Shown in pieces: positions 1 through 64,000 of a stretch of 64,000 nucleotides of DNA (position 1 is its first letter; every line of letters starts with the position of its first letter). The translations under genes and the position numbers were made by a program. The notes under the pieces were generated by a model. The model saw only the letters and a program-made list of their open reading frames with translations, was not told where the DNA came from and did no database searches. The stretch is from Octopus vulgaris (Eukaryota): contig OX597825.1 of NCBI GenBank assembly GCA_951406725.2, positions 16,492,001 through 16,556,000 of the forward strand. Reading direction: 5' to 3'.

Positions 1-281
1 ATACATACATACATACATACATATATACATACATACATACATACTTACATATATACATACATATATACATAATACATATTTATATATATTTGTGTGTATG
101 TATATATATATCCATACATATACATATTTATATATACATATATTTACAAATATATATATATATATATACATGCAAACATACATACACATACATACACACA
201 CACATATATACGTGTATATATCTATATATTTGTATATGTATATATCCATATACACATACATATATACATATATATATAGAG

Positions 282-314
<33 letters not shown>

Positions 315-376
315 AATGAAATGCATTATATATATATATGTATATATACGGATATTATGAAAATATATATGATATA

Positions 377-416
<40 letters not shown>

Positions 417-548
417 CGATTCATACCCATAAAATTATGTCGTTTCACATACACACACACACAATACCTAGAAACATATAGAATTCAAACCTATACATGT
501 ACATACGCAGAGGTAGGTATGTGTGTATGTGTGTATATGTACGTATGC

Positions 549-597
<49 letters not shown>

Positions 598-790
598 TAT
601 ATACATATATATATCTATATACACACACGGGTATATATGTATTTGTGTGTATGCGTGAATGCATATACAAAATCACACACACACACACACACATACACAC
701 ACACATATATGTATATATACATACATGCATATATGTATATATACATACATACACACACACACGCATATGTACACATACCTATACTTATAC
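1..790. repeat. Compound (TA)n/(TACA)n/(CA)n microsatellite
   Basis: Direct inspection; explains the YI/HT/VC-rich ORFs. Confidence 0.95.
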
Positions 791-1399
791 GTAGTGTTTT
801 GTATTGAATGGCGTACTCTGATGCATAGCTTTGATGTTATGAGTCAAAACAGCAATAATATACCCAATATTATTGTCAATATACTTTCCACGCTTTTCTT
901 TAGATTAGATCTGGTGACTATAGCTTTTCGATTTATTATCAATAAACAATCAGTTCAAAGAAGTTACAGCCAACGGGTCTAAACAGAAGTGTTAGATTGA
1001 CTATTGAATTCGGCAAAAAAAAATAAAGAAAAAAAATAATACTATTAAAATTATATAAATAGATATAAAATGAAACCGAATAAATATCGCCAAAATAAAT
1101 AAATAAAGAGATAAATAAATAGATAAATAAAACAAACACAAAGATCACGTAAATAAACATATAAGCCAAAAGAAATTGGAACTACTGGTGGTTTTAGAAT
1201 TGTCACGTCCTATCTAATGTTATAGTTAAAGTAGAATAAATTAGCGACTAGTATTTGTCAGACATACTGTTTTCTAATGGCGTCAGCAGGAATATACAAG
1301 AGCCGTAGAATGCATGGTACCGGCCCGGACGGACTGCGTCAAAATTGCAAAAAAAAAAAATAAAAAAAAAAAAAACATAAAGAATCAGCGTTCGATTCC

Positions 1400-1487
1400 G
1401 AGTTAAAACATTTATTTCAAAATGCCTGACACCTGTTGCGATAAAACTTAAAAGGAACTGGTGAAGAATTAGAATGAAATGAACTGA
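1400..1487 (-). repeat. Left arm of ~87-bp inverted repeat pairing with 3001-3087
   Basis: gttaaaacatttatttcaaaatgcctgacacctgttgc...gaaatgaact is the reverse complement of agttcatttcattc...gtgtcaggcattttgaaataaatgtcttaac with few mismatches. Confidence 0.9.
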
Positions 1488-1519
1488 TACACACTCACAC
1501 ACATACACAAACATACGTG

Positions 1520-1724
1520 TGACCATGTGTATACCGTTGGCGATTATTTTTTTTCCTCTGTCTTCCCTTCTTTGGATCTTTCCTTCTCCTATGTTTCGAC
1601 GAAGAGCTCCGCTCGAAACGTTAAACCCTCTTTCTTTCCCTCTTTCCTGAGCGTCCAATAATACTATATTTGTTCCACGTCCTCGCGTTGTTGTGTTTTT
1701 TTGTGCTTTCTTGTTTGGATTAAC

Positions 1725-1726
<2 letters not shown>
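1520..1726 (+). mobile_element. Short non-coding interspersed element (putative Penelope-like pLTR derivative) with minimal hammerhead-like motif at 1593-1626
   Basis: Second copy at 40307-40486 (-); contains gtttCGACGAA-GAGCtccGCTC-GAAACGTT-aaac; ends in (TA)n. Confidence 0.7.
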
Positions 1727-1763
<37 letters not shown>

Positions 1764-1794
1764 ATGTACGTATGTATGTATGTATGTATGTATG

Positions 1795-1828
<34 letters not shown>

Positions 1829-1949
1829 ATGTATATATATATATTATGTATCTATTCCGAAGCTTATTGGTAGAGAGAGGGAGAGAGAGAGAGAGGAAGA
1901 GGGAGAGTGAAAGAGAGAGTATGTGTATGTATCGCATGAATATGCGAGT

Positions 1950-2199
1950 GAATGGTGTCCAGTGTCTCGTCTTCGGCACTCCACGAACACCTGGCATTCA
2001 CTGTGACTGATTCCACTTGGATGTGCAGGCATTTAAAACGGAGCGATATAAATCCTTATGCATTTCTTTGTCCTCTTTCTTTCCTTTTACGATCCCTTTT
2101 GATCGAAAACCAACCCCCTCTTTTTTACCCCCAAAAGAAAAGCTCTACTTTGTAATTTGTTCTGTCTGTGTGCAGCCCTGTGTGGCTAATAAAGAAACA

Positions 2200-2200
<1 letters not shown>
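1950..2200 (+). mobile_element. LINE 3-prime remnant(s) with a 3-prime tail resembling SINE family A
   Basis: Degenerate STNTWHSL / LDVQAFKTE (CR1/Jockey-type RT C-terminus-like); tail tctgtgtgcagccctgtgtggctaataaagaaa resembles SINE A tail tctgtgtttagccccttgtgggcaataaagaaa. Confidence 0.45.
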
Positions 2201-2283
<83 letters not shown>

Positions 2284-2674
2284 CATCTATCTATCTATTT
2301 ATCTATATATCTCTCTATCTCTCTATCTATCATTCTAAGAAACTCGTCTGCACTATTTTCTTATTTTACTCATCTCTCTCTTCCTTTATCCCTGTACATA
2401 TCAGTATGATATAAATGTTAATATGTACTCATACATGTATATATATATATATATACATATATATTTCTAAGAAAAAAAAACACTTACAATACATACTTAT
2501 TTTTTAATCAAAATATTTAATAAAAGTTACGATAAATGTATTAGCTATGATAAATGTATTATGATTAATGACACTGAATATATAAAAAAAATGAGGCTAA
2601 ATAATTTTTTTGTGCTAATAATTTTAATGAATTAAGTATTATAGCATTCATGTGATACTTACTTTCGCCTTCCC

Positions 2675-2758
<84 letters not shown>

Positions 2759-2803
2759 GTATATATATATGTATATATATTACATACATACATATATATA
2801 TAT

Positions 2804-2842
<39 letters not shown>

Positions 2843-2895
2843 CTGAAACAAGAAAAATTAAAACAAGTAAGAAAGAAAAAATATGAAAATAAAAA

Positions 2896-2926
<31 letters not shown>

Positions 2927-2942
2927 CATACAAATATGTATG

Positions 2943-2987
<45 letters not shown>

Positions 2988-3000
2988 GTATGTGTGTGTA

Positions 3001-3087
3001 TTAGTTCATTTCATTCTAATACTGCGCCAGTTCCTTTTAAGTTTTATTGCAACAGGTGTCAGGCATTTTGAAATAAATGTCTTAACT
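3001..3087 (+). repeat. Right arm of inverted repeat pairing with 1400-1487
   Basis: Reverse-complement match seen directly. Confidence 0.9.
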
Positions 3088-3651
3088 GTAATATATTTGC
3101 GCATATTTTCTCATCCTTCTGTTTAACACGCATGGGCCTTCAGATACAAAATGTTTTCGAAACAACAGGGTCGAAAGTGTTTCCCCTGGGTAAATTTGTT
3201 ATCGTTTTGATCGTATCCCGATATTTTCTTGAATCATGAATAACTCCTATGAGCTCTACGTGATTGTGGGGATCAGTCTTAAATTTCGGTTTTATAGTGT
3301 TAATAGATAATTATTTACCTGAAGGTGAAGTTAGAGATCGGTATCTCGAATGAAATTGCTGGATGATTTGAGAGCCATACTCGAAAACTTGGTCAATGAA
3401 ACGAATGATCTCTTTTAAATTTTTTCTTATGAAATACTCAACGAAGCACCACCATTTTCCTGCCCAATTCCATAGCTATTTAAATATTTCAAGTCCACGT
3501 CGCTTTGTATCCCAGGTAAATATATCTACCCCTTAATGGAATAAGTCCTTTGACAAAAGAAATAATTCGAATTGTGGTTATCAGGTGTGTTTACGATTGC
3601 GTCCTTCTGTTTTTTAAGGCACTCGACTGCAATGTGAGAATATTTAGCTTG

Positions 3652-4423
3652 TATTTCTTATTTGTTTACTGCCTACAAGGGGCTAAACATAGAGGGGACA
3701 AATAAGGACAGACAAACGGATTATGTCGATTATATCGACCCCAGTGTGTAAGTGTTACTTATTTAATCGACCCCGAAAGGATGAAAGGCAATTTGAACTA
3801 AGACCGTAGCGGCAGACGAAAGATCTATTTCTTTACTACCCACAAGGGGCTACACACAGAGAGGAGAAACAAGGACAGACAAAGGGATTAAGTCGATTAT
3901 ATCGACCCCAATGCGTAACTGGTACTTATTTAATTGACCCCGAAAGATGAAACGCAAAGTCGACTTCGGCGGAATTTGAACTCAGAACGTAGCGGCAGAC
4001 GAAATACCTATTTCTTTACTACCCACAAGGGGCTAAACACAGAGAGGACAAACAAGGACAGAGAAAAGGATTAAATCGATTATATCGACCCCAGTGCGTA
4101 ACTGGTACTTATTTAGTCGATCCCGAAAGGATGAAAGGCAAAGTCGACCTCGGCGGAATTGGAACTCAGAACGTAGCGGCAGACGAAATACCTATTTCTT
4201 TACTACCCACAAGGGGCTAAACACAGAGAGGACAAACAAGGACAGACAAACGGATTAAATCGATTATATCGACTCCAGTGCGTAACTGGTACTTAATTTA
4301 TCGACCCCGAAAGGATGAAAGGCAAAGTCGACCTCGGCGGAATTTGAACTCAGAATGTAACGGCGGACGAACTACCGCAAATCATTTCGCCCGGCGCGCT
4401 AACGCTTCTCCTAGCTCGCCGCC
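3652..4423 (-). mobile_element. tRNA-derived SINE family A, head-to-tail tetramer (one full unit plus three 5-prime-truncated units)
   Basis: Head GGCGGCGAGCT.. at 4423, B-box GAGTTCAAATTCC; unit boundaries (tattt) at 3659, 3826, 4009, 4193, periods 167/183/184 bp. Confidence 0.9.
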
Positions 4424-4929
4424 TTCTATCTCTTGTAGATTAAACTATTGCGTAAGTACTCTCTTGTTGGCTTGACTCTTAATTAGTTAGTCGAGCATGT
4501 TTTAAAAGAGCTTACATAGAGAAAGCTAATGTCGACAGAATTGACAGATGTTTCATTATCTTGATGTTACATTAATTAAAACTGAAACTACAACCACTCT
4601 ACTAATTAAAAATACGCATCTCAGACCATCACATTTCCAAGAAATATTAGTCATAATCACAATGGCCATTAATGAACTTTCCTGTACACCAGTTATTACA
4701 TAAATCTCTTTACACAACCAATGGCTATCAGCTTCATAATTTAGCATATAAAAATTGCTCTTCCATACGTGTGGAAAGGTTCTGACAATCAAGAAATGCT
4801 AATGTAATTAGAATGAAATACCGACCAATGAACCCATGACCGCACACCGCCACATATGCAATTTCTAAAGCCATCCTAAATGAATGTCTTAATTTTTTGG
4901 TGGGGATGAACTGTTCTCTTTGTTACTAT

Positions 4930-5250
4930 TATCTTCATTGACTTTCTTACTCCGATCTTGTTCTTTGATAAACTAGACTATAAATGAAAACTGACCCCAT
5001 AAAAAAACCAAAATAGCAGAAAAATCAGTGACAGGCAGTGTCTTCTTGAAAAACATTTCAGTTACAACTAAGATGTTGTTGGTACAACATGTTCTTTGTC
5101 TATCTCCTTAACTTCTTGGAAATTTTTGGTAAAATTATACTAATGTGTCCTTCTGTTCTAATTTAATTAAATTCTACGTCTTTGTGCAGCTGAAGATTGC
5201 TCTACATTTTAAATTGATGTAATGAAATGATTACATTGTTCAATTAAATG
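4930..5250 (-). pseudogene. Degenerate LINE (RTE-like) APE endonuclease fragment
   Basis: Minus-strand CCTNNILVVTEMFFKKT resembles the F/C..N.L.ITNT.F motif of LINE endonucleases. Confidence 0.4.
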
Positions 5251-5307
5251 GAGGTGCATGAAACGATCGTACTGCATTACCTCTGGATATCCTTGTTGCG
5301 TATTTTG

Positions 5308-5359
<52 letters not shown>

Positions 5360-5360
<1 letters not shown>

Positions 5361-5540
5361 TTATGAGTCTTTGTGTCTGTGTTTGTCCCGAACAATTGGA
5401 TTGATAACCAGTGCTGGTGTGTTTACGTCTCCGTAATTTAGAGGTTTGGCAAACGGTCCGCTAGAATAACTACCAGGTTTAAAAAAATTCAAGGTGATGC
5501 TCTAATATGGCCGGAGTCTAATGATTAATCAACTAAAAGA
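5360..5540 (+). mobile_element. SINE family B, degenerate 3-prime half
   Basis: tgtgtctgtgtttgtccc...gctggtgtgtttacgtc...ggtgatgctc matches 14530-14740. Confidence 0.75.
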
Positions 5541-5654
5541 AAAACATATATATATATATTTACACCACACACATAGACACACACATATATATATATATAT
5601 AATATATGTACACACATACACACTACATACAGAGGACATAATACATATACCTCT

Positions 5655-6055
5655 CTTTGTAACCACCTGATTTCGGGTTCGCCCCGTTGTGTTTTCTGTC
5701 TCTTCCACTATTTCCCTTGACCAACCATTGCCTTGTGGGAGAATTTGGTGGAGATAAACTGTGTGGAATCCTCATACACACACACTCACAATACACACAC
5801 ACACATAAACAAACACCCCCCACACACATAAACACGCGCACACACATGTACGTGAGTGTGTCTGAGTCCCATACCACCGCTTGACAACCGGTGTTGTTCT
5901 TTTTATGTCTTCAAAACTAGTGGTTCGGCAAAATAGACGAAGAAATGAGTATAAGATTCCAACAAATTAAGTATTGGGTCGATGTGTTCGGCTAAAACCT
6001 GCAAGGTAGTACCCCAGCATGGCCGCAGTCCAATAAATGACACAAGAAATAAGAA
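5655..6055 (+). mobile_element. SINE family B, old degenerate copy with internal (CA)n
   Basis: gccttgtgggagaatttggt and cgcttgacaaccgg...cagcatggccgcagtc match family B. Confidence 0.65.
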
Positions 6056-6884
6056 TGTACACACACACACATACATATATGTATACACATACACACGCAC
6101 ACATATACATATATATATACATATATATACATAAATATATATATATAAATTTTGAATAATCCTTAACAAGATAATTCATTTATCCATTTCAATAAATATA
6201 TATATATATGTATATATATATGTATATATATATGTATGTATACATGTATGTATATACATACAAACACACACACACATATATATGCATGTATGTATATAAC
6301 ATAACACATTTACTCTCCCGATTTGAGCCATCGAAGAAGATTTTATGTAGAGTCAATCAGCTAGAAACTGCAGCTAAATCTCCCTGAAACCATATTTCAT
6401 TGTCAGTAGCAGTTCTCGCTAGGTTTTGTTTTCCATCTCCAACTAAGAGGTATATTTCATTTCCATTAATTTCTTTTTTTTTGTGTGTGTGTATGTGTGT
6501 ACCTCGTTCAGAAGCTCACCTCTTACTTCAGTTATCGAGAAACACACGTCATAGTCCTAGATACACTGTTCTGAAAACAAAAGAACGTATGATCACAGTT
6601 TAATGCCTTTAATCAAAGTCATGCACCGTGAGTTTCAAACTAGGAATGAATAACACATCTCGTTTCCTTCTGCTATTGAAAGAAAAAAAAATAACGAAAA
6701 ACGAATGGATCAAGTGGTGTACTTAGTCGTGATTAAAATAATTGCATATACCTTCTATTGGTTATCATTGGGGACTCCGTTATAAGTAGTTACCGTTGGA
6801 GAGCAACGTGTAGTAAGAACAAATTTATAATCGTGTCATGCTTAAGAAATTACTCGATTATTTCATAAATTATTGTTCTCTATT

Positions 6885-7100
6885 CTTGGCACAAGGTTCG
6901 AAATGTTTTGGGGAGGGGGGGCCAGTCGATTAAATCGACCACAGTGTGTAGCTGGTATTTAATTTATCGACCCCGAAAGGATGAAAGGCATAGTCGATCT
7001 CGGTGGAATTTCGACACAAAACGTAAAGACAGACGAAATACCTATTTCTTTACTACCTACAAGGGGCTACACACAAAGAGAACAAACAAGGACAGACAAA
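6885..7100 (-). mobile_element. SINE family A partial dimer with the conserved multimer junction
   Basis: gacagacgaaatacctatttctttactacc junction at ~7030-7058. Confidence 0.8.
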
Positions 7101-9692
7101 CTGACCTTTATTGCAGTTCTATTTGCCGGGTTTCAAATTTCCCAACGTATGTATTCCTAGTGCGACCTTGCGTGATATGATATCCACCTGGTCAAAGTTT
7201 ATCACACTTAACTCTAAGAAATTAGTTAAATTCAGTCGTATCCTACATTCCGAATACAACGATGACTACCTATGCGGCAATTTCTAATTGAAGTGTCTTC
7301 TATTGAGACAAAGCTATTCATTCTGAGATAAAAGATAACAATATATCCTCGTGACTAATTTCCTCTTATGTATCGAGTAAATATTAGCCTTGCATAACGG
7401 AGAAATTGATTTGTGAACCAATAGCCCTCTCCTGTTAAAAACACAAGGCAAGTCACAAATAGCAATTTATCTCAAGACGTATTAGCCAATTATATGTCAC
7501 TTTGGTTTGTTCCAACCATTATTTACCTATTTGATTTATTAGTGACTTAAAATGGTATTATCACAGTCGGGTCAGCTTTGTGTTAACCCCGGATCAAATC
7601 ATAAGATTAAACCGAGCAAGTTTTAGTGATAAAATGCTTGATTAATCGATCCTAAATGAAGTCTGAGAGAAATAATAACAACCATCTTTCACTCTTTCTA
7701 TCTGTGTCTCCAATTCTATCTATTTCTCATTCTGAAATTTTATTTATTGATGTTTTAAACAATGAAACGATCAAATATGAATGATTATTTCGTTTAATTT
7801 ATGTATGGCATTAATATATTGAACCTAAATAGGATGACTCATCTTAAGCTACCAGTCATTTAAAACATATCTTTCTTAAACCTAACTTAGGATTTATTGG
7901 TCTGTAAGATTTTGTCAAGAAAATTATACTTGAATATTATTTTGCCTAGTATCAAAGAAAATACCTTAATATTGGTTTCAATGTAGACGTTTCACAGAAT
8001 CGTTAGTTGTCTGGTTTAATCATACTGGCCACGAAATCATGTTATATCTTTATGATCGACTATGTTCCAAGTTCAACACCTGGCTATGTCATAATTCAAT
8101 GATACAAATTCTAAGAGTAAATTTTCCACTCATTCAATCTTTGTGTCTGGCTGAATATAATTGGTTCAAAGTCAGTACCCAAACTGTTCCAGAGTAGAGG
8201 ACAATTAAACTCCAGCAGTAACATTTGTGAGACACTGTTAGCTTGACCTCTTCAGTCACGTATCAAATTGCCATAACATTCGAGTGCAAATAACTCTTAC
8301 TTTTGGAAAGACACGATCTCTGCACGGAACGTAATATAAAGACTCTGTGATCGAGACTTGTCATAACAGACATGAACACAATAGAGCAGAGTAAATCTTA
8401 ATTCATCCTAATCGAGAGAATCTTATAAAAGGATCAATGCTAATGTATCAACGTATATAAAGAAATCTAAGCTGAGACAAGAGTGAAAGAAAAACCCTGA
8501 TAGATTTGATGCGTTATATAATAAAAATGCAGTGTTGCATCGCTTCTTACGTTTCTCCCGTAACAATATGCTTCGACGCTTGTAGACGTATATCAGGGAA
8601 TCCAATTAAGAACTATCATGCATACGACAAATGCGTTAGGTAGTCGGTCGCAAACACACAACACACACACATATACCTATGTGCGCGTGTGTGTATGTGT
8701 ATATGTATATGTATATGCACACACATTCACACACACGCACACACACACATATGTATGTACATATAGTTATATACAAATATATATATACACATGTATACAT
8801 ATGATTATGATATAAGAATATTGGCAAAAACCATCGCGTACAAAAGTATGCCTCTCTATCTCTCCTCTGTATACACGCACAGTCGCACCCACATACACAC
8901 ACACACGCACACACACACACACATACACACATCCTTATAGCTCTCTCTCTCTCTCTCCCTTTCTCTTCCGTGACGATTTTTAATGTACAGTTAAGTATTG
9001 AGAACTGGAATCATGAGGGCTGCTGGACGGACGTCGAATGCACGTGAACTTATCTTTATAAGGTTCAGGTTCGTGTGTCACATAGATAGCTAGAGGCGAT
9101 GGCCTCTTGGATCTAATCAACGGTAGCATTCGTCCTATATTTCTGGACTGCCATATTAGCTAGGCGATATCTATTGATATCCAGTACAGCTGCCGTAGTC
9201 CCCTTTAGAGAGACTCAGAAATTTTGATATTTCTATTACCCTATCTTTATTATTTCTTGTATCAAGAAAATATTTAATTCTCAAATAACGTAACACACTA
9301 AAGAACAAAGGGACATTTGATGCAATTCACTGCTCTTCGCACCAAAAAACGAACCGCACTTAAATATGACAAGACATTTCGTAAGCTACAAATGTATATA
9401 ACTTCAACTGTGGCTGCGATTAAAGCAGAAAAACCCGACTCCCACGCAATTCTTACATAATCAAGCAATAGCAACCATGTCATTTACTTCACTCGATTGG
9501 TCGATCGTCTGACAATCGATGGAGCGGCTCACAGAGGAAATCATATTGGCATATAGGAAATCATATTGAAGAGGATCTAGAACTAGACGAAATGCGTTCG
9601 AGCATTTAGATGTTTAGATATATACCCATGGGTAAATTCAAATGGTTGTTCAAGCTTCTCCCTGTAGAATATAACCGCTACATCGTAGATTT

Positions 9693-10360
<668 letters not shown>

Positions 10361-11207
10361 TAAAAATGAATCAATAAATATTACTTATGATGTATATAAG
10401 CAGCTACATAGTGATAGATAGAAGAGATTTATGGGGTTGAACTGTAAAAGCATCATAATTGTAAAAAATGTCACACACACAATCACAAACATATATATAC
10501 ATAAAGACACACACATACAAATATATATACATACATACATACATACATGCATAAATATATAGCTACCGCCCTAGAAATGAAGGAGACTAAACAGAAAAAA
10601 AAAACCCGAAAGTACCAACGATGTATTAATGCAAGAATATCACAAAGAGCTGCTGTCAAAAAATTTGACATTGAAGAAGAAAAAACAAAATTATTCACAA
10701 CCAGAATAAATATAATAAAAAAACTGCATAACAGCAATAGTTCCATTGTGAAGCTTATGTTAAAGAATATGGAAGTAGATTTATGTTTAGCTTAACGGAT
10801 TAGAGACATGTGGGTTGTTTATGAAGCTGGGTGAATATCGAAACTTCTGAAAGGATGGGGGAAGGGAAAAACACCGGAAAAAAACTAAACGGAAAACAAC
10901 AAAGCACAACTTGCTCTAGTCAGTTAACCTTCTACAGGTAAATGGAACAAAATCAGGAAAGAATAAAAAGCAAAAGCCGAACAGCGTTTATACAAAATAT
11001 ACGTGGATCGGCGTTTTATTGAGTGTGTGTGTGTGTGTGTTTGTGTTTGTGTGTGTGTGTGTGTGTGTGTGAATGCACGGTTTTGCGTAAGTTTGTGAGG
11101 AAAAATGCTTATATAAAGGTGTGTAGTACATGGTTAAATGACTGTGCATATCGGAAAAAACTTTTGACTGTATCTGTCTTTCACACACACAAACACACAC
11201 ACAGACA

Positions 11208-11261
<54 letters not shown>

Positions 11262-11446
11262 TATACACACAGAGGTAAACACACACACACACACACACTC
11301 ATACAGACACTCATTCACGCACTCACTCACTCTCTCTCTCTCCCTATATATATGTGTATATATATATATTTAAAAAAAAAATATTTTTTTTATTTTATCA
11401 AGTTTCAGCTCACGAGCTGTGGCCATGCTGGGGCACCGCCATTTAG

Positions 11447-11480
<34 letters not shown>

Positions 11481-11565
11481 ATATCTGTCTATAGCTATCG
11501 ATCTATCTATCTACCTATATATCTGTCTATTTATCTGTGGCTGTCTTTCTTTCTCTCTCTCTCGG

Positions 11566-11596
<31 letters not shown>

Positions 11597-12505
11597 ATAT
11601 CTACCTATCTACAGTGGTCTTTCCTTCTCTTCTATTCTTCTATATACATCTTGACATTTATAGACATACCTATATACATATACCTGTATATGAATATGTA
11701 TTTATACACATATAGATGTGTCTATTTGCATAAATATATATATTTATATATATGTATATATATGCTATATATGTAAGCAGATGTAAATACATACCCACAT
11801 ACATACATACGCACATACGTAATACATACATACATACACAAACACATAAATACATGCATACATACATTGCCATGCGTACCCTGTAATGCGTACATTCAAA
11901 AATACATGAGCATTCATATATCTACACGCAGTGTTATATCAGACTGCCTGTACACGCACAGAAGCACACATACACTACACACACACACACACATACACAC
12001 ACACGCACACACACACACACATATATATATATATAAAATATAATATAAATACATGTATATTCCTGTATGCATAGGGAATTGAAATGAAAATATAAATAAA
12101 GGGGGCGGAGTTAAATAAACTGGCGATGTCCTTGAATTAAGTCTTTTTTTTTTATTCTGTGAACAACAGATGCAAGAATTAAGAAAGACTGAGGGACAGA
12201 TCCCAAGATTTAATACGATTTCTTGACAGCTATGCAAGCAGCAAAGGGAGATAAAGCACCCAAAAGACAATTTAGCGAATAAAAATTTCATGTGAAGCTA
12301 AAAAAACGGAAAGATATATGAAAATATAAATTATAAGGAAAAAATGCCAATGAAAGACAAAAGGAAATAGTAACCACGTAAGTTAAAAGCTTTATGCATG
12401 TGTATGTGTGCATGCATGTGTGTATGTGTGGGTGTATGTGTGGGTGTATGTGTGAGTGAGTAATATTGGTTTCCTCACGTGTGTTTGTGTGCATATATAT
12501 AAATT

Positions 12506-12553
<48 letters not shown>

Positions 12554-12595
12554 TGTATACAAATATAAATATAAATATATATATAAATATTGATA

Positions 12596-12634
<39 letters not shown>

Positions 12635-12676
12635 TTGCATGTATATATAAAAATGCATACAATACATACATTGATA

Positions 12677-12737
<61 letters not shown>

Positions 12738-13149
12738 AGATATATGTTTATATATATATGTATATATATGTATATATATATATATGTATATATATGTATA
12801 TATATATATATATATATACATATACACACATTCAATGCATTAAAATTTTAGACAGCCATAGAGTTATATATATATAAATATACACACACACACACAATTA
12901 CATAATGCATGCGTATATGCTTACACATGCACATACATTTATGATTACATACATACACTTGTGCAATACGAAACGTAATTCAATAAAAGCCGTAAAGTGG
13001 AAAAAAAAATTAAAAATTGAAGTTACGGAAAAGAAAATTCTGTAACAGTTAACCGTTGTGTATAGTTTGCGAACGAATGAGATGGGGAATAAATCAGTTC
13101 GTATGTAGTAAGAAGAGTCTTCTGAACTAATAACAGATCACGGAATATC

Positions 13150-13404
13150 ATTCGGTGCATACCCAGTTAATATGGAGAATACTTACAACCATTGGAATAA
13201 GACGAAAAAAGCAAAAGAATGTTATGCGCAAGATGGGAAAGGCGACAGAAAGAGCTTCTTGTTGGTTGAGGAGCAAGAGAGATGAGCTAAGTGGTTGAAA
13301 AGCGATTTGGGCACCTTTGCTGATCAGCCAACGTGAAAGTGATACGGTTGAAGTTCGAAGCACACTATAATCGCTGGATACCGTATGATGACATAAATTC
13401 TTCC
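13150..13404 (+). mobile_element. 3-prime end of an RLE-type (HERO/NeSL-like) non-LTR retrotransposon
   Basis: Translation IWRILTTIGIRRKKQKNVMRKMGKATERASCWLRSKRDELSG* matches the ..AERAS.WLW.. C-terminus of HERO-like ORFs; interrupted by the SINE at 13409. Confidence 0.7.
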
Positions 13405-13408
13405 TGGT

Positions 13409-13704
13409 TCCTTCTCGAGCCATGCCTGGCTCATAAGAGCCGGTTTCCTGGTTTCTTTGGCGTATACGTTCCCCACCTGGATGGGACGCCGGTCCGTCGC
13501 AGGTGAGCTGCAAGATGCAGGAGGAAAGAGCGAGAAAAAGTTGTGGCGAAAGAGTCAGCAGAAGTTCGTCATTACTTTCTGTCGGAGCCGCGTGGAGCTT
13601 AGGTGTTTCGTTCATAAACACACACCTCACCCGGTCTGAGATTCGAACCCGCTATACCTCGACCGTGAGTCCGCTGCTCTAACCACTAGGCCATGTGCCT
13701 CCAC
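13409..13704 (-). mobile_element. tRNA-derived SINE family C with ~14-bp TSD
   Basis: A-box TGGCCTAGTGG, B-box GGTTCGAATCT; flanked by aaattcttc(c/t)tggt at ~13395 and ~13705. Confidence 0.9.
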
Positions 13705-14320
13705 AAATTCTTCTTGGTCCAAGGTTACATTTATCACAAGCCAACGGAGAAAGAAGCATCATTTAGATTCTACCAATATCGTAGATAAAATGTAGAGCTA
13801 TAATCGCAGCACCATCTAAAGTTGTCCACAGCTTTAGCTCAATTTAAATGCAGTGGTTAAAAATTGATTTTACTGCGTCTGGTATAATTAGTGTTGGTGC
13901 ATCGAAGGACATCAGCAATGTAAGTGTATTTGATGACAATTTGTCCAGTGATCTTGAACGTGTTCCCCAAATATTCTCAATCTCGGTAGACTGGGAGACA
14001 AATCCAGATTAGTTAAATTAGCTCGAGTTCATCTAACGAACGTGCATACAGATTAGGCGTGAAAATAGAATCAAGTTTTTTAAAAATTTGTCCTGGTTTA
14101 CCAGCCAATAGATTCCGGAAGCTGGTTGTTGTAGCTTCATTGAATCCAGATGCAGTTCTACATGTGAGATTTACCTTACACGAAATTGGAGATGTATGGG
14201 CATTTGTGAAGTCTGATGACATACTGAGAAGGGGTGCCAACTGGTCAGAGTGTATCAAACCAACAATTGGCAGCAATGGAAAAGCTCCAGTAAACGAAAC
14301 ACAAACAATATAGCATCTCT

Positions 14321-14483
14321 GGCGCAGGAGTCGCTGTGTGGTAAGTAGCTTGCTTATCAACCACATGGTTCTGAGTTCAGTCCCACTGTGTGGCAGCTTG
14401 GACAAGTGTCTTCTACTCTAGCCTCGGGCCGACCAAAGCTATGTGAGTGGATTTGGTAGACAGAAACTGAAAGAAGCCCGTCG

Positions 14484-14522
<39 letters not shown>

Positions 14523-14741
14523 ATGTATGTATGTTTGTGTGTCTGTGTTTGTCTCCCCAACATCGCTTGACAATCGATGTTGGTGTGTTTCTGTCCCCGT
14601 ACCCTAGCGGTTCGGCAAAAGAGACCGATAGAATAAGTACTAGGCTTACAAAGAATAAGTCCTGGGGTCGATTTGCTCGACTAAAAGGCGGTGCTCCAGC
14701 ATGGCCACAGTCAAATGACTGAAATAAGTAAAAGAGTAAAA
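14321..14741 (+). mobile_element. SINE family B (tRNA head, CORE-like motif, internal microsatellite), full length
   Basis: GGCGCAGGAG..GCTGTGTGGTAAG head, GAGTTCAGTCCC B-box, CORE-like cttggacaagtgtcttc, tail gtaaaagagtaaaa. Confidence 0.9.
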
Positions 14742-14837
14742 CAGTTAAATTCAAAGATACATAAATGTCTTTAAATGCGTACAGTCTTTACCACAAAGTC
14801 TATCTGTTTGACTCCGACGCTCAAAGTATTGACCGTA

Positions 14838-15195
14838 CTTTATTTTACTCACGAAAACCTGAGCCTGTTTTTGTTTACTCTGCGATGCTGTTTTTAGTAT
14901 GGCTTGGTACAATCTGTTTCGAAAATACACCTTTCATCACTGTCATGGAGGTGGTGGTCATCGTGATGTGATGGTCTATGTTTTCTCAGGCTATTCCGCT
15001 AATGCGACAATTTTAACTAAACAGAATAAAAGTTTTAACCCACTTTCATTTTATTCATGAAACCCTGAGCAGCTTCGTTTGTTCCGCCATGGTGGTTTTA
15101 ATACGTGTGGGGACCGCTGTTTCGCAAAGACTACTTTCATTGCTGTAAGGAGGGTTAATGATAGAGGTCCTTTGGTCTACGTTCGCTCAAGCTTT
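14838..15195. repeat. Diverged tandem duplication, ~210-bp period
   Basis: ttttactcacgaaaacctgagc...ctgtttcgaaaatacacctttcatcactgtcatggagg vs ttttattcatgaaaccctgagc...ctgtttcgcaaagactactttcattgctgtaaggagg; both followed by tggtctay. Confidence 0.7.
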
Positions 15196-15374
15196 CCAGC
15201 AATTACTTGCGACAATTTTAACCAAGGGTAGCAATCGGTATTTTTCTCCGACATCGTTGTAAGCACCCCAAAATCTCCACTTGGTGTTCTTTGTCGTCTC
15301 CAGAACTACTTTCAATGCATTCAGATATTGGAGATTCAGGGAGCTGCTCATATATGCACATATGTTTGCATAAA

Positions 15375-15790
15375 GGCGGCGAGCTGGCAGAAACGTTAAC
15401 ACGACGGGTGAAATGCGTAGCCGTATTTCGTCTGCCGTTGCGTTCTGAGTTCAAATTCCGCCGAGGTCAACTTTGCCTTTCATCCTTTCGGGGTCGATTA
15501 AATAAGTACCAGTTACGCACTGGGGTCGATCTAATCGACTTAATCCGTTTGTCTGTCCTTATTCGTCCCCTCTGTGTTGAGCCCCTCGTGGGTAGTAAAG
15601 AAATAGATATTTCGTCTGCCGTTACGTTCTGAGTTCAACTTCCGCCGAGGTCGACTTTGCCTTTCATCCTTTCGGGGTCGATAAATTAAGTACCAGTTAC
15701 GCACTGGGGTCGATGTAATCGACTTAATCCGTTTGTCTCTCCTTGTTTGTCCCCTCTATGTTTAGTCCCTTGTGGGCAATAAAGAAATTA
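15375..15790 (+). mobile_element. SINE family A dimer
   Basis: Full head then second unit starting at the junction gtaaagaaatagatatttcgtctgcc (~15595-15620). Confidence 0.9.
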
Positions 15791-16139
15791 GAAATACGTG
15801 GTGATTTCTTCTACATACAAATTGATTCATAATCTTTTCATTGATTGCAAAGCGTAAAGGATTTCCTTCATGGATTTGAGTGTATTCCAAGTAGTCGAAA
15901 CCCAATCTCCTACTAAAAGCAACAACAGTTTGGATTTTAAGTTGACTACTGGGTATACTTTTACAAAAACAAACGGTTGATAGTAACTTCGAAGTTCGCT
16001 TCCTCGGAATTTAATGGCCAGCGAAACTTCGAAATCACTATCAGTCTTCTTATAAAAATATGCGATATTCTGCTTAGTCGCATTGAGTAAACCACCGTCT
16101 TAATGTTACAGTTTCGTTTAAACTACGCATAAAAGCATG

Positions 16140-16212
16140 CAACATCATTATCATCATCATCATCATCATTATCATCATCATCATCATCATCATCACCACC
16201 ATCTTCCTCCTC

Positions 16213-16246
<34 letters not shown>

Positions 16247-16324
16247 CCAGCGTCATCCTCATCAACCTCCTCCTCCTGCTCCTCCTGCTCCTCCTCCTCC
16301 TCCTCATCATCATCGTCGTCATCA

Positions 16325-16368
<44 letters not shown>

Positions 16369-16369
16369 G

Positions 16370-16448
<79 letters not shown>

Positions 16449-16532
16449 CATCATCCTCATCATCATCCTCCTCCTCCTCCTCCTCCTCATCATCATCATC
16501 GTCATCATCGTCGTCGTCGTCGTCGTCGTTGT

Positions 16533-16569
<37 letters not shown>

Positions 16570-16650
16570 ATCATCACGCTTTTCGGGGTCATCGTCATCG
16601 GCATTCTCGACAGCGTCCTCCTTTTTCTACTCCTCGTCCCCATCTTCTTC
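16140..16650. repeat. Compound trinucleotide array (CAT)n/(CCT)n/(CGT)n
   Basis: Direct inspection; source of the poly-H/R/M ORFs. Confidence 0.95.
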
Positions 16651-16744
16651 TCCTAAAAATCTAACAATATTAACAGCACCAAAACAAAAGTGTACTCATA
16701 CATTTACGAATAACGTATTTATACATACAGATATACATCCTGGT

Positions 16745-16780
<36 letters not shown>

Positions 16781-16899
16781 TATGTATATACAAACACACT
16801 CATGCGTACGTTGACATATATACATAGATATATATGCATCTTTCTGTATATATATATTTTTTATAAATATATACATACATAGCCCCATCCATACGCAGA

Positions 16900-16915
16900 C
16901 ATATCTATCTATCTG

Positions 16916-16992
<77 letters not shown>

Positions 16993-17106
16993 ATATCTAT
17001 CTATCTATCTATCTTTCTCTCTTTCTTTCTACCTCTACCTACTTACTTAATCATCTCCCTCCCTTCCTTACTACCTACCTACCTACCTACCTACCTACCT
17101 ACCTAC

Positions 17107-17157
<51 letters not shown>

Positions 17158-17190
17158 CCTTTCTCACTCTCTCTATCTACCTCTCTCTCT
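16900..17190. repeat. (ATCT)n/(ACCT)n tetranucleotide array
   Basis: Direct inspection. Confidence 0.95.
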
Positions 17191-17928
17191 ATCTAAGCAT
17201 GGTTTATTAGTTACCGATGCAGATTGTTTTTCAGTAGCAAACAATAGAATTTGACAAATGGGTATCACAGAGAAAGGGGGAAGTTATACAAGCCACACGT
17301 CCTCCTTCCAAATACACGTGATGTTGTTCACCAAAGTCTATCAGTATGAAGTACATAGAACTTCCAACTGACTGAACATTTCAATTACCGCCGAATATTA
17401 CAACGTAATTTTTTCTGATTTTTTTTTCTTCATGACTGATATATTTCAAATTTTTTCCCCGGTTTGTAAGATATCTTGTCGGCATCAAACTAAATGTCAA
17501 CATGGTTTATAGAAAAATAATTCAAAATACTAAAGGCCATTATTACAAGGATACACTGGGCTTCTAGCGACCTAAGTACACTGAAGAAGGACAAGGGAAA
17601 AAACCAAAAAAAAAAAAAAAACAACAAAATACTTTGCAACTGCAAATACGACGAGATGTTGACTATCGCTAGATTGAGTCTTGTAATTATATATTTTGTG
17701 ATTGATAAGTTTTGTTTATATAAGCCGCTGTACATTTTCAAGCGAGCTGTTTCGAATCCTACCACGGTAAGGTATTTATCTATCATGTATATAAAATTGA
17801 CGACATCTATACTGTAATAAAGAAAGCCGTTTATTAATTAGTTTAAAATATCTTTTATATTTTATTTGCTTCAGTCACTTTTGACTGCGGCTATACTGGG
17901 GCAACGCTGTCAAAAAATTTTACAGATG

Positions 17929-17999
17929 TGCTTCGACCAGGAATCGAACCTGAGTCTCTCGCACAGGAAAATAACGTTCAACCATTGAACCACCGATGG
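17929..17999 (-). pseudogene. Degenerate tRNA-like sequence (tRNA-Gly-like)
   Basis: Minus strand ccatcggtggttcaatggttgaacg...ggttcgattcctggtcgaagca resembles eukaryotic tRNA-Gly; anticodon arm decayed; T6 run ~12 nt downstream. Confidence 0.6.
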
Positions 18000-18749
18000 A
18001 AACGATACAAATAGTGGGTAACTTTACTAAAAGCAAGCAATTTTAAAATTGTACACTTTCTACAAAAGTTCTTAAAAATTCTAATTTTCATATATTTTTA
18101 TCAAAATGTGGTTTTGAAATTTCTTTTATTATATGTTTTTTTTTAGTGCATTTTCTCTTTGCCATTTCTCTATCTCTCTCTCATTTCACACATAGGGCTA
18201 TAACATGAAATTTATTATATATTTTCGATAGTTTCCTTTGTCTAGATAATGCAACTAATTCTAATGTTGTGTCATGTTACTGTGAGTAATTGTGAAAAAG
18301 ATCTTGTGAAATATTTCTCAGTGGTAAGATTGCTATCCTTTAATTTCTGATCCAATTAATGCAACGAAGCTGAAACTTCCCATATATCACTTGATCCGTT
18401 GTTTATTTTGATCAGAACTGTCTAGGTGAGCGTCATGCTGTTCCGATGCTTATAAACTAAAACAGCAGGAAATTTTCCTGCTGTCGACAACGGCAAGAGC
18501 ATTAATAATGATGTATTTCAGATAAGATCACAAATCTATCCAAAATAATTAGTTAGTAACTAACAGGTTTGCTAACAGGTTTCTGTAGCGACATGTCAAA
18601 TTTAAAGTTAGCTTCCATTGCCATGAACCAACAAAGGAGTCCCCTATGTTAATTGAAACTACTGTTAAATCTCTCTCAAATAACACTGAAGTCTCTTAAA
18701 TGTAAAAGGACACATCAGATAAGAGAACCCAATATATTCCATATCCTGG

Positions 18750-19060
18750 AACTCCGTCGGTTACGAAGACGAGGGTTCCAGTTGATCCGATCGACGAACA
18801 GCCTGCTCGGGAAATTAACGTACTTGTGGCTGAGCCCTCCATAGACACAAGTACCCATAACGTAGTTCTCGGGGAGATTCAGCATGACACAGAATATGCC
18901 TGACCCTTTGAAATACAAATGCTACTGGGTTTTGCCAGCTGATTGGACTGAAGCAATAATTTCCCGAAGCAATGTGAGATAAAGTGCCTTGCTCAATAAC
19001 ACAACGCACTGTCAGGAATCGAACGCACGACCTTGTGATCCTGGGCCGAATACCCTAAAT
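18750..19060 (-). mobile_element. tRNA-headed CORE-like SINE (family D)
   Basis: Minus strand ttagggtattcggcccaggatcacaaggtcgtgcgttcgattcctg...tgttattgagcaaggcacttta. Confidence 0.75.
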
Positions 19061-19805
19061 ACTTACAACATACGATGAGATAGTCACCGCTGGAATGATT
19101 TCAGTTAGGGTCAACATTAGCTGAACAATATTTCATTATAGGGTTTACAGGGTATTATATTGAAAAATTAAGGGCCACTCCTTCAGAGTATGTTTCAAGA
19201 AGATTGTACTGTATGATTCCAGGGGTATAGGGCTTCTGTATGTACCTAGCCTAGTGAAAAAGTAGAGGCTCTCTCGTTGACAAGAAGTTAGTAAAAAGAG
19301 TTAGTAGTGGTTCCAGAGTGTAATTACTGAATATTACATTTGAAGCAGAAAAATATACTATTATCGATAATAGCAATTGATATCTATTAAAAAAACAACA
19401 AACAAATAAAAGAAAAAAAAAAACGGAAATCAAACAGATATAATGATCAATACAGAAGCAACTGGTTCAAGGTTACATATTTGGTTGGGTAAATAATCAA
19501 TTAAATCTATTGTATTTATTTTATCGAATCTAGGAGAACGAAAGGGAAATCGGCTGATTTAAATTTAGTATAGCATGGATTCGTCTTTTAAACGTATAGA
19601 GGCGCAAATTTTCGATGTCTCTGACAGACAATCACGCAAAGCACTAACCATACACATGCACACATACACACGCATACAGGTACTGATACATGCTCATACA
19701 GACGTGGACTCAAACACGTTTGAGTATATCAAAACACGATAATAGATATAGTCTGTATTCATTTATACACATACATACATTACATACATACCTATATGTA
19801 TATAG

Positions 19806-20165
19806 AGTGGTTGTATACTCTCAACATAACGTGACAGTCCCGTAAGGGAATTACACCACCGCTGTTTAGCCCTAGGAAGCATCGACGCTTCCTGTCGGCT
19901 TTGACACAATTCCTGTGTCCTTATATTTGCGAAGGGGAGGCAATCGCCCCCACCAGCTAGGATTCACACACTGCATGTTTCTGAGTCTTAACCCGTCATC
20001 AGCCCAGGATAGTGAGATCTGTTGATTGAGATGCCTGTCTAGCCTTCGCGTACATATTTAGTTTTTGGATTTGGTTTGCAAGATTCTTTATGTGAGTTCA
20101 TGTGTTGAATCATATTCTGTTGTGTCTGGGGAGAGTCATTTTCTTTTGGTACCTTATAATTTAAT
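19806..20165 (-). mobile_element. Structured non-coding element with hammerhead-like motif (19957-20007); 20058-20165 shared with 26990-27095
   Basis: CTGATGA-cGGGTtaagACTCa-GAAA core plus several short hairpins; sequence match to the 27-kb foldback insertion. Confidence 0.55.
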
Positions 20166-20824
20166 AAGGTAAAGGATAAGGTAAAGGATGATTCGTCGAA
20201 GAAAAAACATTCTTCCACTGCTCTAAGGACCAATTCTGTAGGTTTTTATTCCACTCTAAACGCTTTACAACGTTTGTTTTTGAAAGTAGTGGTTTTCTGA
20301 TTGCAGCCCTCTGTGCAGCTCCCGGCGAAAAGTTCTTTGTGGAAACTTGGCTCTCGAAGTGATCATTAAGCTCTGCAGTACTTTTGAGAGCTGTACTTTT
20401 GTGATCCTTTCTAACAATTCTCGTAAGAACCCGACGGTCCATATCTGAAAGTTTTGATTTTCTTCTGGAGTTTTGTTTCGACGAGGATGTTTTTCCCTCT
20501 TTCTCAAAGGCTGTCATTACTTTTGAGACAGTACTTCTTGATACATCAAACATTTCGGCTGTTTTCGTTACGCTAGCGCCTGCCATACGAGCACCAACAA
20601 TTTGACCCCTTTGAAAGTCTGATAGATCTATCATTTTAATGAACTTTAATTACCTTTTTCTGATGATATCTGAAAGCAAAACAGCAATTTTAGCAAAACA
20701 TATTAAGCAACACTAATGATAAATCAGAAAACATAAAAATAAACAAGCTTTTGACAGTTTTATAGATATTTCAAAATTATGATGCTATGATGCTAGGTGT
20801 TTCCATTATTTTGTACAACCCCTG
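20161..20824 (-). mobile_element. Tc1-like DNA transposon, 5-prime half with TIR and truncated transposase
   Basis: ORF 20634-20161 DLSDFQRGQIVGARMAGASVTKTAEMFDVSRSTVSKV (paired-type HTH), RKPLLS...RLEW...W.NVFF.DESSF across a frameshift; TIR caggggttgtacaaaataatggaaacacct at 20795-20824. Confidence 0.92.
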
Positions 20825-21120
20825 GATATGTGTGCATGTGCGCGTATGTGCACGTGTGTGTCTGTGCGTATATATATATATATATACAAAGAAAGAGAGA
20901 GAGAGAGAGAGGGAGAGTGAGAGGGAGAGAGAGTGAAAGAAAGAGAGAGAAACTATGTATGCATAATTTAAAAGTGGAAGGTGCGGTAGTTAACGAATAG
21001 TTCTTAGAAGCGAGCGAGCCAATCACTTTGGGCAGAAGTGCCAATAGTCATGCAAAAATGCACGGGCGTTTAATTTTAAGCGTTAAAACAGCAATTATAT
21101 TCTCGGCACTTCGTTTTACT

Positions 21121-21151
<31 letters not shown>

Positions 21152-21554
21152 CATGCACACTACATCTTCGTTATTTGCAACGGAAGTAGTATTATATTAA
21201 AATAGTCATCTGTGTATCATGCTAAAAGTTAAATTAATTGTAGCATTCGTCCGGAAATAGTTTCTCTTATGGATAAACTTTTCTTAAAAGCTCCAATATA
21301 TCAAAATCAAACGGAATGCTCTGCTTGTGATATTATTTGTACTTTTAACATAACATGTCTACAAGATATAGTATTTCTGGACGAATATCACAATTTATTT
21401 AACTTCCCGTGATGTATTTTCATTAAGTATGATAGACACACATATACACTATGTATTTATTAAGAATGAGCAAAACGCCCCCGTCCAATGAACGGTGCTG
21501 AGTTGTCAAACATTTAAACCAAATTTTCTCAAAACAACTTGTCCGACCGTCTCA

Positions 21555-21580
21555 TAGGCCTCCCCTTTGAGAAACACTGA
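21555..21580 (-). mobile_element. Possible hAT-type terminus
   Basis: Minus strand CAGTGTTTCTCAAAGGGG resembles Charlie/Buster ends; partner end not found. Confidence 0.35.
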
Positions 21581-21859
21581 TTTAACCTAAATTTGAGACA
21601 CCAGCAAAAGAAGAAATAAAAGTAGACTTTTTTTCTATTCCTAAGAATAATGATTTTATTCACACAAATATGCAGCTGAAGAGATTAAAGTACCAGTAAT
21701 GATAAGGCTGTTGACTGGGAGAACACAAACATGGGTTTAAACAGAAAGCTTGGCAGGAAAGCTTAAGCAATACAAAAACAACAAAAAATGTGAGGTGCAG
21801 TTATGTACAGGTTGACGAAAGAAAAGCAGGACAAAACTGCACGGGCATTTTTCTCACGT

Positions 21860-22053
21860 ACGCGTAGTATCGATCCTACGGCTTTATCAATTGCATTCTC
21901 ACCTGAAATCGATTTTTGTAACTTTTCCATGACTTATACGTGCCCTGATACCGTCGGTATCTACATATCAAATTTGAGCGCAATCGGATGGAGGATGCCC
22001 GAGATCCTAGAAGACACACACATAGACAGACCGAACGGATTTTATATAATAGA
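21860..22053 (-). mobile_element. Non-autonomous Helitron-like 5-prime fragment
   Basis: Minus strand aTCtattatataaaa..tctgtctatgtgtgtgt..catccgattgcgctcaaatttgatatg, same architecture as the 39913 element. Confidence 0.6.
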
Positions 22054-22059
22054 TGATTT

Positions 22060-23060
22060 TCTTAAGCTAAGAATTACGAATTATATGAAAACATCTTAAG
22101 AAAAACAGATCTTCCGAAATTGATCATTGCACAAATATCAAGAACTTTACTACGTAGATCGTTTCTAAGAAATGAACATTATGCACCTTAAACCGTTCTA
22201 TTTACTTTGATCCTGTTTGGCCGATGTAACTCTCATTGCAATTACAGCATTACATGCAATAAATGATGTTTCGTCGTGCAATTTATACTTGTATTAACTT
22301 TAAATTACTTTCCATTCTTCAATTTTTTTGTTTCTATTCTGTTTAATTAATTCGTGGATCAAACAAGGAAAGTTTCCACATTTTGTTACCCGCTTTATTT
22401 CTTCTGGTTTGAATTTCCACTTTGTTAAGAGTTTTTTAAGATTTGGTGAATGCCTTCTACTAAATTGTGATGTTTGGCGTCCAATTAATGGAAGTTATCG
22501 TTTTGGCCGAATGTGAAAAATCATGACTTCCGAATTTATGGGTGATTACAAATGGAATAATTATCTTGTTTTTGCTTTCGTACTTATTTTGTAAGTTTTC
22601 CCGTAAACCTGGTGTTGGATTTCTTTTGTCTTGGTAATACCATGATTAACTATGTTCTTCGGATATTTAGTTTCTGAAGAAACACTTATAGCTTGACTAG
22701 GTAACTTTTTCTCGTCTACCTAAATATACTATTAACCATGTATATATGGTTACATTAAATAGAATACTATTCTTAACGAGGTATTTAGAATATTATATGA
22801 TCTAACATCTAATTATCTAACATTAACATCTAATATCCTTCCAGTGAAGTTCGATTGCAGCAGTCACATTTTCTTTAATTAACAAGTGTTCAAAAATAGA
22901 CTTACCCTTTCTTTTATTACCAGTGTGAATTGGATAGATTCGTGAATGCTATTTATTAAATTAAGGAATCTTGTAACTTCTACCTTAACTCTGTCGCCAA
23001 ATATTAGGCAGCCACCCAAGAACCTTGTACATTTTTTAAAACGGGGTTGGAAATGTTGAG
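22060..23060 (-). mobile_element. Penelope-like retroelement remnant (RT C-terminus and GIY-YIG)
   Basis: FLNLINSIHESIQFT...FLN (PLE RT motif) at ~22880-22980; C..CNESYIGQTG GIY-YIG motif at ~22205-22260. Confidence 0.85.
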
Positions 23061-23334
23061 CATATGCAATCACAAATAGGGCATCTACGTATTCTTTCAG
23101 TAATTCCATCAACAGTGGTTCAAATGTTGGTGGAACATTATACAACATTATTTAAACGGTACCTGGCTAAATTCCTCCAAGAAATACGACACAAATCACG
23201 GACACTTGGGAACATCTCGGCAAACAACTCCCGACTCTAGTGGACTATAATACCAAAACATATTTTAATATAGAACATACCTGTGCAGAGACCAAGATAT
23301 ATCAGGGTTATTAAGAATGAAATGTCCAATTGTG

Positions 23335-23525
23335 AACTGAAAGTTTATTTTACTTTAATTCAACATAAAGCAGTGCAGTTAATCAAAGTATGCACCTAAA
23401 TTATCAACACAATTTTGCCATTTTATCTGTATCTTATTTATACCGGCAGCGAAGAATTCTGGAGACCAAGAGTTGATGAAATCACAAATGGCTGTTTATG
23501 CATCTTCTTCAGATTTGAAGTTTAA
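23335..23525 (-). mobile_element. mariner transposase C-terminal fragment
   Basis: FKSEEDA*TAICDFINSWSPEFFAAGINKIQIKWQNCVDNLGAYFD*. Confidence 0.85.
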
Positions 23526-24102
23526 CGTATATATATATATATTACTCGGATTTTCAGAAATTTTGCATGACTGTATCCGAAAATTTCTTCACACAAGTTG
23601 ATCAAATATTCAATATGAGCTATATGTAGACATGCATAAATTCTATAGGTTTAAAACCTTTCATCGGATCTCCATGAATCGAACTTTCTTCAATGCAGTT
23701 AATCTTACAACCTCTTTTGTATCTACCCCTTTTGATGTTTGGGAATTCTCTGATATTTTTTCGGCTGACGAGTACGAGCCATCTGTATTCACTGCATTTT
23801 TTGTAGCTTATTAAAGATGTCCTCGTACGAAACGATCGTACCGAGATTTTAATCCATTCTTGTTGTTTTTTTCCTATTTGTAATCACCCCACTTGTCGTA
23901 TGGTTAACACCATATAGATTTCCGGTGCATCCTAGTTAAGGACCATATTCATGTGAATTCTTTAGAATTCACTAGAATCTCAATTACTTAACCGTATATA
24001 TACATATATATATAAATAAGGATAAGATCGTTAAATAAAAAATAAAATAACGATTTTATCAAGTGGTCAGCATGGAAAAAACACCCTTCAAAGGTAATTA
24101 TT

Positions 24103-24278
24103 ATTAAAATTATAAATTAGGGTATCTACGAGATACCACCACGCTGAAAATAGCAGCCATGATCTGACTTTAAAACCACCTAAATAGCTTATGGACAATT
24201 TAGGTGGTTTTAAAGTCAGATCGTTGTTGCTACTTTCAGCGTGGTGGTATCTCGTAGATACCCTAATTTATAACTTTA

Positions 24279-24280
<2 letters not shown>
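24103..24280. repeat. Fold-back palindrome, 83-bp arms, 12-nt loop, next to (TA)n
   Basis: Arms 24103-24185 and 24198-24280, 5 mismatches. Confidence 0.95.
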
Positions 24281-24316
<36 letters not shown>

Positions 24317-24447
24317 ATGTATGGACATGTGCATAGATCCAAATAGATATTCGTACATATTATATATAGAAACGTATGTAGACAGATTCAAGCTAAAAAG
24401 CTAGTTTTAAAATCCCTCTAAGTAATGATCGCTATAGTTATACTAGC

Positions 24448-24750
24448 AAGTAATGTCTGTAGCCACTTCAATATGGCTGTTCCGCTCGAACGGACTCTAT
24501 CCCAGGACGGCATCTCCTATAGCTGCTCAGTGATGTATAACTGCATCCGGTATATTGCAAGCAAGGGAACGAACCTATATGCTGGTCCCGTCATTAGAAG
24601 GTGGTAAGAGTTCGTTCCTCTGCTCACAATATATCGGATGCAGCTGTGCATCGTTAACCAGCTGAAAGAGATGTCTTCTTTAGGTTAGAAAATCGCAGTA
24701 AAGTCTGTTCGAATGAACCAGCCATATTGAAGCGTCTACGAACATTACTT
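24448..24750. repeat. Imperfect ~300-nt palindrome
   Basis: aagtaatg...gaacgaacc pairs with gagttcgttcc...cattactt; mismatches mostly transitions. Confidence 0.9.
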
Positions 24751-24913
24751 TATATATATATATATATATATGTAGGTATTATATATGTAAAGCATAATGT
24801 TATACATGTATGTATATTGTTATAATTGTAATTTTAATAAATAAATAAACTGACATAATATAATGTCTGAAAGTTGATGAACCACATATTGATCCTCTCC
24901 ATTCTCTTATAGC

Positions 24914-24980
<67 letters not shown>

Positions 24981-25129
24981 GCGTGTCTGTGAATAGGCGC
25001 TGTGTGCATATATGTATGCGTTGTATGTGTGTGTGTGTGTGTGTGTTTGCACGACGCATTTTCTCTCTGAATAATCTTAAATGTCACATCGAACTTAATG
25101 ATGTCCGACAGCGGCCGCTGGTGGCGACA

Positions 25130-25518
25130 CTGTGTTAATGATGGTGTTGATAATAACGATGTTAATGTTAGAGACGAAGAAGAAGAAGAAGAAGAAGAAG
25201 AAGAAGAAGAAGAAGAGAAGAAGAGGAAGAGAAGAAGAGGAAGAGAAGAAGAAGAAAATAAAAAATAGTAACAACGATCTTGAGCATGAAAACAAATATA
25301 ACAATGATGATAATGATGATGATGATGATGATACGGATGATTGCGATGGTAACGATGGTCGTGATGATGATGACGACGACGACGATGATGATGATGACGA
25401 CGACGACGATGATGATGATGATGATGATAGGGATGATTGCGATGGTAACGATGGTAACGATGGTCGTGATGATGGTAACTGTAATGGTAATGATGATGAC
25501 GACGACGACGACAATGAA

Positions 25519-25596
<78 letters not shown>

Positions 25597-25820
25597 GGGA
25601 TGATGAGGATGATGAGGATGACGACGACGACGACGATGATGACGACAATGATGATGATGATGATAATGGTGATGATGATGTTGATGCTTATGATGCTGAT
25701 GATGGTGGTGATAACGATGATGGCATTATTGATGTGGATGAATGTCATGATAAGGATGATGACACGACGACGACGACGACGGTGACGATGATGATGATGA
25801 TGATGGTGATGATGCTGGTG
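25130..25820. repeat. Compound (GAA)n/(GAT)n/(GAC)n array with higher-order units
   Basis: Direct inspection; ggatgattgcgatggtaacgatggtcgt recurs. Confidence 0.95.
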
Positions 25821-26587
25821 TGAAAGATCATTAAGATAGGAGTAGGATTGTGTGGACGTGAGAAAAGTCAGATCAACACAATGAAGAAATGTCAAAATTC
25901 AAACCAATTGAACCGGACATTGTGTGTGTGTGTGTGTTTGTCCGTGTAAGTATGTAATTGTGTGTGTATGTAATTGTGTATGTGCGGACGGTCGCTCACA
26001 CGCTTACGTGCTAGAGACTGTGTGTGCGTGGATTTCTATGCGTGCTTATGTGCGTGTGTTGGAAAGAAAGCATTTGTATATAGGTTAGTATATATGTATG
26101 TATGTGTGCGTGCGTGTGAGAGACGAAGTGGGCTAGTGTACATATGTGCATGTGTATGTACATGTATGTATGTGTAGTTCTCTCACTGCCCTCCACGCCA
26201 TGTCGATCGCCGTCCATTTCGGGATTAAAAAGACAAAAAACAAAAAGAAAACAAGCAGAAAACGGACTTAAAACAATGAAAAAAATATAAATAAAATATC
26301 AACGAATTAATCATAAAACAAAATGCAATTAAAACCATCACTGTTGTGATAATAATTAACTCTTACCACACAGCTTGTGTGATGTGAAAGCATTGCACCG
26401 AGATGACTGAAACATAATCGCCATTTGTCAGAGGTTATACGCATACTGCACGTATATCACACACGTTACAACAACCCCAGACGGTGAGGCACTATGAGGT
26501 CGGTCAATTTGCCTGAGCGAAAAACCAAATCTCATTTAAATAATGCTGTACTATCGCACAAATTGAACGTTACAACATAATTTGAGA

Positions 26588-27570
26588 TATTAGGTTGGAA
26601 AGAAGCTCTTGTCGCATTTAAGACATGATTATATCCAGCGTACTTTCTCAATATTTACAGTAAAATAATGTGATTTTGCGTCTTTGTAGATTAATCTATA
26701 CCAATGTGGTTAAATTATATCGATTTTGTTCTTTTTAAATGAATTATGATCAGACTCATATGAAACTGCATGAGGTATGAATTCAAAATGGACACTTCAG
26801 CGACGGAAGCGGCAATAAATAGTCATTCTGTTTATGGAAATGAAGCTTCAGGTTTCCGGACATGCCAACGATGGTTTCTAGTTTCGGTCCTTACTCTAGA
26901 CTCTCCTATCCTTGCTTCAGCTGACTTCATCCTTCATCCTTTCAGATCATAGTAATCATTATTTAGAGAATAACAGTTTATTAACTTTCGTTTTTAGATT
27001 TGGTTTGCAAGATTCATTATATAAGTTCGTGTGTTGAATCATATTCTGTTGTGTCTGGGGAGAGTCATTTTCTTTTTGTGCCTTATAATGTAACACACTC
27101 ACCGGTAAAATTTCCATTTTTTTCTTATTTTTATTTTCCTAAAATTTTCGTTGCGTTTTGCAACCTTTTCAATAGTCGTGACTCTTGTCAAGGCTAGTCA
27201 AGACTATTGAAAAGGTTGCAAGACGCAACGAAAATTTTAGGAAAATAAAAATAAGAAAAAAGTGGAAATTTTACCGGTGAGTGTGTTAAATAATAAGGCA
27301 CTAAAAGAAAATGACTCTCCCAGACACAACAGTTTATTAACTGTCAAGACATTAAAAAAGATATAGTAAAAATATAGTAGCTTTTTTTGCTTCGAAATCT
27401 GAAGGATTTTATGTCCGAGGAATTAACAATTTGGCGAAATAGATGGGTTTACGTCATCAATACGTTGGGTAAATATTATCTTGATTAAGTATATCAATGA
27501 ACATCAAAGAAGCATACGTTTCTTTCTCATCTTAAAATGCGACATCTTAAAATTTCTTTCTAACCTAGAT
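26588..27570 (+). mobile_element. Internally deleted mariner element with both TIRs
   Basis: TIRs ttaggttggaaagaag..tgtcgcattt / aaatgcgaca..tttctttctaaccta; N-terminus MRYEFK..SATEAA..SVYG..RTCQRWF; degenerate YSPDLAPSDFHLF-like; C-terminus FFASKSEGFYVRGI..RW..I..GKYYLD*. Confidence 0.88.
26987..27332. mobile_element. Fold-back insertion with 15-bp TSD inside the mariner ORF
   Basis: TSD aacagtttattaact at 26972-26986 and 27328-27342; arms 27046-27183 and 27196-27332. Confidence 0.9.
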
Positions 27571-29045
27571 ACAAAATAAAATAGACCTCTCTCTCGTCTT
27601 TGACAATCATCATTCAGTTGTTGGGCCAAACGAATTACATTCTCACTGGTTTAGCATTTAAATAGATAAAATGTTAACAAGAGCATGTGCCCTTAAGGTA
27701 ATCTTCGGGCAGAGTCAGCGTAACACTGTATATGAGGTTGGTCTTCTGAAAGTTTGTGACCGTCTGTGACTAGGTTCCATTTTCAAATGAGAGCAAACCA
27801 TCCAACGAACTTCCACAAAATTCCCATCTACCCAATTTCACTGAAAATACTTCAGTTTAAGCCTAAAAAGGGGTAAAAGATACTGGTTCTTCATTATATT
27901 ACCAGACCACACAAGGTACACACAGCTACACATTTGTCCTTCTAATTCTTCGCCCACTATTTTTGGGAAAGATGCGGGGTTAGACTCTTCAGATATCTCC
28001 TCCATCAAGTCTTTCTACAAGCAACCGTCATTAAACGTTCCTGCAGAATTCTCAAGCGTGACTAACTGATATTATGGATATTGTAGACCAGGAGAAAAAT
28101 CTCTTAATATATAATAGTCAAAATTATAAACAATGAAATAAGAAAAGCAACAGGCAGGAGGAATGATAAAACTATTAGAACCGTTGGGGACGGAATGCTT
28201 TTCGGTAGATGCTCATGATCTTTGTGATGTGATAGAAAGGTCTGAGGCCACATTATTGCATGAATGCCGAACTGTATCAATCTTTGTCTTTTCTTCGGAC
28301 AACATCAATCGTGCGAGGAGGCTTGACTTCCAGTCAGGGGCAAATAGCAAATACTCGTCTTTCATAAGGTTAGAGCCAGAATTTTCAAGGAGGAAATCCT
28401 TAGTCTTACGGGGGATCTCCGGGTATATATAAGTATATGTATATGAACACACATACACACATACACACGCACTCCCACACGCACGCACACATACATACAT
28501 ATATACACACATACTATATACATACACTACCGTCAGAAATTAATTAGCAACCTTGATTTGCTCTTCACTCAAGGTATGTGCTGTCACCTAGTGGCCATAT
28601 CTCGAACTATTGCTTTGTTGCGAGTTCACTGTTGCGCAGAACGATGACGTAACTTTGTTTGCAGAGCAGTTTGAGAGTCTACAGCCTTATGATGTTGACA
28701 TAGCAGTGCAACAACAACTTGGAGTGCGGATGCAGACAAATCTTCCTTTGTTTAATAGATATAGGTAGCGCCTCGCAAGGACCGAAATCACACCATACTA
28801 AGTTTTCTCATCGCGTAAGACGTTTTGAACAGCTCATAGGTTAATTGATTTAACCTATTTAATGTAGAAATTTGAGAAGTGCTAATTAATTTCTGACGCA
28901 AGTGTACATCTATTCATTACGTGAAACAAAGGCAATATTAGGTGAAAGTCATCTCTGCATCTTAATGAAAATACATCATCCAGACACATACACACACACA
29001 CACTCTCTCTCACACACGCACACACACAAACACACTCACACACAA

Positions 29046-29109
<64 letters not shown>

Positions 29110-29697
29110 GCACACATACGTGTAATATGACAGAATTGAAGTCAGGCTCAGCTGAACGCAATTCGTAGCTGAGTACACCCGCTCCGTATTCAATTGGACG
29201 GTATATTGTATGTTTTGACCTCCGTAGTACACCTGCACCATATAATTTCAATCCGTGTTCTTTCTCTTCTTTTTGCCCTTAGGTTGTGATTTCTTGGAAA
29301 TTTAACTAGTATATTTAACAAGGAAGTGCCCCGGCATTGATTCTTAAGTAAGTCAATAGTACCGACGAACTTGCGAAGAACTCAATACTTATTTTCTGAA
29401 AGATCACTTTGGAAACCTACAACACAACGGGTAATTATTTGCTAGTGGGTGTCTCTACTCTCTCTCACTTTCTCTCTCTCACTTTCTCTCTCTCTCTCTC
29501 TCTCTCAAATATTTGTTTTGTTTTTTGCATACTGTCTAAAATTTCAGTAATTAAATTAATTACATTAAATTCCGAGTAAATTAAATTTATTTCAAATTAA
29601 ATATATTTCAGATTAAATTGAATAATAAATGTTGAAACACGACGGCAATCAAAACACGATAAATATGCAACTAATATATTTTCAATGATGTAAAGGC

Positions 29698-30165
<468 letters not shown>

Positions 30166-30604
30166 ATCCTTATATCATCATTAAATGCTGTCTTGTATTC
30201 CAGCAAAAGGAAGTCAAGACATATAGTCTATGTGCCAACGTAGTGTGCATATATTCTATAAAAAAAGAAAAAACGTATAATTGAAATAAGATTGTTTTGC
30301 TATCGAAATATGAGACATCACGAAAATATTCGTTCAACATATTGGAACTCATATGATTATTTTATTTAATTAGTACGTATTTCATATAGCAATTTGCTAA
30401 TAATAATTTCGTGGAACATAAGTTTTGACTTTCGGTAAGTGACTCATTAGTTCACAGAATTTCTGTTGGCCAATACTGACAATGGACCGCGTGAAATTGG
30501 TACGAATAATTTCCTTCTTGCAAAGGGACTTCCATAGGAAAGCAACCTATAGGCACCACTATTTACAACCTTCGACGATACAACGCACATATATATATAT
30601 ATAG

Positions 30605-30801
30605 CGAGGGCGCATGACCTAGCAATCTTGAGTTCAATTCCTAGACCTTTTGGTGCGTTGTAGTATTGAGCAACACTCTTCATCTCACCTTGCTCTGCGA
30701 TCATGTCGACATCTGACGCGTAGTACACAGTGCATCTGTTCAGAGACAACGTTGATTTGATGGAGGGAGTGAGCTAAAGTACAACACTTACATTTGATCA
30801 C
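30605..30801 (+). mobile_element. Degenerate tRNA-headed CORE-like SINE (family E)
   Basis: ggcgcatgacctag...gagttcaattcc...ttgagcaacactcttcatctcaccttgct. Confidence 0.6.
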
Positions 30802-30816
30802 ATATATATATATACA

Positions 30817-31122
30817 TGGAGGCGCAATGGCCTAGTGGTTAGGGCAGCGGACTCGCGGTCGTAGAATCGCAGTTTCGATTCCCAGACCGGGCGTTGTGAG
30901 TGTTTATTGGGCGAAAACACCTAAAAGCTCCACGACGCTCCGGCAGGGGGTGGTGATCCCTGCTGTACTCTTTCACCACTCTTTCTCTCTCTCTTTCTTC
31001 TGTTGGCCTGCTCGCTTAGCCAGCGGGGTAGCGTCGTTCGAAGGCTAAAACAATGCGAACGCATTGTGACCAGCGATGTGTAGCAACATCTGATGGTCTG
31101 GTCGGTCACGTGATCACGTGAT
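30817..31122 (+). mobile_element. SINE with family C head and a distinct tail
   Basis: GGAGGCGCAATGGCCTAGTGGTTAG...GTTTCGATTCCC; body matches 13560-13700; ends gtcacgtgatcacgtgat. Confidence 0.88.
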
Positions 31123-32099
31123 ATATATACATATATATACATACATATATCGTTCGTAGTAAACATAAATCCAGAGAACAAGCACACTTTAAGATGTAAA
31201 GTAGTGTATAGGTCTTAGGCTAACAGGTTTTGTGGTCTGACGATACGCCATAAAGGTAAAGCATTTATGGGCAGGAAACCCAGGGTAATGCCATGAATCG
31301 GCGCTCCCCATTAATAGGTTAGAAACCAGCTCTTTCCTTATTGGCAAGAAATCTTGAAATAAAACTGAATAATCACAGACATAGATACCTAAGTGTGTGT
31401 GTGTGTGTATGAATGTGTGTATGTGCATCCTGCGTGCGTGTGTGTATGGTCACCAATAATACACAACTTCTAACAATGCCGTACAACGCTTAAACACTCA
31501 ACCCTCTTGGACGGAAATAATGTAACAAGTGGAGATAACTGATGCATGCTTTTGTAGGTTATATTGTCCTACATAAAACTTTATTTGTACTTTAAGGATA
31601 CAATCAATGAATGAGGGTGAGATTTCTACTGAACAAATTCAAGTAGAAGAAAACAAGAAAAGTAAAGGCGAGCCCCGAAATTCTCACTGCCATGCAAGCA
31701 TTATATTTAAGAATCTCACGTAAAGATATCCCATATTTATCGAAAGAGAACAATGAAAGAGGAATCAATAGAATAAAAGCCGCATACATATTCATAATTC
31801 CATTATGTTATGTTATGTTATGTTGAATGAATCACTTGTTCATTTCATACTATGTTGAAGTTTGTGAGTGGGCGAAACGTATTCTATGCCAGCCATTATC
31901 AGGTCTATGAACATCATGCTCTTTGATAAACTGTTTAATGTCCCCTCCACTTCTCTCTCTCTTTCTCTCTCTCTCTGTCTCTGTCTCTCTTTCTCTCTCT
32001 CTCTCTCTCTTATTCAGAGAAAGGATTATGATGAGATAAGAATCTAATAACATTTAGAGCACTTCCAAAAACGACGGCTGCCACCGCTAACATTCATGC

Positions 32100-32780
32100 G
32101 GCTGTAGCCCCCACCGCCCGCCAATACTACCACCGCTACCATCGGCTACCAGAAGTAGCAGCAGCAGCACCACCACCGCCACCGCCGCCACCAACACCAC
32201 TATGACCACCACCACCACCATGACCACCACCATGACCACCACCACTATGACCACCACCATGACCACCACCACCACCACCAACAACACCACCACCACCATC
32301 TGAGCCGCAAGCGCAGCCGCCGTCTCCACAGCACAAACACTTCCGTCTCGACCACAAACGCTGCCGCTGCTACCACAGCTGTCAGTACCATTAATACCAC
32401 CACCATCACCACCTTCACCGCCACTACCACACTACCACCTCCAGCTTTACCAGCACCGGCACCAGTCGCACTAATACCTACACCACAATCGCCATCATCA
32501 TCATCATCAACATCATCAGCTGCTGCAGCAGCCAGAACCAGCACCAGCACCATCACCACTACCACCACACACACCACTTCCCCATCAGCATTACCATTCA
32601 AACCACCACCAGAATTTCCACCCCCATCACAACCATAACTAAAACCAAGAATAAGAGCAACAATGCCACCGCCATCACCAGCACCACCACCACCACCACC
32701 ACAGCTACCACAAGTACTACCACCACCATCACCACCACCTACACCACTACCAACGGACAACAACAATAGCAATAACCGTA
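32100..32780. repeat. Degenerate (CAC/CAN)n trinucleotide array
   Basis: Direct inspection. Confidence 0.85.
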
Positions 32781-33424
32781 TACTTTGTAATTCTGCCAAA
32801 TGTAAAGATTAGATTCTCTAGTTACTTATCTGACACGAAGAAGTTTTCAATCAGAATGTTTGGAATAAAATAGAGCTATCTTTATCGATGTATACAATTG
32901 CGTGTGAAGTATTCCAACAACAAACACACTAGAACCACAATCAGTTCATTGCTGCAAGCCACTTAGAATGATCCTCTCGTTATTCAAAAATGCCTCATAC
33001 TTCTAATATCTGTCTATATTATTGAATATCTCAGAAGCTCCATACAATACACTATACTGATTGTTCGTTCATTTCTAGGTAAGGGGGCATAGTTTAATAG
33101 TTTTATTATTATATTGATTTTTGGACAGCCAATAAGATATAATAATGCAATGCTAGCCGTTTTCCAGCGTTATTCATAAAATCCTGCAACCGGCATTTAG
33201 CTGTCAAGTCGTTCAGTGGTAAAAGAACAAACTAGTTTATGGTATCATTTCTCCTTTTTATGATTATTTATTTCTTCGCACATCGGTGACCTGCTCGTTT
33301 GTTATTCTTAAAATACTCTGGCAGATTCGAACGTGAATATGCTATTCGCTGTTACGTTTTGTCACAGGAAAACAACTTCTCTTTTACGTCAAATATGTAT
33401 TCATAACACACCCAATTCATTACC

Positions 33425-33660
33425 TATTTCTTTATTACCCACAAGGGGCTAAACACAGAGTGGACAAACAAGGACAGACATAGGTATTAAGTCGATTACA
33501 TCGACCCCAGTGCGTAACTGGTACTTAATTTATCGACCCCGAAAGGATGAAAGGCAAACGCGACCTCGGCGGAATTTGAACTCACAACGTAACGCAGACG
33601 AAATACCGCTAAGCATTTCGCCCGGCGTGCTAACGTTTCTGCCAGCTCGCCGCCAGCTCG
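33425..33660 (-). mobile_element. SINE family A monomer with 14-bp TSD
   Basis: cccaattcattacc at 33411-33424 and 33661-33674. Confidence 0.93.
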
Positions 33661-33667
33661 CCCAATT

Positions 33668-34200
33668 CATTACCACAAGGGATTCGCACACTCGGTACTT
33701 CGACATCATTATGTCTCGTTAATTAATTACAACCAGAGCTTATGAATATAACAAGAGGTTTTACCTCTTGCTAATAACTTCAGATAACAAATGGATTGTT
33801 CTTGCGTTTTTTATATCTAGAAACATTGCTAAGTTTTGTAATAGTAAATTGTAATTAGTTCAACATGGTAGCACCTTACTTGTACCTATTTAGTTTTTAT
33901 TAAAGCTAGTGAGGTGTACTGCTAAGTTGAAGACATTACCACGAGCGATATGGACAATCGGTATTTCGACATCATTGTGTCTAGTTAGTAAAATGCAACC
34001 GAGACTAACGAATTGAACAAGAGGTTGTAGCTCTTGTTTATTACTTCAGCTAACAAATAGACGCCTGTTGCGTCTGTTTAATCTAGGAACCACGCTAACG
34101 TTTGTAATTGTAAATTGTAATCAATTCGACTTGATACCGCAGGTTATTGGTACTTATTTGATTCCAGTCAAATCTGGTGACTTGTATGACTAAGGTGAAA
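33668..34200. repeat. Diverged tandem duplication, ~267-bp period
   Basis: cattaccac...cggtayttcgacatcatt...aacaagaggtt...gtaaattgtaat repeated from ~33668 and ~33934. Confidence 0.85.
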
Positions 34201-34322
34201 TCAGCCATGGTTAAATTCAGAATGCGCAAAGAAATTTAATACGGAATGAATTCAGCGAAACTTCCACTGTTTCCGCTTTAATTATAATCAATAATCAAAG
34301 ATTTCAATCTATATGCCCTACA

Positions 34323-34532
34323 AGGTGACGAGCTTGCAGAATCGGTATTACGCCGGGCAAAATACTTAGTGGTATTTCACCTGTCTTTACGTTCCGAGTT
34401 CAAATTCTGCCGAGGTCGACTCTGCCTTTCATTATTTCGGGACCGATAAAATAAGTACCAGTTGAACACCTTGATCGATGTAATCGACCTTAGCCCCACG
34501 GAAAGCTGAGGACCTTGAGCCCAAATTTGAAA

Positions 34533-34533
<1 letters not shown>
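34323..34533 (+). mobile_element. SINE family A variant (alternative tail)
   Basis: Head aggtgacgagcttgcagaatc, gagttcaaattctgccgaggtcgac, tail gaccttgagcccaaatttgaa. Confidence 0.85.
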
Positions 34534-34588
<55 letters not shown>

Positions 34589-34920
34589 TATATATTTTAT
34601 ACATATTTTTATTATTCAGGTCACTGCCTGCAATCGAGCCCGCGTTCTTAACCATTACGCCATATGCCTGTGTTAACAACAAACAAGATGAGAACAAATA
34701 TACTTCAAATTTAAATACTGTAAATAATGTACATAATTCCTCATCTCTTAAATATACAACTGCAAAAAGAAATAAAGATGAAGATAAGTGATACTTTTGT
34801 TTCTCTTAAAGATATACGTGTACTAAGTAAAGTAAATTATTTCTAGCAAAATTTAATGATTCTCAGTTCAGCCCATTTTATCATTTCTAGTGATCGCACG
34901 ATGAAGACTAAACACACAAC

Positions 34921-34959
<39 letters not shown>

Positions 34960-35054
34960 GCACGTGTGTTCGCGTACACATATTTTAGTTTGTTCCTTTT
35001 GATATTGTATGTCTTGTAATGCATTGAGGTAAATGAAGAATGTATTAAAATGTT

Positions 35055-35350
35055 GGCAGTGTGGTTAAAAAGCTCGCATTGCAGCCACATGGTTTCAGGT
35101 TCAGTCCTACTGCGCGTCAACTCGAGCAAGTGTCTTCTACTACAGTCCCGGTTTGTTTACGTCTTTGCGACTTAGCGTTTCGGCAAAAAAATAATTGAAA
35201 ACTGATAGGATAATTACTAGGCTTAAAAAAAACAACAACAACAACGAAAAAGAAACCCCATAAGTACTTTGAATCGATTTGTTCGACTATGAATTCTTCA
35301 AGGCGGTGCCCCAGCATGGCCGCAGTCAAAAGACTGAAACAGTTTAAAGA
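35055..35350 (+). mobile_element. SINE family B, internally deleted
   Basis: 5-prime head fused directly to the 3-prime half. Confidence 0.75.
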
Positions 35351-35403
35351 TAGATATATACGGGGTAGCATCAACAATGTCTCAGGAGTAGTCATGTTTA
35401 ATG

Positions 35404-35553
35404 AGGAGTGGCTGTGTGGTAAGTAGCTTGCTTACGAACCACATGGTTCCGGGTTCAGTCAAACTACGGGGCACCTTGGGCTTCTACTATAGCTTCCGGC
35501 CGACCAAAGCCTTGTGAGTGAATTTGGTGGATGGAAACTGAAAGAAGACCATC

Positions 35554-35629
<76 letters not shown>

Positions 35630-35843
35630 TTGTGTGTCTGTGCTTGTCCCCCCAACATCGTTTGACAACCGATGCTGTTGTGTTTACGTCCACGTAACTT
35701 AACGGTTCAGTAAAACAGACCGCTAGAATGAGTACTAGGCTTACTAAGAATAAGTCCTGGGGTTCGATTTGCTCGACTAAAGATGGTGCTCCAGTATGGC
35801 CACAGTCACATGACTGAAACAAGTAAAAGAGTAAAAGAGTAAA
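35404..35843 (+). mobile_element. SINE family B, full length
   Basis: Colinear with 14321-14741. Confidence 0.9.
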
Positions 35844-36694
35844 GTTTTAACATAAGCTGTTTTGAAATAGTCACCTTGCGCAGCACCACACCTTTTAACT
35901 AAAGGATGAAAACTATCGAGACTCACTTTCTGTCTGCGGGAAACCATGGTAACGGGGACGGGCAAAACGCGTGAGTGACGGACTGAACACCGAACAATAC
36001 ATCAGTACTTACGGACTTGCTTTGATTTCTCTGCCTATTCTGTTTTAATCTCACAAAGTTTGGCTTCACCCGTTTTTTTTTTTTTTTATCTCTTTGAAGA
36101 AATGGAACATTTGTTATGTATTGAATTCAGAACTTGAAAAAAATCGCCTCGAGTAAATATTTTGTCTTATATTACGTTTGTTTCATTCGCTACTGATAAA
36201 ATAATTATAATATACTAATATGTTGAGACCGATTCAATCGTCAATTCTTGTAATATTAAACAGAAAAAATAGGCATATGGTTGAAAGTACAAAGAATAAA
36301 TAACCAAGCAAAAAAAAAAATAATAATAAAAAAACACGCAATAAAACAAAGCCAAAAAAATCTTCCCCAAAGATATGAAAAGAACAGAAAGAAAAGCTGT
36401 TTTTAATAAAATTCGAATGTAAAAGCAAATTTAAATAAACATAGAGACAGGAAAAATAGTAAAATTATGTTGCTAAAACTCGTGTTGGTTACTGAAATAT
36501 CGCTATTGAACGTAATACATCGAACTTTATGAATAAAGTGGAATAATCGAATCATACAGCATTTTAGCATTTTTTCCTTCCTATTCTAATAAAGGCGAGA
36601 GATATGTAGGTTTTGATATGAATTTGAGATTATTGATAGGGAAAATACTCTAGTTTTAATGTCGAGGTTATTTCTACTAAGCTTATAACCTTAA

Positions 36695-36752
<58 letters not shown>

Positions 36753-36838
36753 ACACACACGCACGCACACACAAACACACACGCACACACACACACACGC
36801 GCGCGCACACACACTCGCACGCATGCACACGCACACAC

Positions 36839-36870
<32 letters not shown>

Positions 36871-37312
36871 GCATACACATACACACACGCACACGTACAC
36901 ACACATACACACACACACGCACGCACACACACACACACACACACGCACGCACATACACTCGCGCACGCACACACACATACACACACACACACACACACAT
37001 ACACACACACGCACACACAAACACACATACACACACACACGCTCACACACACACGCACACACACACACACACACACGCACACACACACACACACACACAC
37101 AGACACACACACACACACACACATACGGCATTTTCGCCGCATACGTACACGCAAGCAGCAAGCACGTGCGTGTACACAAACAATCCCCGGAAACAAGGAC
37201 AAGACAAATTACATTGAGCAGATATAACATGATAGCAGAATATATAAATATTTTATTTTGAATGTAATTTTAATATTAGGAAAACTGAAATGGCGTTGTT
37301 GTACGCAATCCG

Positions 37313-37383
<71 letters not shown>

Positions 37384-37783
37384 ACATACACACACATGCG
37401 CACACACAGAGATACGCATACATAAAAACAAATGCACATATTGATGGCGTTGCTTAGCCTCCAGGTTACACCTGATTGGACGAAACTATGAGCAATGGCG
37501 GCATTCAACCAATAGTTATTCAGTCTTTTTCTCATGCTTAATATACGTGGGACAACATACATACATATATACATACATACATACTCATACATACATACTC
37601 ATACATACATAAAACATACATATATGCATACATACATACATATATGTATACATACATACATGCATACATACATACATGCGTACATACATAGATTCGTACA
37701 TACATTCTTGCATACATAAACACACACATATTTTTCTCTGTCTATCTGTCTCTGTCTCTATACATATATGTATATGTATATAT

Positions 37784-37848
<65 letters not shown>

Positions 37849-37930
37849 CATTCATAAATATATTCATACATACATATATGCCTATATATATATATATATT
37901 TATATTCATATGTATGTATATATATATATT
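36695..37930. repeat. Very long (CA)n/(CACG)n and (TACA)n arrays
   Basis: Direct inspection. Confidence 0.95.
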
Positions 37931-39279
37931 ATAAGTGTCATTCCTTTCTAATGTCAAAAGAATGGGATTTAAGGAGATCTGACTTCTATTTCTAGCAAGC
38001 AGGAAGGTTACGTAGATGTTTCTTTTAATGTTGTAGTAGGTGGATTGATCTCCTAAGGGTCCTTGCATATTTCAATCTCTCTTGTGGAGCATATGTTCGG
38101 AGTGTTGATGTCGGATGCATATTTGAAGAATCAACGCAATAGTTAACTTTTATCGTCAATGATTGACGGTATTGCAGACGCAGGAACTTAATCATCTCTA
38201 CTGTGCCCTGCCTTTTTCTCCCGATGCAAGTGCCTCATGACAAGTACACTTACAACCTCTCTACTCGTGGATACTCCACAGAGAAAAGGCAAGTTAGTGC
38301 ACCTGCAGCATCAATGGAGAGACAGGGGATGCCAAATATTAGATAAGTGTAGCCGTATATATATGTAGTAGTGTACCACCCGCTACATTTTCTGCAGGGC
38401 GTTACTCCTTTAGGTTTTTTTAAACCCTCAATAAATCATACTGCAACGCACGAAGCATTTATTATTATTGAGGGCATCATTTGTGCTGGGCTAGTCCCAT
38501 TCGCTTGTCCCCCAATTTTGTATTGATCTGGACTCAACAAATCCCACGAGCCCAGTAATTATCAGAATGCAAGATACGTATGGAGTTACCTTCCCTTAGA
38601 CGAATAGCTAAAGAGCAGGAAGGACTGATCTGTTCTGGGACCTTTTGGAGTGTCTTTAAGAGACGTCCTTTCAGAAGTGAGATGTAATAAGGTTCTCTGA
38701 TAGATTCTGCCAACCTTCACTTCATGTTATGTACAAAATTATACTCACTTGTTACAAAGAAGACAGAAGCTAAAAGATATTCGTATATTATATACCAAGA
38801 GTATTAGCAACTAAGAGCTAAGAAAATTACCTTTAGCATTGTGTTTTTATATATATTTTATTATTTACGTGAAAATACGACAGTGGCTATTGCTGTTGCT
38901 TCTTTTCTATTTTACCACAGACCATTACAATATAGTTTTCTATGACATTGGTAGTTACTTTCTTTGGTGAAAGCAAGATTGTTGAAATCTAATTATTTCA
39001 ATGTAAAAGTATTAAAAGACAGTAACATGAAGTTTTATATGTAGAGAGATTGGAAAACAATTTGTTTCTTTTCAAGTTTATCAGATTTCATTATTTCCCA
39101 GAGAGACAGGTGATATTATTAATGAGCTCAGAATACATGACGTAATAACACTATTATTGACCTAATGGACGCCTATGTCTAGAATGGTTAGTTTATAAAT
39201 GACTGTGAGTGTGTACTTCAAAATTTTGGAAGAAATTGCCTAGCTTCCTCGAGGTCTTTTCATTTCAGTACAAACATAC

Positions 39280-39440
39280 CCGTGTGGTTAAGGAACTCGC
39301 TTTGCAGCTACGTGGTTTCAATTTCAATCCAAATACGTGCGGCACCTTGGGCAAGTGTCTTCTATCTTGTAGCTCTGTGTCGATCAATGCTATATACGTG
39401 AATTGGGTAGACGGAAATTGTAGCGGAAGACCATCTTACA
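39280..39440 (+). mobile_element. SINE family B, degenerate 5-prime half
   Basis: ggcaccttgggcaagtgtcttcta...ggtagacggaaattg. Confidence 0.7.
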
Positions 39441-39869
39441 CAGATTTCATTCTGCCACTTACCATGAGGAAGCTGACAAGTTAAATACATTCAGAGCAAT
39501 GATTGTTTAAACATGTTCAGTCAACCGTGTCAGCCTTAACTTACGACGCCAAACATTGTCACTTGATACAACACACGGACGTACCGGGGAAGCAATAAAA
39601 ATCTCTAAGACCAGTCATATGACTATCCTCTACCAACGAAATCCTATTCAAAACATATACTAATTTGAGCCATGAACTCCCTATAAAAATAGAGCAAGCT
39701 TCAAACACTAGTCAGAAACAACACAGATGTGACATAAGCCACGTCTTTCCATTTGAACCTTTTGAAAATCAGGGTAAACTGTGAAACCGGTTAAAGCTTC
39801 AAATGTATTAATAAAAAATATTTCAGCTTTTCTCAGTGCATTTGCAACTTCTATATTTCATATATATGC

Positions 39870-39912
<43 letters not shown>

Positions 39913-39915
<3 letters not shown>

Positions 39916-40283
39916 ATATAAACGGCAGTTTGTCTGTGCGTGTTTCTGTGTGTCTGTTTTCTCGCCTCACCCTGACCACGGCTTTCAACCGATTCTGATG
40001 AAACTTGACACACGCATAGCCCAATGTCATAATTCAAAACTAACGCAGCGAAAATTTTGAAAAGTTCCCCCAGTTCTGAAAAAAATCGATAAATTCGACA
40101 TGGGGTCGAGAATAAAAAAAACAAACCACAGACTGTCTAGGGACGCAACTCAACCTTTTTTACTCTCAAAAAAATTTACCATCATTTTTTTCCATTTTTT
40201 GCTAATTTTTGGCTATAACTCTCTAAAGATGCTTTATAGTTATTTCCCTTACAAACCTGAGCAACGCCGGGCGATACTGCTAG
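39913..40283 (+). mobile_element. Non-autonomous Helitron, complete
   Basis: 5-prime TC, 3-prime CTAG, inserted between A and T, subterminal hairpin cctgagcaacgccggg; second copy at 53150-53533. Confidence 0.9.
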
Positions 40284-40306
40284 TATATATATATATATAT
40301 ATATAT

Positions 40307-40486
40307 AGTTAATCCAAACAAGAAAGCACAAAAAACACAACAACGCGAGGACGTGGAACAAATATAGTATTATTGGACGCTCAGGAAAGAAAGAAAGAAG
40401 GAGGGCTTAACGTTTCGAGCGGAGCTCTTCGTCGGAAACATAGGAGAAAGAAAGATCCAGAGAAGGGAAGACAGAGGAAAAAAAAT
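40307..40486 (-). mobile_element. Second copy of the 1520-1726 element, with hammerhead-like motif at 40405-40439
   Basis: Minus strand gtttCCGACGAA-GAGCtccGCTC-GAAACGTT-aagc. Confidence 0.75.
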
Positions 40487-41420
40487 ATATATGTGTGTAA
40501 TAAGAGTAGAAATTGATAATCTTAAATAATATTATTATATAATATCAATTTCAGCCAGTGGTCAATTTCAGTCCGTGGTCCGTGAATTCTATTTAGATAT
40601 AAACAATAGGGAGACCACTATGTGGATCCCTTGTATGCTGAAAATAGACGTCAACCGTCTTGCCACGAAATCTACGTTCTCATATTAGCAAGACGTAGAA
40701 TTGTACGAACAAAACAAGCTATGGAATTAAGTGCTATATTTATTTCTTTTCATTTGTCTAGCTCGTAAAACATATGTTGGTTTGTTTCGTCGCTGTAACT
40801 TAGCGATTCAGCAAACGATCCAATATTGAAGTAATTCGTTAAAAAGAAAGACGTCGGTGTCTATGAATTCGGATAGATTAAATATATCTCATGATTATTT
40901 CTCTGAGAATGAGTATTCTTTTAATATAAAAATAATATGCTTAATATTATTATCATTATCATTAATGCATAGACATTCAATAATGAGACGTTGACATCGG
41001 GTTATATATATATATATATATATGGTTTTATATATATATATATATATGGTTTTATATATATATATATATATATATAACACAAAACAAGACGATTTCGTCC
41101 GCCATGTTTGCAACAAATATTTGCTCCTACAAAATGGGTGAGAGAGGGCGAAGACATTATTAAGTATGTCTTTGATGTTTAACTAAGCAATCAACTAACA
41201 TCAAAACGATAACAAATTTGTTTGCATGATTTGTTTTCTTATGATATCTTAATTGTTGTAAATCTCTTTAACGGCGCAATCTAAAGAACGTATTAGCGAA
41301 GTGCTGTGAAGATGGCGCCTGGTTGTGTATATATTTTATGTTATTATAAACCTCTGCCGCTATGATTTAAATATTCTGAAGGTTTCTATGTTATTTATTT
41401 ATAACATTGTTTAGTATATA

Positions 41421-41622
41421 GGCGGCGAGCTGGCAGAATCGTTAGTTCGCCGGGCAAAATGCTTAGCGGCATATCGTCCGTCTTTACTTTCTGTGTCCAA
41501 AACTTCGCCGAAGCTGGCTTTATTTTTCATTCTTTTGGGGTCGATAAAATAAGTACCAGTTGAGGACTGGGAGTCGATGCAATCGGCTTACACCCACATC
41601 AAAATTGCTGGTCTTGTGCCAG
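41421..41622 (+). mobile_element. SINE family A variant
   Basis: ggcggcgagctggcagaatcgttag...ggggtcgataaaataagtaccag. Confidence 0.85.
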
Positions 41623-41875
41623 TATCTGATGCCAATGTAAGTTTGGAATTGCCCTTCTCAATGAAACTAAGTCACGTACAGCAATGTAGTTCAAACGTTA
41701 AACGATTAGTAGTGTTCAGAGAAGCAGGTATTCTTAGGCAATTTTGGTGCAGTAAAACACATTTTGATTAAGAAAAAAAACACCCCATTAATTATCTCCC
41801 CTTTAAGTGCATTAAACAGGTTAGTGTCAAGATATTAATTTATTTCACAATAATTATAATTTCATGTACTGTAAA

Positions 41876-41876
<1 letters not shown>

Positions 41877-41908
<32 letters not shown>

Positions 41909-42107
41909 ATTTGGCTCAAAAGCAAATAACAAGGCCATGTAGGGGGACATGGAGTTAAGTACAAGGTGGTGTTCATGTAAAGAGTTCAGGCCACTTGAGG
42001 TCCAGGGAGGCTTTGAACAAAGCGGTCGTCGGCATCTTCACCATCTCGTCTGGCAGCTTGTTCCACGGATCCGCAACCCGGACGGAGAAAGCTCCTCTCC
42101 TTCGATT
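41877..42107 (-). mobile_element. CR1-clade LINE 3-prime end with (CTAA)n tail
   Basis: NRRRGAFSVRVADPWNKLPDEMVKMPTTALFKASLDLKWPELFT* then short UTR and tetranucleotide tail. Confidence 0.9.
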
Positions 42108-42786
42108 GTTAATTGGAACTATCTCAGATGTACCTTATATATGCATTGATATGTATCAATCGTATAGACCATGCATTTTCTTTATAGAAATACAATGTGT
42201 ACATTTATGAGGCTTTAGAATGAGACGGCCATTTAACACAAATATTACTCATTTTAAAGACCATATCTGAAATATGCTGAACGGGTGTAAACAATTTAGG
42301 GAAAACGTTGTTTCACCTTCTTTCTATAATTATGTTTTACAGATTAATCTTAAACTACTGGAACTCGGGAAAAGAAAATATTTCAAATACTAAGTTATAA
42401 AAAATTCAGGTAAATATGCAATGATTACATTTCACTATGTACAATGCATATGAAAGAGAAAAATATATTATCAAGTAACGATATATAAGCACATACAGAC
42501 ACTTGCATAATTCTGCCTTTATTACGAAGATGTATACGTGCCCATATATACACGCAAACATATACACACGCCGGCACGAATCTGAACATACGCTCACATA
42601 TAGAATATAATAATATATAAATATATTAATTACATATGTGTGTATATATATATATATATGCATGTATTTGTCGGTACATATCTATATATATATATATGAG
42701 CACATGTGTGACTGTGTCGTACGTCTGTGTATGAGATTAAATACATGCGAAATCTATGTAAGAGAAAATTATTTTTGTAATCAAGC

Positions 42787-42940
<154 letters not shown>

Positions 42941-43191
42941 ACATTCACTGACATATACGCATAATCAATCCAAACACCCCAAAAGGAACACCTGCAAAAT
43001 TCTTAATTATATAATTAAAAATGTTCATATAATTTATTGAATTCATATTTTAAAGGTAAACACAAATTATGTTTATTCATAATCAGATTCTAATTTGTAA
43101 TTCTTACGACATGATTAGCTTCTAATATTGTTTTATTTTACTCTAACGCTCACCATGAGTTCCCGGTAATTCGAGCTGTTATTCTTTATTT

Positions 43192-43349
43192 GAGTGGCTG
43201 TGTGGTAAGTAGCTTGCTAACCAGCAACATGGTTCCGGGTTCAGTCCCACTGCGTGGCATCTTGGGCAAGTGACTTCTGCTATAGCCCCGGGCCGACCAA
43301 TGCCTTGTGAGTGGATTTGGTAGACGGAAACTGAAAGAAACCTGTCGTA

Positions 43350-43400
<51 letters not shown>

Positions 43401-43610
43401 TTGTGTGTCTGTGTTTGTCCCCCTAGCATTGCTTGACAACCGATGCTGGTGTGTTTACGTCCCCGTCACTTAGCGGTTCGGCAAAAGAGGCCGATAGAAT
43501 AAGTACTGGCATTACAAAGAATAAGTCCCGGGGTCGATTTGCTCGACTAAAGGCGGTGCTCCAGCATGGTCGCAATCGAATGACTGAAACAAGTAAAAGA
43601 GTAAAAGAGT
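43192..43610 (+). mobile_element. SINE family B, near full length
   Basis: Colinear with 14321-14741. Confidence 0.9.
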
Positions 43611-45300
43611 ATATATTTTCTGTCAAACTTCTTAATTCTAAAATTCGGTTTAATCTGTCAACCATTTGCACGAGCGTTCATATCTTTAATTCAGTCCATG
43701 ACGAAATCAAGTCTCAGTTTTATGATCCTAAATAGAAAAGCAATTTCGCAAAATTGGGACAACAGCTGCTCGTTTGAGAAATGAGCCCAAGCGTTGGTGG
43801 GGTGGTTTTTGAAGCGAGTGCCACTAGCCATTGTCCGCGGCATCACCTTTGCAATGTTGTCCGCTAAGTGCAGCCAAATGCACCATTTTGTCTGGAGCGT
43901 ACGCCATTCGTTCTGGAGCGTACAACTCCCCCACCTCATCGTTTTCTGCTTAATCCCTCCTTTTTTTTTCTTTTATTCCTTGGTGAGGTACTTACAGATA
44001 TTTTTCTTCTCGATAACTTATCTAACTGGGCAAAAAGAGACGGGGTGTTTTTCGTGTTTGCTTTTAATGGCTAGTCTAGAGGAGAAATGAAAGTGCTTCA
44101 ACAATTTTCAAGGCCACCGATATTAGTGGAGGAAAAAAGAGATTATTATCGGTCATATAGCAACTTGCCTTGAATAGTTGCAAACGATAAAAAAAAAACT
44201 CCTTCAAAGATATCCAATCTCCAAGTGGTGCTGATGAACCAGGTGACAAATCACGTCCACGTTCCATGTACTGGAACTATAAATCTGACGAGATTCCGCA
44301 GAGTTTTTATGTACCAAATTTTCTACAGAATTCTTTTGTTTGAATCAAAGCTCTGATAGAACCTCTTACTCTAGGTGCGGCGCGGCGAGAACACATACGC
44401 CATCATATATTTGAGAAACGAAATTAGTGACCACGATGCTATAATTATGGCTACTTAGAATATTGCTAATCTAGGAAAGTGTAGGCTGTTCTGTGAATGT
44501 AATAAGATGCTATAGTAAAATTTATTCCGTGTAATAGAAATGAGCGCAGTGACATATCCTTTATAGAGAATGAAATATTACATTCAAGAAATATACCACA
44601 TAATTGTGCCACAATCACCAAGTTCTGTTATTTTTTTTATATAACGGTGTATTTCTATTTGGTCATTCCACAGATCCTATGATGAGCATCTTTTTAGGAA
44701 GGACAAGCATGATTGATCTAAAAAAAAAGACTAGAAAACTTTAGATGAGATTAAGGGTTTATGTTTTGTAAACATTGATAAAGTGGCTTCTGTCAGCAAA
44801 GACTTTTTCAGTAATTGGAGCTTTCAGGAAAAAAATCCCTATTACAAATCCCGGAATGTGTCAGGAACCTTCTAATAGTCCGTTTGGATTCATTTCTTAC
44901 ATCATTTGCAAGGAGAGTTATTGGATGCATAATTCTTCTTGATGCAAGAAACCTGTTTAGTGAGCATTTTAGAAAAAAATTATTTGTTTAAAAGTTTCTT
45001 TTTCTACCTGAAAAATATTCTCTTCGTTACTGATCATAATTCATGATGTAACGGAATATTTTATCTTTTCCTTTTAATACGACAATAAAGGGTAAGGAAT
45101 ATAATGTCCTTTATCATTGTAGGCCATTACGGGCTTGTAAGATTGTCGTGGATGATATACTGCATGAAAATCTACAGGTAAATGCTGAGAGGAAAAAAAC
45201 CCAAACATCATGGACAGGAGGAACTCGCATAACGACATCGAAAAAGCAGAAGTAATGGTTTAAAACCATGCAGCATATATTAGCCTGAGCCCTAACATTA

Positions 45301-45340
<40 letters not shown>

Positions 45341-45343
<3 letters not shown>

Positions 45344-45600
45344 AGGCGCGTGGCATAGTGTTTAGGATGTTAGCATTATGATCGTAACATTGTGGCTTCG
45401 ATTCTTGGACCGGGTGACGCGTTGTGTTCTTGAGCAAAACACTTCATTTCACGTTGCTCCAGTCCACTCAGCTGGCAGAAATGAGTAACGCTGCGATGGA
45501 CTGGCGTCCCGTCCAGCTGGGAAAACATACGCCATAGAAACCGAGAAACCGGGCCCATGAGCCTGGCTAGGCTTTAAAAGGGCGCATTTATTTTTATTTT
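45341..45600 (+). mobile_element. tRNA-headed CORE-like SINE sharing its tail with the 13409 SINE
   Basis: TGGCATAGTG A-box, GCTTCGATTC B-box, tgtgttcttgagcaaaacacttc, tail ctgcgatggactggcgtcccgtccag. Confidence 0.88.
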
Positions 45601-45602
45601 TC

Positions 45603-45880
<278 letters not shown>

Positions 45881-46452
45881 GTGTGTGTGTGTGAGAGAGT
45901 TGTGAGTGTCTGAAGCATTGAGTTGTTGAGATGATAAACGATTCGCCTTGATGAAGGAGGATGAAACTGAAGCTCTATCTGATAGACTGAGTTGAAAGCA
46001 AGGATTGGTATTGCAATAGACAGAAACCCTCGAGGCAAAGGGCCTCTAATACTGGAAGCGAAAGTAGTTAGGATTTAACCGTGCAGTTTATAAGGAAGAA
46101 GTATATAAAGAAGGAAAGAAAAGATAAATCAGAGGCTTCATTCAGTGGTATAAGCTTCACAATTTTGAAGAGCAATACTCAAAGTGGCTGTATTTATTGA
46201 AGATGTCTGATCTAGCATTTAAATTGTCCACACTTTTGATGTGCTTCATTAGTATGAAGATGAATTCAAAGCTAAAGAAAAATGCATGCAATCGTCCATG
46301 AAAAACGCATAAGCTATTTCTGTGTGCATGTGAATGTAAATATATACGTATAAACGGCCATACATTACAATAAACTCACATATATGTATGTATATATATC
46401 TATATATATATATTGCAAATAAGAAAATGAAGAGAACACTAATTCTTGGAGT

Positions 46453-46524
<72 letters not shown>

Positions 46525-46655
46525 TGTGTGTATATATATGTATGCATAGATATATATCCATACATAGAAGCATACATATATGCACATATATAAATACAAA
46601 ATAAATATATCTATACATTCACGCACACACATATATACAAACAAGCATACATACA

Positions 46656-46687
<32 letters not shown>

Positions 46688-47019
46688 CATACATGCACAT
46701 ACATACATACATACATACATACATACATACATACATACATACATACATACATAGATACATACATACATACATATATATATATACACAGAATTTTAGATAC
46801 AAATGCGAAGATTCGCCATTAATTTCACTTAACTTTTTCAATAAGCTCCCAGGAAGAGCAACATTAAGAGGCAAATTGCAATGTAACCTACTGGTACCCG
46901 TCAAAGGGATTTACACACAAAAGAATTGTTTTACAAAACGAATGCGAGATAACAGGGCTACAACTAGGAAAACAAAAGTAGACGTATGGCACTACTAACG
47001 TCAACATCGTTGATGCAGA

Positions 47020-47062
47020 CGATGACGACGTCAACGACGAAGACGATGATTGATGATGATGA

Positions 47063-47148
<86 letters not shown>

Positions 47149-47178
47149 AAAAATAATAATAATAATAATAATAATAAT

Positions 47179-47249
<71 letters not shown>

Positions 47250-47266
47250 TAATAATAATAAGAGTA

Positions 47267-47298
<32 letters not shown>

Positions 47299-47464
47299 AA
47301 TAATAATAATAATAGTAATAATAATAATAATAATAATAATATTAATAATAATAATAATAATAATAATTATAATAATAATAATAATAATAATAATGATAAT
47401 AATAATAAGAGTAATAATAATAATAATAATAATAATATTAAAAATAATATTAGTAATATTAATG

Positions 47465-47531
<67 letters not shown>

Positions 47532-47560
47532 GAGTAATAATGATGATGATGATGATAATA
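47020..47560. repeat. (AAT)n array with higher-order unit aataataagagtaat
   Basis: Direct inspection. Confidence 0.95.
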
Positions 47561-47665
47561 ACGCTGAACAACATTACAAGCAGAAAACAGCTTGAATAAC
47601 AACTCACTGAAAATTAATGACAGAAAATAACAATTTCTTAAAGAAAATGCTGTACTTATGTGAAT

Positions 47666-47699
<34 letters not shown>

Positions 47700-47745
47700 T
47701 TGTATGTATATATATATATGTATGTATGCATGTATGTATGTATAC

Positions 47746-47849
<104 letters not shown>

Positions 47850-47967
47850 AGGTGTGTGTATGCATATATATATATGTTTATACAGAGAGATGTAACTATA
47901 TATCTCTCTATATGAATATATATATATATATATATATGCATACACTCCACACACATACATACATACG

Positions 47968-48022
<55 letters not shown>

Positions 48023-48063
48023 GTGAGTGCGTGTATGCATATATATATTTATATAGAGAGATA

Positions 48064-48117
<54 letters not shown>

Positions 48118-48646
48118 CATACACGCACTCATACACACATACACACAGCTATATATACATTCCCCACAAAAGATAGAACGGAAGGTTAGCGGCAGATGGA
48201 CTGAGAGCGCATAGAGTGCGACAGGAAGTGAAGGGGACAGTGATTGAAGAGAGGAGCCGGTGGTGCAATATGGAGTAGTAGGAGGAAACAGACGCGTAGT
48301 TTGAAAAATGTTCAACAAAAGCTACTGTATTGCCTGTGACAGAAGACATGACAAATTGAAATGTGTTTCTCTTCTGAAAGAGGGAATGTTACGGGGGAGA
48401 GAACGGGAGAAAGTAATGCAATTGTGGGTGAAGGAATGCAGCGCAAGGAAGAGGAGGTTTATATATGTTATATAGGTGTATATGTATGTATGTATGTACG
48501 AAATTGAAATGTATGAATGTGTGTATGTGTGTATACATATACATATATATTTATATTCATATACATTGATATTCATATACATGCATACATATGTACACAC
48601 GCACACATACACATATATATATATACATATATATCTGTATATAAGA

Positions 48647-48688
<42 letters not shown>

Positions 48689-48689
48689 C

Positions 48690-48845
48690 TTACTCTTTTA
48701 CTTGTTTCAGTCATTTGACTGTGGTCATGCTAGAGCACCGTCTTTTAGTCGAGCAAATCGACCCCAGGACTTATTCTTTGTAAGCCTAGTACTTATTCTA
48801 TCGATATCTTTTGCCGAACTACTAAGTAACGGGGACATAAACACA

Positions 48846-48880
<35 letters not shown>

Positions 48881-49062
48881 TGTGTGTCTGTGTTTGTCCC
48901 CACCACCATCACTTGACAACCGATGCTGGTGTGTGATTACGTCCCTGTTACTTAGTGTTTCAGCAAAAGAAACCGATAGAATAAGTCCTAGGGTCGATTT
49001 GTTCGACTACAGGCGATGCTCCAGCATGGCCGATGTGAAATGACTGCAACAAGTAAAAGGAA
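48690..49062. mobile_element. Two SINE family B 3-prime halves in inverted orientation around (TA)n
   Basis: 48690-48848 (-) and 48877-49062 (+). Confidence 0.85.
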
Positions 49063-49153
49063 AAAGAATGTATTCATGCATATATCTCGATATGCATAGG
49101 TATATATCGCTATCTTTATATGCATACGCACATATACATACATGCAAATAGAG

Positions 49154-49185
<32 letters not shown>

Positions 49186-49284
49186 TCTAAATATGTATGC
49201 ATGTATGTATATATGTATGAATGTATGTATCACTGTATGTATGTGTGTATGCATGAATACATACATACGTGTGTGTGCATGAAT

Positions 49285-49322
<38 letters not shown>

Positions 49323-49326
<4 letters not shown>

Positions 49327-49396
49327 CATCCTCATTTATGTGTATGCTAGTGTATATATATATATACACTAGCATACACATAAATGAGGATGCGAT
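49323..49396. repeat. Perfect 74-bp palindrome centred on (TA)7
   Basis: atcgcatcctcatttatgtgtatgctagtg-(ta)7-cactagcatacacataaatgaggatgcgat. Confidence 0.97.
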
Positions 49397-49479
49397 TATT
49401 TTTATATATGTATATATATATATATGTGTGTGTGTGCGTATGTGTGTTTGTATGTATATATGTATACACACACAAGCGC

Positions 49480-49536
<57 letters not shown>

Positions 49537-50329
49537 TGCGCATACATATATATATATTCGTGTAGATATATAGTTAGAGACATGCGTATATATCATATTC
49601 AGAGGAAAGAAAATGGACGTACACTGATAAATGAGAAAAAAAAAATCGCGATAAGTTCGAGCTTAGAAATTGAAAATAGTATATAAAATGAAATACAAGA
49701 CAATGAAAGAATTCTTACAAAAATGGCAAAGATTTATAAAGAAGACAAACTGTTTGACGAATTTGCAAAAATAAACGACAATAAATTGAATTGAATTGAA
49801 CTGAAATGTAAAAAGATAAAGAAAAACATGAATGAGATGAAGTATAAAATTTGAAGAAAATAAATATGAAATGACTAAAGGAACAATGAATGAAAATAAT
49901 ACTTTTGGGACTGAGGGAAACTGCAGTAAAATGATAGTAATGCGACATAGAAGAGGGAATTGAGAATATGAGAAGGGGGGAGGGAAACATGGAGGAGAAT
50001 GAGTGGGAGTAGATAGAGGTGAAGAAATATTTGGAGGAAAAAATAATTTGAGATAAGAAAAAAATAAGGTTTTTGAGGGTTGGAAGAAAAGGAGGGGGGG
50101 GGGGGAGAAGTGGGGACGTAGTAGTCGAAGTAGTAGAAGAAAGAAAAATAAGAAAATATGACTTTGGAGAAAGAAAGACAAAAATGGAGAAGGGTGGGGG
50201 AAAAATTAAGAGGAAAAATAGTAATTAGATACAAGAAAAAAAGGTGCTTCAAGAAGAATGAGAAATGAAGGAGTAGTTGGAGGAAGAGAAGGAGTAGAAG
50301 ACAAGGAAGAAGAAGAAAAAGGAGCAGAG

Positions 50330-50810
50330 GTGGTAGTAGTAGTATTTGTAGTAGTCATAGTAGAAGAAAAAGATGATAATGATGATGATGATAATGAATA
50401 AGAAGGAGATGATAATGATGATGATGAAGAAGAAGAAGAGGAAGAAGAAAAAGAAGAAAAAGAAGAAAAAGAAGAAGAAGAAGAAAAGAAGTAGAAGAAG
50501 AAAAAGAAGAAGCAGAAGAAGAAAAGGAAGGAGAAGAAAAAGAAGAAAAAGAAGTAGAAGAAGAAGAAGAAGAAAAAGAAGAAGAAAAAGAAGAAGAAGA
50601 AGAAGAAGAAGAAGAAGAAAAAAAAGAAGAAAAAGAAGAAGAAAAAGAAGTAGAAGAAGGAGAAGAAGGAGAAGAAAAAGAAGAAGAAAAAGAAGAAGAA
50701 GAAGAAGAAGAAGAAGAAGAAGATGATGATGATGATGAAGAGATGAAAAGTAAGAAAGATGAAGAAAAGCAAGACTGTGGAAGAGAACAAAAGAAAGAAG
50801 AAAGAGGAAG
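50330..50810. repeat. Polypurine (GAA)n-rich array
   Basis: Direct inspection. Confidence 0.95.
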
Positions 50811-51151
50811 TCAGAAGAAATAAAACAAAATAGAGAGAGAAATTTGGAAGACTAGAAAATATTTCGAAAAAGTAAATAAATAAAAGGAATTAGTGTTTAA
50901 GGCACAGTTATGTGACAAAGAATGATACAAATGATTCGGAAAAACGATATCTAAAGTTGGGATGAAGAATAAAAGAGAAAAAGAAATCGGTATATGGCTA
51001 ATGAAAAAGGAAAATGTGGGATAAAAGGATATTTGTTGTGCTTTTAACACAGCACGCCCATAGATGTTATCTCAGTACAAATACCTCAGTAAACTGGCCT
51101 ATTAACTGTGTGTATACATTAAGTATGATAGATATCTCTCTTTCTCTCGCA

Positions 51152-51202
<51 letters not shown>

Positions 51203-51685
51203 CATTTACATATACACATATATATGCATATCAATGTATGTATGTATGTATGTATCTATCTATCTTTCTATCTGTATGCATGTGTGCAGTGCGTGTATTA
51301 TAGAAACACTATAGATTGAATAGCCACATAAGGTAAGTGCCATACATCCTCTCACATAGATCATACACTTTTGAACTATCGAACCTAACTATCTATAAAA
51401 TATTTATCTCTATTATATACAATTATGTACAAAAATTTGTCAGTCTTAATTGGTCAAAATTAACGCAAATTTGTCCAAATTTGGACGAAATGGAAATAGT
51501 TAAACAATGTATTCTTTTAGTCATGTGTCTGCGGCCATGCAGGAGCGCCGCCTTTAGTCGCATTTCAGAGCAGCAAGTGAGAAGACCTCTCCTTCCACCA
51601 TCGTCGTTGAAAGAGCTAAAGCAGATTTTATCTAACGAATTGTAAACCATTCAGAACCTGTACGAATCCATTATTCGACGTATAA

Positions 51686-51999
51686 AGGGGTAAAGACCCC
51701 CTTCGGTCATGAATGACTATGGGATTGCACCTAGCAAGTTACCCTCCTAGACACAAGTCCGGGCAAGGTTGTTTATGGAAGACCAGCAGTCACCCATGCA
51801 TACCAGCCTCCCCTCTCCACGCCACCAGTGTTATCCAAGGGAAAGACAAAGGTCGATACAGCTTGGCACCAGTGACGTCGCAACTCATTTCTACAGCTGA
51901 GTGAACTGGAGCAAGAACACAACACGCAGCCCGGTCCGGGATTCGAGCTCACAACCTCACGATCGTAAGCTCGACGCTCTAACCACTGAGCCATGCGCC
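51686..51999 (-). mobile_element. tRNA-headed SINE with 12-bp TSD
   Basis: GGCGCATGGCTCAGTGGTTAG...GCTCGAATCC; ttcgacgtataa at 51674-51685 and 52000-52011. Confidence 0.92.
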
Positions 52000-52825
52000 T
52001 TCGACGTATAAGAGCTGTGATTAATGGAAAAGTTGGATCGACCCCGAATTAAATAATAAAATTCCCTTTAACAAGGTGTTTTTATGGTTTTGTTGAAGCC
52101 CTGTAGCAAACCGTCGTGTCAGGTTGCAAGTATTAACAACTGCAATATCGTTTCCAATTACCTATTATAAAAAATAACCCAAATAGCAGAAAAATAGAAA
52201 AACCCTAAAGAACAAATGCTTTGCTGCGTTAGAGTTTTAGCAACTTATGAATACTTAAATAAGTTTAGCTCGTAATTCCTTTAAACTTGAGTTTGATACG
52301 TCTATAACTTTCGTATCTACAAGAGGCGGACTGATCACTCGCTATCGAATTACATGCTGTAAAGGAATTGCACAGTTTAACGCTTATAATGCTAAAAACC
52401 TTAGGAGATTTATATAAATTTCTCAATGGCTCTTATATATCTTTATGACAATATTTTACTAACTTATAATTTACGCTAGGGTCTCACATATATTTAAATT
52501 AGGGACTTGAAAATCTCAAGCTATCGGAAATTTTTTCACTGATACATTAGTCGAAATCTCCCAGTAGTCCTGTTAAAATTTAGAGTTGTCAAAACTCCAA
52601 TAAAATTTTTAGCGAGATTACTTTCTCAATAATACACACACACACGCACACACATACACACACTCTGCATATATACATAAATTATTGTACACCCGCACAC
52701 ACCCATACAGCCCCCCACACTCTCTCTCTCACACACACACACTCACTCGTAAACACATGCACGCACATACACACACATATAGCTATACATAGAACATGTA
52801 CATACATTCAAATATATATTTGTGC

Positions 52826-52860
<35 letters not shown>

Positions 52861-53149
52861 GTTGAAAATGCCCAGAGAGTGTATTAAAATTGGTTAGAAT
52901 TTAATTATATTTTAAAATATAGGAACGCACTTTACCGAATTTACATTAGATTTTCAAAAGTGCATTATATATGGAGATGTGTCGCGAATTATGTGTATTA
53001 TGGTCGTTGACATAGAACCATTTTTTAAAGTTGAAATGTGGCTGAGAACGCTATCCGTTAACATACAAATTGATTGGTCAAAGTTCATATATTATGCTCA
53101 TGTGAGAGTTAAGTGAGAAGGTCACATACAAACTTTTCTTTATTGAATA

Positions 53150-53533
53150 CTAGCAGTATCACCCGGCGTTGCTCAGGTTTGTAAGGGAAATAACTATAAA
53201 GCATTTTTAGAGAGTTATAGCCAAAAAATAGCAAAAAAATGGAAAAAAATTATGGTAAATTTTTTTTTTTAGTTAAAAAAGGTGGAGTTGCGTCCCCTAG
53301 ATAGTTTGCGGTTTGTGTTTCTGATTCTCGACCCCATGTCGAATTTATCGATTTTTTTCAGAACTGGGCGAACTTTTCAAAATTTTCGCTGCGTTAGTTT
53401 TGAATTATGACATTGGGCTATGTGTGTGTCAAGTCTCATCAGAATCGGTTGAAAGCCGTGGTCAGGGTGAGGGTACAAGCAAACAGACACACAGAAACAC
53501 GCACAGACAAACTGCCGTTTATATAGAGAGAGA
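53150..53533 (-). mobile_element. Non-autonomous Helitron, second copy
   Basis: Reverse complement of 39913-40283; TC...CTAG ends at an A|T site. Confidence 0.9.
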
Positions 53534-53799
53534 TGACATATACCAGTTAGAAAAGAGAGATGTGAATAAGTGATATAATAACTATTTACATAAAAATATT
53601 ATAAGTAATTATTGTCTATTATTCTGTCGAAGAATGATGCTACCAAGTAGTTCTATTTCCCTCCCATTGAACATGTTAAAACATATCCCCCCTTTTTGTC
53701 AACAAGGTATTGAGTAAGTAAGGTAATAAGGTGTGGAGTAAATGAAGCAGATGATAGCGTCTATATCAATTTTGGTTTTCTTACGAATGAGATCAAGTA

Positions 53800-54240
53800 G
53801 ACATCCTGCAATAATTAATTCATAGGAAAATGCGAATCGTGTATTACTGATGTTTTTTTAATAGCCTGTTTAGCAGTGGCTTGTAATTCTTTCGTAAGCA
53901 GACTTACATTATTAATTCTTGTTTGGTCTGAAGTATTGTCTGCACATTAATAGAATGGAAGACAATAAATTTGTGAGACTTGATTTTCACGTAAGTTCCA
54001 GATGCTAAATGGAATTTGTCTAGTTTTCGGATCACGTATTTGTTGACGATAAATGTTTAATCTCATCCATGCAAGTTTAGTTTGTCCAATGTAATCTTCC
54101 CTGCATCCACTACATTTGAGGACATATAGTAATTTTAATGAACAACCGGCATAATGGTTCTTCACAGTAATAACATGTCCTTACTTAAATTTATAAGACT
54201 TTGGTTGCCATTTGCATTTGATTAATTTGTATGATTCAAA
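53800..54240 (-). mobile_element. Penelope-like GIY-YIG endonuclease remnant
   Basis: ORF 54165-53947 CSLKLLYVLKCSGCREDYIGQT..RLNIYRQQIRDP. Confidence 0.88.
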
Positions 54241-54689
54241 TACCGTTTCTTGGGTCTTGGCTCAATAATGATCTGTTCTGATGGATAATGCTGAATGTTT
54301 CTATTTTTCATGAATTGTGTAATGTAATTAAAGTTAGAGATTTTGGTATAAAGAAGCTTAACATTTAGCATTAAACACTAGCTCCACTGCTATTTCTAGC
54401 ATTTTGTATTGTTTCTTCCACATTCCAGTTAAGCGAAAACATGCTTAGCACAGTAAATAGATAGATAGGTAACTGTTAGATTTGCCAACTGAAGAGAACA
54501 TATTTCGCTGTGAAGGTCTAATGACTCTGAAACATGTCTGTTGCTCTCAATAGTTGATGTACACCAATTGCTGCAATCAGCCAATAAACCACCATCATTT
54601 GTATTGTATATGAAGTATATGAACGAAGTTTTGCTTTCGGTGTACTATAATATCTGTATATACATACATGCATATATGCATACATATAT

Positions 54690-54773
<84 letters not shown>

Positions 54774-55779
54774 TTGTTTACATTTGTGCATATATGTATA
54801 TAAAATATACACACTCACACATATCAAATACGTCTTCTTTTAACAAAAAAGTCATTATTTACTTTCCCTTTGTATATAAAATAACTAAACATTGAAACAA
54901 TAAGTTTTCTTAGTTTTGCAAATTGAGTACAAGCATTCAGTTACGCACAAAATAAACATTGTTTTCCCTTCACAAAAGCTCTGAATATAATCATATTTAT
55001 TAATAATTTATATCTGTCTGATTTCTAATAATCAGGTATTATCTCAAGATCAACATTTTAAATAGTGACACATTAATAAGTACAAATTGTCATTTTTATA
55101 CGCACCAACGAGAAATAACTTCGGACTAATATAAGTCACAACGCGTTCGATTTTACCGAAAGGTTTTATAAACTTTGCGACAAAAAAAATATAAGTAAAT
55201 AAATATTTAAAGACGTAAAATTGTATTTTACGCTATAATATAATTTCCATATACTATATTTGCATGAATTATTCATTTTAGCTACCGGCCAATACAAATA
55301 TAACATTTATATTATAGTATAATACATTATATTATGATATATAATATAATTTATATTATATTATTATATCTATACAATTATATATAATTATGTATATTTT
55401 CTTCAAAATCATTATTACTGATATAAAGTAAACCCCTCATAAAGACATAAAATATATCTAATATTTTTTCCAGCTATCTTTCAAATATAATTTATAGTAT
55501 TTATTATGAACCATTATAAACTATTTTTGAAGTCCCATAATTTCATCCCTTTATCTGCAAATATTTAAAATTTCTTTTCACCTCTCATTCTGATTCTGCC
55601 TTTATACAGTGATCATTTCCACAATCTCCGATTTTCTTACTGTGTAGAGAATCCATTTTCCGAGGATCCTAAATCACTGGAGTTACTGATATATGTGTTA
55701 ATGTTTATCGTAATTTATCATTTGTAGTTTGAAAAGTCTATGGAACGAAACGTTATAATTTTTAAGCCGAACTAAATGT

Positions 55780-55945
55780 GGATGTGTAGTAGAAAAGCTT
55801 GCTTCTCAACCACATAGTTCCGGGCTCAACCCTACTGTGTCGCATTTTGGGCAGAAATCTTCTACTAATACCTCAGGTTGATCAAAGTCGTGTGATTAGA
55901 TTTGGTCGATGGAAACTGAATCGTGTGTGTGTGTGTGTGTGTGTA
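55780..55945 (+). mobile_element. SINE family B, degenerate 5-prime half
   Basis: agcttgcttctcaaccacatagttccggg...ggaaactga then (GT)n. Confidence 0.75.
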
Positions 55946-55954
55946 GTTCGTCTT

Positions 55955-56916
<962 letters not shown>

Positions 56917-57224
56917 TATATATAAGCTCGATTTGTTCGTAATTTAACCACTGAAACGTAGAAATATATACGTCAGTAAGATCACTGAGGACACAAGTCA
57001 GCATCATCAGTGATAGAAATAACTGTTAAAACAACTTATAGCCACAAAAAGAACTTTATCTTAATGACTGACAAGCGAGGCGCTGACGGAGCTTGCATCC
57101 CTGGTCAGTCTTTAAGTTCTTTTTATGGCTATCAGTTGTTTTATCTCTTATTTCGAGCAATACTGGTGTTGACTAGTGTTCTTAGCCACCTTAGTGACAT
57201 CTCTCTCTCTCTCTCTTGGATCGT

Positions 57225-57404
57225 TAGCCCCTACACGCAATTGGTTTCTCTCCTTGTTTCTTTTCTGTGTATCTTTCTGTCGAAGAGCGTAGGCTCGAAA
57301 CATAAAAGACTTGTTTTATTTCTATTCCCGAGCGCCAGGCTAATACATTCTTTGTTTGTACTCCACCTGCCTTCGTCTTTTGTTTATTTTCGTAAACCTT
57401 CCCG

Positions 57405-57405
<1 letters not shown>
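57225..57405 (+). mobile_element. Short non-coding element with hammerhead-like motif at 57272-57309
   Basis: tcttt-CTGTCGAA-GAGCgtagGCTC-GAAACATA-aaaga; pyrimidine-rich flanks, ends in (TA)n. Confidence 0.65.
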
Positions 57406-57449
<44 letters not shown>

Positions 57450-58189
57450 TATATGTATCTCTGTCTCTCCCCCCCCTTATATATATATATATATGTATAC
57501 ACACACACACCATTTCTATATATTATCCAGATAGAATCGCGTCATTTATAGAGGTGTATGAACAGGTGATGCTTTCATTTTCAGAACTGTTATTCAGAGA
57601 GTCATATCTGTGATGTTGTGGCATTCATGTTAAATATAAAGACTTGGGCCTAAAAAGATTACAAAAACACATGATTCTTATTGCAAAATTCTTTTAAAAT
57701 TTTGCCAAAATCCCTGAAATCAAGATTAAAAATGGAATTACAAATTTCCTTCAAGAAATGAGCTCTTACTGTAATTAGAGAATTAACTGTTTTGCAATTA
57801 TAAAGAAAGCCTCAAATATGTGAGGAAATTTGTTAGTAGAAAATTGAAATACAAGACTTTTGGAAAAATATCTAACGTCATTATTTTAATTTATCTAATT
57901 GGAGAAATTTCTCAAAAGTTGCTCGGAGATCATAGCACTTATTCATTAAATTGTGTCTCGCTGTGGGATTGAAATTATAACGACACATGTTCGGGTTATC
58001 ACCATTGCTGACAAAGTTTAGAATTACTCCCTCTTTTGTAAAGTTCCATTACATATAATTTTTTTATTGATTGAAATAGTATGGTGCAATGTCCACTGCA
58101 CATTCTCTAAAATTGTGATTAAAATACCTACCTACCGACATACTCCTCTCTCTCTCACTTCCTATATATATATATATATTTCTATTTTT

Positions 58190-58545
58190 GAATTCTTCTG
58201 TGACTAGACAGCGGCCATCGTTTTGAAGAATTTTTAGTCGAATGAATCGACCCCAGTAGTTATTGTTTTGAATCCCGTACTTATTCTATTGGTTTGTTTT
58301 GTCGAACCACAAGATTACGAGGACATAAACACACCAACTCCGGTTGTCAAGCAGTGGTAGGGGACAAACATAGGTACAAACATACACATATACAACGGGC
58401 TTCTTTCAGTTTTCGTCCAACAAACTGTTTGAAAAAGATTAGGTTGGCCCGAGGATATCGGAAGAGAAACTTGCCCAAGGTGCCACTCAGTGAGTCAGAA
58501 CCCATAACCACGAGGTTGTGAAGCAGACTTCTTACCACACTGCCA
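58190..58545 (-). mobile_element. SINE family B, degenerate full copy
   Basis: acttgcccaaggtgccac, ttctttcagttt, cggttgtcaagc. Confidence 0.8.
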
Positions 58546-59382
58546 GGTCTACACGGATGTACGAATATACATATGCAGAAATATATATTTGCATAGAGAA
58601 AAGAACGCAAGATATGGAAGATGTTACTAGAGGGTGATTTAGCGTTATTTTAATAGTCTCAAGTTATTGTACATAAAATTGTCTTTCAGACATTTTTATG
58701 TGATTTATGAAAATCCATAAAAAAGGCATACATTAATTCACACACTTGCACATACACAATACGCACATTGTCATTGACATAGAAATGAAACACCGACATC
58801 TAGAATGTGGACTTGGTGCCGCGCATTGCACACTCGCAAAATGACGCACACGGAAGCAGGGACATATTAACAAACATACAGAGATGAACATCGCGAACAT
58901 AGACATAGATGTCTGATAAAATAAGCATTACTTTGGATTTGAGCCTAAATCGTTTGAAACTCAAGCCCGAGAGGGTACCAAGTGACGGTGCTCCATCACG
59001 ATCGGAACCAACATCTTCGAAACCATCTGAAGAGAAAAGGAAGAAATCAAATGACAGGAGAGAAATGTTGGTAAAATCAACCTCGTCCTCCATCTAATGT
59101 TACCATGTAGTCAATGACATCAATTCTTTGCAAGACTTGGTCTACAGAGTCATCAACGCCATTACCACAAAAGAAGTGTTCAGCAAAGAAGAAACTAAAT
59201 TCGACGCCGACATCTATAGACACCGTCGTACTCTGATATCAAAGCAGACATATACTCACGTTTCTAAATACATGCTTATAATAGAAAACAGCTTCACGAA
59301 AAATAAGTTTAGGAAGCCGATTAATAACACATGATCAGATATGCATCTGTATTGTTGCATAAGCTCACTGCACACTGAAGCA

Positions 59383-59422
59383 TATATATATATATATGTG
59401 TGTACATATATATATGTATATG

Positions 59423-59472
<50 letters not shown>

Positions 59473-59479
59473 GTGTGTG

Positions 59480-59511
<32 letters not shown>

Positions 59512-59597
59512 TATATGTATCTGTATATAAGTATATGTATGTATATATATGTGTGTATATATATATATATGTATATATATATGTATATATATATATG

Positions 59598-59645
<48 letters not shown>

Positions 59646-59667
59646 TATATAGATATATATATATATG

Positions 59668-59715
<48 letters not shown>

Positions 59716-59810
59716 CACATACATAACGTATAACATACACTCATTCCTGTATTATTACTTTCAAACACACACACACATACACCCACACACACATATATGT
59801 ATGTATATAT
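59383..59810. repeat. (TA)n/(TATG)n microsatellite
   Basis: Direct inspection. Confidence 0.95.
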
Positions 59811-59993
59811 CATCGCCCAAAACAGCACACAATATCCATAAATAATGATACACGCAGCGTTTATTCAGACAGACATTGTGTGATGAGATACAAGGTTTTA
59901 TTGCTATGTATATATATCTTTAAACAACCGATTATCCCAACCACATATACACGTATGCAATCATTATCACCTGGATACCAATAACCGAGTATG

Positions 59994-60135
59994 TACAAGA
60001 TGGCCGCAAAGTATGTCTACATTTTTATTCAACTATATTAAGAAATGGCATCGTTTCAACAACGTTTCAATCGTTACTGACGCAAAGTTAGATGCACTTT
60101 CCGAGATTCACATGAACTCGATGCAGTAACTTCTT
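59994..60135 (-). mobile_element. Possible Tc1/mariner right-end fragment
   Basis: TA-CAAGATGGCCGCAAAGT terminus; weak transposase-end-like translation. Confidence 0.35.
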
Positions 60136-60230
60136 ATTTCCGTGCATTTAGGCACATTCATTCATAATCGTGATACTTCCCATGTATCCAAGCATGCATG
60201 CATACATACATACACACATACATACATACA

Positions 60231-60264
<34 letters not shown>

Positions 60265-60306
60265 CATATATACATTTATACATACATATATATGTGTAAG
60301 TATATG

Positions 60307-60365
<59 letters not shown>

Positions 60366-60403
60366 TGTATATATATATATATATATATGTCTGTGTGTGT
60401 GTA

Positions 60404-60695
60404 TACGAGGTCTGATCAATAAGTATCCGGACTGTTGGTATAGTAACGAAGCTAGAGCACTCAGAGTAAAGCTGCTTGGTAAAAGATTGACTTTAAACGG
60501 TGCTGTGCATGCGCACTGCTTTAACGTTCTAGCTCACTTCCGCTATCTACAGCAGTATTTGGAAGGAAAGTGTGTAGCGTGTGATCGTCGCATTGAACAT
60601 GGCAGTAACAGTTTTCATGGCGATATCTGCTAATAGAGAGATCAAACGCTACACACCTTCCTGCTAAGCCATGTTGTAAACAGCGGAAGTGAGCT
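60404..60695 (+). mobile_element. mariner-type end followed by an imperfect hairpin (60531-60695)
   Basis: TA-CGAGGTCTGATCAATAAGTATCCGGAC TIR-like end; agctcacttccgct...agcggaagtgagct arms. Confidence 0.65.
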
Positions 60696-60722
60696 TTCAC
60701 CTATATATACACATATATACAC

Positions 60723-60791
<69 letters not shown>

Positions 60792-60796
<5 letters not shown>

Positions 60797-61001
60797 TGGC
60801 AGGGCTTACTGCTAGGGAGTCGGCCGTATGCTAGAAATAGATCATCAACGATCAAACTACAAGGAAATTCTCTAGAGGAAAAATACAGTTGGTTCTGGTG
60901 TTCGCTGTATTTTTCCTCTAGAGAATTTCCTTGTAGTTTGATCGTTGATGATCTATTTCTAGTATACGGCCGATTCCCTAGCAGTAAGCCCTGCCAATAT
61001 A
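60792..61001. repeat. Near-perfect fold-back palindrome, 97-bp arms, 16-nt loop, in (TA)n
   Basis: Arms 60792-60888 and 60905-61001, 2 mismatches. Confidence 0.97.
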
Positions 61002-62996
61002 CACATATATTAGAATTTTCTCTGACTTCTCAGATTTTTGTATGCTGGACTACTGGTTTTAAATTGATATTAAAATTAATATTAATTTATCTCCCTCATT
61101 ATTTAAATATATATATGTATATGTATATACATGCATTTATATATATATACATGTAAACTGCGATAGATATATTGATAGATAAAGAGAGATAGAATATAAG
61201 AGAGAGAGAGAGAGAAACGGGACAACTCCTAAATGAATGAAACCCTTCACTACTATATAAGAATTCAGTACAAATTCATAGGTGAAATAGTGTTGCAGCC
61301 CCCATCCCGGAAGAAAATACATGATCGACACGCAAAATGGTATCGTGAAGCAGAACACTTTTTGAAATGTTCAAATATCTTTGGGACGCTTGTTGTCTAA
61401 TACTGACAAAAGTATGAAGAACACAAAAGAACACATTATGTCGGAGAGGGCGCTTCAAAATGACTTCGGGATTTTACACCTTTTGCGTGAAGACAGAATG
61501 TTTCCTCAAGACAAACCACAATGAGAATGGCCTTTTAACAGTTACAGTTCAAACATACCCGCAAAGTATTTGAATTGAGCGAAAATTTTGTTTATTCCAC
61601 AACACTGATTAACGTGCCAACCATGTAAAATATTTTGTAATTCTGAAATAGAATTCTTAAATCAAACTTTACCTTACGGAATATCAGTAATTCTGCAGTA
61701 AATTGTTTAATAGGTTTTCCAATAAATGTATTTATAGTTCTCACCGGAGAGCTATCATCGAAATATATTTTTTGAAAACTAATTATTTCCTAGAAAAAAA
61801 AAACAGAGACACATTTTAGTCAATGATTCTGGTGTCTAAATACTTATACATGAAAGGTCACTACTATCTAGCAATTACAGTCAACGGGGAAACTACAAAA
61901 AAAGATTGACACTATTTCTCTAGAAGTAATTGTGTGTAATCCAATATGCGAATATATGCTAAAATGTTGAAGCTTACTGACCATTATATTCTACATTTTT
62001 TCATGAGTTCAAACATTTATTATACGGTTTGTATAGAGATGGCGGGTCCATTGCTACATGTAATATGAAAGCTCAGCAATAAGATGAACTCGTAACAAAT
62101 CTCTGTGGTATTTAAATTTTTGCGGTTGATAGAAACTTACATGTTATGAATTTTGCATGTATTACTTAAAATTAGAATCTAATAAATGCGAATTACCCAT
62201 TCGGAAAGCCAACAGATAAGTTAATGTGTATAAAGATTAATAATATTCTAATAAAAAATGTTAATATAACACAATACCGGATTCCATCTGATATATTTTC
62301 TATCAACAAAACAAATCCTTGTTATGTTGATGAAATTTAGATTCCCATAAATAACAATAATGGTGATGATAATGATAACGCTGATGATGATGACGACGAT
62401 GATGACGATGAGAACGATGACGACGGTAATGATTACGGCGGTGACGAAGGTAAGGATGATGATGATGATGAGGATGATAGTGATGATGCTGATATATCTC
62501 AGACAGATAAAACTGAAAAACTTATAATTGTTTGGATTAATATTCCGTTTTACATAAATATACAGAGACGTATAGCTAGCCATGTTTTTTTTTAATTAGA
62601 AAAAACATTTTCCCAAATATCATAAATGGAATGAAATTTATACTAGAAATAATATAACATTAAGATTCAGCTGCACATGAAATATTCCAATAAAAGTAGC
62701 AAGAATAAATAAAAAAATAAAAGAAAAAAAGTAGGCCGCTATTTCAAATTATTCCCCTTTGTGTAATTATTCTAACCCTGTAAAATGCCCATAAATGATT
62801 TATGTCTTTCGAAAGAGATCGTTTATTTTGTGAAAGTATTTACATCTAATGATTTAATCAGCAGTATATCCAGAGGAATATACTGAAGCAAATTTGTCAA
62901 AATATACCTTGTCTATAAAAAAAAGATCAAAACCTATAACCTCATTTGTAAGGTATTAGAATACATCTAATCATTAGAGCTGATATATTTGTCGCC

Positions 62997-63260
<264 letters not shown>

Positions 63261-63903
63261 AATGCCCTGATGCAGTACCAGACACTGGCTCTCATGGCTT
63301 CTGATCTTAACTGATTGGAAGTGTTATCATGTACATTGTTTTGTCTTGGTATAAAAGATGGGCTACAGCAAATATTCAGCTCAATACCACAGATTTGCTT
63401 GTCAGTTGTTTGACCATAACCAGTTGACCATGTGTCTTAGTAGCTGACGATCTGTGCACCTCTGATCACAAGCAGAAGTAGTGGTGGAGTATCATAGTCA
63501 TGTGTTGAAAGGAATTCTTAGAGGTTTGGATAATTCACCTTTGGAAACATGGGTGGTTCGTTCAATATCCTTAAATAATCCTTATTCAGGGACCTTTTGA
63601 GCGGGATGGGTTACTCGACCAGAAGAAAATTCTAACTGGGCCCCACCTGCAATGTCATGTACTGTTTATCTTGACACGAGATCACCATGTCGTGCATATA
63701 TGGTTGTGATGCATGTACCTTGTGTATCCTTATCAGGTGCGTGGTCATGATAGTGGGCTTCGTATATCTGTAGTAATGAGCAAATCTGTAGTATTGAGCA
63801 GAATATTTGCTGTAGCCCATCTTTTATACTAACACAAAACATTTATTATTATTATTAATATTTTACCCCAGTGTCACTTTGATGGCATGCACTGCTCTCT
63901 CAT

Positions 63904-63905
<2 letters not shown>
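63261..63905. mobile_element. ~640-bp non-coding element embedded in (AAT)n, with an internal inverted duplication
   Basis: Complex sequence flanked on both sides by (AAT)n; 63337-63399 is repeated inverted at 63779-63841. Confidence 0.65.
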
Positions 63906-63964
<59 letters not shown>

Positions 63965-64000
63965 TAATAATAATAATAATTCTTTCTACTATAGGTACAA

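Follow-up and report, generated by a model that had tools for sequence, protein, structure and literature searches.

An insertion at positions 26987-27327 of the window, a 64,000-nt stretch of Octopus vulgaris DNA (contig OX597825.1), was almost certainly a 5'-truncated stub of a Penelope-like element (PLE), of which it retains the terminal ~199 bp. The family to which it belongs descends from this element, and is characterized by a fixed long end and a fixed short end, by target-site duplications (TSDs) of variable length at AT-rich sites, and by centres that are particular to each copy. As an inverted pLTR with a one-sided tail had already been published as the footprint of PLEs, the window insert was read as a new example of a known pattern. 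Added by the survey of copies are the pairing of one long with one short end, the subfamily letters that most arm pairs have in common, and the usually further reach of the short-end arm, which disfavour simple snap-back. Two nicked target strands that prime one RNA at two fixed sites, with the resulting cDNAs joined head to head, would probably account for the whole arrangement.

Structure of the insert and its host site

The insert was flanked by an exact 15-bp direct repeat (26972-26986 and 27328-27342). Next to the left repeat lay a one-sided tail of 59 unpaired bp (26987-27045, minus strand), which corresponded to codons ~9-27 of the parent ORF and continued unbroken into a direct arm of 138 bp (27046-27183, minus strand) comprising the 3' part of the pLTR and the ORF start, with the ATG at 27068. 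A head-to-head junction in the form of a 12-nt loop (27184-27195), peculiar to the window copy when centres were compared across copies, was followed by the inverted arm (27196-27327, plus strand; ATG at 27311). This arm carried the same part of the pLTR as the direct arm, up to the fixed short end, and measured 137 bp (27196-27332) when the AACAG shared with the duplication was included. These measurements agreed with the original description of an extension of ~60 bp joined to a hairpin with 138-bp arms and a 12-nt loop. The arms were mismatched at seven positions, and the hairpin fold had a z-score of -28.7, with none of 100 shuffles equally stable.

The first five bases of the right repeat (AACAG) matched the short end usual for the element and at the same time belonged to the target, which upheld the microhomology noted at the right junction. 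Because AACAG fits both, the duplication measures 15 bp with these bases counted as target and 10 bp with them counted as element. Several of the 19 mariner paralogues examined (L277, L278, L293 and L294 among them) had the matching motif once, with contiguous flanks; therefore, the repeat was a true TSD, as had been claimed, and AACAG was target sequence that also matched the element's end.

The host was a decayed, internally deleted mariner relic (26587-27568, plus strand), with pieces 69-88% identical to its paralogues. Its left flank encoded a Mos1-type HTH domain (PF17906, E 2.4e-9) with C-terminal sequence almost immediately after it, and the relic was short of its paralogues by roughly 600-1100 bp, catalytic core included. 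The insert had been proposed to interrupt a mariner ORF; the C-terminal sequence did come back into register across the insertion site, but the joined flanks held stops in all six frames and what was interrupted was a relic. An intact mariner transposase gene with a DDE/D core was rejected as the host on the same stops and on the absence of that core. A second copy of the family in the window (20057-20164, minus strand) consisted of a single arm (unit positions 1-108) without an inverted arm, and abutted a Tc1-like transposase relic with HTH domains (20161-20649), which it cut off. A transposase-like frame at 55957-56412 had no Pfam match.

Both arms carried a minimal-hammerhead-like motif, for which self-cleavage is putative, at 27139-27175 (direct arm, minus strand) and 27204-27240 (inverted arm, plus strand). 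The motif had a variant of the U3-A8 core, a bulge before helix II and a palindromic helix III. A U3-A8 core and a bulge before helix II are described for PLE hammerheads in PMC4209133, as are opposite-strand motif pairs 100-700 bp apart. A motif descriptor, composed post hoc after the motif had been seen, matched only the two arm sites within the window and none of 3000 shuffles. Rfam gave no hammerhead match, and the motif folded no better than shuffles. Arm ends showed a weak excess near the predicted cut (18/58, p 0.017), a comparison confounded by the palindrome located there. Elsewhere in the window, a repeat with a hammerhead-like core, recognized by eye (57270-57315), lay beside an old 71% palindrome (56972-57198).

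Parent element and sister family

The parent frame was reached via a longer copy (L033). In 23 of 29 loci, the unit lay 3' of a frame with RT and GIY-YIG domains and pointed the same way; it was inverted on the other side in 3/29 and absent in 3/29. The GIY-YIG domain scored over the cut-off (PF01541, E 1.7e-6), while RVT_1 fell below it (E 0.014) with a visible YVDD core. The last 82 nt of the insert (minus strand, from the ATG at 27068) encoded the first ~27 residues of the ORF and matched the N-terminus of a 1312-aa frame in a sister family, with which the parent was 60% identical over 547 aa. Sequence past the long end ran into further ORF codons in L151 and L214, and the ORF start was found at both ends of sister copies, giving the partial-tandem arrangement of a pLTR (seen in the window family in L151 and L214). 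The family showed the traits of EN+ PLEs, namely linkage to an RT/GIY-YIG frame, an inverted 5'-truncated copy with a one-sided tail, and a variable TSD at AT-rich sites.

Translations of the parent frame contained C-x4-C-xx-C ahead of the GIY-YIG core, plus CCHH residues, which matches the Neptune/Nematis-type linker (CX2-5CxxC with CCHH) as given in PMC8557442. Neptune/Nematis-type PLEs share this Cys linker and CCHH with the octopus parent and (TA)n targets with the sister family, a likeness in motifs and targets; the octopus elements differ from them in a long N-terminal extension, the sister frame reaching 1312 aa, and from Penelope/Poseidon, which are without a Cys-rich linker, in having one. 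The unit was absent from the genome's top 30 GIY-YIG loci (0/30), which belonged to other PLE families. Among 71 protein matches, none was a named reference PLE protein, and no Pfam domain was recognized in the 1312-aa frame of the sister family.

The sister family (1,589 long ends and 2,830 arm matches) targeted (TA)n, and its copies were 92-100% identical to the reference copy, so that the layout was seen near its birth. The short end lay at position 55 in all 12 loci, of 30, in which that end was in view, and the offset between long and short ends was 54-56 bp, as in the window family. Head-to-head copies reached kilobase scale, and coding copies had an identical layout. Inner ends of the long-end and short-end arms fell, for example, at 99/319, 284/278, 532/2552 and 242/1644, and the 532/2552 and 242/1644 nt arms occurred in copies that were 98-100% identical. 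Equal arms (278/278, 283/283, 835/835) were also present among the arm pairs surveyed. Young junctions overlapped by 1-13 nt in 13 of 18 cases, and 8 of 36 sister arm ends lay at 278-286.

Very young sister copies (L139-L146 and L237-L275, e.g., L140:782-4717) had intact 1312-aa frames in many cases. These frames had a long Asn-rich N-terminal part, and head-to-head insertions extended up to 5.8 kb. So young a family with intact frames is a good candidate for biochemistry. In the sister pLTR of L141, the inner stop near unit 283 lay just ahead of a CAAAATGGC motif resembling a YY1 site. A YY1 site sits just after the L1 RNA start, and by analogy the CAAAATGGC motif may hint at a transcription start at the sister inner stop. 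A second young PLE family (L067, L072 and others) had 781-aa frames with a Cys-rich linker; a hammerhead-like motif of its own lay ~70 bases short of the 3' end, and its DNA was unrelated to that of the insert. A fragment of the window at 54004-54180 resembled the GIY-YIG region of that family (40% identity, E 1e-9).

Ends, centres and arms across the family

The octopus genome (2.8 Gb) is rich in microsatellites, and the insert had 2247 candidates in it at first look. Exact matches, which are lower bounds, numbered at least 3,752 for a 25-base long-end pattern and at least 5,965 for an arm-internal pattern, with none for either reversed control. In a survey of 90 consecutive long ends on one contig, an inverted arm was found no more than 1150 bp away in 49, and no inverted partner was found within that distance in 41. 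The inverted arms of these pairs stopped at unit 51-64 in 47 of 49; two long-anchored pairs, ending at unit 1 and 13, were long/long-like. Direct arms ended at 211 or less in 75/90, short copies outnumbering long ones, and AT lay outside the long end in 65/90, partly templated by the element. With the 19 pairs that had microsatellite flanks removed from the 49, TSDs of at least 9 bp were present at 26 of the remaining 30 sites, compared to 4 of 293 mismatched flank pairs, and TSD lengths ranged from 9 to 18 bp with a mode of 12. Overlap at the short end was 0-6 nt in clean rows, among 26 rows with anchor errors in about a third.

The centres were copy-specific, with 29 of 30 distinct after a crude cut-out, and many of them resembled short templated duplications. 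Over a wider set of arms, ends clustered at unit 183-214 (55/137), with 17 beyond. The expectation of a constant hairpin centre with variable outer ends was thus reversed, as the outer ends were fixed and the centre varied. MITEs are recognized by symmetric terminal inverted repeats and a fixed short TSD. The termini here were asymmetric, offset by ~55 bp, and since TSD length was not fixed (9-18 bp), a MITE of the Tc1/mariner, hAT or similar type was excluded, in keeping with the retro-insertion that had been proposed instead.

An arm-anchored survey, blind to end type, yielded 31 distinct pairs (18 old and 13 young, with duplicates resolved by coordinates). Thirty of these were long/short, none was short/short and none long/long; the ratio was 27/28 once three doubtful spans of 71-74 bp were removed. 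At diagnostic site 84, 81 of 82 hairpins had the same letter in both arms, against an expected 66%; all four diagnostic sites matched in 39 of 58 hairpins, against an expected 18.5%. Divergence was 7.0% within hairpins versus 9.6% between them. This agreement of diagnostic letters meant that an origin of the arms from independent RNAs of different subfamilies largely failed. Gene conversion at a later time, or the use of two RNAs made from one master, could also account for the agreement. Arms were discordant at two or more linked sites in 6/58 hairpins, including the window copy, which was discordant at three of the four diagnostic sites, and this indicated that some hairpins came from two templates or underwent later conversion.

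The short-end arm reached more than 10 nt further in 22/47 old and 12/18 young pairs, and the long-end arm did so in 10 old and 2 young ones. Taken together, 34 of the 46 unequal pairs had the short-end arm as the one that went further on the RNA (p 0.002), and within the old family 22/32 did (p 0.05). Arm lengths were nevertheless correlated (rho 0.50, p 0.0003), with 15/47 pairs equal within 10 nt, and the idea of independent arm lengths was overstated given this correlation.

Proposed mechanism of integration and relation to known systems

In the mechanism that we favour, the GIY-YIG nuclease would nick both target strands 9-18 bp apart. One nicked 3' end would prime ~82 nt into the ORF and produce the long end, and the other would prime ~25 nt into the ORF and produce the short end; the start sites would lie ~55 bases apart on one RNA, and the tail would be the RNA between them. 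To our knowledge, PLEs have no RNase H domain, without which both enzymes could copy one RNA, with the enzyme at the short site ahead. Both cDNAs would run off at the RNA 5' end, giving a hard stop near unit ~199, or would stall earlier, and the two cDNA ends would then be joined head to head by microhomology with small fill-ins. The stub would be a dead-end product, made anew in each event. We tentatively extend this to PLEs at large, a step about which we are slightly more doubtful than confident: PLEs may integrate by obligate coupled double priming, in which one dimer and one RNA would give one start of each type per event and two overlapping cDNAs, and events primed at the start region's 5' copy would yield "strong-stop" stubs, the tens of thousands of octopus hairpins. 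If true, the tail, the head-to-head inversion and the TSD would all result from one mechanism; a single mechanism joining these three was not found stated in the literature searched. A short single-arm non-autonomous RNA could conceivably serve as the template.

The original inference that the hairpin arose during one retro-insertion held insofar as a PLE-type inverted terminal segment, made in a single event, was found; the self-copying fold-back was disfavoured, as the inverted arm often reached beyond the direct arm. In such a snap-back, the long-end cDNA would fold, be copied back to the short-end site and be joined to the target, with trimming leading to uneven centres, and PMC3846280 proposes a variant of it that is self-primed on an antisense template. 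Subfamily letters common to both arms, correlated and sometimes equal arm lengths, and the many centres that resemble short templated duplications are all consistent with it. Simple snap-back was nonetheless considered unlikely, because the inverted arm often carried sequence missing from the direct arm (in 12/18 of the young copies, which are nearly identical to one another, with a surplus of as much as 2 kb) and frequent one-sided loss ending at the centre would be required. It also leaves without a reason the coincidence of the fixed short end with the tail boundary, and cannot result in discordant arms such as those of the window copy. Discordance in six of 58 hairpins, together with widely different arm lengths, would be accommodated by two separate RNA-protein particles, each priming one of the two nicks with its own RNA. 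The agreement at site 84 speaks against two particles, which alone give no account of the strict long/short pairing or of the longer short-end arms, and we regard them as quite unlikely, although they would be viable if both RNAs came from one locus and the dimer were asymmetric.

A non-autonomous hairpin master, copied whole in the manner of a SINE or MITE and centrally deleted later, would fit the excess of short over long copies and of direct arms ending at 211 or less, and L001 and L014, both retrieved by likeness to the window copy, had the same discordant arm combination. Its copies would not be expected to have copy-specific centres, asymmetric termini and TSDs of 9-18 bp, or the same layout at kilobase scale in coding copies, and we find it very improbable. 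An assembly or library fold-back artefact can be virtually dismissed. The arms differ at seven sites, the TSD was confirmed by paralogues, and thousands of copies exist, each with its own flanks, all of which bore out the premise that the hairpin is real. Furthermore, both flanks are continued 9-28 bases into the insert in contigs from two other organisms; this is below the 31-base bridging threshold and is suggestive of a shared old insertion.

The favoured two-site mechanism can be set beside published PLEs. In Adineta, Penelope elements have an inverted pLTR, a one-sided tail, a pLTR over the first codons and TSDs of 8-10 bp, as PMC3846280 reports. Pen2a/Pen2 resemble the octopus family in an inverted 5'-truncated terminal copy, a tail at one end, a palindromic junction, and a pLTR that spans the first ORF codons with the tail reaching further. 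TSDs are 8-10 bp in Pen2a/Pen2 and 9-18 bp in the octopus family, whose commonest product, unlike that in Adineta, is a gene-less stub of 90-400 bp, present in thousands of copies and with a fixed hard 5' stop. The overview in PMC8557442 (Fig. 2) presents the inverted pLTR and one-sided tail as general for PLEs, and describes the origin of the inverted ends as still undefined; tails in published EN+ PLEs are 30-40 bp there, compared to 54-59 bp in the octopus family.

A PLE protein nicks and extends both strands in vitro, is predicted to be a dimer, and begins synthesis at two positions within the ORF start, one on either side of the tail (PMC11167929). Poseidon of Anolis (PAc), the element of that study, shares with the octopus family the two tail-bracketing starts within the ORF start, AT-rich targets and a hammerhead motif near the ORF start. 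Start sites lay at about +25 and +82 in the octopus family and at about +111-118 and a neighbouring site in PAc (PMC11167929), and the octopus hammerhead-like motif lay ~85 nt upstream of the ATG, unlike that of PAc. In the main-text in vitro data, start sites showed no difference between strands and pairing per molecule was not tested (PMC11167929), whereas octopus genomic pairs almost always had one of each start site. Strict long/short pairing and the arm-length bias make the open mechanistic question testable; the RNA coordinates named here are suited to the existing in vitro assay, and thousands of stubs together with near-identical full-length sister copies allow counts to separate the candidate mechanisms.

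In twin priming of L1, a second nick primes inside the RNA, which leads to an inverted segment within one TSD and a join by microhomology, and the product has non-overlapping segments, a variable internal priming site and a poly(A) end. The octopus inserts have the same inverted segment in one TSD and microhomology join, but their second priming site does not vary, the two cDNAs are copies of one and the same part of the RNA, so that it is duplicated and not just inverted, and the outcome is the rule and not a minority. An L1-type twin priming product was rejected, as the arms overlap by up to 140 bp, the site is fixed and there is no poly(A). Non-LTR retrozymes are likewise pLTR-derived, hammerhead-bearing, non-coding and of similar size according to 10.64898/2026.07.22.740005, which describes head-to-tail tandem arrays, whereas the octopus stub is head-to-head with a tail and TSD. 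A retrozyme was rejected because the window copy and 49/90 surveyed long ends were head-to-head.

A 2026 octopus repeat annotation lists 31 recently active Penelope-like families, their ends being undescribed in the portion available, and may hold the window family under some name. In annotation generally, PLE stubs can readily be mistaken for MITEs, SINEs or unknown repeats. Hairpins of this type would be double-stranded RNA if transcribed, and octopus is noted for its extensive RNA editing.

Other palindromes in the window had been suggested to have a like origin, and this was borne out in part. The 24102-24281 palindrome, of a second abundant family, had the same one-sided layout: its long end was fixed near 24012, its short end fell at 24097-24109 in all 25 loci retrieved by likeness, and (TA)n flanked it. 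At 60783-61010, an optional extension was on one side in the window, while other copies had it on the opposite side or on both; PLE coding sequence adjoined a copy of this family in L335/L337. Both fit the same origin as the window stub, which is unproven for them, and neither was linked as firmly to a parent element. The lopsided hairpin family of 24012-24281 had a ~90-bp one-sided extension, a fixed inner stop near 24185 and 2560 candidates, but a parent was looked for and not found, and the 60783-61110 hairpin, with its optional ~100-bp extension, had 1433 candidates. Further inverted-repeat pairs were present at 33491-34488, 1401-3087, 48533-49226, 63337-63841 and 3999-4425/15373-15799.
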